Source: Candidatus Parcubacteria bacterium (GTDB lineage Bacteria > Patescibacteriota > Minisyncoccia > Phycocordibacterales > CAIJYI01). From it: a DNA stretch of 64,000 nucleotides. The position numbers and the translations under genes are program-made. Where the stretch lies: contig JAPLYL010000001.1 of NCBI GenBank assembly GCA_026395595.1, positions 6,174 through 70,173 on the forward strand, read 5' to 3'. The stretch's first letter is position 1; each line of letters opens with the position of its first letter. Below are positions 1 through 64,000 of the stretch, piece by piece. The notes under the pieces were generated by a model. That model did not search any database. It had not been told where the DNA came from and worked only from the letters and a program-made list of their open reading frames with translations.

Positions 1-1456
1 CAGTAATGGTTTCGCCTGAGTTGTAGGCGCTTTTATCCAAACTCACCGTAAACAAAGATCCGCCAAGCCAAAAAGTGTCAGCCTTTGCTTCCGGTGCAGA
101 TCCAAATAATCCTGTTCCAATCATCAATCCAAATAAAATGAACAGGCCTCCACGTTTATTTTTTCTCAAAAAATAAAAAACAAAACCGGCAACCAACAAA
201 ATAAAAAGAATAATCAATATATTTCTTACTGTATTTTGCTGTACACTTTTAGACACAATGTCGTAAGAGTTATTCGCTAAAACTTTTCCGGCATTGTCAA
301 CGATTTTTGCCGTGATTGCGGGATTTTTGCAATCATTTATTATGGAAAGAGAAAATTCTTCCATACCGCCGGTAGTCTTGTCGTTCAATGTTTTTGTAAT
401 AGGTTCAGCGCAAATTTTACCCCATTCATCCGCGACAGAGAAAATAACGGAAACTTCTTTGTTAGTTTCTGCTTGTCCAAAACGAGATTCCGGAAAATTA
501 TCTGCTGATCCGCTCCAGAAAAATGCTGCTTTGGCAATATCCCCTTTTGCGTAATAGTCTTTATCTATCGTTAAGTTTTGAATGGTAGCGCTTTCTCCGC
601 GCAAAACATAATGAAAAATTACTGAAGAAGACAGGGTTCTTCCCGTTAATTCTGAAAACAAATCTTTTTTATCGTTATTGAAAGTCAGAATTGAATCATA
701 AGCTTGAGGCTCTGTCATTTTGGGAATCTTGGCAGTAAAATCAAAAGATTGACCGGGCTCAAGAGTAATGGCATTTTGATCAACTATACTAACAACCTTT
801 CCAAACGGAGAACGATACCTCGTCTGAAAATTTGGAACAAAAGTTTTCTTTGTTTTGAACGTATTGGTAATAAGGCAATGAGCGATAAGAGTTTCTTTCG
901 CAGAAATATCAACACCCTGAGAAAGATTATAATGTTTGTCTCCCTCCTCCCCTTCTACTGTCAAGAAACATTCTTTGAAATCAATTGCTATTTTATCATT
1001 CGTCCCCTTAAGAACGATTGGATCTTTTATTTGAACCATTCCAAAAGAAAGTCCATCCGGATTTCTCGCTTCAACAACGATAAAATAATCTCCGCTCAAA
1101 AAAGACGGGGCAGTATAAATAATCTCTTTTTTTAGAGTAACATTATTCCCCAGACTCAGAATATCGTTATCATAAATTTTCTGATCGATCAGAAAAACTC
1201 CATCGCTTTGTTTTTGAAAAAGGTCTACCGCATAGATGACTTTCGGCTGAACACCTTCTCTGTTGGAGATATTGAACGAGAGAGAAAAGACATTACCGTC
1301 TTGTTTCAAAAGTTTTATATCTTGAACATTGACCGTAGCAACAACAATCACTTTTTCGGGCAGCGGCGTCAAAGAAGAAGGATCTCCTTGTGCAAACGCA
1401 AAAGGCGCTCCAAGAAGAAGAAAGATTGACGCAAAGCTTTTGAAGAAAGTATGCAT
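1..1456 (-). CDS. Partial large secreted/membrane-anchored surface protein. N-terminal signal peptide (MHTFFKSFASIFLLLGAPFAFA), predicted C-terminal TM anchor; the ORF runs off the window start.
   Basis: Hand translation of the minus strand from the ATG at 1456 shows no in-frame stop down to position 1. Only short, mixed-frame plus-strand ORFs cover this region, and it is absent from the ORF track because it is truncated at the window edge. It sits in a locus of co-oriented surface genes. Confidence 0.45.
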   Translation of the reverse strand, partial: MHTFFKSFASIFLLLGAPFAFAQGDPSSLTPLPEKVIVVATVNVQDIKLLKQDGNVFSLSFNISNREGVQPKVIYAVDLFQKQSDGVFLIDQKIYDNDILSLGNNVTLKKEIIYTAPSFLSGDYFIVVEARNPDGLSFGMVQIKDPIVLKGTNDKIAIDFKECFLTVEGEEGDKHYNLSQGVDISAKETLIAHCLITNTFKTKKTFVPNFQTRYRSPFGKVVSIVDQNAITLEPGQSFDFTAKIPKMTEPQAYDSILTFNNDKKDLFSELTGRTLSSSVIFHYVLRGESATIQNLTIDKDYYAKGDIAKAAFFWSGSADNFPESRFGQAETNKEVSVIFSVADEWGKICAEPITKTLNDKTTGGMEEFSLSIINDCKNPAITAKIVDNAGKVLANNSYDIVSKSVQQNTVRNILIILFILLVAGFVFYFLRKNKRGGLFILFGLMIGTGLFGSAPEAKADTFWLGGSLFTVSLDKSAYNSGETIT

Positions 1457-1510
1457 GGGTTTATTTTTTAAAAAATATTTTATTTATCGTAGTAAGGATA
1501 TCTCCTCTTT

Positions 1511-4192
1511 TTAACCGCCGGAACCGTTACACATCCAAACATAGTTTGCCATTGAGTCGGTGGTGTCAAAGAATGTTCCTCTTACGCAAGTATTATTAAC
1601 GGAAGTATTGCATAGCCCGTTAACAAGCGAAGTTACTGCAATTGTATCTGTTTGCCCGAGATAAGTAGCCGTAACCGTAGCCGTATTCGCGCTTTTTCCA
1701 ACAATCCACCCCTTATCTGTAATCGTATTCGTAACCGTAGCGACCCCAGCGGCGCTACTTGTCCAATTTGAAGACATGGTTACATCGATTGCCCCCGGAT
1801 GAGAAGAGCATTTAGCGCCAACTCCATACCATCCAATAGCCTGTATTCCCGTCTCTCCTACAGCAACAGTGGTCGTGAATGGACAAATAACAAATGTTGC
1901 CACATTTACCGTAAAAGGCACCCACTCAGAGGTGGCAGGATCTGTTACGCTGTTATCTTTTGTTCTTACTTTAAAAGTATAGGCACCCGAAGTGGCCCAA
2001 GTATGAGCCGTTTCTTGTATGGTTGCAGGAGTAACATATCCTGATACTGGAATAATTCCATCGGATACTCCATCGTCATTCCAATCAAATTGGTAGTATA
2101 CGTTATTTCCTTCTGTATCAGGGGCAGAATGAACATAAAAACCAACTGATTGCCCTTTACTCACCGTAATAGGCGAACCATTTCCTGAAAGGTTGGTAAT
2201 AATCGGAGGCTGAGCAGTGTTAGGAAGTATGGTTACTGTTACTGAGTCACTAACGGAAACACCAATCGAATTTGAACAGGTCATAGTGTAAGTGGTACTA
2301 GTGGTTATACCTCCGGGAGTAATTCCGGTGGAATTACTCCGATTTCTTGTCGTACTATTCCATTCAGTATCACCCGAAGAAACGCATGGATATTCAGAGT
2401 TAGTAGACGACCATGTAAGCACCGTGCTGTTTCCGGAAATGACAGAAGTCGGTGTAGCTGTAAGAGTAACGGTTGGATTCGGAACAACGGTCACTGTGAC
2501 AGACGCGCTAGCGTTGACACCTGCGGAATTGTGGCAAGTAAGAGTGGACCACTTGAGAATGGTGTTCGTTCCCGTTGCGATAGAAGATGGTGTTGCCGTA
2601 AGACTCACGGTTGGCGGCGCGACGCAAGCGCTTCCATCCCATGCATATCCAGTATTGCAGGAGAATTCACATTTCGCGACGGTATTAGGATCAGCGTAAG
2701 AGTAGTTAGTGGCGACTATAAGTCCGGTGAGATTAGTGCCGGTGTAAGCAGTTCCATTTGTTGGGACCGTTCCTCCACAGACGTATGGGTCTCTTGATGC
2801 GCTGCAAGAAGCAGTGTTGCCAGTGTTTACGCCAGTACAAGTCCATGTAGCGCTAGAACCAGCAGTCGGGAATGTTGGGAGAAAACCAGTTCCTGCTGAA
2901 CAAGCGGTATCAATACCAAAAGAAGTAACGCTTGAAGCATATGCTTTGTTGTTAGCCGTTCCACAAGCACCGTTGACCGGGATAAGAGCGGTTACTGTTA
3001 CTGAGTCGCTAGCGGAAACACCAACAGAATTGGAACAAGTAAGGGTGTAGGTAGTATCTGCAGTAACGACAGAACTAACTCCGGTAGCGTTATTGAGATT
3101 GCGAGTATTTCCTGTCCAGCCGCCAGTAGAAGTACAAGGATAAACACCACCAGTAGACGACCAAGTAAGCAAAGTACTATTCCCTGTAACAACAGAAGTC
3201 GGCGCAGCCGTAAGAGTAACGGTTGGATTCGGAACAACGGTAACTGTTGCGGAAGCGCTGGCAGTAACGCCGGCTGAATTATGACACGTAAGGGTGTAGG
3301 TGGTGGTTGTAGTGATACCGGTGACAGAATTCCCTGTTGTCAGATTTGATTTTATCTTTGTTCCGCTCCACGTTCCGCCTGATGCGGTACAGCTTGTGTT
3401 ATCAGAGACATTGGTAGTATCCCAAGTAAGGAGAGTGCTTCCATTCGGAGAGATAGAAGATGGTGTTGCCGTAAGACTCACGGTTGGCGGCGCGACGCAA
3501 GCGCTTCCATCCCATGCATATCCAGTATTGCAGGAGAATTCACATTTCGCGACGGTATTAGGATCAGCGTAAGAGTAATTAGTGGCGACTATAAGTCCGG
3601 TGAGATTAGTGCCGGTGTAAGCAGTTCCATTTGTTGGGACCGTTCCTCCACAGACGTATGGGTCTCTTGAAACAGTACAAGAAGCATTCGTTCCAGTATT
3701 TATGCCATTACACGACCAAGTAGCAGTGGAACCTGCGGCGGGAAAAGTTGGTAGAGAACCAGTTCCAGAAGAACAAGCCGTATCAACACCATAAGAGGTA
3801 ATCGTAGAAGCATACGTTTTGTTGTGAGCCGTACCGCAAACGCCGTTTACCGGGATAAGAGCGGTTACGATCACCGAACCGCTAGCGGAAACACCAACAG
3901 AGTTGGAACAAGTAAGGGTGTACGTTTTGTTCGCATTAACAACCAAACTGACCCCAGTACTATTAGAGCGGCTCCGGCTGGTGCTATTCCAGTCGGTTGA
4001 CCCAGAAGAAGTGCAGGCACCGGTCGTATTGGTTGACGACCATGTAAGCACCGTGCTGTTTCCGGAAATGACAGAAGTCGGTGTAGCTGTAAGAGTAACG
4101 GTTGGATTCGGAACAACGGTCACTGTGACAGACGCGCTAGCGTTGACACCTGCGGAATTGTGGCAAGTAAGAGTGCCAAATATGCTCCGCAA
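1511..4192 (-). CDS. Large secreted repeat protein with Ig-like (Big_2/PKD-like) modules and ~290-aa internal tandem repeats. The reading frame is separated from its probable signal peptide by a frameshift at an A7 tract; possibly phase-variable or a pseudogene.
   Basis: The 893-aa ORF has a repeated module TLTCHNSAGVxASASVTVTVVPNPTVTLTATPTSV...TWSST (3 copies) and a Cys-rich module VCGGTVPTNGTAYTGTNLTGLIVATNYSYADPNTVAKCEFSCNTGYAWDGSACV (2 copies). The C-terminal region resembles Big_2. The ORF begins at TTG with no signal peptide in frame. Confidence 0.75.
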   Translation of the reverse strand: MRSIFGTLTCHNSAGVNASASVTVTVVPNPTVTLTATPTSVISGNSTVLTWSSTNTTGACTSSGSTDWNSTSRSRSNSTGVSLVVNANKTYTLTCSNSVGVSASGSVIVTALIPVNGVCGTAHNKTYASTITSYGVDTACSSGTGSLPTFPAAGSTATWSCNGINTGTNASCTVSRDPYVCGGTVPTNGTAYTGTNLTGLIVATNYSYADPNTVAKCEFSCNTGYAWDGSACVAPPTVSLTATPSSISPNGSTLLTWDTTNVSDNTSCTASGGTWSGTKIKSNLTTGNSVTGITTTTTYTLTCHNSAGVTASASATVTVVPNPTVTLTAAPTSVVTGNSTLLTWSSTGGVYPCTSTGGWTGNTRNLNNATGVSSVVTADTTYTLTCSNSVGVSASDSVTVTALIPVNGACGTANNKAYASSVTSFGIDTACSAGTGFLPTFPTAGSSATWTCTGVNTGNTASCSASRDPYVCGGTVPTNGTAYTGTNLTGLIVATNYSYADPNTVAKCEFSCNTGYAWDGSACVAPPTVSLTATPSSIATGTNTILKWSTLTCHNSAGVNASASVTVTVVPNPTVTLTATPTSVISGNSTVLTWSSTNSEYPCVSSGDTEWNSTTRNRSNSTGITPGGITTSTTYTMTCSNSIGVSVSDSVTVTILPNTAQPPIITNLSGNGSPITVSKGQSVGFYVHSAPDTEGNNVYYQFDWNDDGVSDGIIPVSGYVTPATIQETAHTWATSGAYTFKVRTKDNSVTDPATSEWVPFTVNVATFVICPFTTTVAVGETGIQAIGWYGVGAKCSSHPGAIDVTMSSNWTSSAAGVATVTNTITDKGWIVGKSANTATVTATYLGQTDTIAVTSLVNGLCNTSVNNTCVRGTFFDTTDSMANYVWMCNGSGG
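2290..4190 (-). repeat. Intragenic tandem DNA repeats (period ~870 nt) within the surface-protein gene.
   Basis: Near-identical ~120-nt blocks at 2581-2700 and 3451-3580. Identical spurious antisense ORF peptides recur (2292..2699 vs 3300..3572; 2305..2487 vs 3871..4116). Confidence 0.7.
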
Positions 4193-4257
4193 AAAAAGAT
4201 GAAAAGCAGAACAACAAAAGAAAAACTTTTTTTGAGTTGCGAATAAAATATACGCAT
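4123..4257 (-). other. 45-aa ORF encoding a classical signal peptide (MRIFYSQLKKSFSFVVLLFIFFCGAYLALLLATIPQVSTLA...). It is in the -1 frame relative to the repeat protein and is probably the displaced N-terminus of that gene.
   Basis: Hand translation from the ATG at 4257 (minus strand). One extra A in the A7 tract at 4191-4197 would fuse it in frame to the 1511..4192 ORF, giving ...LLFIFFLRSIFGTLTCHNSAG... Confidence 0.5.
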
Positions 4258-4370
4258 AGACTTTTTTATTTTTTAAAAATAGTTAACATCCTCGCCGACA
4301 TCAAAAAGTATCTGTGATTCTTTTAATTATATCACAGGAGTAAAGAAAAAAGATGTGACTTATCCACACA

Positions 4371-4406
4371 AAAAACCGTTTCAGTTTAAATCTGAAACAG
4401 TTTTTT
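4371..4406. terminator. Bidirectional Rho-independent terminator.
   Basis: Stem CCGTTTCAG/CTGAAACAG with loop TTTAAAT. There is a T6 run on the plus strand and a T-run on the minus strand (the complement of AAAAAA at 4371-4376). It sits downstream of the 4432..5187 gene. Confidence 0.6.
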
Positions 4407-4431
4407 AATTTATACAAACGAAATAAAAACT

Positions 4432-5187
4432 CTATGGAGTATGTACTCCTCCTTTAATGTTCAAGTTTCTCACCACGAGAGCTCTTGGATCCGTCGTTCC
4501 CGTCAAAAGGTTAGCTTGAATTCTTACTTTGTCGTTTTCCGCCCAAAGAGCGCTGTAGGTGGATTTTGTGTTGCGTTCATAATCCATAAAAAGAGTCGGG
4601 ATGCAACCGGAATCTGTCAAAGCGCAGTTGACTACCGACACAGTATAGGTCTTGACAGGAGAATTTGAAACCACTGTATTGCCAATAGCCACGACACTTC
4701 CGGTAAGAGTAAAACCATTAGGCTGATTGCTTGCATTCTTTACAATACCCGTCATCACCCCATCAATAATCACGGAATCCAAGGTTGCGGTTTTTTCAAT
4801 AGTCCAATCATGTACATAGTTTGTCTTAACGACACCGGAAGAGTTCATGGTCCCGGTAAGACCGATCATATCTCCTGCATTGAATTTTTGTAGCAATGAG
4901 ATTACGGTATCACCGGCAACTTGCGTATACCCGTCAATAGCGATACTCCCTTTTTTTAATACAGAAAAATCAATGGTATAATCCTTAGCCCACGAAGTAA
5001 TGGTAAAAGCAGTATCAGCATTGGAGATAGCCGTTTTAAGCGTTCCTCTCATCGTCGTTGCTCCAGTCGTCCCGATAGAGATTACCGGCACAGCTGTCGG
5101 CGGAGTATATGGTATAGCAAGGACGGAAATCGATCCGAACAACGACATGATTGCAATAATCGTAATGGCAAATAGTTTTTTATTCAT
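4432..5187 (-). CDS. Secreted hypothetical protein with an N-terminal signal peptide (MNKKLFAITIIAIMSLFGSISVLA).
   Basis: 251-aa ORF with a clear signal peptide and a Thr/Gly/Val-rich beta-like composition. No family recognised. Confidence 0.6.
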   Translation of the reverse strand: MNKKLFAITIIAIMSLFGSISVLAIPYTPPTAVPVISIGTTGATTMRGTLKTAISNADTAFTITSWAKDYTIDFSVLKKGSIAIDGYTQVAGDTVISLLQKFNAGDMIGLTGTMNSSGVVKTNYVHDWTIEKTATLDSVIIDGVMTGIVKNASNQPNGFTLTGSVVAIGNTVVSNSPVKTYTVSVVNCALTDSGCIPTLFMDYERNTKSTYSALWAENDKVRIQANLLTGTTDPRALVVRNLNIKGGVHTP

Positions 5188-5305
5188 AGAATAAAGTATT
5201 TTTTGTTTTAGTAGTAAATAATATCTGTTACTTTTTTGTTAATCATAGTATAACATCTATTTTTTTTGTAACAAACAAAAAAAACAAAAACTTATCCACA
5301 GAGTC

Positions 5306-5656
5306 TTACACTCGAGGGTAAACGATATTTACCCCCTGTGGTCCGTCATAATTTCCGAGAGTATTTTGCATAAAACCGATAATTCCCCAAATAGTAATGA
5401 GAACAAACAAAGCGACCACCCCCCATACCATGATATTTTTTCCTTTTTCGTTGGCGTTTTTATCCTCTTGATTAAGGAGAAATAAAGCTAATCCGTAAAA
5501 GAAGGCAACAAAAGCAAGAGTTCCGAAGATATTTATGAGGGATAATGTTACCGATAAAAACATATCAAGAGTCGTTCCAAGAGTAGTAAAACCAGAGACA
5601 GCAAAAGGAACAAAAGAGAGACTGCCTATAAAAAATAAAAGCATGTTTTTTTTCAT
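5306..5656 (-). CDS. VirB2/TrbC-like (T4SS pilin-like) small membrane protein, paralog 1.
   Basis: 116 aa. Signal peptide, hydrophobic helix FFYGLALFLL, a charged loop (EDKNANEKGK), then MVWGVVALFVLITIWGIIGFMQNT. This is a typical two-helix pilin architecture and is near-identical in its C-terminus to paralog 3. Confidence 0.55.
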   Translation of the reverse strand: MKKNMLLFFIGSLSFVPFAVSGFTTLGTTLDMFLSVTLSLINIFGTLAFVAFFYGLALFLLNQEDKNANEKGKNIMVWGVVALFVLITIWGIIGFMQNTLGNYDGPQGVNIVYPRV

Positions 5657-5729
5657 AGGTTAATTATAACAACGGTTCAATAAAAAAACAAACCGCCATA
5701 ATGACAGTTTGTTTTTTTCTAAATTTTTA

Positions 5730-6002
5730 CTAATTTGAGGGGATAGAGACTCCTTCTGGTAACGTAATGCCAAAAGTTCCAATAATGAGTCTCATGATCC
5801 CAAAAACACTGATCATGATAAACATTCCCAAAAGACCCCACACCATATGCCTCTGTCCTATGGCACGATCGGCAGGACTGCCGGCGATATAATATCTTGT
5901 CATTCCATAAAGGAACAAAATAGTCGCGAGAACGAACAAGAACCCAATAAAAGGATTGAGGATATAGGTGTTTATCTTCAAAAGAAGCTGATCAATGTTC
6001 AT
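5730..6002 (-). CDS. VirB2/TrbC-like small membrane protein, paralog 2.
   Basis: 90 aa with an ATG start at 6002. Motif FLYGMT...HMVWGLLGMFIMISVFGI. Confidence 0.5.
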   Translation of the reverse strand: MNIDQLLLKINTYILNPFIGFLFVLATILFLYGMTRYYIAGSPADRAIGQRHMVWGLLGMFIMISVFGIMRLIIGTFGITLPEGVSIPSN

Positions 6003-6022
6003 AAAACGGTAATTTCAGTCTC

Positions 6023-6421
6023 TTAGATAGTGATATTAATGAGTCCGCCACCGGTGGTATTGCTCGGGGTAACGTCAGGAAGAGTAAGAGTCTGTGTTCC
6101 GGTCGGTCCTCCGACATTTCCAATAGTGTTCTGCATAAAACCGATAATTCCCCAAATGGTTACCATAACAAACAAAGCGAGAACGCCCCAGATCATGATG
6201 CTTTTTCCTTCCTTGGCTTTGTCTTCATCTCCGGCTGCCAAAACGTACATGGCCAATCCCCAGAAGAAGAATACAACGACGAGAGTGGAAACAATCGGAA
6301 CAAGCATATTGACGATAGTTCCCACCAATCCGACAAGACCCTGCAAATTTCCCGCTGTATTTTGAGCGGAAGCGATAAATGGCGCAGCAAACGCACCGAG
6401 TACTATGAGTATTTTTTTCAT
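6023..6421 (-). CDS. VirB2/TrbC-like small membrane protein, paralog 3.
   Basis: ATG at 6421 (MKKILIVLGAFAAPFIASAQ signal peptide). Motif FFFWGLAMYVLAAGDEDKAKEGKSIMIWGVLALFVMVTIWGIIGFMQNT, ending in a Gly/Thr-rich tail. Confidence 0.55.
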   Translation of the reverse strand: MKKILIVLGAFAAPFIASAQNTAGNLQGLVGLVGTIVNMLVPIVSTLVVVFFFWGLAMYVLAAGDEDKAKEGKSIMIWGVLALFVMVTIWGIIGFMQNTIGNVGGPTGTQTLTLPDVTPSNTTGGGLINITI

Positions 6422-6545
6422 ATGAAAAATGTTATACCTTATAATTTTAATAAATAAAAAGAATGAATACACATTCTATTCTCTTTAATTGTATCAGATA
6501 ACGGAATGAGGGCAAATAAACGTGTGGATAAGCAAAGAAAAACGT

Positions 6546-6830
6546 TTATGAACTTGATGGCAGTTGCGGAATAAGAAGAGGAGAAAGATTAAATGTGTTC
6601 ACCAAAACTCCGACGATCCCCCACAAAGTGAACATCACAAAAATTGCAACAATGCTCCACATCATCCATGCCTTTCCTTTCGTCCTTTTATCATCATCAC
6701 TAGTGTTGAAGATAAAAACAACGATTCCATAGAAAAACGCGGCAAAGGCGGCGGCAAAGAGCAACCCCATAGCCTTGGCGATAAGCCCGATAAAAAGATT
6801 CATAATGTCTTGAAAATTGGTCGGTGCCAT
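6546..6830 (-). CDS. VirB2/TrbC-like small membrane protein, paralog 4.
   Basis: 94 aa. Motif FFYGIVVFIFNTSDDDKRTKGKAWMMWSIVAIFVMFTLWGIVGVLVNT. Confidence 0.5.
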   Translation of the reverse strand: MAPTNFQDIMNLFIGLIAKAMGLLFAAAFAAFFYGIVVFIFNTSDDDKRTKGKAWMMWSIVAIFVMFTLWGIVGVLVNTFNLSPLLIPQLPSSS

Positions 6831-6860
6831 ATAGTTTAGTTTAGATAATAAAAGTAGTAT

Positions 6861-7292
6861 TTAACCGGTGGGCCCTCCTATCTGCGCGATCGTCCCGACA
6901 ATGGCATTCGCCAAAAGCCACGAACCGAAAAGAACCGCCGTTCCGATAACCGCCCACAGAAAAGCATTTTTTGCAGAGGTGAGTTTCGTTTCATTTCCTT
7001 GCGCGGTGAGAAAAAGAAATCCGGAATAAAGAATAAAGAACGTGGCAACAGGAACGCCTATTTGCAAAAGAATACGAAGAACACTCTGAATAAATTCGGG
7101 TAAAGAGTGAATATTCGGAGTAATCGGTTCAGCCGCCAAGTTTATTTTTGGAGGAGAATCGGCAAAAACTGATACGCCAGTAGAAAGTAACAAAACAACA
7201 AAAGCACCAACTCCAAATGTTCCGGACGGGGGTACAACCCCCGTCCGGCGACGAGCGATGGCTCTCTTTTCATTTGTCATTTCGTTTTTCAT
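6861..7292 (-). CDS. VirB2/TrbC-like small membrane protein, paralog 5 (longer N-terminal region).
   Basis: 143 aa. Motif FILYSGFLFLTAQGNETKLTSAKNAFLWAVIGTAVLFGSWLLANAIVGTIAQIGGPTG, with a C-terminal GG as in VirB2. Confidence 0.5.
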   Translation of the reverse strand: MKNEMTNEKRAIARRRTGVVPPSGTFGVGAFVVLLLSTGVSVFADSPPKINLAAEPITPNIHSLPEFIQSVLRILLQIGVPVATFFILYSGFLFLTAQGNETKLTSAKNAFLWAVIGTAVLFGSWLLANAIVGTIAQIGGPTG

Positions 7293-7455
7293 TGGAAATT
7301 TGAAATTTTATTACCCCCCCATCGACCCAATCGTATTTTGAAAAACTTTTAAGGTGTTTATATATTGATTTAATTATATCATATCAATAAAAATTTCGAC
7401 GAAGTTTATCCACAGAGTTGCACGTACTTGTTGAATGTAGCAAACGAATACTTGA

Positions 7456-7488
7456 CTTAACATAAGTTATATGTTAACTTATGTTAAG
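7456..7488. promoter_or_regulatory. Inverted repeat (11-bp arms CTTAACATAAG / CTTATGTTAAG, 11-nt spacer) overlapping a TTGACT -35-like hexamer. Candidate operator/promoter for the small plus-strand ORF.
   Basis: The arms are perfectly complementary and lie about 120 nt upstream of the ATG at 7606. Confidence 0.35.
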
Positions 7489-7681
7489 TTTGTTTTTGGG
7501 GTTATCTCAAAAAAAAGAATGGTTTCTTTGAAGTTTTTTTAATAAAACGATAAATTTCATTAGAAATTTTAACTCTACAAAGTGAAAATTCACAAGAGGC
7601 ATACAATGATTAATTCAGAATACTACCACAACAAAGGCGAACAAGATGGGGTAGAAGGGCCTTGTAGCTACGATCCCCCCA

Positions 7682-7849
7682 ATGAAAAACTTTGATTTTG
7701 ACTTTGACTACAAAGAAGATTACGATGCGGGGTGGTCTTATGCCAGAGGTCAGTATGATTATAATAATGATTGCGGATACAAACCCCAAGGCAATGAAGA
7801 ATCATACGACGAGGGCTGGGAAAACGCAAAAGAACAAGATGACGACTAG
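7682..7849 (+). CDS. Small acidic Tyr/Asp/Gly-rich protein (MKNFDFDFDYKEDYDAGWSYARGQYDYNNDCGYKPQGNEESYDEGWENAKEQDDD). The upstream ORF 7606..7695 (MINSEYYHNKGEQDGVEGPCSYDPPNEKL) is probably its frameshifted N-terminus.
   Basis: Hand-translated, below the ORF-track size cut-off. It is the only plus-strand gene inside the minus-strand pilin array and is followed by a clean terminator. The two ORFs overlap at a C6 tract (7675-7680), and deleting one C fuses them. Confidence 0.45.
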   Translation: MKNFDFDFDYKEDYDAGWSYARGQYDYNNDCGYKPQGNEESYDEGWENAKEQDDD

Positions 7850-7862
7850 ATAGTTAAGCTGT

Positions 7863-7892
7863 GACCACAATTGAAAAATTGTGGTCTTTTTA
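7863..7892 (+). terminator. Rho-independent terminator (stem GACCACAATT/AATTGTGGTC, loop GAAAA, T5).
   Basis: A perfect 10-bp stem followed by TTTTT on the plus strand. Confidence 0.65.
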
Positions 7893-7908
7893 TATTTCCC
7901 TATTGCAT

Positions 7909-8244
7909 TTACCCACCAAGCTGACCGATAGTGTTTTTAACAATCGTTGCTACAATGATGGCGGACAATATGACTATGGCTCCGATAAAGCTTCCGACGA
8001 GCCACCCTCTCGCTATTTTTAACTTCCCAGGGTCGCCGCTTGCGGATACAAACAGATATCCGGTCCAAATAAAGGCGAGCGTAATAACGGGGATGCTGAT
8101 TCGTATCACGATATTCAACATCGCGGTTACGAATTCAAACAGCGTCCCCACTGCAGGCGTCGGAGAGGTAAGTTTGGTTACTCCTTGTGCAAAAGATACG
8201 AGGGGTAACAAATAAAGCGCGGTGATGTAAAAAAACTTTCTCAT
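7909..8244 (-). CDS. VirB2/TrbC-like small membrane protein, paralog 6.
   Basis: 111 aa. Signal peptide, then FIWTGYLFVSASGDPGKLKIARGWLVGSFIGAIVILSAIIVATIVKNTIGQLGG. Confidence 0.5.
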   Translation of the reverse strand: MRKFFYITALYLLPLVSFAQGVTKLTSPTPAVGTLFEFVTAMLNIVIRISIPVITLAFIWTGYLFVSASGDPGKLKIARGWLVGSFIGAIVILSAIIVATIVKNTIGQLGG

Positions 8245-8251
8245 ACATAGT

Positions 8252-9556
8252 TTATTGCGTTAAAACGCTAAAATCGGCTTGCAGTTTCCCTACCGCATCA
8301 ACGACCGTTGATTTTCCTGAGGAAATGGATTCAACGGTTTGTTGAAAGAGTCCATCAGTGAGTTCCGGACGAAGATCAAACCACGTTTTGCTTATCAGAG
8401 CGGAATCATAAAAGACTTTCATAAAAGGATTAGCGGTTCCTTTTGCTAAAACAGAGCGATTAGGGGATGGGGTTGCCAAGGTAGAAGAAATATACTCGCT
8501 GTATTTTGAAGAAGAAAAGATTTGCGCCGTATACAGAGCCAACGATTTGTTCGGCGAGGTCTTCATGGTTGCCAATCCGCTCACTCTTCCAAAAGCAGAC
8601 CTATTGGCGGAATCGCGCACTTGAGGAACCAAAGCAACATCAAAATTCAAATTCGGGTTTTTTGCCTGAATGGAAGAAATTTCGCTCGCGTAACCGAAAT
8701 ATATCGCCAGCTTCCCCGCTATAAATAAATTCTTTGATTCCGGTAATGAACGATTCCATGAATACGCCATATTGAGAGGGTCTGCAAAATCAGTATAAAA
8801 ACGAAAAACTTCGCTTACTGGCGGAATCCTTTGTTCGTTTGAACCCATGAATACGGGAAGGAAGACGTTTCCCGTTCTGCGTACAACCATCGGGTTGCCG
8901 GTCTGGAGCATAAGCATAGCGAGAATATCTTTTGCATGCGTTACGTTGCGAAATTCTCCAAAGGCCACCGCACTCTGCGAAATCTCTTTTGACTCGCTCT
9001 TTTTGGTTAAGACGGGACTCAACGTAAGAAACTGATCCCAGTATTTCGGAGGTTCAACAATACCGCCACTCGTAAATATGTCTCTATTCCAATACATAAC
9101 CATCGGATCAACAGAAAAAGGCAAAGCAAGAATTCCCTCGCCCGGTTGAATAAATATCTCCCCTGCCTGTATAAACGTATCGCGGAAGGTTCTTTCGGTA
9201 TACATCGCCGGAGTAAAAAGTTCTATTTTGTCGGAAAAACGAACAATCAGATCATTCGGAAGAATAACCATATCCGGCCCCTTCCCTGCCGCCAACGCCT
9301 CAATGATGTTGCTGGCAAAAGTGGCTGAATTTTTGGGGACATAGGTAATGTGAATGTCCGAATAATCCGGTGAAAAATACTGTTGCAGAAACTTATCCAT
9401 GTTCGCTTTCGGCACGGTTCCCCACATCGTCAAATTTCCGGTAATTTTTGCCGTGCTTGATGCTCCTGGTTTCGGAATGATTCCCGCGAAGGAAAACAAA
9501 CCGAGAACAGCCAGGGCTCCAAATACAATAGTGATGATGAGCTGGATATTTTTCAT
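8252..9556 (-). CDS. Extracellular solute-binding protein (ABC-transporter substrate-binding, family 1-like).
   Basis: 434 aa. N-terminal TM/signal anchor MKNIQLIITIVFGALAVLGLFSFAG, with size and composition typical of sugar-type SBPs. It lies 7 nt downstream of pilin paralog 6. Confidence 0.5.
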   Translation of the reverse strand: MKNIQLIITIVFGALAVLGLFSFAGIIPKPGASSTAKITGNLTMWGTVPKANMDKFLQQYFSPDYSDIHITYVPKNSATFASNIIEALAAGKGPDMVILPNDLIVRFSDKIELFTPAMYTERTFRDTFIQAGEIFIQPGEGILALPFSVDPMVMYWNRDIFTSGGIVEPPKYWDQFLTLSPVLTKKSESKEISQSAVAFGEFRNVTHAKDILAMLMLQTGNPMVVRRTGNVFLPVFMGSNEQRIPPVSEVFRFYTDFADPLNMAYSWNRSLPESKNLFIAGKLAIYFGYASEISSIQAKNPNLNFDVALVPQVRDSANRSAFGRVSGLATMKTSPNKSLALYTAQIFSSSKYSEYISSTLATPSPNRSVLAKGTANPFMKVFYDSALISKTWFDLRPELTDGLFQQTVESISSGKSTVVDAVGKLQADFSVLTQ

Positions 9557-9570
9557 AGTATAAAAAGTTT

Positions 9571-9609
9571 TTACAAGGGCGTACCCTTTTACAAGGTACG
9601 CCCTTGTAA
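9571..9609. repeat. GC-rich palindromic element (15-bp perfect stem TTACAAGGGCGTACC / GGTACGCCCTTGTAA, 9-nt loop). Same family as the element inside uvrB.
   Basis: It shares the 13-mer ACAAGGGCGTACC and its complement with 22923-22963. It is intergenic, between the SBP start and the methyltransferase stop. Confidence 0.6.
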
Positions 9610-9613
9610 ATAA

Positions 9614-10180
9614 TTATGTTTTGTGACAAATAAGAATCATACCGTAATGATATTCTCCTGCGGGAGCTTCCTGAAGGAAAACAAAACCTTGTTCTTCAAA
9701 CATGGCGCGAGCAATATCTTGAGAAACGACGGTTTCTTCTTTCGGGCCGACATTACCGAAACTTCCCGCCCAATCAACAAGCAAAAGTTTTCCGCCATTC
9801 TTCAAAACGCGCTTTATTTCCAGAACAGCCGTGTGTTTATCTTCCGTTTGAAAAAGCGTATTGGCAAAGATAACCGCATCAAGCGAAGCCTCTTTTATTT
9901 TTGACCCGCCAATCTCTTCAATGTTTCCCCAAAGAATCTCAACGTTTTTGAGGTGCTCCGCATCTACTTTTTTTATAATCAAAGGAAGCAATTCTCTTTG
10001 TATTTCCACGGCATAAACTTTTCCACTGTGAACATATTTTGTCGCCGCAACGGTAAAAACGCCTGATCCCGCGCCAAAATCGGCAACGAGAGAGTCATCA
10101 AGCAACAAGAGAGGTTTTATCGTTTCTTCAGGATTGAGCATCATAAATACAGTATAGCAAAGATGCAAACTCCACGCCAA
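9614..10180 (-). CDS. Class I SAM-dependent methyltransferase.
   Basis: Motif I VADFGAGSGVFTV, plus post-I acidic and LLLVDW motifs. The true start may be the internal Met of MMLNPEE. Confidence 0.7.
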   Translation of the reverse strand: MAWSLHLCYTVFMMLNPEETIKPLLLLDDSLVADFGAGSGVFTVAATKYVHSGKVYAVEIQRELLPLIIKKVDAEHLKNVEILWGNIEEIGGSKIKEASLDAVIFANTLFQTEDKHTAVLEIKRVLKNGGKLLLVDWAGSFGNVGPKEETVVSQDIARAMFEEQGFVFLQEAPAGEYHYGMILICHKT

Positions 10181-10200
10181 GAATACTGTGGAAAGCTTGC

Positions 10201-10254
10201 CGGAGAATACACAGGACTACCCTGTGTACACAGGGTAGTCCTGTGTATTCTCCG
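10201..10254. repeat. Perfect 54-bp palindrome CGGAGAATACACAGGACTACCCTGTGTA|CACAGGGTAGTCCTGTGTATTCTCCG, built from nested TACACAGG/CCTGTGTA units around a central TGTACA.
   Basis: Exact reverse-complement symmetry read from the sequence. It lies between the methyltransferase start and the uvrC stop, with no flanking T-tract. Confidence 0.8.
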
Positions 10255-10411
10255 CCAGACGTGGGTGACCTAATTTTGACCTAAATTTTAATGACCGAAG
10301 GGAATATAAAATTGGAAATGCTCTTGTGGTAAAAGAAGCGAAGCGACTATTAAAATGAAAATACTCCTATAGTGCTCTGACCCCGGCGGCGGATCGAGTA
10401 AATGTTGAAAC

Positions 10412-11614
10412 CTACATCTTCCCTCTTAATTTTTTGTGATACGCAATCGCGAACCGATGGGCTTCGCTGTTGCCGAGGAGTATTTCTTTTTCGTGCAAAC
10501 GCGCGAGTTTCTGGTCTCCGATAATGTTACGCGGCCGATGATGTTCGTCTTTGACCACGCCGAGAACCGGGATGGTATAGCCATACTTTTCAAGCAACCG
10601 ATCCGCCACATTTTTCTGTGCCAAACCGCCGTCAACGATGATCATTTTCGGAAAAGGCCATTCAGAGTGTTCAAGACGGCGAGATAACATTTCGCCAAGA
10701 TTTTTAGTGTCATTTACTCCTTCTCCTTTTATTTTGAATTTCCGGTATTCGCTTTTCTTCGGTTCGCCATTTTCCACAACCGTCATCACTCCCACCATAA
10801 AAGCCCCGCTTATATGAGCCACATCATAACATTCTATCCTTATTTCACTTGGCGGTTTCACCGTCAAGTGATTATTGCGTTTTAATAAAGAAACATCTTG
10901 AATATGAGAAAGAGCGAAGATCGTTTTTTTCACTTCGTTTGCTTTTTCAAATTCTTCTTTAACGGCAAAAGTTTTCATTTCTCTTTCCAGTTTTCCGATA
11001 AGGCTTTTTTTCTTGCCTTGGAAAAAAAGCGCGATGTTTTTTATATTTTTCGCGTACTCTTTTTTAGATACGGCGCCGGAACAAACGCCTGGACACAGTC
11101 CGATTTGCGCATTAAAACAAGGTTTTCCAGAATTCGGGGTACAAGTATCACGAAAAGAGAAAATCTTTCGCACGATTTTCATCGCTTCTTTTAACTGCCC
11201 GCCGTGAATAAACGGCCCGAAAAAGTAGGCGTACTTTTCAGGTTCCAACACTCTTTCTCTTACGAGAAGAACCCTCGGGTATTCTTCTTTAGTAATAACC
11301 ACATAATTCCAAGTTTTATCGTCTTTGAGGTCGGTATTGTGCTTCGGCTGGTATTTTCTGATAAGTTCCGCTTCCAGAATAAGCGCTTCCAAAACGGAAT
11401 CAGTTTGTTCATAATCCACTTTTACTGCCAAATCCAGCATTTGTGCGATAATAGGTCCGCGAGTCGTCAAAATATCCTTGCTGAAATAGCTCCGAACGCG
11501 GTCGCGCAGAGACGTTGCTTTTCCGATATACAGAATAGTCCCGCGGGTATCCTTAAAAAAATACACGCCAGGTGTATCGGGTAATTTCTTGATCTGTTCC
11601 GTTAAGGTTGACAT
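10412..11614 (-). CDS. uvrC: Excinuclease ABC subunit C (short form, 400 aa).
   Basis: GIY-YIG motif (GVYFFKDTRGTILYIGKATSLRDRVRSYF), a UvrBC-interaction region and an RNase-H-like endonuclease region (IECYDVAHISGAFMVGVMTV). Start set at ATG 11614 (MSTLTEQIKKLPDTPGVYFF). Confidence 0.8.
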   Translation of the reverse strand: MSTLTEQIKKLPDTPGVYFFKDTRGTILYIGKATSLRDRVRSYFSKDILTTRGPIIAQMLDLAVKVDYEQTDSVLEALILEAELIRKYQPKHNTDLKDDKTWNYVVITKEEYPRVLLVRERVLEPEKYAYFFGPFIHGGQLKEAMKIVRKIFSFRDTCTPNSGKPCFNAQIGLCPGVCSGAVSKKEYAKNIKNIALFFQGKKKSLIGKLEREMKTFAVKEEFEKANEVKKTIFALSHIQDVSLLKRNNHLTVKPPSEIRIECYDVAHISGAFMVGVMTVVENGEPKKSEYRKFKIKGEGVNDTKNLGEMLSRRLEHSEWPFPKMIIVDGGLAQKNVADRLLEKYGYTIPVLGVVKDEHHRPRNIIGDQKLARLHEKEILLGNSEAHRFAIAYHKKLRGKM

Positions 11615-11681
11615 TTTAGTATTACCGTGATAGTATACAACCAGATTTGATTTTTTACAACCCCAACAAAAGAGAGACATC

Positions 11682-11960
11682 ATGTCAGTAGTAAACAAAA
11701 AACTTCGCCTTTCAAACGAAAAGGCAACAAAAGAAACCATTCATTATCTAAATGAAAAACTCAGAATTGCACACCTTGTCAACAAAGAAAAAACAAATGC
11801 CGTTGATAAGATAGTGTCAACACTTATAATTGCGATATTAAATGATCTGTTAGTTGGAATTCATGTCTTAACGAAAACACAAGAAGCGGATCATTACGAA
11901 ATCATCCACAATAATTATGTAAATGCGCTTGCCGCCGAATTCCCTGATTTAGTCTTGTAG
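11682..11960 (+). CDS. Hypothetical small protein (92 aa).
   Basis: ORF followed by a terminator at 11969-12004. Confidence 0.5.
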   Translation: MSVVNKKLRLSNEKATKETIHYLNEKLRIAHLVNKEKTNAVDKIVSTLIIAILNDLLVGIHVLTKTQEADHYEIIHNNYVNALAAEFPDLVL

Positions 11961-11968
11961 GAGACACG

Positions 11969-12004
11969 AGCCCGTTCTGCATTTTCGCAGAGCGGGCTTT
12001 TTTA
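11969..12004 (+). terminator. Rho-independent terminator (AGCCCGTTCTGC...GCAGAGCGGGCT + T6).
   Basis: A 12-bp stem followed by TTTTTT. Confidence 0.65.
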
Positions 12005-12061
12005 CATTGATAATTCTAGAACCTGAATCCGAAAACCCAATTTTTCCGCACAAAACCCAGT

Positions 12062-12140
12062 TCGTCATCCCGTGCAGGGACACGGGATCCACGTAAGAGG
12101 TGTTAACGACGTGGATACCGGGTCAAGCCCGGTATGACGA
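12062..12140 (+). repeat. E-element copy 1. Structured GC-rich element: closing helix TCGTCAT/ATGACGA enclosing three hairpins (CCCGTG/CACGGG; CCACG-16 nt-CGTGG; ACCGGG/CCCGGT) joined by AT dinucleotides. Candidate four-way-junction ncRNA or MITE core.
   Basis: Read directly from the sequence. The same architecture occurs at 15533-15603 and 60139-60215 with compensatory stem changes. Flanked by the imperfect inverted repeat TTCTAGAACCTGAATC (12014-12029) / GATTCACAGTCTAGAA (12154-12169). Confidence 0.6.
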
Positions 12141-12171
12141 CGGGTAGTTTTCAGATTCACAGTCTAGAAAC

Positions 12172-12200
12172 TTGACAAAAACTGTTAATTGTTATAAGAT
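12172..12200 (+). promoter_or_regulatory. Sigma-70-like promoter (TTGACA, 17-nt spacer, TAAGAT).
   Basis: Hexamer match and spacing, upstream of the ATG at 12256. Confidence 0.45.
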
Positions 12201-12255
12201 ATACACAGTAATACACTTTGTATCTTTACAACATTATTTTGAAAAGGAATTGCAC

Positions 12256-12627
12256 ATGAGGGGAGAAACCGGAATATACGATAATCCAACGGGGGTGTTG
12301 CTATTGACTCACCTGCCGTCTCCACAACCAAAAGTAAAAATAGACAAAGCAAAATTGCTCTATAGCGTCGCAATAATGCATAAAATGGCGATAGCTGATA
12401 AAGCAGAAAGAAAAAATGCAAAATATCTCGAACGTCAAGCGTTCAATCCAAGCGGAAAAGACACAGAAACCCGCTCGCAAATACAAATGATTGTGTCCAA
12501 CGATATCGTTTATTGGATAACCTCTTTGGAAGCAGCAAAAAAGGCCGCAAGAGAAGCCTGCGAAAAGGATCTCGGAAATTTGAAATATCTCAAGTTCCTC
12601 GCTGAACTTGAAGAAATAATCATCTGA
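12256..12627 (+). CDS. Hypothetical protein (123 aa from ATG 12256; the ORF-track start at 12172 is a TTG inside the promoter).
   Basis: ORF with an AGGA ribosome-binding site upstream. No family recognised. Confidence 0.5.
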   Translation: MRGETGIYDNPTGVLLLTHLPSPQPKVKIDKAKLLYSVAIMHKMAIADKAERKNAKYLERQAFNPSGKDTETRSQIQMIVSNDIVYWITSLEAAKKAAREACEKDLGNLKYLKFLAELEEIII

Positions 12628-12810
12628 ATAGTTCTAAATTTAAGTAAAACAAAAACTTTTAACCCTTTTCATTAACAAACAAACAAAGGCCCGATTATTT
12701 CGGGCCTTTTAATTTTATCTTATTAACAAAAAAGAATTAAGAAAAAAGCAACAAGCAAAATGAAGTCATCCTTTTTGCTTTTTTCTTATTGCTTTTTGCT
12801 TCAGCTAAAT

Positions 12811-13254
12811 CTAAAGTCCTTTGCAGTTCGCAGCAGGTGAGTACCCTGAGTTTTCAGCCTCTACTTTGGTATCAAACCAAATTCGGTTTTGTTTGGAAAT
12901 ACGGTTTGAGGAGGAACAGGTCGGGAGATAGTATTTTGTACCATTTTTTGAGGCGACATAGGTTCCTGAAGTTTTGACGGGTAAGGCTTTCGGTGTTGTG
13001 GTTGCAAAAATCCCCAAAAAGGCGCTCGCTTCCTGTCCTTTTGGAAATTCTATGTCTATATTTTTGTTTACGGTTTCCAGACCTGATAGTCTTCCCAGTC
13101 CAAAAGAGATAAGAGCCGTTAAAATCACAAGAATCGTCAAAAACGTGTTTTTTTCCAAAAGTCCATCAAAGTCCAAATACCCCTTGATTTTTTCCCGTAT
13201 TTCTTCTATACTCATAGTCACTGTATGGTAACACGTTTTTGATGGCGTTTCCAT
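12811..13254 (-). CDS. Membrane-anchored protein with a C-terminal Ada-like metal-binding domain.
   Basis: TM helix FLTILVILTALISFGL. C-terminus YVASKNGTKYYLPTCSSSNRISKQNRIWFDTKVEAENSGYSPAANCKG fits the Ada_Zn_binding pattern (kYH.p.C...I...N...F.t..eAe..Gy.Pa..C). Confidence 0.45.
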   Translation of the reverse strand: METPSKTCYHTVTMSIEEIREKIKGYLDFDGLLEKNTFLTILVILTALISFGLGRLSGLETVNKNIDIEFPKGQEASAFLGIFATTTPKALPVKTSGTYVASKNGTKYYLPTCSSSNRISKQNRIWFDTKVEAENSGYSPAANCKGL

Positions 13255-13292
13255 GCCTTTATACCACTAATAATCCATTATAATACAATACC

Positions 13293-13631
13293 ATGGCACA
13301 TAAGAAAGCAGGCGGATCCGCAAAGAACCTTACGGATTCAAAACCAAAGTACCTCGGAACGAAGCTCTACGCCGGACAGAAAGCGCAGGCTGGTTCCATT
13401 ATCGTTAGACAAAGAGGAACGGTCATCATGCCGGGAAAAAATGTCGGACTCGGAAGAGACCACACTCTTTACGCTCTCAAAGCAGGAGTAGTGAGTTTCG
13501 GTTCAAAAAGAAAAACGAATTTCAACGGAAAAGTAGCCGTCAAGAAAATCGCTCATGTTACTCTGAAAGAAGAGAAGGTAGCAAAGACAGCAAAGAAAAC
13601 TCCAGTCAAAAAGACAGTGAAAACAAAGTAA
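13293..13631 (+). CDS. rpmA: 50S ribosomal protein L27 with a Lys-rich C-terminal extension.
   Basis: [29 protein letters not shown]...IVRQRGT...[19 protein letters not shown] matches the bL27 signature. Confidence 0.9.
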
Positions 13632-13637
13632 TCTTAA

Positions 13638-13662
13638 AAAACACCCGAGCGGGTGTTTTTTC
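13638..13662. terminator. Rho-independent terminator (ACACCCG ag CGGGTGT + T6), bidirectional between rpmA and rplI.
   Basis: Stem-loop with a T-run on the plus strand and an A-run before it. Confidence 0.6.
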
Positions 13663-13701
13663 ATGCTTTTTTCTTTTTTCTTGTTGCTTTCCCTCTTCGT
13701 C

Positions 13702-14148
13702 TTATTCCCCTGCCTCAACCACCAATGTAAACTTCCCTTTCATGTCTCCGACTATCACAGGAATTCCATGTTCGCCGATTTCTTTGACCGGCTTTTCAAT
13801 ATCAAGGTATTCGGCGGGCATTTCAATGCCAGCTTGTTCTCTTAATTTCTCGGAAATTTCTTCTTTATGAATAGCGGCAAAGAGCTTTCCTTCTTCGTTT
13901 GCTTTGCCTTTTATAGTAATAACCGTTTCGCTAAGTGTTTTCATGCTTTTGTGAAGAAGAGCCTGATCTACCTTTTTCATTTCGGCTTCTGTGGTCTTAA
14001 ACTTTTCAACCATTTTTTCCGTATTTTTACCGGCTACTTCGGCAAGTTTCTTCGGAAACAGGAAGTTCTGCGCATATCCGTCGGAAACTTCTTTGACATC
14101 GTATTTTTTGCCCATTTTCGGGACATCTTTGAGAAAGAGAACTTTCAT
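13702..14148 (-). CDS. rplI: 50S ribosomal protein L9.
   Basis: [36 protein letters not shown] matches the bL9 N-terminal signature. Confidence 0.9.
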
Positions 14149-14213
14149 AGTGTTTTTTGATTATTTCTTAATGTCGTTTCATTCTACACAAAACCTCTTA
14201 AAAAGCAAAGAAA

Positions 14214-15446
14214 TTACTTCCAAGCGTTAAGGATGGAAACCGCCTTTTCCAGTTGACGATCTTTCTTGTTGTTGATATCTTCCTGCGTCACCTTCACTTC
14301 ATATTGAGGCATAATTCCTTTATCGGAAATGGAATTGCCGTTCGGTGTAAGCCACTGCGCTACCGTAACTTTCAAAAAGGTATTTCCGGGAAGCGGGACT
14401 AATTCTTGTACACACCCCTTGCCAAAAGTTTTACTTCCCACCAGTTTTGCTTTTCCGTGTTCGGAAAGCGCCCCGGCAAATATCTCCGAAGCAGAAGCGG
14501 ATCCTCCGTCTACGAGAATGACAAAGCGCAGATTATCGGTAAATATGTCATATCCGCGGCTACGGTGAGCCAATCCGGGCCCTTTATCGCCATAATCTTC
14601 TTTCACAATCAAAGAACCCGCAGGGAGAAACCAACTCGCCATATCAACAGCGGCATCCAAATAACCGCCGGGATTTCCACGAAGATCCAGCAAGAGTTTA
14701 TTGTGATTGGGATTATTATCAGCAAAAGCGACAAATTCACGCAAAGCATTACGGAAAAGCGTCGGGGAAGTCTCCGTGAAGCTAAAAAGTCGTATGACAA
14801 AGATACCGTCATCTCTCTCTTCGGTTTCAATGGTCGGAACTTCAATGTTCCCGCGAACAACAGAAACGACAATCGGTTCTTTTGCGTCTTCGCGAAGCAG
14901 TGTTAATTTTACCGTAGACCCTCCCTTTCCTCGGATAAGTTTTACCGCTTCTTCAGGACTCATTTCTGCCGAGACTTTGTCGTCTATTTTTAATATCTTA
15001 TCCCCGGGGAGAATGCCCGCTTTTTTAGCTGGAGAACCCTTTAAAGGAGAAACAACCGTTAAGACTTTTTGGCGCGTGCCAATCTCCATTCCAACTCCTT
15101 CAAAGCTTCCCGCGATATCTCCGGCAAAGACAGAAGCTTCACTCGGCGGCATGAAAAAAGTATAAGGGTCGTCATAGGAAGCAGCGAGTCCTTGAATAGC
15201 GCCGTAAACTTTTTGTTGATTGGTGGTTGAGGCGGAATATATATATTTCTCGTTCAAAATATCCCATGCCTGCCAAAAAGTGGAAAAATCCGCAAGTACC
15301 AAATTTTTCGGATCTTTATTAGACACCTCTGCTACTTTTCCTGCAGAAGGGCCAAGATGAAGTCCGATAAAAATCCCCAGAAAAACCGACGCTCCGACAG
15401 TAAGAAGCGCCGAAAGCGAAAAAATTATTTTTGTTTTGCGTGTCAT
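14214..15446 (-). CDS. Carboxyl-terminal processing protease (S41 family, PDZ domain).
   Basis: N-terminal TM anchor, a PDZ-like region, and the catalytic region LLLDLRGNPGGYLDAAVDMASWF typical of S41 Ctp/Prc. Confidence 0.85.
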   Translation of the reverse strand: MTRKTKIIFSLSALLTVGASVFLGIFIGLHLGPSAGKVAEVSNKDPKNLVLADFSTFWQAWDILNEKYIYSASTTNQQKVYGAIQGLAASYDDPYTFFMPPSEASVFAGDIAGSFEGVGMEIGTRQKVLTVVSPLKGSPAKKAGILPGDKILKIDDKVSAEMSPEEAVKLIRGKGGSTVKLTLLREDAKEPIVVSVVRGNIEVPTIETEERDDGIFVIRLFSFTETSPTLFRNALREFVAFADNNPNHNKLLLDLRGNPGGYLDAAVDMASWFLPAGSLIVKEDYGDKGPGLAHRSRGYDIFTDNLRFVILVDGGSASASEIFAGALSEHGKAKLVGSKTFGKGCVQELVPLPGNTFLKVTVAQWLTPNGNSISDKGIMPQYEVKVTQEDINNKKDRQLEKAVSILNAWK

Positions 15447-15532
15447 TGCAGTAAATTATCTCAAAAATATCGTTTCCGGTCAACCGAACTTCAGGGATAA
15501 CTTTCCGTCAAAAGCAACTGCTCACACCAATA

Positions 15533-15603
15533 TCGTCATTGCGGGCTTGACCCGCAATCCACGGCTAAACGACGTGGATTCTGATTTTCATCAGAATGAC
15601 GAC
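15533..15603 (+). repeat. E-element copy 3 (TCGTCAT | TGCGGG-CCCGCA | AT | CCACG-gctaaacga-CGTGG | AT | TCTGAT-ATCAGA | ATGACGA). It is flanked by an 11-bp inverted repeat and a direct repeat, a MITE-like signature.
   Basis: Inverted repeat GCAACTGCTCA (15514-15524) / TGAGCAGTTAC (15646-15656). Direct repeat CCGTCAAAA (15505-15513) / CCGTCAAAAAA (15656-15666). Confidence 0.6.
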
Positions 15604-15792
15604 GAACGAGTTATTGCGTTTTTTCCGGTTAAAAAATAAGTGGTATGAGCAGTTACCGTCAAAAAACTGGACAGAAATAAATTCACGTGATGCTGTTTGA
15701 ACAGCCATATTCCATGGCTCTTTGAAATCCACGGGTGGAAAGCGTGACGCTTTTCATCTTTCAATACGGCGTGACGCCGAGGGATAACACCA

Positions 15793-16116
15793 ATGAAAAC
15801 ACAGCTAGATATTATGCAAGAACAACAGCATCATGGTCACGGAACAGCGACAATGCCACAGACAAAGATTGATGCTTTTTTGGAGGAATTTCCGCTTGTT
15901 CGCCATTACTTAAAAGATGCTCCGATAAAACAAGTGTATGTTTCCAAAATTGAGCCGGCACTTCTTGGCTATTCCCCAAGATTAGTGAACATCGCTCCTT
16001 TTTGGAAAATCCGTCCCGATTGGCAAGAAGAGCAAATTATCTTTTTTGACGAAGGCGGAAACGCTCTCCATGAGATAAAACTGGGGGTTAAAAAGAGGGT
16101 TCACTTAAATGTATGA
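15793..16116 (+). CDS. Hypothetical small protein (107 aa), first gene of an overlapping pair.
   Basis: ORF with an ATGA overlap to the next ORF. No family recognised. Confidence 0.5.
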   Translation: MKTQLDIMQEQQHHGHGTATMPQTKIDAFLEEFPLVRHYLKDAPIKQVYVSKIEPALLGYSPRLVNIAPFWKIRPDWQEEQIIFFDEGGNALHEIKLGVKKRVHLNV

Positions 16117-16379
16117 ATGAGGAACTTGCCGAAAGAATCGTTTACCTTCTCTCATACTTCAAATACACGGAAACAGCGATTATTTACAAAACACAAAAAG
16201 GATATTCCGTTCCTGAATGGATAAAAGCGCAAATAGAAAGAGAACGTCTCCAATTTAAAAAAGAAGTGGAAGCCATTGACCGCGAAGGAGAGGACGTAAG
16301 ACAAGGAAAACCTCTAAAACCGGAATTTCCAAAAAGCCGAACTTTTAAAGAAGGTGAATGCCCGAGAAAAACGGAATAA
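16113..16379 (+). CDS. Hypothetical small protein (88 aa), second gene of an overlapping pair.
   Basis: ORF translationally coupled to the one upstream and followed by a terminator. Confidence 0.5.
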   Translation: MNEELAERIVYLLSYFKYTETAIIYKTQKGYSVPEWIKAQIERERLQFKKEVEAIDREGEDVRQGKPLKPEFPKSRTFKEGECPRKTE

Positions 16380-16391
16380 AAAATAGAATTC

Positions 16392-16420
16392 CATGCCCCG
16401 CAATTGCGGGGCATTTTTCT
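16392..16420 (+). terminator. Rho-independent terminator (ATGCCCCGC aatt GCGGGGCAT + T5).
   Basis: A 9-bp GC stem followed by TTTTT. Confidence 0.65.
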
Positions 16421-16438
16421 GTGATGTATAATAGTGAA

Positions 16439-17353
16439 ATGATAAACAGATACCATCACAAAGATCTTACGTGGGTTGACGTTGAATCGCCGACCAAAGA
16501 AGAAATTGCTTCTCTCGCTCAAGAATTTCATATTCTTCCGGCGCAGGAAGGAGAACTTCTCTACCCTTCCGTTCGGCCAAAAATAGATACACACAAAGAG
16601 TCTCTTTATCTTATTCTTCATTTTCCCGCGTTCCGGCACTCTCACGGAAAAGACGCACTCCAAGAAGTTGATTTTATCATAGGAACCGGTTTTCTTATTA
16701 CCGTTCACTACGATACGATAGACGCCTTGCATAAATTCGCAAAAGAGTTTGAAGTAACTTCCCTTTTGGATAAACATGATATCGGCGACCACGCTGGATT
16801 CCTCTTTTTCTATATCGTCAAAAAACTCTATCATTCGCTTGAACACGAATTGGAAAGTCTGGAAGCGCGTCTCGGTGCCGCAGAATCCATGATCTTCAAA
16901 GGAAAAGAGGACGAAATGGTCGTCGTTCTTTCCCGAATAAATCGCGACCTTTTGGATTTCAAACAAGCCGTCCGTCCGCACGCGGAAATACTCAAAACGT
17001 TTGAAACCTCCGCATCAAAATTCTTCGGCGAGGAATTTTCATTCTATGTCCGTTCCATATTCGGGGAATATTCCAAAGTCACAAACATTCTGGAAAGTCA
17101 TAAAGAAATGCTCGTAGATCTCCGCGAAACGAACGACTCTCTTCTTACCACCAAAACGAGCATCATCATGAAGCGCCTTACTTTTGTCAGCTTCGCGACG
17201 TTCCCGCCAATGCTCATTGCCGGCATCTTCGGCATGAATGCGCAACATATGCCAATCATCGGGGGTGTGTTTGATTTTTGGCAAGTCCTCGGTATAATGT
17301 TCGGGACGGCAACGATTATCGTTTCGTTTTTCTTCTATAAAAAATGGCTGTAA
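16439..17353 (+). CDS. corA: Magnesium/cobalt transporter CorA.
   Basis: C-terminal GMN motif (GIFGMNAQHMP) and two C-terminal TM helices. The start is uncertain: ATG 16424 or 16439, and the ORF-track start at 16358 is unlikely. The minus-strand ORF 16184..16981 overlapping it is rejected. Confidence 0.85.
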   Translation: MINRYHHKDLTWVDVESPTKEEIASLAQEFHILPAQEGELLYPSVRPKIDTHKESLYLILHFPAFRHSHGKDALQEVDFIIGTGFLITVHYDTIDALHKFAKEFEVTSLLDKHDIGDHAGFLFFYIVKKLYHSLEHELESLEARLGAAESMIFKGKEDEMVVVLSRINRDLLDFKQAVRPHAEILKTFETSASKFFGEEFSFYVRSIFGEYSKVTNILESHKEMLVDLRETNDSLLTTKTSIIMKRLTFVSFATFPPMLIAGIFGMNAQHMPIIGGVFDFWQVLGIMFGTATIIVSFFFYKKWL

Positions 17354-18771
17354 TACAATTCTACAATACGCTCACGCGAGAAAAAGATATATTCATTCCG
17401 CTCCGAGAAGGAGCGGTTGGTATGTATAATTGCGGGCCAACGGTCTACAATTATGCGCATATCGGAAACCTCCGCGCCTATGTTTTTGCCGATATCCTGC
17501 GAAAGACCTTGGAATATCATAGGTATAAAGTAACGCAGATCGTCAACATTACCGATGTCGGACATCTCGTTTCCGACGAAGACGAAGGCGAGGATAAAAT
17601 GGAAAAAGGCGCCGCCCGCGAAGGCAAAACCGCTCAAGAGATTGCCGAATTTTATACCAAATCTTTTTATGAAGACCTCACGAAATTAAACATCCAACCA
17701 GCAACCAGATATACCAAAGCAACCGAACATATTCCCGAGCAAATCGCGCTTATTCAAAAACTGGAAGAAAAAGGTTTTACCTATGCGACCAGCGACGGAA
17801 TTTATTTTGATACCGAAAAATTTCCTGACTATGGGAAACTCGCCCTCTTGGATATTGAAGGATTGCGTTCCGGAGCAAGAGTGGAAGAAAATGAAGAGAA
17901 ACGCAATCCTGCAGACTTCGCTCTTTGGAAGTTTTCCAAACCGGGGGAAAAGCGCCAGCAAGAATGGCCGTCCCCGTGGGGTATCGGTTTTCCCGGTTGG
18001 CACATAGAATGTTCCGCGATGGCAATGAAGTACCTCGGCGAAACATTTGATATTCATACTGGAGGCATTGATCATATCCCAGTTCATCACACGAATGAGA
18101 TCGCTCAAGCGGAATGCGCCACCGGAAAAAAGTTCGTGAATTACTGGATGCATTCCGGATTCGTCAACATTGAAGGCGGAAAAATGGCAAAGTCGGCCGG
18201 TAATTTTGTACGCATGGCAACACTGGAAGAAAAAGGCATTTCCCCGCTCGCCTACCGCTACTGGCTTTTGACCGCGCATTATCGGAAAACAATAAACTTC
18301 ACATGGGAAACAGTGGAAGGCGCGCAAACTGCGCTGACCAAACTTCATGAAATTTTCCTGAATTACGGAAACAAAGAAGGAAAACCGGATGAAGAATATC
18401 TCGCAAAATTTACGTCATTTCTTGATGACGATCTGGAAACCGCCGAAGCCATCGCCTCGCTTTGGGATCTGGTAAAAGACGAGCGTATTTCTCCCGCAGA
18501 CAAAAAAGCGACAATGCTTGAGTACGAAAAGATTCTCGGACTCGGTTTCGGTTTCAGTAAAGAAAAACTCTCATCACTCGGTATTAAACTGGAGAAAACT
18601 CTTGGAGTGGGTGATGTTCCCGAAGAAATAAAAAAACTTTTGGGAGAAAGAAAAAAAGCGCGCCAAGAAAAAAACTGGAAAAGAAGCGATGAAATCCGAA
18701 ATGAAATTTTTGGACACGGCTATTCTATCAAAGATGAAAAAGATGGCGAACAAATCATTATTTCAGTTTGA
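17344..18771 (+). CDS. cysS: Cysteinyl-tRNA synthetase.
   Basis: HIGH motif (YNYAHIGN) and KMSKS motif (KMAKSAGN), plus CysRS-specific zinc-ligand context. Confidence 0.9.
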   Translation: MAVIQFYNTLTREKDIFIPLREGAVGMYNCGPTVYNYAHIGNLRAYVFADILRKTLEYHRYKVTQIVNITDVGHLVSDEDEGEDKMEKGAAREGKTAQEIAEFYTKSFYEDLTKLNIQPATRYTKATEHIPEQIALIQKLEEKGFTYATSDGIYFDTEKFPDYGKLALLDIEGLRSGARVEENEEKRNPADFALWKFSKPGEKRQQEWPSPWGIGFPGWHIECSAMAMKYLGETFDIHTGGIDHIPVHHTNEIAQAECATGKKFVNYWMHSGFVNIEGGKMAKSAGNFVRMATLEEKGISPLAYRYWLLTAHYRKTINFTWETVEGAQTALTKLHEIFLNYGNKEGKPDEEYLAKFTSFLDDDLETAEAIASLWDLVKDERISPADKKATMLEYEKILGLGFGFSKEKLSSLGIKLEKTLGVGDVPEEIKKLLGERKKARQEKNWKRSDEIRNEIFGHGYSIKDEKDGEQIIISV

Positions 18772-18810
18772 CAAACACAATAGAGTGGTGTATTCTTCTC
18801 TCAGAGTAAT

Positions 18811-19158
18811 TTGAGAGAAGAAAGAGAGGAAATTTTGAAACTGCAATTAAAAAAAGGGTTTTTACTACCTGAACACGTTAAAGCCGCACAAAACAAACCG
18901 GGAAATTATCTTTGGAGACTGAATGCAACGAACGAAACGCAAGATGAGGTCCATGAAGAATTTACCAACCTGACTTTTGAAGAGGCGTTATTTCGGGCAA
19001 AAGAGATGCTCGGCAAAAAAACTCCCGCAAAAAAAATAATCGCGGAAGTAATAATTTTCGGGAATGTAAAACATGCTCCCGTTTGTTATTGGAACAAATT
19101 TGTAACAAACAAAGATCCGAACAAAACAGGAACACACAGCCTGACAGTAACCCTATAA
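18811..19158 (+). CDS. Hypothetical protein (115 aa).
   Basis: ORF followed by a terminator. No family recognised. Confidence 0.4.
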   Translation: MREEREEILKLQLKKGFLLPEHVKAAQNKPGNYLWRLNATNETQDEVHEEFTNLTFEEALFRAKEMLGKKTPAKKIIAEVIIFGNVKHAPVCYWNKFVTNKDPNKTGTHSLTVTL

Positions 19159-19162
19159 AAAT

Positions 19163-19200
19163 AACCCCGCGGTCGCTACAGCGACTTTGCGGGGTTTTTC
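19163..19200. terminator. Bidirectional terminator (CCCCGCGGTCGCT aca GCGACTTTGCGGGG + T5).
   Basis: A long GC hairpin followed by TTTTT. Confidence 0.6.
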
Positions 19201-19202
19201 TT

Positions 19203-19964
19203 TTACCACTTTTGTTCCTGGACATCAAAATGACTCGGGAGATAACTTTCCGTCATGGTTTTTCCTACCTGAGGTCTCGCAATATACATATGGCGAGTTT
19301 TATTGACGCAAAAAACAGAATCACTTCTTTCCACTTTCTTCGGCCCGCAAATAACAACCGGTTCAAAACCGAGCGCTTCCTGAATGATTTCAGACAGAAG
19401 AGAAATGGATTGCTGGTACATCTTTCGCACCCTCCTTGCATCGTCCCAACACCACTCGGCATCAGGAAGATCCGGAAGAAACATCCCTCCCGAAATAACG
19501 ACATCAATAGTTCCCTTTACACAAAGACTTTTTAATTCAGTAAAGCTGTCAGTCAAATCGTTCGAAAACTGTTCACGATATCTTTCTCTCAAAAATTTTG
19601 TCGGATCCTGATGACTGAGAAAAGAAATGTTTTTTCTTGTTTTCTTTTCCCGTCCGATAGCGAATACCGAAGTGCAATCATACAGATATCGGGTCAATTT
19701 ATCACGAGAATTGATGGAAGAGATAACATACGTTTCCGTGCCTGCGGTTTTTGCATTGATATTTTTCCACTCCGTCGGCTTCGCATAGTAATCCACGTTT
19801 TCAGTATCGCTTTTCTCATGGTCAAAGCTTGGACTGAGCAGTATTTTACACAAATCGGGTTCCGTTTTTTCAAAATCACGAAACGTGCCAAAACACGCGA
19901 TAATACTCTTTTCTCCATTTTTCAAATGTTCCGAAGATGGCGGATTTTTCTTGAGAACTTTCAC
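19203..19964 (-). CDS. Hypothetical protein (253 aa).
   Basis: ORF only. No confident family. Confidence 0.5.
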   Translation of the reverse strand: MKVLKKNPPSSEHLKNGEKSIIACFGTFRDFEKTEPDLCKILLSPSFDHEKSDTENVDYYAKPTEWKNINAKTAGTETYVISSINSRDKLTRYLYDCTSVFAIGREKKTRKNISFLSHQDPTKFLRERYREQFSNDLTDSFTELKSLCVKGTIDVVISGGMFLPDLPDAEWCWDDARRVRKMYQQSISLLSEIIQEALGFEPVVICGPKKVERSDSVFCVNKTRHMYIARPQVGKTMTESYLPSHFDVQEQKW

Positions 19965-20074
19965 TGAGACCTCCTTTCAAATAGATTATTCTGTTCTCAA
20001 AATACACAGAAAAAATGATTGTGTCAAACTTTTTGGATCTGAAAAAAAATCCGCCATAAGGCGGATTTTTTTCT

Positions 20075-21379
20075 TTATTTCAATTTTTCTCTCAAATACT
20101 CGGGGAGTTTCTCTATGGTGATTCGGTCTTGTTTCATCGTATCGCGGTCGCGAACCGTGACAGCATTATCATTGATGGTCTCAAAATCAACCGTAACGCA
20201 ATACGGCGTTCCTATTTCATCTTGCCGGCGATAGCGCTTGCCTATGGACTGAGTTTCGTCATACTGACAAACAAATTCTTTTTTAAGCGTATCAAATATC
20301 GGTTTCGCAATAACAGAAAGTTCTTCCTTCTTGGAGAGCGGGAGAATGGCAACTTTAATCGGAGTAATATGTTTCGGAAGGCGTAAAACGCTTCGCACTT
20401 CCTCTTCTACATCTTCTTCATCATAGGAAGTACAGAGAATTGCAAGAATAGTTCTATCCAAACCGAAAGTCGGTTCTATAACATGAGGAATGAATTTTTC
20501 TCTGTTCACGTCATCAATATACTCCAAAGAAACCGTACTTTCTTTTTGATGATTCGCGAGGTCAAAGTCTGTTCGGTACGCAATACCATAGAGTTCTTTC
20601 CTTCCGAAAGGAAAATCAAATTCAAAATCTATGGTGCGTTTGGAATAATGAGCCAAGTCTTCAGAAGCGACTTCCAGTTCATGCACGTCTTCTTTTCGGA
20701 GTCCGATATCTTTCATCCATTCAATCATTTGCTCTCGCCAGTATTCAAAATGCTCTTTCCAGTCATCAGGCTTCACAAAGTATTCAATTTCCATCTGTTC
20801 AAATTCACGCGTGCGGAAAACAAAGTCACGGGGAGTGATTTCATTTCTAAAGGCTTTTCCTATTTGCCCCATACCGAATGGCAATCGCGGATGGAATGAG
20901 TCAACGATATTTTTGAAATTCACAAACATTCCCTGTGCCGTTTCAGGACGAAGGTAAACAACAGAAGAAGAATCTTCTACGGCTCCGGCCGAAGTTTTGA
21001 ACATCATATTGAACTGCCTTTCTTCTCCAAGCTTCCCTTTGCATTCCGGACATTTCTCTCCTTCCACTTGGTCAGCGCGAAATCTTTTTTTGCATTTCTC
21101 GCATTCAACGAGAGGGTCGGTAAAAGTCGCGACGTGTCCGGCCGCTTCCCAGACTTTTGAATTCATGAGTATCGACGCATCCACGCCGTACATATCGCTT
21201 CGGTCTTCCACGAAACGTTTCCACCATATATCTTTGATATTCTTTTTAAGAGCGACGCCGAGAGGCCCGTAATCCCAAGTACCGGCAAGTCCTCCGTAAA
21301 TTTCAGAACCGCGATATATAAACCCCCGCCGTTTCGCAAGCGATTCAACTTTTTCCATCGTAACTTTTTCTTTTTCCAT
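20075..21379 (-). CDS. glyQS: Glycyl-tRNA synthetase (class II, dimeric type).
   Basis: N-terminus RRGFIYRGSEIYGGLAGTWDYGPLGVALKKNIKDIWWKRFV is characteristic of GlyRS. Start set at ATG 21379. Confidence 0.9.
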   Translation of the reverse strand: MEKEKVTMEKVESLAKRRGFIYRGSEIYGGLAGTWDYGPLGVALKKNIKDIWWKRFVEDRSDMYGVDASILMNSKVWEAAGHVATFTDPLVECEKCKKRFRADQVEGEKCPECKGKLGEERQFNMMFKTSAGAVEDSSSVVYLRPETAQGMFVNFKNIVDSFHPRLPFGMGQIGKAFRNEITPRDFVFRTREFEQMEIEYFVKPDDWKEHFEYWREQMIEWMKDIGLRKEDVHELEVASEDLAHYSKRTIDFEFDFPFGRKELYGIAYRTDFDLANHQKESTVSLEYIDDVNREKFIPHVIEPTFGLDRTILAILCTSYDEEDVEEEVRSVLRLPKHITPIKVAILPLSKKEELSVIAKPIFDTLKKEFVCQYDETQSIGKRYRRQDEIGTPYCVTVDFETINDNAVTVRDRDTMKQDRITIEKLPEYLREKLK

Positions 21380-21449
21380 ATCTCTATTTTTACCATATTT
21401 TAACCAAAAGAAAAAGCGTCCGATAAAAAATGCTTCTTTCTTGTTATTC

Positions 21450-22208
21450 CTATTTTTTTGAAATATCTGCAACCATAGCTCCGTGGTCGCTTATTCCAAA
21501 TCGGAGCGATACATCAGAAACCTCATATTCGGGAGTAGAAAAAAGACCGTCAACCATCAATTCCTTCACAGCATCAGGATTGCGGTGAAATTTTTGATCA
21601 AGAGAAGTAATATATTCAACAGGAATGTTATCTTTAAAAAGTCTTGCGAGCCCGTCAAAAACTTCCTCTCCTCGCGGAGCGTTAAAATCTCCGGCAAAAA
21701 CGATGCCATCTTTAAACTCTTCCATTTTTATCAAAAGGTTTTTCAAATCCAGACGCTGTCGGTCGTCTGTATTTCCGTGCGGTGTCCAAGTAAAATGCGT
21801 CGTGCCAAGCGTATAAGAAATTCCATCAACATTAACAACAAGAGAAAGCAAAACGCATGCCACGGTATCCTCTCCTCCTTCAACATATTTTACGTATACG
21901 GGGATATCTTTAGCGTCTCCTTTATAGTATTGCAAAAGCGTTTTTTCAACCGGAAGTTTCGTAAACATCGCCACACCCATGGAAATAATTTCAGTGGGAT
22001 TATCAAAGGAATCCGGCCATTGGAACATCTGGGCAAAAAAACCTTTCATGCCGAGCTCTTTTTCAAACATAGGAATGTCCCTTTCAAAAACTTCCTGCAA
22101 ACAAACAACATCCGCATTTTGTTCCTTCAAAAAATGAAGTACCGTATCATAGTGCTTGTCCCGTTCAATGTTTACCGAAACAAAATGAATCGATGAAGAA
22201 TTTTTCAT
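21450..22208 (-). CDS. Endonuclease/exonuclease/phosphatase (EEP) family protein.
   Basis: N-terminus SVNIERDKH...ADVVCLQEV and C-terminal SDH motifs are typical of the EEP fold. Confidence 0.7.
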   Translation of the reverse strand: MKNSSSIHFVSVNIERDKHYDTVLHFLKEQNADVVCLQEVFERDIPMFEKELGMKGFFAQMFQWPDSFDNPTEIISMGVAMFTKLPVEKTLLQYYKGDAKDIPVYVKYVEGGEDTVACVLLSLVVNVDGISYTLGTTHFTWTPHGNTDDRQRLDLKNLLIKMEEFKDGIVFAGDFNAPRGEEVFDGLARLFKDNIPVEYITSLDQKFHRNPDAVKELMVDGLFSTPEYEVSDVSLRFGISDHGAMVADISKK

Positions 22209-22213
22209 AGTTT

Positions 22214-24265
22214 TTAGTTTTTTTCCAATGAATGAATTTCGTCCCGTAAAATCGCTGCTGTTTCAAAATCTAACTCTTTGACCGCTTGCGCCATTTGTCG
22301 ATGTTTCACTTTCAAAAGTTTTTCCATGTCTTTTCCGAAGACGGCTCGGTCGGTGACAAGGTTGGCGTTTACGGCTTTTTCGTGAGCGCTTTCAAGATGT
22401 TCAGTAATATCATGAATATGTTTAATGATGGTCTTCGGTGTAATACCGTGTTTTTCGTTGTATGCGATTTGAATTTTTCTTCGGCGGTTCGTTTCTCCAA
22501 CAGCACGTTCAATAGAACCGGTCATATGGTCAGCATATAAGATAACTTTTCCTTCCACATTTCGCGCGGCGCGTCCGATGGTTTGAATAAGAGAAGTTTC
22601 GCTTCGCAAAAATCCTTCTTTATCCGCGTCCAAAATTCCGATAAAGGTGACTTCGGGAAGATCCAACCCTTCACGCAAAAGATTTACTCCGACCAGACAA
22701 TCAAAATTCCCCCGACGGAACTCCGTCAGAATTTTAATGCGGTCAATCGTTTTTATATCGCTATGCAAATACTCGGATTTTATTCCTCTTTCCTTCAAAT
22801 ATACCGATAAGTCTTCCGCCATTTTTTTAGTGAGAGTCGTTGCGATAACGCGTCCTCCTTTTTCTACGGCTTTTTCCGTTTCTTTAATGAAATCTTGGAT
22901 CTGTCCCGGGTAGTTATCTCCCAACAAGGTACGCCCTTGTTCCGACAAGGGCGTACCTTGTTGGGTTGTCAAGATTGGGCGGATTTCAATTTCCGGGTCA
23001 ATAAGTCCGGTCGGACGAATAACTTGTTCAACGGTTTGTTCGCTCTGTTCTTTTTCCATTTCCCCCGGCGTTGCGGACGTATAAACAACCTGTCCGATTC
23101 TTTCTTTGAATTCAGGATATTTAAGCGGTCGGTTGTCTTTCGCGCTTGGTAAACGAAACCCGTATTCCACAAGCGTTTTTTTACGAGAAGCATCGCCAGC
23201 ATACATTCCCTGCAACTGAGGAAGTGTCACATGTGATTCGTCTATAATCGTCAAAAAATCAGGCGAACCGTCTTCTTTATGAGGAAAATATGAAAGCAAA
23301 GTTTCAGGCGGTTCCCCCTCTTTTTTTCCGGAGAGATGCCGAGAGTAATTTTCAATTCCGCTGCAATAACCGACTTCTTGTATCATGGACATATCGTAAT
23401 TCGTGCGACGTTTGATGCGTTCCGCTTCAAGAAGTTTTCCTTCCGACTCAAATACTTTCAACTGGGATTCCATCTCTTTGCGGATGTCGGCAATCGCTTT
23501 TTTTGTTTTGCTTTCTTCTGTGAGAAAATGTTTCGTGGGAAAAAGAAAGATGTTTTTTGGTTCTTCCAACACAACACCTGACACGGGATCCACTTTCAAT
23601 ATCTCGGAAATTTTCCCGTCTTCAAGCCCGATATTAAAAACGAGTCTTTCCGAAACCGGCATAACTTCCACTCTTCCTCCGGTACTGCGAAATTGCCCGG
23701 GATTAAGATCGGCGGAGGTGCGTTCGTAGTGAATAGAAATAAGGCGATTCAAAAGTTCCCGACGCTCAAAACTCTCGCCAACCGCCAATTTCAAATTCTC
23801 TTTTTCGTATTCCGCCGGACTCCCTAAACCGTAAATGCAAGAAACCGAAGCGACAATGATCACGTCTTTTCTGGTCAAAAGCGATTGAGTGGAAGCATGG
23901 CGAAGCCGGTCAATTTCTGCATTGATCTGCGCATCTTTTTCAATAAAAGTGTCAGTGACCGGCATGTAGGCTTCCGGCTGATAATAGTCGTAATAAGAAA
24001 CAAAATAATGAACGGCGTTTTCCGGAAAAAATTCCTGATATTCCTGCGCAAGCTGAGCCGCAAGCGTTTTGTTATGCGCGATAACCAGTGTCGGTTTCTG
24101 GACGGTATTGATGATATTGGCAACGGTAAAAGTTTTTCCCGAACCGGTCACACCTAAAAGGGTCTGCGCCGGCATACCCTTTTTCAATCCGGAGAGGAGC
24201 GAGGCGATAGCATTCGGCTGATCCCCTGCCGGTTCAAATTTTGAAGAAAGCTTAAAATTGGACAT
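22214..24265 (-). CDS. uvrB: Excinuclease ABC subunit B. Contains an apparent ~20-aa insertion encoded by a palindromic repeat.
   Basis: N-terminus KFEPAGDQPNAIASLLSGLKKG...LLGVTGSGKTF (Walker A) and helicase motifs throughout. Start at ATG 24265. Confidence 0.9.
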   Translation of the reverse strand: MSNFKLSSKFEPAGDQPNAIASLLSGLKKGMPAQTLLGVTGSGKTFTVANIINTVQKPTLVIAHNKTLAAQLAQEYQEFFPENAVHYFVSYYDYYQPEAYMPVTDTFIEKDAQINAEIDRLRHASTQSLLTRKDVIIVASVSCIYGLGSPAEYEKENLKLAVGESFERRELLNRLISIHYERTSADLNPGQFRSTGGRVEVMPVSERLVFNIGLEDGKISEILKVDPVSGVVLEEPKNIFLFPTKHFLTEESKTKKAIADIRKEMESQLKVFESEGKLLEAERIKRRTNYDMSMIQEVGYCSGIENYSRHLSGKKEGEPPETLLSYFPHKEDGSPDFLTIIDESHVTLPQLQGMYAGDASRKKTLVEYGFRLPSAKDNRPLKYPEFKERIGQVVYTSATPGEMEKEQSEQTVEQVIRPTGLIDPEIEIRPILTTQQGTPLSEQGRTLLGDNYPGQIQDFIKETEKAVEKGGRVIATTLTKKMAEDLSVYLKERGIKSEYLHSDIKTIDRIKILTEFRRGNFDCLVGVNLLREGLDLPEVTFIGILDADKEGFLRSETSLIQTIGRAARNVEGKVILYADHMTGSIERAVGETNRRRKIQIAYNEKHGITPKTIIKHIHDITEHLESAHEKAVNANLVTDRAVFGKDMEKLLKVKHRQMAQAVKELDFETAAILRDEIHSLEKN
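22923..22963. repeat. Palindromic element inside the uvrB coding sequence (19-bp perfect stem CAACAAGGTACGCCCTTGT / ACAAGGGCGTACCTTGTTG, loop TCCG). Same family as 9571-9609.
   Basis: Exact complementarity read from the sequence. It encodes ...TTQQGTPLSEQGRTLLG... in UvrB, and also QQGTPLFRQGRTLLG on the opposite strand (spurious ORF 22895..23152). Confidence 0.7.
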
Positions 24266-24322
24266 ATGAGATATTCTATACTGTAGATTGATAAATAACC
24301 AGCGATAAGATATAATAAAAAA

Positions 24323-24592
24323 ATGGAAACTGTACAATTTGAAGAACAACCCCGTATAGCAACCCACCAAAAGAAGGGAGCATTTTTACCGTCCCTCATT
24401 ATTAAATTTTCCCATGGAAAAGTTGAAAACGAAAATCAAGCAAATCTGGTTCTGTTTACCGGTGCTGTTATTATTTTCGTTCTCGCTTTCTTCGTCGCTT
24501 TTACAGGTGGAACAACCAAAAGTTCCTTGCCAGAGCCTCTTATTAAAACGGATATAGAAAGAATGATAAATCAACCAATTCCAAAAAAATGA
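24323..24592 (+). CDS. Small membrane protein (89 aa), co-transcribed with the type IV pilin (ATGA overlap).
   Basis: One TM helix (LVLFTGAVIIFVLAFFVAFTGG). Its stop overlaps the pilin start. Confidence 0.45.
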   Translation: METVQFEEQPRIATHQKKGAFLPSLIIKFSHGKVENENQANLVLFTGAVIIFVLAFFVAFTGGTTKSSLPEPLIKTDIERMINQPIPKK

Positions 24593-25113
24593 TAAAAAAA
24601 AGAAATAAGGGGTTCACTCTTATAGAACTTTTGGTTGTAATTGCAATCATTGCTCTTTTGTCTACAACAGTAATGACATCACTTTCCGCCGCACGCCAAA
24701 AATCCAGAAACGCAAAAAGAATGGCAGATATGAAGGCTATTCAAACAGCATTGGAAATGTACTACAACGACAACAATGGTTACCCAAATCCGGGAGGAGG
24801 ATGGAGATCCGAATGCAATTCATATGGAGGGTTTGCGGCAAATAATGTTATACCAGGACTAACCCCAACATATCTCGGAACTTTTCCATCAGATCCTTCA
24901 ATGAATAGAACCGGAAGCGTTAGCTGTTATCTTTATAATTCAAATGGAACAGATTACGCATTACTTGATCACAATGGTCCAGACATTGTTTACACATCAA
25001 ATTCCACACTCATTGATCCAACGCGTGACGGCGGTTCTAATCCCTGTATCATTGATGGAACAAACATATGGTCATGGAAAATATCTTCTTCTCCTGTCAG
25101 TCGTTGTTGGTAA
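24589..25113 (+). CDS. Type IV pilin / pseudopilin (prepilin-type N-terminal cleavage/methylation domain).
   Basis: N-terminus MIKKRNKGFTLIELLVVIAIIALL is the canonical class III signal peptide. Confidence 0.9.
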   Translation: MIKKRNKGFTLIELLVVIAIIALLSTTVMTSLSAARQKSRNAKRMADMKAIQTALEMYYNDNNGYPNPGGGWRSECNSYGGFAANNVIPGLTPTYLGTFPSDPSMNRTGSVSCYLYNSNGTDYALLDHNGPDIVYTSNSTLIDPTRDGGSNPCIIDGTNIWSWKISSSPVSRCW

Positions 25114-25185
25114 AAAAAATTGACAAAAAAGAAATGAATGATACTCTCAAAAGAGATATTTCTTTGATTTTTCCAAGGAGGAAAA

Positions 25186-26022
25186 ATGTTCACTTTTATC
25201 AGTGTTGTTCTTATTATTCTTACTGTTTTTGCTCATGAATTTTTTGGACATGCCACGGCAATCCGCGATGCGGGCGCCCATGTCTCAAAAGTAGCGCTTG
25301 GACTTCCTTATGGGCCATATCTCTCCTTTTCTTTGAAAGGAAAATGGGCGGGTACGACTTTTGTCATTCATTATCTTTGTCCGTTCGGAGCCTTCACAGA
25401 ATATGACGGGCGAGAAGTCCGTTCGCTCCCCTACTGGCAACAATCGCGCATTCATGCAAGCGGGCCTTTTGTCAGCATCATGTTCGGATGCTTCCTTATC
25501 GTTCTTGCCGGATTCGTTGCCACAGCCGAACGCCCAGAAATATCACTCTGGTATTTTCCGCATCTTCCTCTCCTGATGAGTTCTCTCTGCTCTATTGTCT
25601 TTCTCGGGATGGTTCTGCGATTCGGCGGAAAAATACTTTTTACGTATGTCGCGCCCTGTATTCCGGTAGCGCTTTTCTTGTTTGTTGTTTATGGTCTTTT
25701 CTTTTCAGGAACAGGAGTAACGAGCCCGGTTGCCATTATTGGAACCGCCGGAAAAGTCTCCGAGCTTTCCGGAGCCGTTTTTTTTGCCGGAAACATCTCA
25801 GGAGTCGTCTTCGGTTTTCCCATGTTGCTCCCTCTCCGTATTTTTGGGATAGCCTTGGATGGCGAGCAGATATTGAGACCGCTGGTTGAAAAGCATATTC
25901 CTCAACTTCTCGGAGCGTTTGAATCCTTTGGAACGATGTTTTTCGGGATTCTCGTTTTATACGTTTCACAAAGAGAACTGGCCCCGATAGTTCTTCCTTT
26001 TTTGGAACGAATCTTCTCCTAA
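25186..26022 (+). CDS. Polytopic integral membrane protein with an HEFFGH motif (possible membrane metalloprotease-like protein).
   Basis: 278 aa with at least 6 predicted TM helices. The HExxxH spacing is not canonical HExxH, so the protease assignment is weak. Confidence 0.5.
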   Translation: MFTFISVVLIILTVFAHEFFGHATAIRDAGAHVSKVALGLPYGPYLSFSLKGKWAGTTFVIHYLCPFGAFTEYDGREVRSLPYWQQSRIHASGPFVSIMFGCFLIVLAGFVATAERPEISLWYFPHLPLLMSSLCSIVFLGMVLRFGGKILFTYVAPCIPVALFLFVVYGLFFSGTGVTSPVAIIGTAGKVSELSGAVFFAGNISGVVFGFPMLLPLRIFGIALDGEQILRPLVEKHIPQLLGAFESFGTMFFGILVLYVSQRELAPIVLPFLERIFS

Positions 26023-26224
26023 AACCACCATAAACCCGGTCTTTTTTGGCCGGGTTTTTCTGACCCAAAAAGTCTTTACAAAGAAAACAAGATATGGTAT
26101 ACCAAGGGCAGTTCCTTATTATTACGTCATTTTCACAGAAGAAAACGGCAAAATACTAAGGAAAATAATGGATTTTTGTACATTGATAAGGGATTTTTTT
26201 ACTATATGAAGTAAGGAGGTTTAC

Positions 26225-27652
26225 ATGTCCAAACGTACACCGTTTGATAAATACTTAGCTCAATTGGAAAATGCAGCTACCGTTTTGAATTTGGATCCCC
26301 GTATCCTTGAGCGCCTGAAAATTCCGGCATTGCTCATACGAGGAAAAGTTAAAATAGAAATGGATGACAGCACTTTCAAGGAATTCAACGTATTCCGTTG
26401 CCAGCATAATCACGCTCGCGGCCCAACCCAAGGCGGTACCCGTTTTGACCCCGCAGTCTGCGAATCAGAAGTAAAATTCTTGGCCGCAATGATGACTATG
26501 AAAAATACGATAGACCAGATTTTGAACGGCGGTGGCAAGGGCGGTATCTGCGTAGACAAAATTCCGCTTTCTCTCGGTGAAGGCGAACGTCTCTGTCGCG
26601 GTTATACCAGAACTATCCACCCATGGATCGGTCCTCGTCGCGATGGCCCTGCGCCTGATGTAAACACCGGCGGACAAGAAATGGCATGGTTCCTTGATGA
26701 GCAAGAAAGACTCGCGGGAGAACACTGCTTCGGCGCTTTCACGGGTAAACCTCTTGTTTTAGGAGGCTCACTCGGACGCGGCGACGCAACTGCGCTTGGC
26801 GCGGTATACGCATCAGAAGCAATGATCAAACAACTTGGCCTGAAAGGCGGTTTAAGTATTTCTATCCAAGGATTTGGTAATGCCGGCGATTTTTATGCCA
26901 AGTTGATGTCTGAAGAAAAACACGGCGGTCACAAAATCGTTTCTGTTTCAGACAGAAGCGGTGTGATCTACAAAGCCGATGGTTTTGATTATACCGACCT
27001 GCATAATTTCTGCTACAAAAACGGTAAAAAAGTCCGTAAAGTCACTGAGTATCCTTATAAAGACGTTCTGACTTCAGAAGAAGCGGAATTGCTTTCTTTG
27101 ACGGCTGATATTTTTGCACCGGCAGCGTTTGAAGATAAGATTGATGCGGCTATGGCTCGCGCGATCAAATCAAAATTCATCGTGGAACTTGCTAATGGCC
27201 CTTGCACAGAAGAAGCGGATGCCATCCTTGCTGAACGCGGCGTGGAAATCATTCCTGACATCTATGCATCAGGAGGCGGTGTTCGAGTATCGGCAGCTGA
27301 AAAAATCCAAGGTTTGGAAAATCAAAAATGGACAGCGGAACGCGTTGCTGAATGGTTAAAAACACGTATGTTCCAGGCATTTGAAGACCTGGTCAAAGTT
27401 CGGGAAGAGTATCATTTGAAATCATTCCGAGAAGCGGCAATGGTCTTCGCGGTTCGTGAAGTTGCAGAAGCCATGACCTGGCGCGGCGGTTTTGATTATC
27501 CTTACGGCGAAGTGATAGACGTAGAACCTGTCGTGGTCTGTAAAGACCTGGCAAAAAGAGATAACTTGCGTTATGTCTCTGCCCTCAACGACAAGGTCAA
27601 AAAATTCGTTTACGACTTTGACACAAAAAAAACAATAGAGATTTCTGAATAA
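26225..27652 (+). CDS. Glu/Leu/Phe/Val dehydrogenase family (glutamate dehydrogenase-like), paralog 1.
   Basis: Catalytic lysine/glycine-rich motif NGGGKGGICVDK and the NAD(P)-binding GFGNAG motif. Confidence 0.85.
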   Translation: MSKRTPFDKYLAQLENAATVLNLDPRILERLKIPALLIRGKVKIEMDDSTFKEFNVFRCQHNHARGPTQGGTRFDPAVCESEVKFLAAMMTMKNTIDQILNGGGKGGICVDKIPLSLGEGERLCRGYTRTIHPWIGPRRDGPAPDVNTGGQEMAWFLDEQERLAGEHCFGAFTGKPLVLGGSLGRGDATALGAVYASEAMIKQLGLKGGLSISIQGFGNAGDFYAKLMSEEKHGGHKIVSVSDRSGVIYKADGFDYTDLHNFCYKNGKKVRKVTEYPYKDVLTSEEAELLSLTADIFAPAAFEDKIDAAMARAIKSKFIVELANGPCTEEADAILAERGVEIIPDIYASGGGVRVSAAEKIQGLENQKWTAERVAEWLKTRMFQAFEDLVKVREEYHLKSFREAAMVFAVREVAEAMTWRGGFDYPYGEVIDVEPVVVCKDLAKRDNLRYVSALNDKVKKFVYDFDTKKTIEISE

Positions 27653-27688
27653 GGCTTCTGCCTATCAAAAAAAGACTCTTATAACCAA

Positions 27689-27718
27689 CGCCCCGGAGCA
27701 ATCCGGGGCGTATTTTAT
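27689..27718 (+). terminator. Rho-independent terminator (CGCCCCGGA gcaa TCCGGGGCG + TATTTTA).
   Basis: A 9-bp GC stem followed by a T-rich tract. Confidence 0.6.
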
Positions 27719-27763
27719 TATCCATTATCCAAGGTCGGACCTTAGTTATTTTTTAGGCCTATG

Positions 27764-28591
27764 TTATGCGGTTTTTGTATTTTTGGTTTTGAGAAATTCC
27801 ATTGCACCCCATATTCCGCCGATACTATGAAGTTCCGCTTTTTTGATGGGAGGGATTACGGGGAATATCTTCAAAATATCTTTCAAATAATTTTCGGTCA
27901 GGGGGAGAGAAATGCCGATCTCTTTCATCATGGAACCGCCGACAACGACGACATCAGGAGACCACATGACGATAACATTATTCAGCACATAGGCCAGCTT
28001 GCGCGCTTTATCATTCCAAAAAGCGGGATCTATCACTTCATACGGTTTTCTTCCGGTAGATTCTTCCAAAGATTTTCCTGAGAGAATATCAGACGCATAT
28101 TTCTGCCCTTCGGCAAGAGAAAGCACCTGCCAGCCCGGTTCAAATCCGTAAGCATTAGCGTCTATCGTATTTTTTATGATACGCGCACCGCCGACGCCGG
28201 TTGAGACTGTGATGTAAGCGACAATATCGGAACCTTTTCCTGCGCCATGAGTTGCCTCTCCAAGCCCAACGAGAGCGGAATCATTTTCCAAAAACACCGT
28301 GGTTTTCATTGCTTTAGAGAGGTCTTCCTGAAAAGGCTTTCCGTCCCATGCAGGGAAATTCATTCCGCCAATGAGAGAATGCGTCTTTTTTTCTACCGGA
28401 CATCCTATCCCTCCTGCTACTGACTCAATAGCGCTTTCGCCTGAAATTTCTTTTGCCGTACTTGCAACAAGATGAATCGTTTCTTCATACCCTTTCGGTG
28501 TGTCAAAGATTTTTGGCTCAAGAAATGACTCGAGATCCAATGAACCGGCAACGCGCGTTTTTGTTTTTCCGATATCAAAAAGTATGTACAT
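27764..28591 (-). CDS. ROK/BadF-type sugar kinase family protein (glucokinase-like).
   Basis: N-terminus MYILFDIGKTKTRVA (phosphate-1 motif) and VAYITVSTGVGGARII (ROK-like). It lies next to pgi and the sugar cluster. Confidence 0.6.
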   Translation of the reverse strand: MYILFDIGKTKTRVAGSLDLESFLEPKIFDTPKGYEETIHLVASTAKEISGESAIESVAGGIGCPVEKKTHSLIGGMNFPAWDGKPFQEDLSKAMKTTVFLENDSALVGLGEATHGAGKGSDIVAYITVSTGVGGARIIKNTIDANAYGFEPGWQVLSLAEGQKYASDILSGKSLEESTGRKPYEVIDPAFWNDKARKLAYVLNNVIVMWSPDVVVVGGSMMKEIGISLPLTENYLKDILKIFPVIPPIKKAELHSIGGIWGAMEFLKTKNTKTA

Positions 28592-28674
28592 ACATTTAGA
28601 ATAAAGAATAAAGGAAAAAGTAACAAGGAAGAGCTCTCGTACTTTTAACTCCTTTTTTGCTTATTGCTTGTTTC

Positions 28675-30012
28675 TTATTGCTTTTTTAATAATTCTCTCG
28701 CCGCTTTTTTATATCCTTCCACTTCCGGTTGTCCAAACGGATCTACTCCCCACAAATTTCCCAAAAATACCGTTTCCATCATTTTTAGCATGAAATACTG
28801 CCCGAGATAATACTCGTTTATTTGCGGCAAAACCGTTTCAACAAAAGGAAGTTCTTTTTCTTTGTATGATTCCATTGTCCCTCCAAGAATTGACGCCATA
28901 ATCTTTTGAAAATCTTTTGAAGCAATATCGGGAACAAGGGTTTCAAAAGGAGAAGAAGGCGGGATGGAAATATATTTTTCTCCAAAATCGGTTGAGTAAA
29001 TAAAGTTTGTGAATTTATCTTTTGGACCTCCCAAGTACAATTGTACCATAGAGTGCAAATCAACGGTCCCGAGAGACACTAGAGGGGTCATACCCGCATA
29101 CGCTTCATTTCCTTTTTTGTCATATTTTTTTCCAAGGCTTTCAGCGAAAAGCTGTCTTCCCCATTTTCCGACAGACTCCAATTCCGTGTGAAAAAAGAAA
29201 TGGTTATAGATGTTTAGATTTTTTTTATGAGACAAATAATCTATTACCGAGGAGGTAAGAGCGGGGTTTTCCGTCAAAGAGTCTGAGAGAAAAGCACCCC
29301 TCAAAGAAAGCCCTCCGGCAATAAATTCTGAAACATTGACTCCCGCCAACATGAGTGGAAAAACCCCAACGGGAGAAAAAACAGAATACCTTCCACCGAC
29401 ATTTTTCGGCACGGGAAGAACATTCATTTCTTTTTCCAGCGCAAGTTTCCAAAATAAAGAATTTTCATCCGTGGTTATCACGACGCGAGATAAAGCTTCT
29501 TTTTCTCCAAACTTGGAAGAAAGCGTTTCAAACAAAACCATAGCATTGGCAATGGTTTCCACCGTGGAACCGGATTTCGTAATGACATTCAAAATAACTT
29601 CTTTTGAGTCATGAATGTTTTCTTCAATAACTTTCTTAAGGATTTCCATTTCCCGGGGGTTATTCGTGTCTGAAAACAGCATTTTAGGAGACCGAGGAAG
29701 CAGTATCTCAAATTTCGGAAAGATAGCATCGTACACCGCCTGCGCCCCGAGATTTGAACCGCCGATGCCGACAACGATAATATATTTTAACGGGTTACCT
29801 AAAAATTTCCCCGCCATTTCTTCCGTTTTTTGGAAAAGTTTTTTGTCGTCAGGCAACAATAAAAACGATTCAGGAACGTCATACGTTCTTTTTTCAACGA
29901 CTTCTTTGAGAAACCCGAGATAATTGGAAAGAAGCGGAACGACAGAAGACACTTCCTCCTCTGAGATACGCGCAGTATCTTTGTATTTGATGGTTATGGT
30001 GTTTTGAGACAT
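28675..30012 (-). CDS. pgi: Glucose-6-phosphate isomerase.
   Basis: IIVVGIGGSNLGAQAV and GGRYSVFSPVG motifs. Start at ATG 30012 (MSQNTITIKYK). Confidence 0.85.
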   Translation of the reverse strand: MSQNTITIKYKDTARISEEEVSSVVPLLSNYLGFLKEVVEKRTYDVPESFLLLPDDKKLFQKTEEMAGKFLGNPLKYIIVVGIGGSNLGAQAVYDAIFPKFEILLPRSPKMLFSDTNNPREMEILKKVIEENIHDSKEVILNVITKSGSTVETIANAMVLFETLSSKFGEKEALSRVVITTDENSLFWKLALEKEMNVLPVPKNVGGRYSVFSPVGVFPLMLAGVNVSEFIAGGLSLRGAFLSDSLTENPALTSSVIDYLSHKKNLNIYNHFFFHTELESVGKWGRQLFAESLGKKYDKKGNEAYAGMTPLVSLGTVDLHSMVQLYLGGPKDKFTNFIYSTDFGEKYISIPPSSPFETLVPDIASKDFQKIMASILGGTMESYKEKELPFVETVLPQINEYYLGQYFMLKMMETVFLGNLWGVDPFGQPEVEGYKKAARELLKKQ

Positions 30013-30020
30013 GTTTTTAT

Positions 30021-30127
30021 AAAATTTCCAATTACCAATTTCAAATTTCCAATAAAAATCCAAATTTGATATAAAACGTCATTTCTTTCGTTCGTTTGGA
30101 AATTTGAAATTAGATATTTGAAATTTT
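30021..30127. repeat. AT-rich inverted repeat (~31-bp arms built from TTGGAAATT/GAAATTG units) immediately 5' of the pgi start codon. The proximal arm is near-identical to the dnaG leader.
   Basis: Arm 30021-30053 is the reverse complement of arm 30096-30127, with about 3 mismatches. Confidence 0.6.
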
Positions 30128-30134
30128 TTATTAA

Positions 30135-31370
30135 CTATCCCCTTCCTCTCGCAATCATTGCTTCCGATATTCTGGAAAGAGCAATAATATATGCCGAATT
30201 CCTTACGGTTGTTTTTTTCTCATTACTGACTTTCCACACTTCATCAAAAGAAGTCCTCATGATTTTTTCCAATTTTTGAAGCACCTCTTTTTCTTCCCAA
30301 TAATACCCGTACGCGTTTTGCACCTGTTCAAAATAGGACACCGCGACACCCCCCGCATTCGTCAGAATATCAGGAAGAACCATAACATTATTTTTTTCAA
30401 ACACGATATCCGCTTCAGGAGTTACCGGCCCATTGGCGAGTTCCGCCACCAGCTTTGTTTTGAGAGTCTGCGCGTCTTTTTCCGTAACAGAGTTTTCAAG
30501 CGCGGCAGGAATAAAAATGTCAACTTCCTCTGCGAACTGTTCTGTGGAAGTAATATCTTTCGCTTTCGGATACCCAGAGAGCATTCCTTTTTCGTCTTTG
30601 TATTTGGCAACATCGTCAACGTCCAAACCCTCTTTATTTTCTATAACACCTTTAGAGTCGGAAACGGAAATAATCTTGTATCCTGCCTTCTGCATAATCA
30701 TTGCGACGTTTCTTCCCGCGTTTCCAAAGCCCTGAATGGCAACCGTCGCGCCTTTTTCAATGCCAAGTTTTTTTGCCGCAGAATCAATAACGTAAAAACC
30801 TCCTTGTGCCGTGGAATAAGAACGGGCTTTTGATCCGCCAAGAGAAAGCGGTTTTCCGGTAATGACTCCCGCCTCATGGTGTCCTCTTATCGTTTCATAT
30901 TCGTCCAGCATCCAGCTCATAATCCTTCCGTCGGTGTTGACATCCGGAGCGGGCACATCAACACGATCGCCGATAATACCGGAAACGGCGCGGATATAAC
31001 CGCGGGAAAGTCTTTCCAGTTCTCCGACAGAAAGTTCTTTCGGATTTACGATGATACCGCCCTTTCCCCCTCCAAGAGGAATATCCACCACCGCGCATTT
31101 GAATGCCATCCATGCAGAAAGCGCTTTTACTTCGCCGATATTAACGTTTTGATGAAACCGAATTCCTCCTTTAAACGGCCCGCGCGCATCGTTATATTGA
31201 GACCGATACCCGGTGAAAACTTTCACTTCACCATTGTCCATTTTAACAGGAATGGATACCTCTAAAAAACGCTTCACCGACAACATTTGCCGATAGATAT
31301 TTTCAGGAATATCTAAAAACTGTCTCGTACCTTCTATCTGTCGTAAAAACTTATCAAATTCGTTTTGCAT
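30135..31370 (-). CDS. Glu/Leu/Phe/Val dehydrogenase family, paralog 2.
   Basis: GGGKGGIIVNPKELS and GFGNAG motifs. Start at ATG 31370 (MQNEFDKFLRQIEG). Confidence 0.85.
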   Translation of the reverse strand: MQNEFDKFLRQIEGTRQFLDIPENIYRQMLSVKRFLEVSIPVKMDNGEVKVFTGYRSQYNDARGPFKGGIRFHQNVNIGEVKALSAWMAFKCAVVDIPLGGGKGGIIVNPKELSVGELERLSRGYIRAVSGIIGDRVDVPAPDVNTDGRIMSWMLDEYETIRGHHEAGVITGKPLSLGGSKARSYSTAQGGFYVIDSAAKKLGIEKGATVAIQGFGNAGRNVAMIMQKAGYKIISVSDSKGVIENKEGLDVDDVAKYKDEKGMLSGYPKAKDITSTEQFAEEVDIFIPAALENSVTEKDAQTLKTKLVAELANGPVTPEADIVFEKNNVMVLPDILTNAGGVAVSYFEQVQNAYGYYWEEKEVLQKLEKIMRTSFDEVWKVSNEKKTTVRNSAYIIALSRISEAMIARGRG

Positions 31371-31480
31371 ACTTGTAAAAATAAAATAGTAAAAAGTCTT
31401 CTTATTATAGCAAAAATAAGAAAAGTATGAAAACAATGAGTTTCCATACTTTTTACAACTCGACAAAAAAAGAAAAGATG

Positions 31481-33505
31481 CTAGATGTTTTCTTTTTCAG
31501 TATCTGCCTTTATGTTTCTATCAACAATAAGATTGCAGGCTTTGCAGATACCGAGTTCTTCCATCTTTTCCAGATAAGCGATTACGGCGAGTACGTATTC
31601 GGAATGACTCCAAGTAAGCGGAGCGGCAGAAATTTGGGCTTTGGTATACGGATTCAGCTGTTCAGAAAGCACCCCCGTCGGAAGAGCCACCCCAACAACC
31701 CAATCAAACCATTGCTTCACACGCTCAAAATCTTTTTCGTTCCGAGCTGTCGCAATATAATACTGTACCAGCCAAAGAGTCGTGACGAACCATGGATTTC
31801 CGGGAACATCATGACCGAGACGATAATAATTATCTCCCTCATACCGAGCGATTCCTCCCGAATACCGGGCGCAAAAAAGCCGTTCTTCAGTAATACCGAA
31901 AGCTTTCCTGAGACGCGGATCATCAGGAGGAAGTACTCCGAAACGGAACATTCCATAGACGCTGGAAATATCCAGCGTATCATCATTGATGTTTTTTCCC
32001 GAAACGCGATTAAAGAGTTTCCTGAAAGTTCCCGTTTCTTCATTATAAAGGTATTTCAGTATCCCCTTCTTTATTTCTTCAGCAATATCGCGATATTTTT
32101 TCTCATGTTCTTTTTTACCTAAAAGACCGGAAAAATTAGCAGCCGAGATAAGTGCTCCGTAGACAGAAGCACAGGTAAAAGTGGAAACGCCGAGCTTTTC
32201 TTCCCAGAGATCGTAACTTCGTTTCGGGAGACCCGTCTCTTTATCCCGATAGAGGGACATAAAATTCGCCGCTTTCTCGATGAAAGAATTATAAATTTCT
32301 TCAACAAACTCAAGATCCTTAGTAAGTTTGTAGTGATCCCAAAGAGCATAGAGAACAAGAGCTGTTTCGTCTTCTTGTATCGGAAGCTGCGCTTCCCCTT
32401 CTTTGGTCACCCATGGATGCCAAGAACTTCCCAGCGAACCGTCAGGCCGATATTTGTGCATGAAAAATCCATCATTCGTAAGCGCGTCATTGCAAAAGGA
32501 AAAAAACTTTCTCGCGATGTAGGAATCGCCGGAACGGTCAAGCGCCATAATAGTAAAAGCCCCGTCTCTCGGCCACATATAGCTGTATGTATCGCGGCCA
32601 TACTGAAGCATATCGGAATCTCCTGAAGCGATAACGGCGCCACTGGAATCAACATGGGAACGGATAATAAAAAGAGATCTCTTGAACAGGTTTATCATAT
32701 CTTGCGTAAGTCCATAAAAACTGAAACCCTCGCGATTCACCCAAGCCGTCCAATAGTTCGTAGTGGAACGAATAAGATGTCCAGGAGATTTTTCAAGAAC
32801 ATAATTATTCAAATCAGACACTTCCGGAATGTTCTTGCCGACGGCTACCCAATAATAAACGTTTTGTTCTTCTTGAGAATCCAGCTCCAAATGAAAAGAA
32901 AGAACGGAATCAGTCAGTCCGTGTTCTATCGGATTTTTGGAAAGAACGCCATCCTCCGCGTCGCGATAACTTCCATCTTTGCCTTCCATACGATATATGC
33001 CGGTCGTATAATCATCTATTCCTCCTTTTTCGGTAAAACCGTTCGCGAGAAAAACTCTTCTTCCTTCATAATGAATTACGGAGTGACTGAGAGGGTCATA
33101 ATATCCGGTATCTTGGCGTCCGGATTGGTAGATATTCCACTCCTGACAGAAAAAAATCTTTATGGCCGTTCTTCTCGGAACTTCATTCCGCACCATCACC
33201 TGACGGAGAAATATATTTTTTTCATTGTATACGGCATCGGTAAAAACGAGGGTAACGCCAAGAACTTTATTTTTTGCAACAATATGGCTTACATGCGTTT
33301 CTTTAACGCAACGCAGATCTATATTCCAATTCGGATCAGAAAGCCAACTCATCCCTCCATCCACAAAAACCCCAATGCGATGAAGAGCATCTTTCCCGAT
33401 ATGATTTTCCATTCCAACATGGGGGTAGTACAAGTCGGTCACTTGACCGTACTTGTCAAAACAAACCAGCATGTTTCCATTCCCAAGAGTAAGAGATTTT
33501 GGCAT
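31481..33505 (-). CDS. Glycoside hydrolase family 15 (glucoamylase/glucodextranase-like) protein.
   Basis: 674 aa. N-terminus MPKSLTLGNGNMLVCFDKYGQVTDLYYPHVG and an (alpha/alpha)6-barrel-type composition are typical of bacterial GH15. Confidence 0.65.
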   Translation of the reverse strand: MPKSLTLGNGNMLVCFDKYGQVTDLYYPHVGMENHIGKDALHRIGVFVDGGMSWLSDPNWNIDLRCVKETHVSHIVAKNKVLGVTLVFTDAVYNEKNIFLRQVMVRNEVPRRTAIKIFFCQEWNIYQSGRQDTGYYDPLSHSVIHYEGRRVFLANGFTEKGGIDDYTTGIYRMEGKDGSYRDAEDGVLSKNPIEHGLTDSVLSFHLELDSQEEQNVYYWVAVGKNIPEVSDLNNYVLEKSPGHLIRSTTNYWTAWVNREGFSFYGLTQDMINLFKRSLFIIRSHVDSSGAVIASGDSDMLQYGRDTYSYMWPRDGAFTIMALDRSGDSYIARKFFSFCNDALTNDGFFMHKYRPDGSLGSSWHPWVTKEGEAQLPIQEDETALVLYALWDHYKLTKDLEFVEEIYNSFIEKAANFMSLYRDKETGLPKRSYDLWEEKLGVSTFTCASVYGALISAANFSGLLGKKEHEKKYRDIAEEIKKGILKYLYNEETGTFRKLFNRVSGKNINDDTLDISSVYGMFRFGVLPPDDPRLRKAFGITEERLFCARYSGGIARYEGDNYYRLGHDVPGNPWFVTTLWLVQYYIATARNEKDFERVKQWFDWVVGVALPTGVLSEQLNPYTKAQISAAPLTWSHSEYVLAVIAYLEKMEELGICKACNLIVDRNIKADTEKENI

Positions 33506-33598
33506 GTCGTAAATTACAAATTAAAAGATATAAATATAGTATACACCGTTATGTAAAAAAAGATTTCAAAAAGTGTGTATAAACGAGCATTAAAAAAT

Positions 33599-34801
33599 TT
33601 AATGACATAGTTTTCCATAAAGAGCCGCGCATTTTCCTGCTGCGACAGACCATGAATTTTTCTTTACTTCCTGATATCCGTTTATTCGAAGATTCTCAGA
33701 GAGCGAAGAGTGGTCAAGCGTTGAAATGATCTTATCCGCGATATCATCAATATCCCAGAAATCGACTTTTAGAGCGTGATTCAATACCTCTGAAACTCCG
33801 GATTGATTGGAGATAAGGACAGGAGTTCCATTCGCCAAAGATTCCAAAGGGGTAATGCCAAAGGGTTCTGAAATGGAAGGCATGATGTACAGATCTGCCG
33901 ATTGATACACGCTGTTAAGTTCATCACCTCTCAAGAAACCTGCGAAAAAAATTTTATCGCTTATTCCCTCGCTGGCGGCTTGGCGTATCATTTGGTATTC
34001 CATATCTCCGGAACCGGAAACAACAAACATGGTTTTCGGACGATATTCAAGAACCCTTTTTGCGGCACGAATAAAATAATCCGGACCTTTTTGCATCGTA
34101 ATGCGCCCGACAAACAAAACAATCTTATTGCCCGCATCCTTTAATTCTTTCAACCGCGAAGGAAGTTTTTTTATGTCTTCAAGGTCAATACCGTTGTGCA
34201 CCACCGTAATTTTTTCAGGAACAACCCCGTATTTTGAGACAAGAATATCTTTTGTCCATTGAGAAACAGCAATAACCGCATCAGATGCCGCCAGACCTGC
34301 GCGCTCAATGGCATATACTTCTTCATTTACTCCGTTTCCTCCCGTTCGGTCAAATTCAGTAGCGTGAACATGGACAACAAGGGGTTTCCCTGTCGCTTTT
34401 TTTGCTTCTATTCCGGCGAGATAGGCAAGCCAGTCATGCGCATGAATAACATCGCAATTTTCAGACAAAGCAATTGCGCCCGCTTTTTTTGCGTATCGTT
34501 TTACCTCCTCCATAAGAGAACACCCATATACGCTGTCTTGATGCGTTTGATATTCGTCATTGTATTTTTCTCCAACAACGTAGGGATATAAAAGCGAATC
34601 AATGTGTTGTATTTTTATGCTTCCGATATCCGCAAAAACCATTTTAGTAAAACCGGAATTAACCGGGACTTTTTTTGGCAGAACAAAAATGATTTCAGTA
34701 TCGCGAGAAAGCGCCCTCGTTAAACCAAAACAAGCCGTTCCTAAACCGCCGCTATTGTGCGGAGGAAATTCCCACCCAAACATAAGTACTTTTAATGCCA
34801 T
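33599..34801 (-). CDS. Glycosyltransferase family 4 (GT-B fold; glycogen-synthase-like).
   Basis: N-terminus FGWEFPPHNSGGLGTACFGLTRAL, and the C-terminal E-x7-E region is typical of GT4. Confidence 0.7.
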   Translation of the reverse strand: MALKVLMFGWEFPPHNSGGLGTACFGLTRALSRDTEIIFVLPKKVPVNSGFTKMVFADIGSIKIQHIDSLLYPYVVGEKYNDEYQTHQDSVYGCSLMEEVKRYAKKAGAIALSENCDVIHAHDWLAYLAGIEAKKATGKPLVVHVHATEFDRTGGNGVNEEVYAIERAGLAASDAVIAVSQWTKDILVSKYGVVPEKITVVHNGIDLEDIKKLPSRLKELKDAGNKIVLFVGRITMQKGPDYFIRAAKRVLEYRPKTMFVVSGSGDMEYQMIRQAASEGISDKIFFAGFLRGDELNSVYQSADLYIMPSISEPFGITPLESLANGTPVLISNQSGVSEVLNHALKVDFWDIDDIADKIISTLDHSSLSENLRINGYQEVKKNSWSVAAGKCAALYGKLCH

Positions 34802-34838
34802 ATTTATTTTTTCTCTCCGCGTATTTTACGCAATAAAA

Positions 34839-35885
34839 TTATGCGCCGTCAGAAACTTCTCCCCCCTCTCGAAGAATGAACAGACGGTAAATATGAAGGA
34901 GGGAAAGAAAAGCGCTCAAAATAATCGGACCGAATAAAAATCCCATAGGGCCGAAATAAGCGATACCGCCGAGAACCGAGAAAAAAACAAACAACGGATG
35001 AACCTGAATCCCTTTCGTATAGAGATAGGGAGCAAGAAAATTATCTATGGTTCCGACCAAAAGCGCCGACCAAAGAAGGAGACCCAAAGCGGCTCCGGTA
35101 TTGCCGGACAAAAATAAAAAGACAATGGAGGGAATCGTAATAAGAGCGGTACCCATCCCCGGAACAAGAGCGCAGAGTGCAGCAACAAGACCCCAGAGAG
35201 AAGCATTCGGAACTTGAAAAATATGAAGACCTGTTCCGACAAGAATTCCTTGAATGAGCGCGATGGCAAGCGCTCCGCGAAGCACCGAGTGTATGGTTTT
35301 CTTCACGGAATTCAGTATCTCGTAATCATAGCGGTCATCAAGAGGTGAAAGCTTTATCAAACCGTCAGCAAAGTCTTCTCCGTTTTTCAAAAAATAATAC
35401 AGGGTAACGATAGTTAAAAGCATCTCAAAAAGGACAAAGGCTGTTCCCGAAACAATCTGACCCAAATTAGACAAAAGAAATCCGGCAAAATTAGAGAAAT
35501 ACGGACGGATATTAAAAACAAAACCGGGAACAAAATGCCGTATCGGAGCTTCAATGGCATAATTGATGGTTTCCAAAAAAGTTCCGCCGTTTGATTGAAT
35601 GCTTGAATAAAGGTTGCTTGCCTCTTCTGAAACCTGTACCCCTAAAAAATAAAGCGGAGTAGCAATAAATATCAACGTCGTCAAAAGAACGAATATGGCA
35701 GAGATGGTTTTATAACCGCGAAAAAACTTCAGAATCTTTTTATAAAACGGTTGAAGAAGAACGGCAAATACCGCCGACAGAAAAATTACCAGAAAAAACG
35801 GGCGAAACACTAAAAATGAAAACAAAGAAACAATGCCGAAAAGCAAAAAGAAAAAAGTTATTTGAAGCGTTTTGCTGTCTATCAT
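34839..35885 (-). CDS. AI-2E family transporter (UPF0118/PerM-like membrane protein).
   Basis: 348 aa with about 8 TM helices, and topology and N-terminus typical of PF01594. Confidence 0.65.
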   Translation of the reverse strand: MIDSKTLQITFFFLLFGIVSLFSFLVFRPFFLVIFLSAVFAVLLQPFYKKILKFFRGYKTISAIFVLLTTLIFIATPLYFLGVQVSEEASNLYSSIQSNGGTFLETINYAIEAPIRHFVPGFVFNIRPYFSNFAGFLLSNLGQIVSGTAFVLFEMLLTIVTLYYFLKNGEDFADGLIKLSPLDDRYDYEILNSVKKTIHSVLRGALAIALIQGILVGTGLHIFQVPNASLWGLVAALCALVPGMGTALITIPSIVFLFLSGNTGAALGLLLWSALLVGTIDNFLAPYLYTKGIQVHPLFVFFSVLGGIAYFGPMGFLFGPIILSAFLSLLHIYRLFILREGGEVSDGA

Positions 35886-36242
35886 AAAAATTTTAATTAT
35901 TGATTTATAGGGTTCTTGTGCTTTTATAATATCATACCTGAAAAACTTTACGAAATAAAAACAGTGCGTAAAAAAATTTGACAGGCTTCAATGAATATAG
36001 TAACTTTATCCTTTGATATAATTTCTTTTTTAATATGGAGTTATAGAGATGTTTGCATCAATCAATCGGCATTACAACCAGATAAAAGAACCTTGGCGAT
36101 TTGTTTTGGTAATGACACTGTTTTCCCCTCTCTTTCTGTTTACTTTTCTCCCATTTTGGGGGGCAAATATTCTCTCTCGTGTGGATTGTTTTCATTTTGG
36201 TTGCCCGCCTTCATTTTCCTTATAAAAAATAAGAGTAAAAGG

Positions 36243-36269
36243 AAACCTCCGTAATTCGGAGGTTTTTGT
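36243..36269 (+). terminator. Rho-independent terminator (AAACCTCCG taat TCGGAGGTTT + TTTGTTT).
   Basis: A perfect 9-bp stem followed by a T-tract. It ends a short hydrophobic ORF/sRNA region (36046-36240). Confidence 0.6.
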
Positions 36270-36282
36270 TTCAAAATGAAAC

Positions 36283-36311
36283 TTGACAAATATATAAAAG
36301 TTTGCTAGAAT
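36283..36311 (+). promoter_or_regulatory. Sigma-70 promoter (TTGACA, 17-nt spacer, TAGAAT).
   Basis: Near-consensus hexamers about 50 nt upstream of the ATG at 36364. Confidence 0.6.
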
Positions 36312-36363
36312 ATATTTTAGTATTGCAATCTACACTCACAACCTCTAAAAAAGGAACCGCAAG

Positions 36364-36720
36364 ATGACAACACCAAATCAAGTAAATCGTCAGAAAAAAA
36401 TCGTCATTTTTACCTGTCCCGATACCAAAATTCAACCGGCTGTAAGCGCCCTTTGCAGTCATTACGGGAAAACGGCGAATGTTCTGGTGGTACGAAGAGC
36501 TCGCGGAGAAATTAACTCCAAAACAGCTTTTCAATACTATAAAAAACAAATCCACGAACTTTCTTTAAACGGATATACGGGATTTGTTCTGATAGGAAAA
36601 GAAGAAGTGGAAAACTTATTTCACGAAACCGAGTATTTGAAAGAAACTTTTCCTCATCTTGCCTTTGACGCATGGAGAGTCCACTCCGCCTGCGCCAAAG
36701 AAGTGAGTAAAATATCATAA
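36364..36720 (+). CDS. Hypothetical protein (118 aa).
   Basis: The ORF has its own promoter and terminator. No family recognised. Confidence 0.55.
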   Translation: MTTPNQVNRQKKIVIFTCPDTKIQPAVSALCSHYGKTANVLVVRRARGEINSKTAFQYYKKQIHELSLNGYTGFVLIGKEEVENLFHETEYLKETFPHLAFDAWRVHSACAKEVSKIS

Positions 36721-36732
36721 CCAAGACACAGC

Positions 36733-36760
36733 GCCCACGACAGGGCGCTGTTTTTATAAT
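36733..36760 (+). terminator. Rho-independent terminator (CAGCGCCC acgac AGGGCGCTG + T5).
   Basis: A 9-bp stem followed by TTTTT. Confidence 0.6.
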
Positions 36761-36777
36761 CAACGCCATAAAAAAAT

Positions 36778-36803
36778 CCCCGTCTTGCAATGGGGATTTA
36801 GTA
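36778..36803 (-). terminator. Rho-independent terminator for pyrD (AAATCCCCATTGCAAGACGGGGATTT + T7 on the minus strand).
   Basis: Hairpin preceded on the plus strand by AAAAAAA (36771-36777). Confidence 0.6.
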
Positions 36804-36805
36804 CA

Positions 36806-37735
36806 CTACAAATAATTAAGTTTTCCTTTGGCTTCTTTTATCGATGAAAAATCGTGATATTCCAACATTGTTCGCAGACCGGCTTCCATATAACCAAAGC
36901 AACTCGTTCCTTCAATTTCAAAAGCGGTTCCGATTTGAACAGCATCAGCCCCGGCCAAAAGAAACTCAAAAGCATCAATACCGTTCATAATTCCGCCGAC
37001 TCCAAAAATGGAAACCGAGCCAATCAAACGTTCGTAAAAAGCTTGAACATTCGCCAGAGCAATCGGTTTAATTGTTGTCCCAGATAATCCGCCAAGGCCT
37101 TTTTTGGGCTTTATAACCGTACTCCGCTTCCATGGATCAATAACTAACGTATTTCCAATGGAATTGATGCAGGAAATAAACGATATGTTGTATTCAAGGA
37201 TAAGTTCCGACATGATATCCCAGTGGACGGGGTCAAAGTAAGGAGGAAGTTTCAAACCAATCGGCTTTCCTCCGTGTTCGCACACGAGAGAAAGAAGATT
37301 TCTCATTTGCCCGAAATCGTATCCGATTTGCGGTTTCCCTTTAATGTTCGGGCAACTGGCATTTATCTCAATAAGATCCGCACCGCTTTTTTGAAACGCA
37401 TGAGCCAAGGTTGCGTATTCGTCCAAAGTAAATCCCGCAACGCTTGCCACGACAGGCTTTCCATATTTTTTGAGTTTTTTTGAAAATTCAATATACTTCT
37501 CATACCCAAGATTCGGCAAACCCATCGATTGTATCAGACTGTTTTTTCCTACGCGGGCCAGACGAGGTTCAGGATTCCCTTCTCTGGGCAATATCGTGCA
37601 AGTTTTCATGACGATAGCAGAAGATTTTGATCTGCCTAATTCTGCCAACTCCTCGTAAGTCGTACACTTTGGACCCGAGGCATTGCAGATATAAGAAGAA
37701 AGCGGAATGCCTGCGATTTCTGTTGAAGTAATCAT
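36806..37735 (-). CDS. pyrD: Dihydroorotate dehydrogenase (class 1-like).
   Basis: N-terminus MITSTEIAGIPLSSYICNASGPKCTT, a TIM-barrel FMN-binding pattern and a C-terminal GG..G..A motif. Confidence 0.75.
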   Translation of the reverse strand: MITSTEIAGIPLSSYICNASGPKCTTYEELAELGRSKSSAIVMKTCTILPREGNPEPRLARVGKNSLIQSMGLPNLGYEKYIEFSKKLKKYGKPVVASVAGFTLDEYATLAHAFQKSGADLIEINASCPNIKGKPQIGYDFGQMRNLLSLVCEHGGKPIGLKLPPYFDPVHWDIMSELILEYNISFISCINSIGNTLVIDPWKRSTVIKPKKGLGGLSGTTIKPIALANVQAFYERLIGSVSIFGVGGIMNGIDAFEFLLAGADAVQIGTAFEIEGTSCFGYMEAGLRTMLEYHDFSSIKEAKGKLNYL

Positions 37736-37750
37736 GTTTATAAACTCTTC

Positions 37751-38335
37751 TTATACAACGAAAGAGGAAAAATCAACGCGAGTCTTGAAACCCTTCCACC
37801 ATTCATTCGGATCTGCTGTCAGTATTTCTTCTCCAATGCGCTTTCCGTGATTCGTTTCCAATCTTGGTAAACCGGAGTCAATCCATTCTTGAGCAGCGGA
37901 ATATCCGATGGACATCAATTCTTTCGCGGTAAGCATCATTTCTAGAACATCGGCATCTCGGGCAATTTTACTGGCTCTCGTCTTTTCATCTTCAAATTCA
38001 TTCCAGACAAAAGCAATGCCATCTCCCACGACACCTAATCCGGCAATTTGATCGCGATGCGCCGATTGGTGTTCCGTTTTATTGTACTCTTTGGAAACCC
38101 GATTCATATCAATCGTGCGCGCTTCCGTAATATCATGGAAAAGCGCGACCGTCGCACAATGGCAAGGGTTTTTATGTCCTTCCAGAATAGCTAAGACAAA
38201 AGCAATTTGAGCCGTGCGAGCCGTATGCTCCGCCACGCTTTGAGGATCTCGTATTCCCAAGTACTGCCAGCCGCTTCGCGGAGTATAATTCAATTTACCG
38301 AGTTCAAACAAAAAATTTACGACTTTTTTCAACAT
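37751..38335 (-). CDS. HD-domain phosphohydrolase (YfbR-like 5'-deoxynucleotidase family).
   Basis: H...HD motif (AEHTARTA...LFHDITEARTID). Start at ATG 38335 (MLKKVVNFLFELGKLNY). Confidence 0.7.
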   Translation of the reverse strand: MLKKVVNFLFELGKLNYTPRSGWQYLGIRDPQSVAEHTARTAQIAFVLAILEGHKNPCHCATVALFHDITEARTIDMNRVSKEYNKTEHQSAHRDQIAGLGVVGDGIAFVWNEFEDEKTRASKIARDADVLEMMLTAKELMSIGYSAAQEWIDSGLPRLETNHGKRIGEEILTADPNEWWKGFKTRVDFSSFVV

Positions 38336-38511
38336 TTTTACTACCTCTTTTCTATTTTTCAAAACAACAAACCCTGTACCAAGATACAGTAAAACATGGC
38401 TCTTGTCAAAATGTCCGTTATGGTTCAATAGCTTGCAAACACAACAATATATGTTACCATTTGCAATGGAAATATCGACATTCCGTCGGTATATTTTTGA
38501 GGAGAAACAAG

Positions 38512-38769
38512 ATGTCATCTGAAAATAATCTTAATATCGGCCAAGAAATGGGGGAAGTAATTAACTCATATACGGGAGCAGATTTCAAAGAACTTTGTTC
38601 AGTAGTATACGCCGAATTCAAAAATTTGTGTCCAAAAGATGAAGACGAGAAATATAAATGGTCGTGGTTTGTTATCGGAATGATCATTGGTTCTTGTGAA
38701 GAAAAGGGGATTAAATTGAGAGACGATGACTTCAATACGGCTTGCGAAGTATTTGAAACACACGTTTAA
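38512..38769 (+). CDS. Hypothetical small protein (85 aa).
   Basis: Strong GAGGAG ribosome-binding site 6 nt upstream of the ATG, and a terminator follows. Confidence 0.55.
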   Translation: MSSENNLNIGQEMGEVINSYTGADFKELCSVVYAEFKNLCPKDEDEKYKWSWFVIGMIIGSCEEKGIKLRDDDFNTACEVFETHV

Positions 38770-38782
38770 TCGTCCATTCAAA

Positions 38783-38812
38783 AACGCGACCTTTGCGGTC
38801 GCGTTTTTTTAC
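38783..38812. terminator. Bidirectional terminator (AAAAACGCGACC tttg CGGTCGCGTTTTTTT).
   Basis: A perfect hairpin flanked by A- and T-runs. Confidence 0.65.
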
Positions 38813-39561
38813 TTTTGAAAAACTTCCAAGCAAAGGAAGAGGGGGAATTCTTTTCTGGTTCTGTCCTCTTCTTCTTTTCTTGGGCCTTTGCCGCTTTCTT
38901 TGTGAGATATCCACTCTTCAAGACGGGAAACCGCCAAGCCATTGTTGGCGAGCACTTTGAAATACACTTGAAGCGGGCGATGAAATGAAACGGTTGTGTC
39001 TTTGTTCCCTTTCTCTCCCGGATGCATGTCTATTTCATGTTTGGATTCGGTCATGTAGGAATCAATGCGACGATATTGTTTTTTTGAAATTTCATCAAAT
39101 TCCCAAGCAGAAGCTCCGGGAATTCTAAAAGACGAATGATTTAAAACTAAAAACATTTTTCCTTTTGGAGAGAGAACTCTTTTCACTTCGCAAAAAACGG
39201 CAGAAACGTTTTGTATGTTTTGTATCGCGAGAGTAATGATAACCATATCAACAGAATGGTCAGGAATAAAGGAGATTTTTTCCGCCGATGCAACAAAAAA
39301 TTTCGCTCCGCGAACGCGATCTTTCGCTATTTTAATAAGGTTTGAAGAAATATCAACGCCGATAACTTCCGCCCCTTCGCGAACAAAAGCCTCAGAGAAA
39401 AATCCCTGCCCGCAGGCGAGATCCAGAATTTTCATACCCTTTTTCGGAGCAATCAACCGAAGCAAATTCGGCAAGATTACTTTTGATTGATAGGTATCCG
39501 AACCGTTCAAAAGTTCATCATACCAATCGCTCACATTATTCCAAGAAGTATCTTTTTTCAT
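38809..39561 (-). CDS. Class I SAM-dependent methyltransferase (type 11-like).
   Basis: Motif I ILDLACGQGFFSEAFVREGAEVIGVDIS. Confidence 0.8.
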   Translation of the reverse strand: MKKDTSWNNVSDWYDELLNGSDTYQSKVILPNLLRLIAPKKGMKILDLACGQGFFSEAFVREGAEVIGVDISSNLIKIAKDRVRGAKFFVASAEKISFIPDHSVDMVIITLAIQNIQNVSAVFCEVKRVLSPKGKMFLVLNHSSFRIPGASAWEFDEISKKQYRRIDSYMTESKHEIDMHPGEKGNKDTTVSFHRPLQVYFKVLANNGLAVSRLEEWISHKESGKGPRKEEEDRTRKEFPLFLCLEVFQK

Positions 39562-39569
39562 AGTAGTTT

Positions 39570-39647
39570 GATTTAGGATTTAGGATTTATGAACTCGCCG
39601 ACGACGTTCGTTTTTATTCTTAAATCATACATCATAAATCTTAAATC
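39570..39647. repeat. AT-rich inverted repeat of GATTTA(G/A) units flanking a 37-nt spacer, immediately 5' of the methyltransferase start codon.
   Basis: GATTTAGGATTTAGGATTTATG (39570-39591) pairs with CATCATAAATCTTAAATC (39629-39647), 14 of 15 matches in the core. Confidence 0.5.
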
Positions 39648-40327
39648 TTTTGTAAATACGCCAGCCAAAAATTTCTTTTATAGCTTTGGTTTTTGAATCT
39701 GGTGTAGCTGGTCTTTTTTTCCAAGTAAAGAATTTGAAAATCTTTGGTATACAAATCTCTAAAATCTTTTTCGGTAAATACTCGTTCCACAAGCCCCATG
39801 TCTGTATTGATATAGGTATCTGCTTCCGGACCGGGGTTTTTCTTAATCAAATTCTTTGCATTTTGATCGCCATCTTTGCAAAGCGTTTTTACGAAAAAAC
39901 ATCCGCCGGGTTTCAGTACCCTCGCCGCTTCGGAAAGATATATTTCCCTTTCTTTTTCATTCAAAGAATTGGAAGACGTCACGTCAAGAATAAGGTCAAT
40001 GGAATTATCAGCGAGAGGATACGCTGCCCCGATATTTTGATGCTGATAGTTTACTGAGATACCTTTGCCTCTTGATCGCGCCAGTTCAAGCGCCGTCGTA
40101 GAAATTTCAAATCCGGTAACCTTATTATCTAAACTCGCGATATAATTGGAATTCCTTCCCGTCCCGCAACCAAGATCCAAAACTGCGAGATTTTCCAAGA
40201 CAACATTTTGTTCTTTTTTTAACCACTTCAAAAACCGCAGAGTATCTTTCTGAGGTTCTTCCCCTTTCGTCACCAATTGAGGATTCCGATATTCACGTTC
40301 CCATGTCATATTCTGCATGATAATCAA
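39641..40327 (-). CDS. Class I SAM-dependent methyltransferase (TehB-like).
   Basis: Motif I VLDLGCGTGRNSNYIASLDNKVTGFEIS. Confidence 0.75.
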   Translation of the reverse strand: MIIMQNMTWEREYRNPQLVTKGEEPQKDTLRFLKWLKKEQNVVLENLAVLDLGCGTGRNSNYIASLDNKVTGFEISTTALELARSRGKGISVNYQHQNIGAAYPLADNSIDLILDVTSSNSLNEKEREIYLSEAARVLKPGGCFFVKTLCKDGDQNAKNLIKKNPGPEADTYINTDMGLVERVFTEKDFRDLYTKDFQILYLEKKTSYTRFKNQSYKRNFWLAYLQKI

Positions 40328-40426
40328 TACTACAACACATAACTGGTTTTGTAAACAACAACCCCGCTTTAGCGGGGTTGTTGTTTGTCGTCCTTTTTCC
40401 TTTTTTCTTATTGCTTTTTCCTCAGT

Positions 40427-41725
40427 CTAATATCCTTGGAGTTTATCCGAGCTGGGATGCTGTCTGATCTTTTCGTGCGCTTTCGCTTCAATTTGTCGGA
40501 TACGTTCGCGGGTGACGCCGAATTCTTTTCCGACTTCTTCGAGCGTGTGGGTGATACCGTCAATCAAACCGTGACGCATTTCCAAAATTTTTCTTTCTTT
40601 CGGCGAGAGGTCTCCGAGAATGGCAATGACTTGATCGGTGAGAATTCTTCGGGAAACTTCCTGATCGGGAGAAAGAATTTTGTCGTCGGCGATAAATTCT
40701 CCGAGAGTTGATTTGTCGTCTTCATCTCCGATCGGCTTTTCCAGAGAAACGGTATCCTGAACGATGTTTTCAATGTTATGGATTTTTTCAACGTCAACGC
40801 CCATCTCCATCGCGATTTCCGAAGCGAGAGGATCGCGTCCGAGGTCTTGAGAAAGCCTGCGGGAAATTTGTTTGTATTTTGCAATCGTTTCCACCATATG
40901 CACGGGAATACGAATAGTACGAGATTGGTCGGCAAGAGCGCGCGTAATGGCCTGTCTGATCCACCACGTTGCGTACGTTGAGAATTTGTATCCTTTTGCC
41001 CATTCAAACTTTTCAACCGCTTTGAAGAGGCCGATATTCCCTTCTTGAATAAGGTCAAGCAAAGTAAGGTCAGGACTTCTTCCGACGTATTTTTTCGCGA
41101 TGGAAACCACAAGGCGAAGGTTCGCTTTTGCAAGAAGATTTTTTGCTTCCGCGTCTCCAGCTTCAATTCTTTTGGCAAGTTCCCTTTCTTCATGAGCAGA
41201 GAGCAACGGATACTGTCCGATTTCTCTCAAGTACATCTGAATGGAATCTTTTGATGCGCCGTTACCGACCGAGTATTTTTTCAAAACTTCGTCGGTGTCC
41301 TCCAAGAGTCCGCCGCCTTCAAGCACGTCAATGCCCACCTGCGCCAATTTGTCATAAAGCTCGTCCAAGAAAAGAATGTCATCTTCCACATGAGGAAACT
41401 CACGGATTATTTCATCGTAGGTAACAAAACCGCGCTCGCGTCCTTTTAAGATAAGCGCCTCAGCTTTTTTCGCGCGAATAACGGCTTCTTCGGCTTTGCT
41501 TCTTTTTGGTTCCGGTGGCATCTCCAAAGTCACCTCTTCTTCTTGTTCAACCTTCTTGTTGAGAACTTTTTTGGCAGGCGTTACTTTCACTTGTTTCTTA
41601 ATGGGAGTTTTGGAAACTTTTTTTGCGGGAACAGAAGCTTTTTTTAAGACAACTTTCTTTTTTACTACCGCCGGCTTTTTTGCCAGTTTTTTGGTCTTTT
41701 GAGGCTGTTTTGATGTTTTTGGCAT
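40427..41725 (-). CDS. rpoD: RNA polymerase sigma factor RpoD (sigma-70) with a Lys-rich N-terminal extension.
   Basis: Regions 2-4 including [40 protein letters not shown]. Confidence 0.95.
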
Positions 41726-41806
41726 AGTGTTATGTTAGAAGTATATATATGAGATATATTGCACTAAAATGGGATTTTTTACAATGTTTCCCTGTACGAA
41801 AAAAGA

Positions 41807-43510
41807 TTATTTTGAAGCATTCAACTTATTTAGTTTCTCCGACAATACTTTGCAGGTACCGAGCAGTTCCGCCGCTTTTCCGGAGTCATGTAGTAACTCT
41901 GCCCGACGCAGTTCATTCATGGCTTCCGTCAAAGAGTCTTTTATTACTTCTTTTTCAAAATTAAGGAACAAATCTTCGATTTCATTTCGAATAGATGCGG
42001 TACCGCTATAAAAGGCTTCGGCTTCAAAAATAAGGGCGTTCTTTTCTTGTTCTTCTATTTCTCTCACCAACCCGGCAATCGTTTTATAACGTTCCTGTAA
42101 TTCCTCGGGAGAAAAAGACGGTTCAGGAGAAGCTTGTTGCCAAAGAATTACTCCGCGAATCTTTTTTTCAATAGCCTCCCTTCTTGATGCCGGCATGCGT
42201 TTTTGTATCGGCGCAATCTCTTCTTTTTCGTAAGGGGATGCCTCTTCGTTTTGTTTGAGCATTACTTTTCTGAGCTCTTCATATACCGCATCACGCGAAA
42301 CATCCAAAACAGCAGCAATGACATCAACGAAATGTGCTTGATCAATTTTGCTTTCAATGTTTGCCACAATCGGCAAAACATTTTTCTCAACCGATAAACG
42401 GAATGCTCTTTTGTCCGCCGACTTCTTTTGTAAAACAGAAAGGAAAAATTCAACGATATGTCTGGCGGAAGTTATGGCCTCTTTCCATTTTTCCGGAGAT
42501 TCAAGAATAAGATCAGCAGGATCTTTTTCTCCGGACAATTCTATAGCGTGAACGTCAAAACCCATTTGCAATCCGGGTATGGCGCTTTTCTTGGCCGCAT
42601 TCAACCCCGCATCGTCGCTGTCAAAGGAAAATAAAAGTTTGTCTGCAAAGCGTTTCAACATTTCCAAATGGAAACCGGTCAGCGCCGTTCCTGAAACCGC
42701 CACGGAATTTTTTGTTCCCGACTGATGAGCCATAATCAGATCCATCTGCCCTTCCACAAGGATTGCCGCTCCCGCTTCGCGTATCGCCGTTTTTGCAAGA
42801 GATAATCCGAAAAGTATTTTTGATTTATTGTATAAAGGAGTTTCCGGAGAGTTTACATACTTAGCAGGGTCGTCAGATTGAAACACTCGCCCAGTAAAAC
42901 CGACGACGCGGCCGGAACTGTCGCAGAGTGGAAACATAATGCGTGAGCGGAAACGATCATACATTCCTTTTTCACCACGAATAGACATTCCCGTTTTTTC
43001 CATTTCAATCGGCGTATACCCTCGAGACAAAAGATAATTTTCTAAAACATGCCAATCATTCGGCGCAAAACCAATCTGGAATTCGTCCATGGTCGCGGGT
43101 AAAAGACCGCGCTTTCGGAGATACTGTATCGCTTCGGTGTTCTTACGAAGTTCTTTTCGATAAAAAAGCGTCGCGTCAGAAAGCAACATAAAAAGTCTGT
43201 CACGTTCATTTCGTTCCGCAGGATTTTCACGAGTGAGTACCACTCCCGCACGGTCAGCCAACACACGAAGCGCTCCGGGAAAATCAGTGCCTTCTATTTC
43301 TTCCACAAAACTGAACATATCCCCGCCTTTGTTACAGCCAAAGCAATGATATGATCCGCGGTCGGGCGATACCATAAAGCTCGGCGTTTTTTCATTATGA
43401 AAAGGACACCGCGCGCGGAAGTTTCCGCCGGCGCGATCCAATTTGATATACGATCCGACAACGCTCACAATATCCAGTTTTTCTTTGATTTGTTCTACGG
43501 GGGAAGACAT
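41807..43510 (-). CDS. dnaG: DNA primase.
   Basis: Zinc ribbon CPFHNEKTPSF...CFGC, a TOPRIM region, and conserved dnaG-rpoD gene order. Start at ATG 43510 (MSSPVEQIKEK). Confidence 0.9.
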   Translation of the reverse strand: MSSPVEQIKEKLDIVSVVGSYIKLDRAGGNFRARCPFHNEKTPSFMVSPDRGSYHCFGCNKGGDMFSFVEEIEGTDFPGALRVLADRAGVVLTRENPAERNERDRLFMLLSDATLFYRKELRKNTEAIQYLRKRGLLPATMDEFQIGFAPNDWHVLENYLLSRGYTPIEMEKTGMSIRGEKGMYDRFRSRIMFPLCDSSGRVVGFTGRVFQSDDPAKYVNSPETPLYNKSKILFGLSLAKTAIREAGAAILVEGQMDLIMAHQSGTKNSVAVSGTALTGFHLEMLKRFADKLLFSFDSDDAGLNAAKKSAIPGLQMGFDVHAIELSGEKDPADLILESPEKWKEAITSARHIVEFFLSVLQKKSADKRAFRLSVEKNVLPIVANIESKIDQAHFVDVIAAVLDVSRDAVYEELRKVMLKQNEEASPYEKEEIAPIQKRMPASRREAIEKKIRGVILWQQASPEPSFSPEELQERYKTIAGLVREIEEQEKNALIFEAEAFYSGTASIRNEIEDLFLNFEKEVIKDSLTEAMNELRRAELLHDSGKAAELLGTCKVLSEKLNKLNASK

Positions 43511-43513
43511 GAT

Positions 43514-43550
43514 TTTTAAAATTTCCAATTTTCAATTTCTAATTTCCAAA
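43514..43550 (-). promoter_or_regulatory. Conserved AT-rich leader (TTTGGAAATTAGAAATTGAAAATTGGAAATTTTAAAAATC-ATG), about 35 of 40 nt identical to the pgi leader.
   Basis: Direct comparison with 30013-30053 on the same (minus) strand. Confidence 0.55.
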
Positions 43551-43604
43551 ACTCTTGCTTTTTTTTTATATTCCGGTATAATGGTAGTATCACTATGAAG
43601 AAGC

Positions 43605-44147
43605 TCACATACGGGTTCCGTCCCGTACGGGGGCTTTTTCTTTTCTCCCTTCTTTTGCGTACTGCAAACGTTGTTTAAATTCATTCAAAAAAATAATTTC
43701 TCCGGAAACCGCATTGCGCAACAATGCCGATGCTTTTTTGTAATTTGGACAAATGAGAGTAGAGAAACGTTCCTTCTCTTGCAAAAAAGTAACCAAACAA
43801 GCGAAATCGCCATCACCGGAAACAATAATCGCTTTATCGTACGTTTTTTCATACATATCTGAAACGGTTTGCAGTACCAATTCCGCATCACAGTTCCCTT
43901 TAATTTCACCGTCGCCAAAGGGGATGATCGGTTTAAATACCACAATATATCCCCAATTTTGAAAATCTCGATACAGACGAGTATTTTGAGAAATAAACCC
44001 TATAAATATATAAGCTTTTTTAACTCCGTATTTTTCATCAAGCCAAACTCTCAGTTTTTTGTAATCAAGTTTCCATCCGAGTTCTTTCACTCCTCTATGA
44101 AGGTTTGCTCCGTCAATATAGGCAAAATTGTTTTTATTGTATTTCAT
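43605..44147 (-). CDS. NYN-domain (LabA-like, PIN-like) protein.
   Basis: FAYIDGANL...DAELV...IVSGDGDF motifs are typical of the NYN/LabA family. Confidence 0.7.
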   Translation of the reverse strand: MKYNKNNFAYIDGANLHRGVKELGWKLDYKKLRVWLDEKYGVKKAYIFIGFISQNTRLYRDFQNWGYIVVFKPIIPFGDGEIKGNCDAELVLQTVSDMYEKTYDKAIIVSGDGDFACLVTFLQEKERFSTLICPNYKKASALLRNAVSGEIIFLNEFKQRLQYAKEGRKEKAPVRDGTRM

Positions 44148-44268
44148 AAAAGATAAAAGTGGTATATACTGTAATGGTATCTCTATAGAGAAGCACGGTT
44201 TAAGGTTTTGTCCTTATGCTGTGCTTCTCTTTTGTATCGCCATTATATCACGCCAACAATGGACTTGC

Positions 44269-44700
44269 ATAATGAATAAAAGTATGTTTGAATCTGTCTT
44301 AGAAAGAATTTTTTTGGAGAAAAAAATGTTTATAGTCTATTATGTTATAGTAATGGTAGTAATAATAATCGCATACCTTTTTTGGACAAAAAGAAACCTT
44401 AAAAGAAAATTCCCGCGTTTTTCTAGACTTTCAACAACCGAAAAAATACAAGCCGTTCTTTTGTATCCTTTTATCCTCATTTTATCCTCATGTATATTGA
44501 TATTTTTAATCTTTCTCACGAAGATAACGAATAGCACATTTCCGCAAACAGCGCCCCATTCGGAGCGCTGTTTTTTCTTTCTGTTTATTCAGCGGTTTCT
44601 TCTTCTGTGTCGGTATTTTCAATCACCTCGTCATCTTCCAATCTCGCGCGGAATCCTGTTCCTACTGGAATCAAACGTCCGATCAAGATGTTTTCTTTGA
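44269..44700 (+). CDS. Possible small membrane protein. It overlaps the 3' end of rpoC by ~115 nt, and its reality is doubtful.
   Basis: The ORF from ATG 44269 has two hydrophobic helices, but a terminator hairpin (44549-44580) lies inside it and it is antisense to the rpoC terminus. Confidence 0.25.
   Translation: MMNKSMFESVLERIFLEKKMFIVYYVIVMVVIIIAYLFWTKRNLKRKFPRFSRLSTTEKIQAVLLYPFILILSSCILIFLIFLTKITNSTFPQTAPHSERCFFFLFIQRFLLLCRYFQSPRHLPISRGILFLLESNVRSRCFL
44549..44580. terminator. Terminator downstream of rpoC (CAGCGC cccattcggag GCGCTG + T6 on the plus strand; also readable on the minus strand).
   Basis: Hairpin plus T-run immediately 3' of the rpoC stop. Confidence 0.5.
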
Positions 44701-47700
44701 GACCGGAGAGGTCGTCAACAGAACCCTTGATGGCGGCATCTATTAAGATTCTTGAAGTATTCTGGAAGGATGCGGCGGAAAGGAAGCTTCTGGTCGTGAG
44801 AGATATTTCTGAAATACCCAAAACGACGGTATCTCCCTTCGCTTCCGTTCCCCCGAGTTCTTTCGCTTTTTCATTCTCTTCGTAGAATTGAATGTTTTCA
44901 ACGATCTGTCCGATGTTGAATTTCGTATCTCCTGAATCGCGAATGACTCGGCGAGAGAACATCTGTCTGATGACAATTTCAAGATGTTTACGGTCAATGG
45001 AAGCGCCCTGCAATTCGTAGACTTTGCTGATTTCAGAGATAATGTAGTTCTCGGCTTTTTCTTTTCCTCCGTATTTGAAGATTTCTGTAATGTCTCCGGC
45101 TCCGTCGGTAAGAACATCGCCTTTCAACACCTCATCTCCGACTTTCACGAGAGAAACGCGTCTTGGGTCAGTCGTATATTCGGATTCGGCAGATTTATCT
45201 TTTCCGCGAACCGTAGTCCCGAGAACTTTTATCGTGAGTTCTTTTTCACCTTGTCTGATCTCGGTTACCGAACCGTCATATTTGTTGATAATGGCGTTGC
45301 TTCGGATAGATCGGCGTTCAAAGATTTCTTCAACGCGAGGCAGACCGGCGGTAATGTCTCCTCCTGCGGTAGCGATACCTCCGGCGTGGAAGGTACGCAT
45401 GGTCAACTGAGTTCCCGGCTCGCCGATAGCTTGCGCCGCGACGACTCCAACGGCTTCTCCAAGATCAACCAATTTATTCCTTCCGAGATCCAATCCGTAG
45501 CACTGTTGGCAGATACCATAGAGCGCTTTACAGGTGAGAGGAGAGCGAACAAATACTTCCTGCACTCCGGCTTCTTCAATGGTTTTCGCATCGGCTTTTG
45601 TGAGAAGGTATTTCTTCTTAAACATAACCTTTCCATCAGGAGAAACCACGTCTTTCGCGAGTGTGCGTCCGCGGAGATTTTTAGAAATAGGGATTTCAAG
45701 ACCGTGGATATCCATTTTACGAATCGGGATTCCCGCCTTTTCACCACAGTCATGTTCACAGACAACCACTCCGTCGGAGACATAGACTAAGCGGCGAGTA
45801 AGGTAACCGGCTTTAGCGGTGTTGAGCGCGGTGTCGGTCAAACCTTTACGTGAACCGTGAGTGGAAATGAAGTATTCAAGAGGAGAGAGACCTTCTTTAT
45901 TGGACGGTTTAATCGGGAAGTCAATGGTGCGTCCGGTCGTGCTAATGATAAGTCCTTTGATACCGGCCATCTGGACGATAGCGGAAAGCGAACCTCGGGC
46001 TCCGGAATAGATCATGTCGTACACTGACCCATGTTCCTGAATAGCTTGAGGAATAAGTTTTTCAATTTCAGAGATTGCGCCCTGCCATATTTCAATAGTT
46101 TTTCGGTAGCGTTCGTCTTCAGAAAGCAAACCTTCGTTATATTGGTCTTTGACCTTATCGGCCATAGCTTGGCGTGAAGCGATGACCGCTTTTTTTCCTT
46201 CCGGAACTTTCACGTCGTCAATGCCCCACGTAATGCCGGCTTTCGTTACCCATTTGAATCCGAAGTTCTTTATTTTATCCAAAACAGCCGGAGTTCCTTC
46301 AATACCGTATCTCGCCACCACGTCGTCAACGATCTTTGACATGGCTTTTCGGTCTATTTCTTTGTTAATGAAAGCGAAATCTTTCGGAAGAACGCCATTG
46401 AACAAAAGTCGTCCGATAGAGGTTTCAAAAGGTTTTCCATCAAAGATATCATATTTCGGGCTGTCTGTCCCAAGAACGGTAATTTTTGCGCGAATGGAAA
46501 CTTTTCCAAAATCATGCGCCATAATAGCGCTGTTCGGATTTGGGAAAAACTTCCCTTCCCCCATTTCTCCTTCCATTATTTTTGTCGTCCAGTAAGAACC
46601 GAGGACAATGTCCAACATTTTTGCAGAAGCGATAGCTTCGCCGTTGCCCGGTTTGAGAAGGTTTTTAGCGGAAGACATCAGATCTCCGGCTTCTTTCTGA
46701 GCTTCTCTGGAAAGAGGCAAGTGAACGGCCATTTGGTCTCCGTCAAAGTCCGCGTTAAAGGCGGAACACACGAGCGGGTGAACCTGAATGGCGGATCCTT
46801 CAACAAGGATAGGATGGAAAGCCTGAATACCGAGACGATGCAAGGTAGGCGCACGATTCAAGAGAACATATTTTCCGCGGATGACCTCTTCAAGAATAGC
46901 CCACACTTCAGGAACACTCTCATCAATGAGGCGGTTTGCTCCGCGGATATTGTACGCGAGTTCAGTTTGCAAAATCTTTGAAACGACGAACGGACGGAAA
47001 AGTTCAAGCGTGAGATATTTCGGCAATCCGCATTGATCAAGTTTGAGGTCAGGCCCGACGACGATAACGGAACGTCCGGAATAATCAACGCGTTTTCCGA
47101 GAAGATTCTGACGGAAAAGTCCTTGCTTCCCTTTCAAAGAATCAGAGAGAGACTTGAGAGCGCGTCTTTGCGCTTGATTCATGGCGGCAGAGGTTTGTTT
47201 TCGGGCGGAATTATCTATCAGAGAGTCAACAGCTTCTTGGAGAATACGTTTTTCATTGCGCAAGATAACATCGGGAGCGCCGATCTCTTTGAGTTTCTTC
47301 AAACGATTGTTGCGGTTGATGACACGGCGATACAAATCGTTTACGTCGGAAGTCGCATGACGTCCTCCATCAAGCGGAATCATCGGACGAAGAGCCGGAG
47401 GAGTAACCGCGATAACCGTCAAAAACATCCATTCGGGACGAACTCCGGAAGAAAGAAGGGAACGAACGAGTCCGAGTCTTTTCTGAACCTTCACACGTTC
47501 GGTCGCTCCGACTTTTTCATATTCCAAATCAAGCTTTTCTTTCAGCTTCGCGAGGTCTATTTTTTTGAAAATATCGTAAATGGCTTCAGCTCCAATACCC
47601 GCTTCAAAAGCGCTTCCATATTTAACGGAATACTTGTGATACATCGCTTCATCCAAAACAACTCCTTCGTTCAAATTATCCAGTTCTTTCTTTGCGGAAG

Positions 47701-48316
47701 TGAAGAGATCTTTTATTTTATCTTTTGTTTTGTCGTCAGAGTATTGTTTTACTTTTCCTTTGTATTCAGAATCCAGTTCTTTCATCAAACGGGTCTTTTC
47801 GGCTTGATTAACGTGAGTGACGATGTACCCGGCAAAGTAAATGACTTTTTCCACTTCAGCCACAGGAAGATTGAGCATGAGTCCGATACGTGAAGGAACG
47901 CCTCTCAAAAACCAAATATGAGAAACGGGGGCTGCCAATTCAAGGTGTCCCATTCGGTCGCGTCTGGCGATAGAGCGAGTGATCTCCACTCCGCATTTTT
48001 CGCAAACGATTCCTTTGTAGCGAATTCCTTTGTATTTTCCACAGTAACATTCGTAGTCCTTTTCAGGTCCGAATATCTTTTCGCAGAAAAGTCCGCTTCG
48101 TTCGCTTCGCTGCGTACGGTAGTTTATTGTTTCCGGTTTCGTTACTTCGCCGAATGACCAAGAGAGCATCACTTCGGGAGAAGCAAGCTTGAGTGAAATC
48201 TGGTCAAAGTCGTTCAAGTTGAAACCTTGATTTTTTGCGAGCGGAGCAGTGTTGTACTCTGCGCTTATTGTTTCGTTCGGTTCCATAATGGTTTGAGAAA
48301 TATGTTTAAATTCCAA
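44585..48316 (-). CDS. rpoC: DNA-directed RNA polymerase subunit beta'.
   Basis: 1243 aa with the Zn-finger [22 protein letters not shown] and the catalytic NADFDGD motif. Confidence 0.97.
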
Positions 48317-48330
48317 AAGTTTTAGTAAAT

Positions 48331-51300
48331 TTATGATTGATCCGATTTTCCAAGATCAATATCCATAGCCAATCCCCGAAGCGATGCAAGAAGCACGCTG
48401 AACGATGCCGGAATATTGGGGTGTTTTATATTCTCGCCCTTAATAATGGAATCAAATGCGGCGGTTCTTCCGACGATATCGTCTGATTTAACGGTAAGCA
48501 TTTCTTGAAGCGTATAGGCTGCGCCATACCCTTCCAAAGCCCAGACTTCCATTTCTCCAAATCTCTGTCCTCCTCCTTGAGCTTTTCCTCCAAGTGGCTG
48601 TTGAGTAATGAGAGAGTAAGGTCCGATGGAACGCATGTGAATCTTGTCTTCCACCATGTGATGAAGCTTCATGATATACATGTAACCGACGGAAACATCC
48701 TGCTCAAACTTTTCTCCCGTTCTTCCGTCGTAGAGTTTCACTTTTCCATTGGAAGGAACTCCGGCTTTCACTAATTCGGCTTTTACTTCATCATCAGAAA
48801 CACCAAGGAAAGGAGGAGTAATTGCCTGATAGTTTAATTTTGATGCGGCCAATCCCAAGTGAAGTTCAAATATCTGTCCGAGGTTCATACGAGAAGGAAC
48901 ACCGAGAGGAGTGAGAATCATGTCTACCGGTTCTCCGTCTTCGGTGTACGGCATTTCTTCAACCGGAAGAATCTTGGAAATAACTCCTTTGTTTCCGTGT
49001 CGTCCCGCGAGCTTGTCTCCGACGGTGACCGCTCGGATCTGTGCGACTTCAATATGAATGCTTTGGATTATGCCTGACTCAAGCGCGTCTCCCTTATCGC
49101 GAGAGAACACTTTGACGCCGACGATACGTCCGCGTTTGCCGTGCTCCATGCGAAGAGACGTGTCTTTCACGTCGCGCGCTTTGTCGCCAAAGAGAGATCT
49201 CAAGAGTCTTTCTTCTGGTGTCAACTGAGTTTCGCCTTTCGGTGTAATCTTTCCGACAAGAATGTCTCCGGGGCGTACCTCGGCGCCGATGCGAATAATA
49301 CCGTTTTCATCCAAGTCTTTGAGTTTTGCTTCACCGACATTTGGGATATCGGGAGTAGTCATTTCGGGCCCAAGTTTGGTATCGCGAACATTCACGGAGA
49401 ACTCTTCAATATGTATCGTCGTGAATTTATTGTTCTCAACCAATCTTTCAGAAAGAATGATGGCGTCTTCGTAGTTCGCTCCATTCCAAGACATGAACGC
49501 GATTCTGATGTTTTGTCCGAGTGCGAGCTGTCCATCATCGGTCGTGGACATGTCGGCAATAACTTCCCCTTTCTTCACTTTCTGACCGACAGAAACGGAT
49601 GGTCTCTGGTGGAGAATAACAAAGCTGTTCGTACGAGAGAAATTTACCAGCGTATAAAGCTGTTCTTTGTTTTGTTTGTTTTTAACGCGAATCTTTCGGC
49701 TGTCAACATAGGTTACGGTTCCGTCTTCTTCCGCGAGGATCATGCGTCCGCCGTCACGAGCAGCCGTTTCTTCAATTCCGGTAGCCACAAAAGGCGCTTC
49801 CGGCACGAGACACGGAGTCGCTTGTCTTTGCATGTTTGAACCCATGAGGGCGCGGTTGGCGTCGTTGTGTTCCAAGAAAGGAATCATAGAAGTCGCAACG
49901 GAGAAGCCTTGGTTCGGAGCAACGTCAATAAAGTCAACTTCTTTTTTGTTGACCAAAATCGGATGAGAACCGAAACGAACCTCAACGTTTTCTTCAATTA
50001 TTTCACCGTCTTCCGAATACTGGGTTGCGCCGTGCGCAATTTTGAATCCTTCTTCTTCCAAAGCGTTAAAGAAAAGAATTTCTTTCGTAATTTTTCCTTT
50101 TACGACTTTTGCATAAGGCGTTTCAATAACACCGAATTCGTTGATGCGAGCATACACGGCAAGACGAAGAATAAGACCGATGTTCGGACCTTCCGGAGTA
50201 TGAATGGGACAAAGGCGTCCGTAGTGGGAGGGATGCACGTCGCGAACTTCAAAACCGGCGCGCTCGCGAGTGAGTCCTCCGGGGCCTAATGCGGAAAGTG
50301 TTCGGAGATGCTCAATTTCAGCAAGAGCGTTCTCTTGGTTCATAAACTGAGAGAGCTGGTTGGTGGCAAAGAATTCTTTAATACGAGCTTGAAGAGGACG
50401 AGGACTGATGAAAGAGATAGGAGCGAGCACATCGGGTTCCGCGGTAGACATTCTGTCTTGGATGTTTCTTTTCATCTGAGACATACCGACGCGAATCTTC
50501 TGTTGGAACATCTCACCGACGTATCGGACACGGCGAAGACCGAGGTGGTCAATGTCGTCATGAGCCGCTCCCGGAGTGTTATTCTGATCTATAATATGTA
50601 TAACGATGGAAACAACATCCTCAAAAGAGAGTGTTCGGCGAGCCAGATCTTCTTCTCCCATCTCTTTATTGAAACGTTTGTTGAAACGAAGGCGTCCGAC
50701 CGGTGAAAGATCATATTTTTCTTTGCTGAAAATTGCATTAACGAATTCTTTCGCATTGTCAGCGGTCGCTAAATCACCATCGCGGAGACGTTTGTAAATT
50801 TCAATATAAGAATCGTCTTTTGAGGCGGCGGCATCTTTCGCGAGTGACATTTTTATGGCATCAAGCGCGAGCGGATGATCTTTAAAGGCAGAAAGGATAC
50901 CTTCTTTTTGACCATCACCGAAGACTTTAAGAAGCAAGGTAACGGGGAATTTTCTTTTTCGATCAATGCGGACATGAATTCCCATGTCGTTATCGGTTTC
51001 AAATTCAACCCATGCTCCGCGAGCAGGAATAATTTTCGCGCCGAATATCTTTTTCCCGCGGAATTCATTGGCGGTAAAGAATACGCCGTATGAACGGGCG
51101 AGTTGGGGAACGATAACGCGTTCAACGCCATTGATGATGAAAGTGCCATGCTCCGTCATGAGCGGGAAATCAGCCATAAAAAGCTCTTGCTCTTTTTCTT
51201 TGCCGAGAGTTTTGTTGACAAGGCGAACCTTCACGCGAAGAGGCGCTTCGTAAGTAAGCTTGTTTTGCTTGGCGAAGAATTCATCATACTTCGGAGGAAG

Positions 51301-51492
51301 AAGCTCTAAAGAAACAAATTCCAGAGAGAATTTCTTATCGGAATAGTCCCGCATCGGAGAAAATTCTTTAAAAATCTCAACCAGACCCTTATCAAGAAGA
51401 GTCTTGTAGGAGTCCATCTGCGCTTCTACGAGATTCGGCGATTCAGTGAGGGGCTTTTGATACAGCGAAAAATATTTTTTCTCTCTTTTCAT
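48331..51492 (-). CDS. rpoB: DNA-directed RNA polymerase subunit beta (compact 1053-aa form).
   Basis: Conserved beta-subunit blocks, for example [23 protein letters not shown] and NIGLI. It lies immediately upstream of rpoC. Confidence 0.97.
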   Translation of the reverse strand: [1053 protein letters not shown]

Positions 51493-51852
51493 AATAGGGC
51501 TCAGTGAATAATAAAAGAATTATAGAGACAAAAAAATTCCCAACCCTGTCTAAAAAGGCCTCGGAATTCTTTATTAATCTTTATAATTCAAATGCAAGCA
51601 ATTGTGAAGCTTGGTTAGCTAAAAAACGAGCGTTTCTTCAGCCATGAACTCATCCTAAAAACGTAACTACAAGTATACTCCAGCAGGATTTTTTTGTCAA
51701 ATGCAAAAAAGTCAATAAACGCTTAAAAACGGCGTTTTTTTCTTCGCTCTTCCCTTTTAAGGCTAATAACCTAGACTTTTTATTCGGAACCAAAACAAAA
51801 CACCGATTTTAACATAAATCAACCTGTGGATAAATACCATTTTCCAAACAAA

Positions 51853-51890
51853 AATCCCGCCCTTTTTGAAATAATGGGCGGGATTTTTAA
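51853..51890. terminator. Bidirectional terminator (AATCCCGCCC...GGGCGGGATT + T5).
   Basis: A 10-bp GC stem with T-runs on both strands. It lies downstream of the 51893..52204 gene. Confidence 0.6.
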
Positions 51891-51892
51891 AA

Positions 51893-52204
51893 TTATCGTT
51901 TTTCAAGAACTTCAACCCGCCGAACAACCTTATCAAACTCGTTCCGATGTACCGTTTCGTCCAGACTCAAAAGAGTTCCCATCTGCTTCTTCTCAAGCGA
52001 AGAAAGACGACGATTGGTTTCCCCTTGTTCAATAGTGAGATTAGTAAGGCGAGAATCTATGCCATCAAGACGAGAGTCTATGCCGTCAAGACGGGAATTA
52101 ACGGAAGAAAATTTTTGTTCAATTTTTTCAAACCCGTCTACTACAAGGCGCGCGACCATTTCAATACCGGTTTCTTTTTCTTTCATTTTTATTTCTTTTT
52201 TCAT
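51893..52204 (-). CDS. Small coiled-coil protein with 7-aa tandem repeats (DSRLDGI, ~2.5 copies). Paralog of 61213..61569.
   Basis: Shares the N-terminal GFEKIE..SSV block and the C-terminal E(Q/E)..ETNRRL.S..KKQ.GT.LSLDETVHRNEF...VRRVE.LEK block with its paralog. The repeat number differs. Confidence 0.6.
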   Translation of the reverse strand: MKKEIKMKEKETGIEMVARLVVDGFEKIEQKFSSVNSRLDGIDSRLDGIDSRLTNLTIEQGETNRRLSSLEKKQMGTLLSLDETVHRNEFDKVVRRVEVLEKR

Positions 52205-52228
52205 GGAAGTTTTTGAGTGTGCTGTTTT

Positions 52229-54679
52229 CTATTTCTTCTTCGTCGTTTTTGCGGTTGTTGTAGCTTTAGTATCTTCTTTTACCCCCAACGATGAAAGCGG
52301 AGCATATCCATTTTCAAGATTCTTGATGATCTGCGCAACCTCTTTGTTATCTGGGTTCAATTTCTGAATATCCTTGAACTCTTTCAAGGCATCTTCTTTT
52401 TGTCCGAATTTAAAGTAAGAAAGTCCGAGGAAGTATTTTGCGTTGGAGTAATCGGGGGTCAACTGTATGGCTTTTTCAAGAGCCGTCGCGGCTGATTCGT
52501 AATTACCTGTCTGATAACGCAGGTATCCTAACTGAAAGAGAACCATCGGATCGGAAAAATTGATGGCGGAGGCTTTTTCCATAACATCAAGGGCTTTGCC
52601 GGAATCTCCGGTGCTTCCCTCTATCTGAGCCATGAGGATCAAGGCGTCAGAGTAATCGTTTTTCAGATCAAGCGCTTTTTTCAAGAAGGTTTTTGCCTCA
52701 TCGTTTTGTTTATTCAGCAAAGCAAGCTGGGCCATCGTATAAGGAATCTGAGGATTGTAAGGATTTCTTTTTGCCGCTTGTTCATATGATGCCTTTGCTT
52801 GAATATACGCATCCCCCGAAACACCTTTGATATTCAACGGAATCAAAACGAAATACATATTTCCGAGAACGATCCAGTTCATGTAGTTTGAACTATCCAT
52901 TAAAATAGCTTTGTTCGCTCCCGTGATGGAGTTTTGGAAATTTGTTCCGAATTGAGTACGAATCTGGTCTGCCGAGAGATCTTTGCTGGCAAGAACTTGC
53001 TGCGCTTGATATGAACTCAAGAGGGCAAAAGAACGATAGTACGTATCATTTTGAGAAAGAGATAAAGCCTTTTCTAATTCAACATTTGCTTTTTTAAAAT
53101 CTCCGGCATTTCCCGCAATCATAGCGTTGCGATATAAGAAGAAAGAGCGCGCTCTTTGAATCGTGTAATAACCGAGAGCGGTTCCTGATCCAAGCAGTAA
53201 AAGCAGAGCGACCACAAAAGCAAAACCAACTCGAGGGTTTTGAGAATAATCGTATTCATTGACTTGAGGCAATCCTGAAGCAGAAATGGTTCCCAAGAAA
53301 AGCCCGGTGAGAACAAAAGCAAAAATAAAAGGAACGACCCCAACGGTGTTCGTACAAATTATGCTCCAGCTATACACCGCTCCGATAAAAGAAGCGAGCG
53401 AAGCATATTGAACGATTGGATCCATATAGGCAAATCTCTTTCGTAACGCGCGAAAACCGCCAACAAGAAAAAGAAGAAGAAAAGCTACCCACCCAAGAAA
53501 ACCAAGAATTCCGGAGGTAACCGCAGTAGAAGACAAAGAACCGACTCCCTCGTTGAAATCAACTCCCCACCATGGCGTATAGTTTACTTCTACCGGGCGA
53601 TATTGCTGCCACGGAATAAAGAAACGATTCGGCCCAACACCCAAAAATCCATCTTTTATATTTTCAGTAATCACAGAACGAGAGATATTGAGCGTCCCCG
53701 ACCATGAAGGTCTGACATCTTGTACCGGAGGCAAGCCTATAATATCAAACAATTTGGCGTTAATGTTCATTCCAAAAAAAACGAAGAGAACGGAAACGGC
53801 AGCAACTATGAACGACGGAGATAATAGCCATTTTTTTGCAATGGAAGCGCTTCCCAAGGGAATTTCTTTCGTCGCGCTAAAAAAGACAAAAACAGAGAGA
53901 GCAAAAGAAATTATGGCAAGAATAATCCAAGAATTTCCAAAAAAGACAAGAGAATGGAAGAAAAGACCGGCAACAAGAAAAATATAAAACATTCCTCTTG
54001 TGTTCTTTCTGAGAGGAAACTTCTCTAACGCAACAAGAGCGAGTATCGCAATGATGCCGGAAAAAATACCGAGGTCATTCCATCCTCCGACAAGATTCGC
54101 TGTTTTATCGGCCGTAATAGAGAGAAAAACCGCCTTTGGAAACACAAAATGAAAAATCTGAAAAAGAAAGACGGCGACAAACGAGCCAGCCATTGCCATA
54201 AAAGCAAAAAACATTTGTTTTTTTGCCCTGAAAAATATCGCGATCAAAAGTGTGAGTACGCTCAAAAGAAACAGTTCAAACGAAGTCGTAATCTCTGCCC
54301 CAGTCCCAAAGAAGGAAGCAGAAAAACTTCCGGAAAAAAGAGAGGAAAGCGAGTATATAATGACAAGAAAAGTTAAAGCGCCAAAAACGGGACTCTTGGG
54401 AAGAACAATAACTTCTTTTTTAATCCACAAGAAAAAAGTGAGAATGACGGTAGAAATGACCGCAAAAGAAAGCAGTACATTCTTGGCATAACTAAAAGCG
54501 ACGCCGTTGAGCGGTAAGAAAAAAAATGGCATCAAAGCGATGAAACTAACAAGAATTCCGACAATGGATCTTTCAAGAAGAGTTTTTCCTGCGCCGATCT
54601 CGGCTCCATGATTCGGTTCATGAATGTAAACCTCCTCGTAAACTATTCCCTCAATTATTTCTTGCGATTCTTCGTTCAT
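52229..54679 (-). CDS. Polytopic membrane protein (O-antigen ligase/polymerase-like N-terminal region) with C-terminal TPR repeats.
   Basis: 816 aa with more than 10 predicted TM helices, followed by TPR-like repeats (..AL..Y..A......A...L.KA..L.P...). A Lys/Thr-rich tail follows. Confidence 0.5.
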   Translation of the reverse strand: MNEESQEIIEGIVYEEVYIHEPNHGAEIGAGKTLLERSIVGILVSFIALMPFFFLPLNGVAFSYAKNVLLSFAVISTVILTFFLWIKKEVIVLPKSPVFGALTFLVIIYSLSSLFSGSFSASFFGTGAEITTSFELFLLSVLTLLIAIFFRAKKQMFFAFMAMAGSFVAVFLFQIFHFVFPKAVFLSITADKTANLVGGWNDLGIFSGIIAILALVALEKFPLRKNTRGMFYIFLVAGLFFHSLVFFGNSWIILAIISFALSVFVFFSATKEIPLGSASIAKKWLLSPSFIVAAVSVLFVFFGMNINAKLFDIIGLPPVQDVRPSWSGTLNISRSVITENIKDGFLGVGPNRFFIPWQQYRPVEVNYTPWWGVDFNEGVGSLSSTAVTSGILGFLGWVAFLLLFLVGGFRALRKRFAYMDPIVQYASLASFIGAVYSWSIICTNTVGVVPFIFAFVLTGLFLGTISASGLPQVNEYDYSQNPRVGFAFVVALLLLLGSGTALGYYTIQRARSFFLYRNAMIAGNAGDFKKANVELEKALSLSQNDTYYRSFALLSSYQAQQVLASKDLSADQIRTQFGTNFQNSITGANKAILMDSSNYMNWIVLGNMYFVLIPLNIKGVSGDAYIQAKASYEQAAKRNPYNPQIPYTMAQLALLNKQNDEAKTFLKKALDLKNDYSDALILMAQIEGSTGDSGKALDVMEKASAINFSDPMVLFQLGYLRYQTGNYESAATALEKAIQLTPDYSNAKYFLGLSYFKFGQKEDALKEFKDIQKLNPDNKEVAQIIKNLENGYAPLSSLGVKEDTKATTTAKTTKKK

Positions 54680-54791
54680 AATGCATATAAAATTAACCCA
54701 CTAGTATATTTTTTTATTTTACCAAAAATCAACAAGGAGAGTAAAGGGAAAACTTCTAAAAATTCCCCAAGGGAAATCCTTGGGGAATTTT

Positions 54792-55463
54792 TTACTTGTT
54801 TTTGCTCGTTTTCCATTCTTCTATCTTTTTGTGGTCGCCGGAGAGAAGAACTTCGGGGACTTTGTATTTCTTTTTTTGATACGTAAACACTTCCGGGCGG
54901 GTGTAGACTTCGTGGCTGGAAATGCGATTTTCTTCCAATGAAGCGAACTTGCCCAAAACACCTTCTATCTGGCGAGAAACGGCATCCATAAAAACCATCG
55001 CCGGCAATTCCCCGCCAGTCAAAACGTATTCGCCGATGGAAACGTCTTCCGCTTTCAAAATTTTCTTTACACGGGCATCAATACCTTCATATCGTCCGCA
55101 AATAAGAATGATATCGGTATATTTTTTATCAATGCAGCCTTTTGCATAAGTATTCGTGAAATTTGTTCCGCCAGGGGAGAAAATAATGATTTTGAACTTA
55201 CGTTTTGCGTTCGCCCGGCCTTTCGCTTTTGCTACGGCGCGAAGCACGGGGCCCGGCAGCAAAACCATTCCCGGACCTCCGCTGTACGGTCGGCCGTCCA
55301 CTTTTTTCCGCCAGCCATTCTCGCCGACAATCTCGGCATAGTCGCGGGGAGTATATGTTTTTATTTTTATGAATTTCTTGTCTTGCGCCCGCGACAAAAT
55401 AGACTCGCTGATGTAGGAGGTGAGAGATTCGGGAAATAAAGTGATGACATGAAAAGTAAGCAT
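54792..55463 (-). CDS. trmD: tRNA (guanine37-N1)-methyltransferase.
   Basis: MLTFHVITLFPE...GRPYSGGPGMVL...GRYEGIDARV is characteristic of TrmD (SPOUT fold). Confidence 0.9.
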   Translation of the reverse strand: MLTFHVITLFPESLTSYISESILSRAQDKKFIKIKTYTPRDYAEIVGENGWRKKVDGRPYSGGPGMVLLPGPVLRAVAKAKGRANAKRKFKIIIFSPGGTNFTNTYAKGCIDKKYTDIILICGRYEGIDARVKKILKAEDVSIGEYVLTGGELPAMVFMDAVSRQIEGVLGKFASLEENRISSHEVYTRPEVFTYQKKKYKVPEVLLSGDHKKIEEWKTSKNK

Positions 55464-55540
55464 ATAGTTCTTTCGTGATACGAAAATAACACAAAAGCCA
55501 CCAAATGTAAATGGTGGCTTTGTTTTATCACAAAAAGAAA

Positions 55541-55566
55541 ATCCTGCACATTTGTGCAGGATTTGA
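55541..55566 (-). terminator. Rho-independent terminator (AATCCTGCACA aa TGTGCAGGATT + T-rich) for the 55637..56185 gene.
   Basis: A perfect 11-bp stem, with TTTTCTTTTT on the minus strand after it. Confidence 0.6.
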
Positions 55567-55636
55567 TCATGGTGACCACTTTAACTTCGTCAAAGGGCTA
55601 AGACCAAAGGGTCAAAAAGAACTAAGCGACTAATTT

Positions 55637-56185
55637 CTAAGTACTTGTGAGCACGAGGGACGGACAGTCTGCGCCCCGACCATTGCCGAGCCAGTAGTAG
55701 TACCAGTCCCAACGCCCGTCATCCCGGTACAGATACAGGGCACAGCGGCGGTCGCTCAGGCTGCGAAGAATCGTTCCTTGAAGTTCAAACCACGTAATTC
55801 CTTTTTCTTTGTAAAGATATTCGAGCTTTTTTTGACCTTCTTCTTCGTAAAGAACTTGACCAATCTTTGCATCAGCGAGAATGTGCCCCGCTCTTGCGTG
55901 ACGTTTGAGTTTTTCTTCGCCGGTGATGTAGGTTTCGCCGGATTTGAGACAAGTTTCAAAAGAAATTTTGTCAAAATCGATCTCGGTCAGAGCAAGCGAA
56001 CGTTGATCTTGTTGTTCTTCACCATTAAGACCATCGCCATCCACGGGACCTTTCCAAATAGACCAGCCGGAGCCGATGAATTTGGCGGGGTCGAATAGAG
56101 CGGTACGGCCAATAATGAGTATGTGATCTTGTTTTTCCAAGTTATCGGCAAGATTACGTAAAAATGCAATTACTGCTTTTTTCAT
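55637..56185 (-). CDS. Hypothetical protein (182 aa) in the rimM position of the rpsP-KH-trmD operon, without recognisable RimM motifs.
   Basis: ORF with a GC-rich, compositionally odd C-terminus (WDWYYYWLGNGRGADCPSLVLTST). Confidence 0.45.
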   Translation of the reverse strand: MKKAVIAFLRNLADNLEKQDHILIIGRTALFDPAKFIGSGWSIWKGPVDGDGLNGEEQQDQRSLALTEIDFDKISFETCLKSGETYITGEEKLKRHARAGHILADAKIGQVLYEEEGQKKLEYLYKEKGITWFELQGTILRSLSDRRCALYLYRDDGRWDWYYYWLGNGRGADCPSLVLTST

Positions 56186-56347
56186 TTCAATGTCCTCTAA
56201 AAATTTGGTTTGCTTTTTATTTTAAACACGGTGTTTAAAAAAACAGGTGTTATAACCGAAATTTAATTTATCATATTAAAGTCTATTTGTCAAACAAAAG
56301 CCACCCCCTTTCAAGAGTGGCTTTTGCAATTCAATATAATTTGAAAA

Positions 56348-56661
56348 TTAGAGTTTCAAATCTTCCAATGCGTCTTCAACGGATTGGGTAGCTGAGTGGG
56401 AGGCGGCACCTCTTGTGCTTCCGGCCGGCTCATTTACCTTCAAGGTAACGCGAGCGTGATTTTTCATTCCAACGACGCGAAGAAGGGATCTGATGGCTTG
56501 CGCCGTCTTTCCTCCGCGACCGATAATTTTGCCCATATCTGCCGGGTCAACATCGAGGATCAAAAGTACCCCCATTTCGTCAACGGTTCGGTTGATCTTT
56601 ACAGCAGACGGATTGTCTACCAAGCTTTTAACAACAAACTCAAGAAAATCATGATCTAAAT
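56348..56661 (-). CDS. KH-domain RNA-binding protein (YlqC/UPF0109-like).
   Basis: GKIIGRGGKTAQAIRSLL (GXXG KH loop). Start at ATG 56661 (MEKHLDHDF). It lies downstream of rpsP as in many bacteria. Confidence 0.8.
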
Positions 56662-56766
56662 GCTTTTCCATATTACTGATTCTTATCGTTTCTTTTAAAA
56701 GGACGTGTTGTCCTATTGTTAACGACAGGCGGTTGTCGACCAAAACAACCGCTTATCCTTGTGTTC

Positions 56767-56794
56767 AATTATACTCAGATTTTGTTAAAAGTCA
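56767..56794 (-). promoter_or_regulatory. Sigma-70 promoter on the minus strand (TTGACT, 16-nt spacer, TATAAT) for the KH-trmD transcription unit.
   Basis: Consensus hexamers read on the reverse complement of 56767-56794. Confidence 0.55.
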
Positions 56795-56796
56795 AC

Positions 56797-56830
56797 GCAA
56801 AAAAAGAGCCCACCCTGTGGATAGCTCTTT
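56797..56830 (-). terminator. Terminator for rpsP (hairpin AGAGC...GCTCT + T7 on the minus strand). The loop carries the DnaA-box variant TGTGGATAG.
   Basis: Hairpin preceded on the plus strand by AAAAAAA (56801-56807). Confidence 0.5.
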
Positions 56831-56848
56831 TATGAGGTTCTTTTTACT

Positions 56849-57151
56849 CTAGGCAGCCGCGGGGGTTTCCTTTCTGATGGGAGATTTCTTGGAAAGAACG
56901 TTTATTTTCTTTCCTGAGATAATCTTTGATGAAATAAGAAGATTATGGACGGTTCCAGACGGTTTTGCTCCTACTGACATCCAATAAGCTACTCGGTCGC
57001 CTTTAATGACGGGCTCTCCTTGGCGAGCATTGTAAGATCCGAGGATCTCTTTGAATTTATTGCTTCGCGTAGCATTTTTGGAATCGGTCAAAACTACCCG
57101 AAAAGAGGGGTCGTTCTTCCTTCCTACTCTCTGTAATCTAATTTTTAACAT
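56849..57151 (-). CDS. rpsP: 30S ribosomal protein S16.
   Basis: MLKIRLQRVGRKNDPSFRVVLTDSKNATR...GSYNA matches the bS16 signature. Start at ATG 57151. Confidence 0.9.
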   Translation of the reverse strand: MLKIRLQRVGRKNDPSFRVVLTDSKNATRSNKFKEILGSYNARQGEPVIKGDRVAYWMSVGAKPSGTVHNLLISSKIISGKKINVLSKKSPIRKETPAAA

Positions 57152-57274
57152 ACCGGTTATGTTAGCATAAAGAAATTCAAAGTCAATCCCGTATTTTACC
57201 ATCACTCTTGATTTTTTTCTGGAAGTATGCTAGAATGGTTCCAATATCGTTAATTACCTAATAATAAGCATTCT

Positions 57275-57859
57275 ATGAGAGATTTTCACAAAGACAACAA
57301 AGGAGGATTCGGCGGAGGAAGAAGCTTCGGCGGAGACAGAGGCGGATTCAGCGGAGGACGCGGAGGAAGAGATTCCGGTGGCCGTGGCGGATTCGGAGGA
57401 GGAAGAGACCGGGAAGACCGCGAAATGCATTCAGCAACCTGTGCGAAATGTGGAAAGTCTTGCCAAGTTCCCTTTCGCCCAACTGGCGACAAGCCGGTAT
57501 ATTGCAGCGATTGTTTCAAAAACAAGGACGGAGGAATGAGCCCTCGCAGAGATGAAGGAAGAAGCTTTGAAAGAAGCGAACAACCTTCATTCAACAGCCG
57601 ACCGTCTTTTGAAAACAAAGGTGCCGACAACAGAGAGGAATTCAGAGCTATCAACGACAAGCTTGAAAAGATTATGAAATTGCTCTCCAAAGATATGCCT
57701 GCTCCGACTCCTGCTCCTAAAGCAGACAAGCCGGAAGTAAAAGCAATGAAAGTTGCTGCAGTCGTAGAAGAGGCTATCGGAAAAAAGATTACCAAAAAGA
57801 AAGAAACGGTTAAAGAAATTGCCAAGCCTAAAAAAACAGCAAAAGCAAAGAAGAAATAA
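57275..57859 (+). CDS. Gly/Arg-rich (RGG-box-like) zinc-ribbon protein with a Lys-rich C-terminal tail; putative nucleic-acid-binding protein.
   Basis: N-terminal GGFGGGRSFGGDRGGFSGGRGGRDSGGRGGFGGGRDR. Zinc ribbon CAKCGKSCQVPFRPTGDKPVYCSDC (CxxC...CxxC). C-terminal KKITKKKETVKEIAKPKKTAKAKKK. Confidence 0.6.
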   Translation: MRDFHKDNKGGFGGGRSFGGDRGGFSGGRGGRDSGGRGGFGGGRDREDREMHSATCAKCGKSCQVPFRPTGDKPVYCSDCFKNKDGGMSPRRDEGRSFERSEQPSFNSRPSFENKGADNREEFRAINDKLEKIMKLLSKDMPAPTPAPKADKPEVKAMKVAAVVEEAIGKKITKKKETVKEIAKPKKTAKAKKK

Positions 57860-57888
57860 ACGAATAGAATAATAACAAAATAAAAAAA

Positions 57889-57925
57889 TAGAAAGATTAT
57901 TGCCACCGGCGTAATCTTTTTATTT
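57889..57925 (+). terminator. Rho-independent terminator (AGATTATTGCC acc GGCGTAATCT + T-rich).
   Basis: Hairpin followed by TTTTTATTTTTT. Confidence 0.55.
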
Positions 57926-58182
57926 TTTACTAGGCAACAAAAAAAAGCTTGCCTTAAGACAAACTATTTTTTTGTCTTTGTTTCGCGTATCAAAACGCGT
58001 TATGCGCCTGATATATCTGGAAACAAATTTGACCTCTTTTCCTAATTAGAAAAAAGAGAATGTAATGAAAGTACTCTGTTCTGTATTCAGTATACCTCAC
58101 GCAAAAGAGTGAAATCAAGAATGGTTTGTGGATAAAACGATTTTTCGTATACATAAAAGACTTTTTGTGTTACTCTATTTAC

Positions 58183-60132
58183 ATGAAAAATGAAAATGCT
58201 AACCACTTCGCAGAAGGAATGATCACGATTACCGCCAAAGGAATAGGCTATGTGAAAGTTGACGATTCCGAACAAGAAGATATTGAAATCGGACAAATGT
58301 TTTTGAACACCGCGCTTCACGGCGACCGCGTGCGGGTTTTTCTGCATCCGGAAAAAGAAGGCCAGCGGCAGACCGGCGAAGTGACCGAAATTCTTTTGCG
58401 CGGAAAAATGACGTTTATCGGAAAAATTGAAAGAAAAGGAAATCTTGTTTTTCTCGTTGCCGATGACCGCCATATGTATACCGATATCTATATTCCCCAC
58501 GAAAAATCACAAGACGCCCAGAATGGACAAAAAGCTTTCGTCAGGATCATTGACTGGACCAATCCGAAGAAAAATCCGTCCGGAGAGGTTATAAAAGTCA
58601 TCGGAAATCCGGGAGAACACGAAACGGAAATTGAGGCGATTATCTTGGAAAAAGGTTTTGAACTCGGTTTTACTCCTGAAGTTTTGGCGAACGCGGAAAG
58701 TATCAGCGGGATAATTACCGCGGAAGAAATCGCAAAAAGAAGAGATATGAGGGCTATTACGACTTTCACGATTGATCCGTTTGACGCCAAAGACTTTGAC
58801 GACGCCATTTCTTTTGAAACTCTGCCGAATGGCGACTATGAAATCGGCGTGCATATCGCCGACGTTTCTCATTTTGTCACTCCGGGCACAGCACTAGACA
58901 AAGAAGCGCGGCTCCGCGGAACTTCCGTCTATCTCGTTGACCGATGTATCCCCATGCTTCCCGAACGTCTTTCCAACGACCTCTGCAGTTTAAAACCGAA
59001 CGAAGACCGTCTGGCTTTTTCCGCTATTTTTACCGTGGACAAAAATTGCGTCAAAGAAGGAACGCATGTTGAAGTGAAAAAACAGTGGTTCGGAAAAACC
59101 GTCATCCATTCTGACCGCCGTTTTACTTACGAAGAAGCGCAGGAAGTTTTGGAAGGAAAACAGGGTGGTTATCCGGAAGAACTGCTCGCCCTGAACGCCA
59201 TCGCAAAAAACATGACGAAGGCTCGCTACCAAGAAGGAGCCATCTCTTTTGAACAGGACGAAATAAAGATTATTTTGGATGAAAATGGCGTACCCGTAAA
59301 GATTATCAAGAAACAGAGAAAGGACGCTCACAAGCTCGTGGAAGAGTTCATGTTGCTCGCAAATAAAAAAGTGGCGGAATATATCGCGCATATCGGAAAA
59401 GCGGAAGAAAAATTGTTCGTCTATCGTATCCATAACGAGCCGGACAAAGAACGCATCAGAACGCTCGCGGTATTTTTAAAAACGCTCGGCTTCACTCTGA
59501 AATTGGACGAAAACGGAGGAGTTTCCACCAGAGACTTGAATGATATTTTAAGCGCGACCGAAGGCGGGCCTTTTCACAACCTCGTACATACCTCGGCGCT
59601 CCGCACGATGTCCAAGGCTATTTATTCTACCAAAAATGTCGGACACTACGGTCTCGGTTTTGAACATTACACGCACTTCACTTCCCCGATACGAAGATAC
59701 CCGGACGTTCTTTCTCACCGCCTGCTTTTCGCGCATCTCAAACAAGAAGAAATTCCCGATTCCGCGTGGCATGATTATGAAGCGATGCTCGTCTACGCGA
59801 CGGAACGCGAGATATTCGCTACAGACGCCGAACGCGCTTCCATCAAATGGAAACAAGTGCAGTATATGGAGACCAAAGTCGGACAAGAATTTGAAGCGAC
59901 TATCACGGGCGTTACCGAATGGGGCATTTACGTAGAAGAAAAAGAAACTCGTTCCGACGGAATGATCCGCATGAGAGATCTTTCCGACGACTTCTATATT
60001 TTGGACGAAAAGAATTACTGTCTTATCGGCAAAAACAAGAAGAAGAAGTACGCCCTCGGTGATGTACTGAAAGTGAAGCTCACCAAAGCGAATGTTGAAG
60101 ATCGGCAATTAGACTTCGCTGTTATTTCATAA
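58183..60132 (+). CDS. rnr: Ribonuclease R (RNB-family 3'-5' exoribonuclease with a C-terminal S1 domain).
   Basis: Cold-shock-like N-terminus, the RNB catalytic region (ITFTIDPFDAKDFDDAISFE) and a C-terminal S1. ATG at 58183 (MKNENANHF); the ORF-track start at 58126 is an alternative codon. Confidence 0.9.
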   Translation: MKNENANHFAEGMITITAKGIGYVKVDDSEQEDIEIGQMFLNTALHGDRVRVFLHPEKEGQRQTGEVTEILLRGKMTFIGKIERKGNLVFLVADDRHMYTDIYIPHEKSQDAQNGQKAFVRIIDWTNPKKNPSGEVIKVIGNPGEHETEIEAIILEKGFELGFTPEVLANAESISGIITAEEIAKRRDMRAITTFTIDPFDAKDFDDAISFETLPNGDYEIGVHIADVSHFVTPGTALDKEARLRGTSVYLVDRCIPMLPERLSNDLCSLKPNEDRLAFSAIFTVDKNCVKEGTHVEVKKQWFGKTVIHSDRRFTYEEAQEVLEGKQGGYPEELLALNAIAKNMTKARYQEGAISFEQDEIKIILDENGVPVKIIKKQRKDAHKLVEEFMLLANKKVAEYIAHIGKAEEKLFVYRIHNEPDKERIRTLAVFLKTLGFTLKLDENGGVSTRDLNDILSATEGGPFHNLVHTSALRTMSKAIYSTKNVGHYGLGFEHYTHFTSPIRRYPDVLSHRLLFAHLKQEEIPDSAWHDYEAMLVYATEREIFATDAERASIKWKQVQYMETKVGQEFEATITGVTEWGIYVEEKETRSDGMIRMRDLSDDFYILDEKNYCLIGKNKKKKYALGDVLKVKLTKANVEDRQLDFAVIS

Positions 60133-60138
60133 AACTTC

Positions 60139-60215
60139 CGTCATTCCGGACGAGATCCGGAATCCATAAGTTCGAGCACCCGCCCTGGATCCCGGGTCGC
60201 GGCCCGGGATGACGA
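60139..60215 (+). repeat. E-element copy 2 (CGTCAT | TCCGGA-cgaga-TCCGGA | AT | CCA-taag...-TGG | AT | CCCGGG-tcgcgg-CCCGGG | ATGACGA), 7 nt after the rnr stop.
   Basis: Same architecture and junction nucleotides as the copies at 12062 and 15533. The stems differ but remain complementary. Confidence 0.6.
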
Positions 60216-60258
60216 ATGTAGTGTTATTTGGGAAATAAATAATAACCGATTTTAGTTT

Positions 60259-60777
60259 ATGAAAGAAGAAAACAAAGAAGCAAAAATAACATCTCCGTTG
60301 GAAGAAGCTTCCATAAAAGCAACACAATGGATAGGCACTCCTTTTTCTCTCGTGGTTCATACGGTATTTTTCATCGGAATTTTTTTCCTGAAAAATTTCG
60401 GATTTTCTACCGAAGAGATACTTCTTATTTTAACCACCGCCGTATCTCTGGAAGCAATATATTTGGCTATTTTCATTCAGATGACCATTAACAGGCAAGA
60501 AGCAAAACTCCACGAAGTCCGTGAAGACATTGAAGAACTCGGCGAGGATGTTGAAGAAATCGGAAAAGACGTTGATGAACTATCCGAAGACGTTGAAGAG
60601 ATAGGAAAAGACGTTGATGAACTCGGCGAAGACTTTGAAGAGATAACGGAAGACATGGAAGAAGATGAGAAAAAAGAGGAAGCCTATCGTTCCGAAAGAA
60701 ACAAAAATCTGCAAAAAATAGAAACCACTCTGCAGTCGCTGATTATAGAGTTGGAAAAAATGAAAGAGAAGAAATAG
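60259..60777 (+). CDS. Membrane protein with two TM helices and an acidic coiled-coil tail containing a tandem 13-aa (39-nt) repeat EDVEEIGKDVDEL (DUF1003-like architecture).
   Basis: 172 aa. The TM helices are VVHTVFFIGIFFL and LLILTTAVSLEAIYLAIFIQ, followed by two exact repeat copies. Confidence 0.5.
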   Translation: MKEENKEAKITSPLEEASIKATQWIGTPFSLVVHTVFFIGIFFLKNFGFSTEEILLILTTAVSLEAIYLAIFIQMTINRQEAKLHEVREDIEELGEDVEEIGKDVDELSEDVEEIGKDVDELGEDFEEITEDMEEDEKKEEAYRSERNKNLQKIETTLQSLIIELEKMKEKK

Positions 60778-60793
60778 ATAACAAACAACAAAA

Positions 60794-60830
60794 AAAACAC
60801 TTGGCGGTTTCACCGCCAAGTGTTTTTTTG
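60794..60830. terminator. Bidirectional terminator (AACACTTGGCGG tttca CCGCCAAGTGTT + T7).
   Basis: A perfect 12-bp stem flanked by A- and T-runs. Confidence 0.7.
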
Positions 60831-61199
60831 TTACCCCATTGAAATCAATTCTTTGAGTTTTTCGTCTGCAACGCCATTCATTTGCAGATGCTTCGGAAAA
60901 ATACCGTCGTTTTCAATATCATTACTTTGCACCGGCAAAATATAAACATTTCCGCTTTCTGGATTTTTCCCGAGAACGACTTTTACCCCTTCTTTTTTAC
61001 ATCTTTCTATTATCTCGTCTATTGGCGTGGCAAAACCGGGAAATTCTTCTTCATCCGCTTTTAATCTTGCATACGCTTCGGTGTTAATTCCCGGAAAAGA
61101 AAAACTTTCCTGATTTTGACTCAATTCAAGAGCAAGAGAAATTTTCTTCTGTTTTTTCTCTTCTTCAGGGCTCGTCATTTTTGGGGCAAATTCCATCAT
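60831..61199 (-). CDS. Hypothetical acidic protein (122 aa).
   Basis: ORF between the terminator and the coiled-coil paralog gene. Confidence 0.45.
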   Translation of the reverse strand: MMEFAPKMTSPEEEKKQKKISLALELSQNQESFSFPGINTEAYARLKADEEEFPGFATPIDEIIERCKKEGVKVVLGKNPESGNVYILPVQSNDIENDGIFPKHLQMNGVADEKLKELISMG

Positions 61200-61212
61200 A
61201 AAAAATTTTACA

Positions 61213-61569
61213 TTATTGTTTTTCTAATATCTCCACCCGACGGACAATCCCGTTAAATTCATTTCGGTGTACGGTTTCATCAAGACTTAAAACGGTACCG
61301 AGTTGTTTTTTATCAATAGAAGCAAGCCTGCGGTTGGTTTCTTTTTGTTCTTCCTCTATCGAGTAAACTCTTTGCTTGATGAAAGAAACGTCATCTTTTA
61401 ATGAAGAAACGTCGCCTTTTAGTAAAGAAACGTCGCTCTTCAACGAAGAAACGTCGCCCTTGACTGAGGATATTTCCGACTCTATTTTTTCAAATCCGTT
61501 CATGGTAAATACAGCGAGCTTTTCAATAAGCTCCCCAAGTTTTTCCAACGTCATTTTTTCCTTTTTCAT
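61213..61569 (-). CDS. Small coiled-coil protein with 7-aa tandem repeats (DVSSLKG-like, ~4 copies). Paralog of 51893..52204.
   Basis: Shares conserved N- and C-terminal blocks with its paralog. The middle region is encoded by 21-nt tandem repeats (GAAGAAACGTCGCC...). Confidence 0.6.
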   Translation of the reverse strand: MKKEKMTLEKLGELIEKLAVFTMNGFEKIESEISSVKGDVSSLKSDVSLLKGDVSSLKDDVSFIKQRVYSIEEEQKETNRRLASIDKKQLGTVLSLDETVHRNEFNGIVRRVEILEKQ

Positions 61570-61608
61570 GAATATATTTTATCTTAGGGTCTGTTAAAAA
61601 GCAAAAGC

Positions 61609-63894
61609 TTACCGCGCCATCATTCCTTCGGCGTCTTCAAATTTTATGGAGAGGATTTTTGAGATGCAGTCTATTCCGACGGTTACGCCGTAGATGATGC
61701 CGGCGTGAGACATGGTTTCGCGATTATGCGTAATAATGGCGAGCTGAGAAGTTTTGGAAAGCGTTTCTAGCATCATGCCGTATTTTTTGGAATTGGACTC
61801 ATCAAGAGCAGCATCGGTTTCATCAAGCACCAAGAACGGCGGCGGATTGACCTGTGAGACGGAAAAAAGCAGAGCAATGGAAGTAAGAGTCCTTTCGCCC
61901 CCCGACAACATCTGAATGCCCCGCAGGCGTTTGTGCGGCAAAGAGATGTTTATTTCCAAACCTTCCTCTTCGTCTTCCTCGGGGACTGTTTCTTCTGTTG
62001 CCATTTCAAGACTTGCATCGCTTTCCTCTGTTTTTTTCTTTTTCGGAGGGAGTACCGTTTTGAGAGAGGCCGTACCTCCGCCGAACAGCACCGTGAAAAA
62101 TTCTTGGAATTGTTTGTTTATCTTTTCCAACCCATCTTTGAATTCCGTCGTCAGTTTTTCCGAGAGTTCAAAGATAAGCTGGTGCAAAGATTCGGCGCTT
62201 TTTTCTAAATCGGTCAGTTCGCGGTCAAGAAAAGCATCGCGGTCAATCACCTCTTCATATTCTTTGAGTACGTCTTCTCCTCCGCCAACACCGAGTTCCT
62301 CAATGCGGATCTTCATGCGTTCCACATTTTTTTTGCGATTACGCTGAACTTCCCGGTCTTCAGTAAAAACTTCTTCTTTATTTATTTCCACTTTTCCGTA
62401 ATCCAAAATTTGAGAACCGACCAGAATGCCCGCCTCGCCGAGTTCGCTTTTGAAATCCTGTTCTTCTCTTTCAATCTCAAAATAGCGGGAACGGCAAGAA
62501 TTTACTTTCAAAGCCGCTTCGCTTCTTTTGGACATCATGCTGAAAAGTTCGCGTTCAATATCGCGGGTCGCATCTTTTTCTTTTTCGGCAGAGGCTTTCA
62601 TGGAGGAATACAACGAATGAACTCTTCTTTCTTCTTCGTGAAGCGCATGCATTTCCCTCTCCACACTCTCTTTTTCTTCTCGCCGTTTCAAAAGTTCCGC
62701 TTCGCTTTCTTTGAGTCCATCGTCTTCAACAACAAGCCGTTCTTCTTTTGAAGCGGATTGATCTATAAATCCGCGAAGCAAATTTTTAATACCGCCGAGC
62801 AATTCTTTCATTTTACCGACATCGTCCAAAGAATAGGCATTCTCAATCATTTCGTTCGCCATCTGTACCATCTCGCGAACACGGGAAAGCGATACGGGAA
62901 TATCTTTTATTTCCGCGTTATTTTTTCGTTCTTTTTCTCTGGCAATACGGCGAACCTCCGATTCTATCATTCCCTCCAGTCTTCCCAAAGCACGAGAGAA
63001 TTCGTCTTTTTTGTTCCGCACGGAACGAATATCGGCTTCCAGTTTCAAAATCTCCCCGGAGAATTGGCTTTCTTTCCCGTCCACAGAAATGGTTTCTCTT
63101 GCTTTTTGTATTTGTTCGTCCAGAATACGAAGCTCTTCTTTCGGGCCTTTCATTTCTTCTTCATTCGTTTTTTTCTGATGTTCCAAATATAGCTCCTCCC
63201 TTTTCAGATATTCCGCGTATACGCCGGCGAGTTCATCTCGCAGTTTTTTCACGCGTTCAATTCTCTCCACTTGTTTTTTCAAAAAGGAAATACGCGGGGC
63301 CAACTCTTTGCGCAAAAGTGAAATTTCCCGGACGTTTTCTTCCGTCTTTTTCAGTTTCCGTTCGCTCTCACTAATTTTGTATTGATAGATGCGCAACCCC
63401 AGCGCGTCTTCTATCATAATGCGACGATCTTTAATGGAAGCAAAAAGGAATCGGTCGGTTTCTCCTTGTGAAATAATATGATGGGCGGAAGAACCAATAT
63501 GCGCGACAGAGAGAAGCTCAACCACATCTTTCAAACGCACGGTCGTGCCATTTATTGAGTATTCATTTGTACCGTCACGAAAGACTTGCCGTCCGATGGT
63601 TACTTCGTCGTAATCAATATCAAAAATCCGGTCTTTGTTGTCAAAAGCAATTAAAACAGTGGCTTGATTTGTGCGACCCAAAACCTTGGAACCGTTCCAA
63701 ATGAGATCTTCTCCTCGTTTGCCACGCATTGATTTTATGGATTGTTCACCCAGAACAAAACGCATCGCTTCCGCAACGTTGGATTTACCCGAACCGTTCG
63801 GCCCGACAATAGCAGTAATGGGAGCACTGAAATCCAGCACTGTTTTCTTCGCAAACGATTTAAACCCCGTAATCTCAATTCGTTTTAATCTCAT
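61609..63894 (-). CDS. smc: SMC-family chromosome-partition ATPase, short (761 aa) form without an obvious hinge domain.
   Basis: N-terminus MRLKRIEITGFKSFAKKTVLDFSAPITAIVGPNGSGKSNVAEAMRFVLGEQS. C-terminal signature LSGGERTLTSIALLFSV...LVLDETDAALDESN (Walker B) and the D-loop. Confidence 0.75.
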   Translation of the reverse strand: MRLKRIEITGFKSFAKKTVLDFSAPITAIVGPNGSGKSNVAEAMRFVLGEQSIKSMRGKRGEDLIWNGSKVLGRTNQATVLIAFDNKDRIFDIDYDEVTIGRQVFRDGTNEYSINGTTVRLKDVVELLSVAHIGSSAHHIISQGETDRFLFASIKDRRIMIEDALGLRIYQYKISESERKLKKTEENVREISLLRKELAPRISFLKKQVERIERVKKLRDELAGVYAEYLKREELYLEHQKKTNEEEMKGPKEELRILDEQIQKARETISVDGKESQFSGEILKLEADIRSVRNKKDEFSRALGRLEGMIESEVRRIAREKERKNNAEIKDIPVSLSRVREMVQMANEMIENAYSLDDVGKMKELLGGIKNLLRGFIDQSASKEERLVVEDDGLKESEAELLKRREEKESVEREMHALHEEERRVHSLYSSMKASAEKEKDATRDIERELFSMMSKRSEAALKVNSCRSRYFEIEREEQDFKSELGEAGILVGSQILDYGKVEINKEEVFTEDREVQRNRKKNVERMKIRIEELGVGGGEDVLKEYEEVIDRDAFLDRELTDLEKSAESLHQLIFELSEKLTTEFKDGLEKINKQFQEFFTVLFGGGTASLKTVLPPKKKKTEESDASLEMATEETVPEEDEEEGLEINISLPHKRLRGIQMLSGGERTLTSIALLFSVSQVNPPPFLVLDETDAALDESNSKKYGMMLETLSKTSQLAIITHNRETMSHAGIIYGVTVGIDCISKILSIKFEDAEGMMAR

Positions 63895-63941
63895 TGATAT
63901 TATTTTACAATCTTTGAAACATTTTTACAAAGCAAAACACC

Positions 63942-63979
63942 ATGTTGTAAATTCTAGCATATGCTAGAATTTACAACAT
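63942..63979. promoter_or_regulatory. Perfect 38-bp palindrome ATGTTGTAAATTCTAGCAT|ATGCTAGAATTTACAACAT about 50 nt upstream of the smc start; candidate operator.
   Basis: Exact reverse-complement symmetry read from the sequence. Confidence 0.6.
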
Positions 63980-64000
63980 TGGAAAAATTACTTTATACCA

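Follow-up and report, generated by a model that had tools for sequence, protein, structure and literature searches.

The 64-kb window, the whole stretch of DNA that we analyzed (WIN below; L and P numbers denote loci and proteins of relatives), contains an intact uvrB gene, and within this gene lies a perfect palindrome, in frame with it and encoding the residues listed in Table 1. Its sequence is CCCAACAAGGTACGCCCTTGT tccg ACAAGGGCGTACCTTGTTGGG. An initial annotation of this DNA had recognized both the palindrome and its TCCG loop; the perfect stem, which was given there as 19 bp at 22923–22963, in fact extends to 21 bp over 22920–22965. Each arm is itself a mini-palindrome of the form ACAAGG-N5-CCTTGT, with a 17-nt unit that reads ACAAGGGCGTACCTTGT. 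Because each arm is self-palindromic, the element consists of two inverted units in the manner of a REP doublet (REPIN/BIME), but one that is 46 nt long and translated. A simple calculation puts the chance expectation for perfect 21-bp hairpins in 64 kb at about 2e-7. The region folds as RNA with an energy of −44.1 kcal/mol (z = −7.35), and it is followed by GAGATAAC, with no T-run. The palindromy also accounts for a spurious antisense ORF at 22895–23152, as had been proposed; this ORF reads QQGTPLFRQGRTLLG.

Table 1 Features of the uvrB palindrome, its host gene and related hairpins in the window.
Feature	Position	Strand	Description
uvrB host gene	22214..24265	minus	683 aa from MSNFKL...; intact, every conserved UvrB position present
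46-nt perfect palindrome	22920..22965	no strand	21-bp stem, 4-nt loop; in-frame repeat copy inside uvrB
15 extra codons QQGTPLSEQGRTLLG	22919..22963	minus	UvrB residues 435–449; 45-nt gap in L081 DNA alignment; boundaries ambiguous by a few nucleotides
Unit 1, ACAAGG TACGC CCTTGT (+ strand reading)	22924..22940		self-palindrome: 6-bp stem, 5-nt center
Unit 2, ACAAGG GCGTA CCTTGT (+ strand reading)	22945..22961		reverse complement of unit 1
Intergenic copy, same family	9570..9610		16-bp perfect stem, 9-nt loop; 17-mer unit at 9591–9607, degenerate partner at 9573–9589
Related intergenic nested palindrome	10201..10254		27-bp perfect stem, no loop
Possible single unit CAAGGTCGGACCTTA	27730..27744		between convergent genes; assignment weak
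Terminator-like hairpin AAAAATTCCCCAAGG gaaat CCTTGGGGAATTTTT	54758..54792		single-unit core CAAGG-N5-CCTTG

Alignment of homologues and comparison of presence and absence, two of the checks proposed in the initial annotation, recovered both filled and empty uvrB orthologues. At the level of sequence they show that the palindrome is an insertion acquired after the split from a close relative, as the 96%-identical UvrB of P0003/L081 lacks exactly the 15 insert codons (a 45-nt gap in the DNA), and the 98%-identical UvrB of L082, from the independent assembly GCA_943355145.1, carries the insert unchanged. A family-specific loop would have been indicated if close relatives had the same segment without a palindromic signature; P0003/L081 lacks the segment outright, and P0006, P0007 and P0009 are empty as well. 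Across uvrB, WIN and L082 differ at 7.5% of nucleotides, and at 0 of the 46 palindrome positions (3.5 differences expected, Poisson p about 0.03), which points weakly to constraint or recent transfer and is less readily explained by pure neutrality. The left flank of the insert is far more diverged from L081 than the remaining gene, and it lengthens the stem.

No target-site duplication is definable in the empty-site alignments at the uvrB or the 9570 copy. Two candidates, GACAAC/GATAAC at the uvrB copy and AGCGGAC/AGCGAC flanking the copies in L083, L089 and L092, were dropped because they misfit the empty-site alignment, and an alternative, centered alignment that places the empty-site sequence GTCGGACAA at the palindrome center was judged a coincidence. 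We also considered, and dropped, the idea that the empty site gives rise to a hot spot by forming a hairpin; L003 has one (ATACTT...AAGTAT), yet it is not general.

The insert is predicted to sit on the surface of UvrB at a permissive site, the location that had been expected. The AlphaFold model of the WIN protein places residues 430–454 in a low-confidence coil, with pLDDT below 50 at residues 436–447, and this coil has a strand on one side and a helix on the other. At this position, solved UvrB structures are 21 residues shorter. The proposal of an in-frame insertion of about 20 residues stands as to the insertion, while its size is 15 residues against the closest insert-free relative and 21 against the structures. 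Judging from the model, the 46-nt insert adds a floppy 15-residue loop to UvrB, and it is presumably translated, so that the segment spanning it would read ILTTQQGTPLSEQGRTLLGDNYPGQ.

Further copies of the element are dispersed in the window. The 13-mer ACAAGGGCGTACC occurs exactly four times, in both arms of the uvrB palindrome and both arms at 9573–9607, and when up to two mismatches are allowed there are five matches, a number that none of 100 shuffles reached. The shared 13-mer core and the recurrence on which the initial annotation relied are thus borne out, and the whole 17-mer ACAAGGGCGTACCTTGT is common to uvrB and the intergenic copy 13 kb away. That intergenic hairpin is also as described, except that its stem is 16 bp at 9570–9610 and not 15 bp at 9571–9609. 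It fills the gap between the stop codon of a methyltransferase gene and the start of a solute-binding protein (SBP) gene, scores as terminator-like on the minus strand, and is absent in L163 and L164, whose spacers measure 16–17 nt as against 57 nt in WIN. Also absent in L163 and L164 is the nested palindrome at 10201–10254, which adjoins a conserved promoter block and is made up of ACACAGG ACTAC CCTGTGT (10209–10227) and its reverse complement (10228–10246). Apart from one extra compensated base pair, the 10209 unit matches ACAAGG GTAGT CCTTGT, the unit at the uvrB hot spot of the L091 genome, which shares 82% UvrB identity with WIN. Two weaker assignments complete the set: CAAGGTCGGACCTTA resembles the GAGGTCGGACCTC/AAGGTCGAACCTT arms of a 36-nt family in relatives, and the hairpin at 54758–54792 is possibly a relative or source form of the uvrB element. 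Copy number looks low, with 3–5 copies in 64 kb and few extra in the flanks of relatives, unlike classical REP families, and one of the three clear copies in WIN is inside a gene.

The UvrB loop that received the insert is a recurrent site. The segment from RPTGL to TTLTK is 39 residues long in 82 of 159 loci and at least 42 residues long in 56, and 14 of the 39 distinct inserts at this loop contain hairpins at p ≤ 0.01 by shuffling. Palindromes are found here in many Paceibacteria, related or unrelated in sequence; many other long inserts have no palindrome, and the loop is length-variable across many Parcubacteria. On the UvrB tree, alleles with and without an insert are intermixed, and the empty ones are uniform in length with an ancestral-looking LAVG(N/Q)Y motif. 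The nested doublet architecture is present in WIN, L091, L144, L001, L152, L057 and L046, while there is just one unit in L083, and in L111 the units form an array with alternating orientations.

Perfect hairpins also occur in frame in uvrC, uvrA and tgt of relatives. Counting perfect stems of at least 12 in the sampled sequence (uvrB loci, about 20 kb per genome), we find 0.31 hairpins per kb in uvrC, 0.16 in tgt, 0.03 in uvrB and 0.011 in uvrA, compared with about 0.017 in other long ORFs and about 0.0008 by chance (our own division). The 36-nt family has three copies in L046 and three in L052, with termini and spacer shared across several genes in each genome. A single reading frame is used by all five copies of CACTTGGA and by every in-gene copy of the 36-nt family; the independent sites are few, and this is no more than suggestive of a frame bias. 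In the relatives, elements are seen to have been repeatedly placed or renewed at the UvrB loop, uvrC, uvrA and tgt, which makes them a source of protein loop expansion in Paceibacteria. Recurrence at one codon position could reflect a single old insertion that was renewed in place, as opposed to repeated hits.

Several comparisons bear on how the arms stay complementary. The changes that set L001 apart from its orthologue L144 lie in clusters and lengthen the pairing in both directions, inward by CAATG/CATTG and outward by CCAT/ATGG. In L029 the three copies have different sequences, yet pairing between the arms is 13/13 in each while intra-arm symmetry decays. Stems also reach into copy-specific flanks, with CCCA/TGGG in uvrB and TTT/AAA at 9570.

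Searches for an agent of mobility covered both the window and the loci of relatives. Pfam returned no transposase among the 10 unannotated ORFs of the window, and tblastn with Y1/RAYT probes (IS608 TnpA, E. coli RAYT and IS200 TnpA, as approximate sequences) gave nothing above chance level across the window and 2.5 Mb of loci, with about 20 kb sampled per genome. Neither tRNA genes nor Rfam families were matched in the window. A 139-nt element with terminal inverted repeats occupies different loci in WIN and L082, suggesting that mobile DNA is active in this lineage. As the sequence searched holds no transposase and a target-site duplication is not evident, the mechanism of mobility is one that we infer.

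We put the probability at roughly 70% that the uvrB palindrome is, as a whole, best explained as a REP-doublet-like mobile hairpin repeat that inserted in uvrB and was tolerated in a loop. It would be one copy of a small dispersed repeat of 46 nt that is non-autonomous, forms a hairpin and is built from two inverted 17-nt units. The loop in which it landed leads from a beta strand to a helix, where the second helicase domain of UvrB begins. It may have persisted there because its length is a multiple of three, it is free of stop codons and the surface loop is permissive; read as 15 disordered residues, it would probably be neutral, selfish DNA. Copying could proceed via a single-stranded hairpin intermediate, through a putative hairpin-specific transposase or ectopic templated repair, and intra-hairpin template switching (quasipalindrome correction) would then keep the arms complementary and extend them into the flanks.

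Short-patch ectopic insertion is known from work on Acinetobacter, and the palindrome might owe nothing to a transposon. Replication and repair errors would suffice if a hairpin-forming single-stranded fragment annealed ectopically at microhomology and template switching then grew and perfected the palindrome; its recurrence would reflect a hairpin-prone sequence that, once there, is rewritten in place repeatedly. Such an origin agrees with the searches that found neither transposase nor target-site duplication, with the clustered compensated changes that separate the orthologous L144 and L001 copies, with stems that extend into flanks differing between copies, and with the perfect inter-arm pairing of the L029 copies alongside their decaying intra-arm symmetry. 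We nonetheless consider it rather unlikely, as identical 17-mers at a distance of 13 kb, and units that are nearly the same in different genomes, call for mobility-like copying, and the 36-nt family, with its shared termini and spacer, looks like a defined element.

Is the hairpin kept because it is useful? It could adjust uvrB expression or stability as a structure in the mRNA, or serve as the binding site of a genome-specific DNA-binding protein, with the peptide as a by-product. We find this quite improbable, given that the close relatives P0003, P0006, P0007 and P0009 are empty, that sequences at the same site are wholly different between lineages, that copies decay to non-palindromic loops, and that copies also lie at unrelated intergenic sites. 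The strict identity of the palindrome in WIN and L082 is the sort of evidence that selection would leave, although the signal is weak; the hairpin is very stable, its 5–6-nt word, present four times with alternating orientations, is reminiscent of an operator-like array, and palindromes are enriched in nucleotide-excision-repair genes and tgt. We attach almost no credence to an ordinary, lineage-specific UvrB loop that is palindromic by coincidence, or to an assembly artefact. The length variation of the loop and its many palindrome-free inserts would suit the former, but a perfect 21-bp stem with so small a chance expectation, a unit common to a second locus, the identical sequence in an independent assembly, and the palindromic nature of over a third of the distinct inserts all speak against both. 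The mobile, REP-doublet-like repeat thus remains the reading that we prefer.

It is possible, though we hold it doubtful, that Paceibacteria (Parcubacteria) harbor an undescribed class of self-perfecting mini-palindromes. These would be 27–54 nt long with four alternating copies of a 5–7-nt word, would spread without a conventional transposase, and would target, or be renewed at, loops of uvrB, uvrC and uvrA and tgt; they might represent a main route to new surface loops in these reduced genomes, and might be kept for modulating repair-gene expression. In-frame palindromic repeats are a textbook oddity of Rickettsia, and the occurrence of a much smaller, REP-doublet-like form in unrelated organisms with tiny genomes suggests a wider generality for the route from palindromic repeats to new protein loops. 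It also offers a concrete mutational origin for many lineage-specific protein insertions in these organisms. The copies form a natural series from perfect to imperfect to decayed, and a single codon has both filled and empty alleles; the series bears on how palindromes originate, how their perfection is maintained and how they are lost. For annotation, the elements explain spurious antisense ORFs and the length variation of UvrB and UvrC in these genomes.

Among known systems, MITEs are defined by terminal inverted repeats and a target-site duplication, and the present element consists of inverted repeats only. Intrinsic terminators are G+C-rich hairpins with a T-run at gene ends. The 9570–9610 copy scores as terminator-like, the terminator at 54758–54792 shares the CAAGG-N5-CCTTG core, and the in-gene family CACTTGG...CCAAGTG of relatives resembles the window terminator at 60791–60829; a terminator-like mobile repeat, SPRITE of pneumococcus, is also named in the literature (PMC10969869). 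Being located within a translated gene and lacking a T-run, the uvrB copy cannot act as a terminator there. Mitochondrial hairpin elements, which include yeast GC clusters, double-hairpin elements and sponge RHEs (PMC2800124; PMC4478555), are similar in that they are tens of nucleotides long and mobile, have no known transposase and inhabit compact, AT-rich genomes (PMC2800124). At sites of variable length, rRNA and protein genes occasionally tolerate them; in-frame recurrence at one repair-protein loop is not described for them in PMC2800124. Those elements belong to organelles, lie mostly between genes and have no sequence relationship with the uvrB element.

A literature search on palindromic in-frame elements or REPIN/RAYT in the Candidate Phyla Radiation/Patescibacteria returned nothing relevant. 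Rickettsia palindromic elements (RPEs), which the initial annotation saw mirrored here, are hairpin repeats of about 100–150 bp found both between genes and in frame in unrelated housekeeping genes, with the fusions thought to be surface-located (PMC10969869). The concept carries over: in uvrB the element keeps the reading frame and falls in a predicted surface coil, the 9570 and 10201 copies are intergenic, and relatives have in-frame copies in uvrA, uvrC and tgt. Membership does not, as RPEs encode a conserved peptide of 30–50 residues and fall into ten sequence families in an alphaproteobacterial genus, whereas the uvrB element has 46 nt, 15 residues and two inverted self-palindromic 17-mers in Patescibacteria. 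Compared by RPE description, with that size and peptide falling outside it, the element is RPE-like by analogy and not a family member.

The closest anatomical parallel is with REP sequences, units of 20–60 nt with a palindromic core, two of which, when inverted, form the one long hairpin of a REPIN (PMC3116915). REPINs are extragenic, with only 14 of 1,067 16-mers overlapping genes in SBW25 (PMC3116915), and REPs number hundreds of copies per genome. REP systems go with a cognate, single-copy RAYT gene (a Y1/HUH transposase), and no RAYT turned up in the 10 unannotated window ORFs or in the 2.5 Mb of loci sampled from relatives. The present elements differ in having spacers of 0–10 nt, a low-looking copy number (3–5 in 64 kb) and translated positions inside genes. 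REPINs show compensatory changes across the hairpin and occur as singlets and alternating arrays too (PMC3116915). Likewise, the 17-nt unit of the uvrB element has a palindromic core (ACAAGG-N5-CCTTGT), its inverted units form one hairpin with compensatory changes, and singlets and alternating arrays are found in its relatives.

The palindrome within uvrB is an insertion, predicted to be translated as part of its host gene. The initial annotation had described a 19-bp stem at 22923-22963; the palindrome is indeed present, and its stem is two base pairs longer than stated (see table). The host ORF, which exactly matches a database protein (P0001) from a Candidatus Parcubacteria MAG named excinuclease ABC subunit UvrB, reads through the palindrome as QQGTPLSEQGRTLLG, and the antisense ORF noted over it (22895-23152) encodes QQGTPLFRQGRTLLG. 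RNA folding of the region gives -44.1 kcal/mol, compared with -21.4 +/- 3.1 in shuffles. The 13-mer ACAAGGGCGTACC, proposed as a core common to uvrB and an intergenic hairpin, has four mismatch-free occurrences, in both uvrB arms and both arms of the 9573-9607 hairpin; with up to 2 mismatches allowed it has five matches, a count attained by 0/100 shuffles. The common stretch is really a 17-mer, ACAAGGGCGTACCTTGT.

Alignment with homologues bears out the suggestion that the additional UvrB segment was inserted. The segment is present in P0002, which is 98% identical to the window UvrB, and P0003, at 96% identity, has RPILAVGQYPGQIQDF in place of the window's RPILTTQQGTPLSEQGRTLLGDNYPGQIQDF; at the DNA level, the P0003 locus (L081) aligns to the window uvrB with a 45-nt gap. 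The bases just left of the insert (acaacccaacaa vs gcggtcggacaa), which make up the outer portion of the stem, are much more diverged than the remaining gene. Because the P0002 locus (L082) comes from a separate assembly (GCA_943355145.1) and carries the identical 46-nt palindrome, an assembly artefact is ruled out. The window and L082 uvrB genes are 92.5% identical overall and show 0 differences across these 46 nt, with 3.5 expected (Poisson p about 0.03), a weak signal that leaves room for constraint or recent transfer. Solved UvrB structures have 21 residues fewer at this position. In an AlphaFold model of the window UvrB (55 homologues, mean pLDDT 74.6), the insert (residues 435-449) falls within a predicted coil (430-454) between a strand (425-429) and a helix (455-468), and pLDDT is below 50 at 436-447. 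Directly downstream of uvrB is an Exo_endo_phos-type gene (21450-22208) that is a gene-content polymorphism among close relatives: it is present also in L081 and missing from L082, which has a class II aminoacyl-tRNA synthetase gene (tRNA-synt_2b + HGTP_anticodon, Pfam) 44 nt after uvrB.

Judged by comparison with relatives, the window copies at 9570-9610 and 10201-10254 are also insertions. Two relatives, L163 (methyltransferase identity 76%) and L164 (74%), have a gap of 16-17 nt with no hairpin where the first copy lies in the window. Both also lack the second copy, which adjoins a promoter block that is conserved across the three genomes. The arms of the element are themselves small palindromes, each of the form S-x-S' (S, ACAAGG; x, a centre of 5 nt), and the whole can be written (S x S') spacer (S x' S'), in which the second unit is inverted relative to the first. 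The unit centres are TACGC then GCGTA in the uvrB copy and follow the opposite order in the intergenic copy; since a flip of the whole element does not interconvert the two, the arrangement suggests that the building block is the 17-nt unit.

Among 162 loci fetched around UvrB relatives, the RPTGL..TTLTK segment was measured in 159, being 39 aa in 82 and at least 42 aa in 56. The longer segments are due mostly to inserts at a hot spot directly after RP(I/V)L; L030, L043, L100 and L111 have the insert instead at a second UvrB site near GGRVIA, where four TCTAACGGG copies of alternating orientation in L111 form what, on sequence, is a BIME-like array within the gene. Several hot-spot inserts are nested palindromes, and the L091 unit differs from the window 10209 unit only by a single additional, compensated base pair. 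Another insert type, CCTCCCCT..AGGGGAGG, occurs in L110, L124 and L086, and less exactly in L023 (CCTCCTCTT..AAGAGGAGG). A significant hairpin (reached by <=2/200 shuffles) was found in 14 of the 39 distinct inserts tested; the long Nomurabacteria-type inserts among them have none, as would be expected if copies decay. Filled and empty alleles are interleaved in a neighbour-joining UvrB tree built with the insert masked, and the empty alleles share a single length and, across three subclades, a motif resembling LAVG(N/Q)Y. We take the empty state to be ancestral; the filled states would represent either several gains or in-place renewals.

Long ORFs in the fetched loci were also scanned for perfect hairpins (stem >=12, loop <=12), which were located in uvrC (at many positions), uvrA, tgt, and two further uvrB sites. 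In this sample, which is centred on uvrB neighbourhoods, uvrC and tgt have about 10-20 times as many hairpins per kb as other genes. A 36-nt element, consisting of a 13-nt self-palindromic arm, AAGGGnnnCC and the reverse-complement arm, lies in uvrB, uvrA and uvrC, always in the same frame and giving RSDLKGSRGPTS-like peptides, with three copies apiece in L029, L046 and L052. Its arms vary from genome to genome and are identical within one; the L029 copies differ in sequence. The CACTTGGA...TCCAAGTG family (peptide HLE...PS(D/E/G)) was seen at five loci, within uvrC and tgt; a window terminator at 60791-60829 is similar to it.

Positions of palindromic elements and related features (window coordinates unless a locus is named)
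Feature	Position	Sequence	Description
uvrB palindrome	22920-22965	CCCAACAAGGTACGCCCTTGT tccg ACAAGGGCGTACCTTGTTGGG	perfect 21-bp stem, 4-nt loop
Host gene uvrB	22214-24265, minus strand		683 aa ORF
Intergenic hairpin	9570-9610		41 nt; in 57-nt gap, methyltransferase stop to solute-binding protein (SBP) gene start
Third palindrome	10201-10254	ACACAGG ACTAC CCTGTGT + its reverse complement	27-bp perfect stem
139-nt element	12021-12159 (flanks 12015-12168)	TCTAGAACCTGAATCCGAAAAC ... GTTTTCAGATTCACAGTCTAGA	roughly 22-bp terminal inverted repeats, internal stem-loops
G+C-rich palindrome	7222-7248	CCGGACGGGGGT aca ACCCCCGTCCGG	perfect 12-bp stem; in ORF 6861-7292 (minus strand)
A+T-rich palindrome	7455-7489		perfect 15 bp; within 616-nt gap 7293-7908
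A+T-rich imperfect inverted repeat	30013-30135		40-nt arms, 83% complementary; fills intergenic gap 30012-30135
Loopless palindrome	63942-63979	ATGTTGTAAATTCTAGCAT ATGCTAGAATTTACAACAT	perfect 19 bp; about 50 nt upstream of SMC-like gene start
SMC-like gene	61609-63894, minus strand		761 aa only, short for SMC
Hot-spot nested palindrome	L091	ACAAGG GTAGT CCTTGT aaaaaa ACAAGG ACTAC CCTTGT	
Hot-spot nested palindrome	L144, L001	TGTCAAGG CGAAA CCTTGACA ...	
Hot-spot nested palindromes	L152, L057, L046		same design
Hot-spot single unit	L083	CCAAGG ACTGT CCTTGG	one unit only
Hot-spot units	L089, L092		two units, 30 nt between them
Second-site array	L111 4017-4112		just before GGRVIA
36-nt element	L046 10642-10677, 11338-11373, 16528-16563		
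36-nt element	L052 10648, 16071, 17205		
36-nt element	L029 10648, 13404, 16169		
36-nt element	L065 16165; L073 12967		
uvrC hairpins	L006, L018, L026, L039, L073, L076, L096, L113, L133, L161		0.31 per kb, from counts and lengths
tgt hairpins	L074, L145, L156		0.16 per kb, from counts and lengths
uvrB hairpins			0.03 per kb, from counts and lengths
uvrA hairpins			0.011 per kb, from counts and lengths
Hairpins, other long ORFs			about 0.017 per kb, our estimate
Hairpins, chance expectation			about 0.0008 per kb, our estimate

Other repeats in the window were recorded alongside these. The 139-nt element has a 94% identical copy at a different locus (L082 9011-9149), with the window counterpart site (25113/25115) empty, and looks like an active MITE. 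The G+C-rich palindrome is possibly another in-frame case in the window: it is read as RRTGVVPPSG, close to the N-terminus of a small membrane protein. Downstream of the SBP gene, a series of genes for small membrane proteins (5306-8244) would correspond, by synteny, to PF18895 (T4SS_pilin) gene arrays at L163 6868-9908 and L164 4059-6747. The loopless palindrome looks operator-like. Across window positions 1-64000, ARAGORN detected no tRNA gene and no Rfam family reached the gathering threshold.

The same sequence has been copied to unrelated sites, with presence or absence varying among relatives, and the insertions keep the reading frame and, in UvrB, occupy a loop. No transposase was found among 10 unannotated window ORFs by Pfam, or in the window and fetched loci by tblastn with Y1/RAYT probes, and no target-site duplication was evident at the uvrB insert or the 9570-9610 copy. 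Between L001 and its orthologue L144, clustered changes add base pairs inward and outward, and in L029 the sequences of the three copies diverge, each with 13/13 inter-arm pairing and eroding intra-arm symmetry; these pair-creating changes and this pairing argue that the hairpin is corrected from its own template. The pattern fits a mutational process known from E. coli and phage T4, intramolecular template switching at quasipalindromes. Such switching would allow stems to stay perfect without selection.

Our literature search, of incomplete coverage, returned no report of such elements in the Candidate Phyla Radiation or Patescibacteria, which is absence of evidence only. The finding is real, and the likeness to Rickettsia palindromic elements put forward in the initial annotation is supported as an analogy: the concept is alike, but size and build are not (PMC10969869). 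In build, the uvrB element resembles REP doublets (PMC3116915), pairs of inverted palindromic units, but differs from them in placement and in its apparently low copy number, and no RAYT, their cognate transposase, was found in the sequence searched; short mitochondrial hairpin elements are a further analogue (PMC2800124). The uvrB element adds to the palindromic-repeat theme a new variant that is very small and probably translated, and the site that it occupies looks recurrent.

Follow-up and report, generated by a model that had tools for sequence, protein, structure and literature searches.

A dispersed heptanucleotide repeat as the probable source of the near-identical pgi and dnaG leaders in a Candidatus Parcubacteria genome

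The window, that is, the whole 64-kb stretch of Candidatus Parcubacteria DNA that was analysed, carries pgi and dnaG on the minus strand, each preceded by a leader that runs up to its ATG. Pfam searches found PGI (1.3e-21) in the former and the DnaG zinc ribbon, DNAG_N and Toprim domains in the latter, bearing out the gene names given in the original prediction. The gene upstream of pgi is by Pfam a Glu/Leu/Phe/Val-type dehydrogenase (gdh, 30135-31466), and that upstream of dnaG is an NYN-domain gene (43605-44147). ORF calls first stretched both pgi and dnaG to TTG starts within the repeat. The two leaders read as follows:

30013-30053, minus strand: pgi leader, ATTGGAAATTTGAAATTGGTAATTGGAAATTTTATAAAAAC, then ATG
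43511-43550, minus strand: dnaG leader, TTTGGAAATTAGAAATTGAAAATTGGAAATTTTAAAAATC, then ATG

The original prediction had described these leaders as near-identical, at about 35 of 40 positions, and the sequences and strand were as quoted. Global alignment gave 35 matches, 5 mismatches and 1 gap in 41 columns, and a repeat search paired the two leaders over 37 nt at 89% identity. Best-shift identity was computed between the 40-nt upstream regions of 42 genes in the window, taken in all 861 pairs. The mean was 15.0 (sd 2.35), the pgi/dnaG pair scored 33 and the second-ranked pair 22. The likeness lies far above that of all other upstream pairs, indicating that it is real and does not reflect generic AT-rich composition, a concern raised with the prediction itself. 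A further concern, that only these two copies might exist, does not apply since the window holds four.

TRF reported period 7, with 4.0-4.4 copies and 80-83% matches, at 30023-30053, 30099-30126 and 43520-43549. The unit is thus 7 nt and not the 9 nt first proposed. The element is an arm of ~40 nt that consists of four tandem TTNGAAA units and a TTTTA(T)AAAA tail, and its penultimate unit is typically a variant (TTGGATA, TTAGATA, TTGGTAA or TTGAAAA). The four copies in the window are a solo arm, a two-unit copy and two inverted arms between gdh and pgi:

7292..7314, plus strand: short two-unit copy, TTGGAAA TTTGAAA + TTTTATTAC
30013..30052, minus strand: pgi-proximal arm, TTGGAAA TTTGAAA TTGGTAA TTGGAAA + TTTTATAAAAAC, ending at the pgi ATG (30012-30010)
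30053..30095, minus strand: loop of 43 nt, beginning ACGAACGA and T-rich toward the 3' arm
30096..30135, plus strand: inverted arm, TTGGAAA TTTGAAA TTAGATA TTTGAAA + TTTTTTATTAAC
43511..43550, minus strand: solo arm before dnaG, TTGGAAA TTAGAAA TTGAAAA TTGGAAA + TTTTAAAAATC, then ATG

The 123-nt gdh-pgi spacer is wholly filled, from stop to start, by two 40-nt arms that are 83% complementary and lie 43 nt apart. The pgi-proximal arm is the 3' arm of this palindromic element, and the inverted arm begins, on the mRNA strand, at the stop codon of gdh. The solo arm at dnaG has no inverted partner within the 94-nt spacer that follows the NYN-domain gene. The two-unit copy carries a similar tail (TTGGAAATTTGAAATTTTATTAC); its first base overlaps the start codon (complement) of a T4SS-pilin-like gene (6861-7292, minus strand), relative to which it lies in reverse orientation. 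The pgi and dnaG arms are both forward, with the ATG 7-8 nt after GAAATTTT; relative to this start-codon-proximal pattern, the gdh-side arm and the pilin-gene copy point the other way. Arrays of at least three units numbered 3 in the window compared to 0.06 in shuffles, and the motif GAAATTNNNAATTGGAAATTTTA was matched 6 times with up to 3 mismatches compared to 0.05 expected. Head-to-tail 7-nt units in excess over chance are the mark of the heptamer tandem class, and the solo arm at dnaG together with the hairpin-forming inverted doublet at gdh-pgi is a REPIN-like habit.

Period 7 was the commonest TRF class in the window, with 15 arrays compared to 1.4 in composition-preserving shuffles, and these arrays comprise several unit types. 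Further sites are given here:

12765-12800 and 13653-13690: sister copies of the A-rich array at 40387..40422, each after another stop codon
28592..28674, minus strand: second heptamer family in the pgi-ROK spacer, (AAGCAAT)-type units after the pgi stop
40387..40422, minus strand: A-rich heptamer array (AAAAAGC/AATAAGA/AAAAAGG) between the rpoD stop and a GC-rich terminator hairpin

Inverted (CTTTATT)-type units in the pgi-ROK spacer reach the ROK ATG, and this second heptamer hairpin, which fills the spacer, is kept in the relative L209. A-rich (AAGCAAN)n arrays directly follow four stop codons in the window. The window also contains a family of GC-rich hairpins, TCGTCAT...ATCCACG, that is more REP-like.

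The orthologous sites were compared among relatives, with the following results:

L001 (pgi 72%), gdh-pgi spacer: same inverted-array architecture, -28.6 kcal/mol, z -4.9
L122 and L123 (pgi 70%), gdh-pgi spacer: 17-20 nt, without the element
L209 (dnaG 93%), gdh-pgi spacer: 21 nt, without the element
L125 (pgi 63%): doublet of TTAGAAA arrays displaced to the pgi-ROK spacer, with TTTTT directly before the ATG
L202 and L203 (98%), dnaG leader: decayed array, TTGGAAA TTAAAAA CTGAAAA TTGGAAA TTTTATA
L204 and L205 (93%), dnaG leader: array absent
L206 and L207 (83%), dnaG leader: other heptamer, (AAAAGCT)x4.5, up to a GTG start

The array and its tail differ by 14% between the window and L202, compared to 25% at the four-fold degenerate sites of dnaG, and the dnaG-rpoD spacer, which is clearly constrained, differs by 5%. 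From these values, constraint on the array is weak or absent and its divergence near-neutral. The close assemblies (window, L202 and L203) have four units and a tail each, with no length polymorphism of the arrays between them, and farther relatives differ in the presence of the array or in the type of unit rather than in unit number. The suggestion that the shared leader is the site of a global regulator with a regulon is contradicted here, as orthologous positions are not conserved and the units are replaced. In three relatives, dnaG is preceded at a distance of ~65 nt by a -10-like box (TATACC, TATACA and TATAAT), which would place the dnaG array in the 5'UTR, with a predicted transcription start ~58 nt before the ATG. 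Heptamer arrays with a different unit recur directly before the dnaG start in relatives, and arrays elsewhere often lie 2-23 nt before ATG-ORFs. Together, these two observations hint that some property of start-codon arrays may be selected.

Copies at other loci suggest how the element has spread. One unit, at the same position, is the variant in all five full arms of the window and L001, and the variant TT(G/A)GATA is also found in L022, L044, L108 and L125. One Paceibacterota MAG has the loop core (A/T)GAACGA...TTTTTAGACATTTTGACA and the tail TTTTTATAAAAAAC again at unrelated loci, and the core at the start of the loop, given above for the window, is common to copies in L001, L035 and L044. 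Three loci of this MAG carry the element:

L022: solo arm between ATP-synthase genes
L035: copy with loop core and tail, beside csoR/cupredoxin genes
L044: copy with loop core and tail, between metG and a pilin gene

The fixed variant unit and the shared tail suggest that entire arms were copied and that the arrays did not each expand on their own. In L044 the tail is without a following ATG, and 'TATAAAAAC' before pgi therefore belongs to the element and not to pgi.

The 32-nt pattern TTNGAAATTNGAAATTNNNWATTNGAAATTTT matched at least 120 loci in GTDB species genomes. Among the matches listed, 70 of 120 carry CPR/Patescibacteria labels, and other lineages are Nitrospirota, Planctomycetota, Bacteroidota, Campylobacterales and two Pacearchaeota. 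IMG/VR viral contigs contained no match to the pattern, and a phage-borne origin was rejected on this basis. The doublets have a fixed polarity, 5'-(TTTCNAA)n-loop-(TTNGAAA)n-3'. Among the matches listed, an inverted partner lies upstream of 21 arrays and downstream of 1, and there are at least 11 full doublets, all of one polarity.

The RNA of the gdh-pgi spacer is predicted to fold into a long AU hairpin of ~33 bp (-34.5 kcal/mol, z -5.1). A terminator was considered and rejected for this hairpin: a scan of 29900-30250 gave no intrinsic terminator, the stem is AU-rich and the loop is 43 nt, and canonical GC-rich terminators were found at other sites in the window. No Rfam 15 family reached its gathering score anywhere in the window; at E<=1 the interval 29950-30200 was empty, and 43450-43650 yielded just two sub-threshold chance hits.

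Several functions could be imagined for a repeat at these positions. A start-codon-proximal translational element, in which the UUNGAAA repeats serve as an A/U-rich, SD-independent (S1-type) standby site or enhancer or as the site of a post-transcriptional regulator, is a tentative reading that we consider unlikely, though it is the chief competitor of the reading preferred below. Its best support is the different heptamer array that relatives carry right before dnaG, and the TAACTGA repeats of Beggiatoaceae are a published parallel (PMC4679880). Full solo and 3' arms end 7-8 nt before the ATG without a Shine-Dalgarno sequence, defined here as a GGAGG-like core 5-10 nt before the start codon. 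The cores GGAG, GAGG and AGGA are absent from -20..-4 of pgi and dnaG, and such a core is present in only 7 of the 42 window genes. GGAAAT had been put forward as a weak Shine-Dalgarno repeat, which is unlikely since relatives have TTAGAAA units and the last GGA in the two leaders lies ~15-18 nt before the ATG. The solo dnaG leader is predicted to be essentially without structure (z +1.96), but by ensemble energy of -40..+20 the two array leaders rank 14th and 18th of 42 start regions. An unusually unstructured leader is thereby ruled out, as these ranks are ordinary for the genome. If gdh and pgi are co-transcribed, the pgi arm would moreover be sequestered in the hairpin of the spacer. Among the matches listed, an ATG-ORF follows within 2-23 nt, in forward orientation, in 14 of 144 arrays, but the reverse orientation near an ATG is almost as common (9, and the window pilin gene is a case in point), so the strand bias of arrays next to ATG-ORFs is weak. 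Close relatives express the same genes from spacers of 17-21 nt or from unrelated leaders, and the same tail stands without a following ATG in L044. A translational enhancer or standby site as a gene-specific element is not upheld by the average structure of the array leaders and the lack of conservation at orthologous sites; the array leaders may nevertheless give generic, SD-independent help to translation.

Action on the DNA was weighed in two forms. An array bound by a nucleoid-associated protein or global regulator would have A3T3 tracts (GAAATTT) phased per three units, that is, 21 bp or about two helical turns, and would form a bent or structured platform at gene boundaries. All four window copies adjoin gene boundaries, the repeat contains the palindrome AAATTT, and the occurrence of both orientations and of palindromic doublets fits a role at the DNA level better than one at the RNA level. 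This reading is nonetheless very unlikely, since orthologous sites are not conserved and unrelated heptamers take over, divergence between close relatives is near neutral, copies lie within the coding sequences of many housekeeping genes, and no candidate binding protein was found. A small duplicated promoter cassette, with -35 and -10 hexamers in the arm and a leaderless or very short-leader transcript, seems highly improbable. The genome does appear to use leaderless-type promoters, 9 of the 42 window genes having a TANWWT box whose end lies 4-9 nt from the ATG, and the best match in the pgi arm, read by hand, is TTGAAA-17 nt-TATAAA. However, sigma-70-type promoters (TTGACA-like and TATAAT-like hexamers 16-18 nt apart, the -10 with A2 and T6) were absent by consensus scan from 29900-30250, around the pgi arm, and in 43400-43750, around dnaG, matches were solely on the opposite (plus) strand and the coding strand was blank. 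The equivalent hexamers in the dnaG arm are TAGAAA/TAAAAA. Neither TATAAA nor TAAAAA has the T that is conserved at the end of the -10, and both end 2-3 nt from the ATG compared to 5-8 nt in the convincing leaderless-type candidates, and the -10-like box ~65 nt upstream of dnaG is better conserved. The promoter reading of the arm was rejected on the negative scan and the wrong spacing to the ATG, and the duplicated cassette of the original prediction falls with it.

The reading that we prefer, to which we assign a probability of roughly 0.6, is that the arm belongs to a dispersed, fast-turnover heptanucleotide repeat that is copied as arms, remodelled by slippage and generic in its effects on expression, and that the likeness of the pgi and dnaG leaders is due to shared ancestry. 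Spacers of this genome and of many other CPR genomes contain scattered copies of the repeat, so the likeness would reflect a spreading repeat, and within the preferred reading it is likely that repeat ancestry and not co-regulation made the two leaders alike. Of the shared cis-element of repeated units that was originally predicted, the common repeated-unit element stands, and no gene-specific cis-element function is supported. Arms may be duplicated as units by recombination or by a MITE/REPIN-like process, and the copies would then be reshaped by replication slippage in 7-nt steps. The arrays probably persist where AT-rich spacers tolerate them, and protein loops may do so too if the array is stop-free and in frame. 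Their effect on expression would be generic rather than gene-specific. A solo arm would provide an A/U-rich, SD-less leader, as are most leaders in the genome, and with a doublet, two co-transcribed genes would be separated by a long AU hairpin, with probable consequences for the stability or processing of the mRNA or for translational coupling.

Among known mobile and dispersed repeats, REP and REPIN sequences of gamma-proteobacteria are short extragenic repeats found as singlets and as hairpin-forming inverted doublets, and are associated with RAYT transposases; the REP unit is an imperfect GC-rich palindrome. REPINs were reportedly described by Bertels and Rainey in 2011. The element studied here resembles them in lying between co-directional genes and after stops, in occupying many loci and in its presence or absence among relatives. 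It differs in that the arms are AT-rich tandem heptamers, direct repeats whose solo form has no self-structure, unlike the self-palindromic REP unit, and in that no RAYT-type or transposase gene was identified within the 64-kb window. MITEs are marked by terminal inverted repeats, a length of 50-500 bp, presence/absence, target-site duplication and a parent IS with matching ends. The TTNGAAA element shares with them its presence or absence at orthologous sites, and further MITE-like features are the 123-nt length with 40-nt inverted arms, the empty sites of 17-21 nt and the copies with the same core elsewhere. No unambiguous direct repeat could be read as a target-site duplication at its flanks, which are A/T runs within the palindrome.

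The nearest described case is the TAACTGA repeat of marine Beggiatoaceae, which also occurs in some Cyanobacteria and Bacteroidetes, in sets of 2-6 copies that are mostly intergenic (MacGregor 2015, PMC4679880). These sets often end a few nt before SD-less starts; their function is unknown and a translational role has been suggested (PMC4679880). The forward strand contains stops, so copies within ORFs are reversed, and the distribution across phyla is patchy (PMC4679880). The TTNGAAA repeat has in common with them the 7-nt unit, the mostly intergenic position, the reversal within ORFs and the scatter across phyla, and its pgi and dnaG arms end a few nt before SD-less starts. Its unit is TTNGAAA, with the third position free, which makes it a repeat of the same kind and not of the same family. 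In BOGUAY, 147 of 170 TAACTGA sets point to the start codon and one inverted repeat was reported (PMC4679880). In contrast, the TTNGAAA arrays are only weakly biased in their orientation to start codons (14 vs 9, among the matches listed), and they also form polar inverted doublets with a conserved loop.

Heptamers are, in many bacteria, the most abundant class of long SSRs and mainly intergenic, with polymerase slippage proposed as their source, in the accounts of Mrazek et al. (2007) given in PMC4679880 and PMC4692102, and the same two papers relate the STRR heptamers of cyanobacteria from Mazel et al. (1990). The lead of period 7 among the tandem-repeat classes of this window is a further likeness, and the arrays studied here differ in being short (4-5 units) and degenerate and in having a fixed variant unit and a tail. 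The GGGAATC/GGGGATT heptamers of Xanthomonas and Nostoc are intergenic, some in inverted pairs that can form stem-loops (Rehm et al. 2015, PMC4692102), and their arrays differ among close species (PMC4692102). Those repeats are G-rich and quadruplex-forming, whereas TTNGAAA is A/T-rich and has no G4 potential. We file the TTNGAAA repeat with the intergenic heptanucleotide repeats, with REPIN-like doublets, outside any named family.

Arrays were also observed inside genes. Among the matches listed, ~53 of 122 pattern matches fall within long ORFs of the opposite strand and translate to KISNFKFQISN, KFPISNFQFP and similar peptides; the host proteins include GuaA, LeuRS, RlmN, AlaRS and a P-type ATPase. 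In PDB alignments of GuaA and RlmN, the in-ORF arrays map to variable loops and add little or nothing to the net length. Of 35 CPR homologues of LeuRS (55-59% identity), nearly all have a 7-residue-periodic segment before VFTTR (for example IKFQIPNSKFQIP), which is as long as its E. coli counterpart. Recent net insertion was discarded as an explanation of the in-ORF arrays, given the small length gain in GuaA and RlmN and the widely shared, diverged segment in LeuRS. Assembly chimeras were discarded as well, since the sequences on either side belong, in frame, to one gene. No in-ORF copy was found within the 64-kb window. Rickettsia palindromic elements, reportedly described by Ogata et al. 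in 2000, are said to be palindromes of 100-150 bp that also occur in frame within genes. In the Borg tandem repeats (PMC9879509), genic units have lengths divisible by three. The likeness to both lies in the tolerance of in-frame genic repeats in surface or variable regions, as in the KISNFKFQISN-type arrays of other genomes, and the differences are the lack of an in-ORF copy in this window and that the Rickettsia elements are not heptamer arrays.

The in-ORF observation may outweigh the original finding in importance. We also entertain, as a speculative and rather doubtful extension of the preferred reading, that TTNGAAA arrays form an undescribed CPR-wide family, polar and palindromic, that copies itself into stop-to-start spacers and, where the array is stop-free, into genes. 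The arrays would there seed 7-residue-periodic peptides, one example being the beta-hairpin KF.I.N..F.I that precedes VFTTR in most CPR LeuRS, and those adjacent to starts would be kept for tuning SD-independent initiation.

For annotation, these results mean that TTG codons in the arrays mislead ORF callers and that similar upstream regions in a CPR genome can be copies of a repeat rather than signs of a regulon. They extend start-codon-proximal heptamers, as found in Beggiatoaceae, cyanobacteria and Xanthomonas, to Patescibacteria with a new unit, and add to what is known of heptamer repeats a polar doublet architecture and a clear, fast turnover at orthologous sites. If the wider reading were true, very small genomes would draw on the arrays both for RNA hairpins between cistrons and for new sequence in protein loops.

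TTNGAAA heptamer arrays were also found inside housekeeping genes, where they are read in frame from the opposite strand. Among the pattern matches listed, this was the case at the loci L011, L025, L043, L049, L054, L080 and L109 from other genomes and at about 45 more. The genes include GuaA, RlmN, a P-type ATPase, LeuRS and AlaRS, and the arrays encode peptides such as KISNFKFQISN, KFPISNFQFP and KISNFQFLISK. Relative to solved homologues, they lie in variable loops with little net change in length. In LeuRS (L049 and L080, with the homologues P0241-P0280), the segment preceding the VFTTR landmark has a 7-residue periodicity in nearly all of 35 CPR homologues (55-59% identity), for example IKFQIPNSKFQIP, VKFPISNFQFPI and IKFSISNSQFSIP. 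The corresponding place in E. coli LeuRS is occupied by the beta-hairpin ITFNVNDYDNTLT. The CPR segment looks like the diverged product of a heptamer array standing in place of this hairpin. An array can also be part of a larger repeat: in L040, a contig whose MAG is labelled Gammaproteobacteria, a unit of >70 nt occurs in three copies within 2.3 kb of a single contig (2598-4914). Every copy includes a degenerate heptamer run (TTGGGAT/TTGGAAT) and, after it, the array (TTAGAAA)4, whose 3' flank is conserved.

Heptamers of other families lie at gene boundaries. In four window genes, including pgi and rpoD, the stop codon is followed directly by an A-rich (AAGCAAN)n array on the coding strand. 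Canonical GC-rich terminators lie immediately 3' of two of the four arrays, and the array after the 12811-13254 gene has an inverted copy as a pairing partner (12729-12755 with 12771-12797). At gene boundaries of the relatives L204 and L206 there are (AAAGCTA)n arrays facing either way, together with (AAAAGTA)x8 and (TAATTTT)x8.6; these boundaries include the pre-dnaG site that the TTNGAAA arm occupies in the window. The window has a second dispersed repeat, TCGTCAT[stem-loop-stem]ATCCACG, in which conserved flanks enclose a GC-rich hairpin. Two of its four copies form an inverted, REPIN-like doublet, and the differences between the stems are compensatory (CCCGTG/CACGGG, TGCGGG/CCCGCA, CCCGGG/CCCGGG, ACCGGG/CCCGGT).

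Repeats in the window and in relatives
Window 12765-12800, 13653-13690, 28654-28689, 40387-40422: A-rich (AAGCAAN)n arrays after stop codons
Window 12062-12140, 15533-15577, 60171-60215: GC-rich hairpin repeat, four copies
Window 52046-52098, 60523-60645 (acidic), 61383-61461: 21-nt-period arrays
L206 9965-9997, 13906-13936, 16291-16423; L204 8918-8947: heptamer arrays of other families

The three 21-nt-period arrays appear to be coding, as do the long internal repeats (81-300 nt) of the large ORF at 1511-4192. Separately, a 30+30 nt palindrome without spacer, its arms 97% complementary (TGCCGGAGAATACACAGGACTACCCTGTGT / ACACAGGGTAGTCCTGTGTATTCTCCGCCA), lies at 10198-10257, upstream of the minus-strand ORF 9614-10180.

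A Shine-Dalgarno core precedes only 7 of the 42 genes in the window, and in 9 of the 42 a TATAAT-like box (TANWWT) ends 4-9 nt upstream of the ATG, as in TATAAT-TAACCT-ATG at 5656. Together, these observations suggest that leaderless or SD-independent initiation is frequent in the source genome. Mechanical ORF calling makes both pgi and dnaG too long: the called starts, at 30063 and 43528, are TTG codons that lie within the heptamer array (TTGGAAA) or upstream of it. Start-codon prediction can be misled by TTG-containing heptamer arrays.
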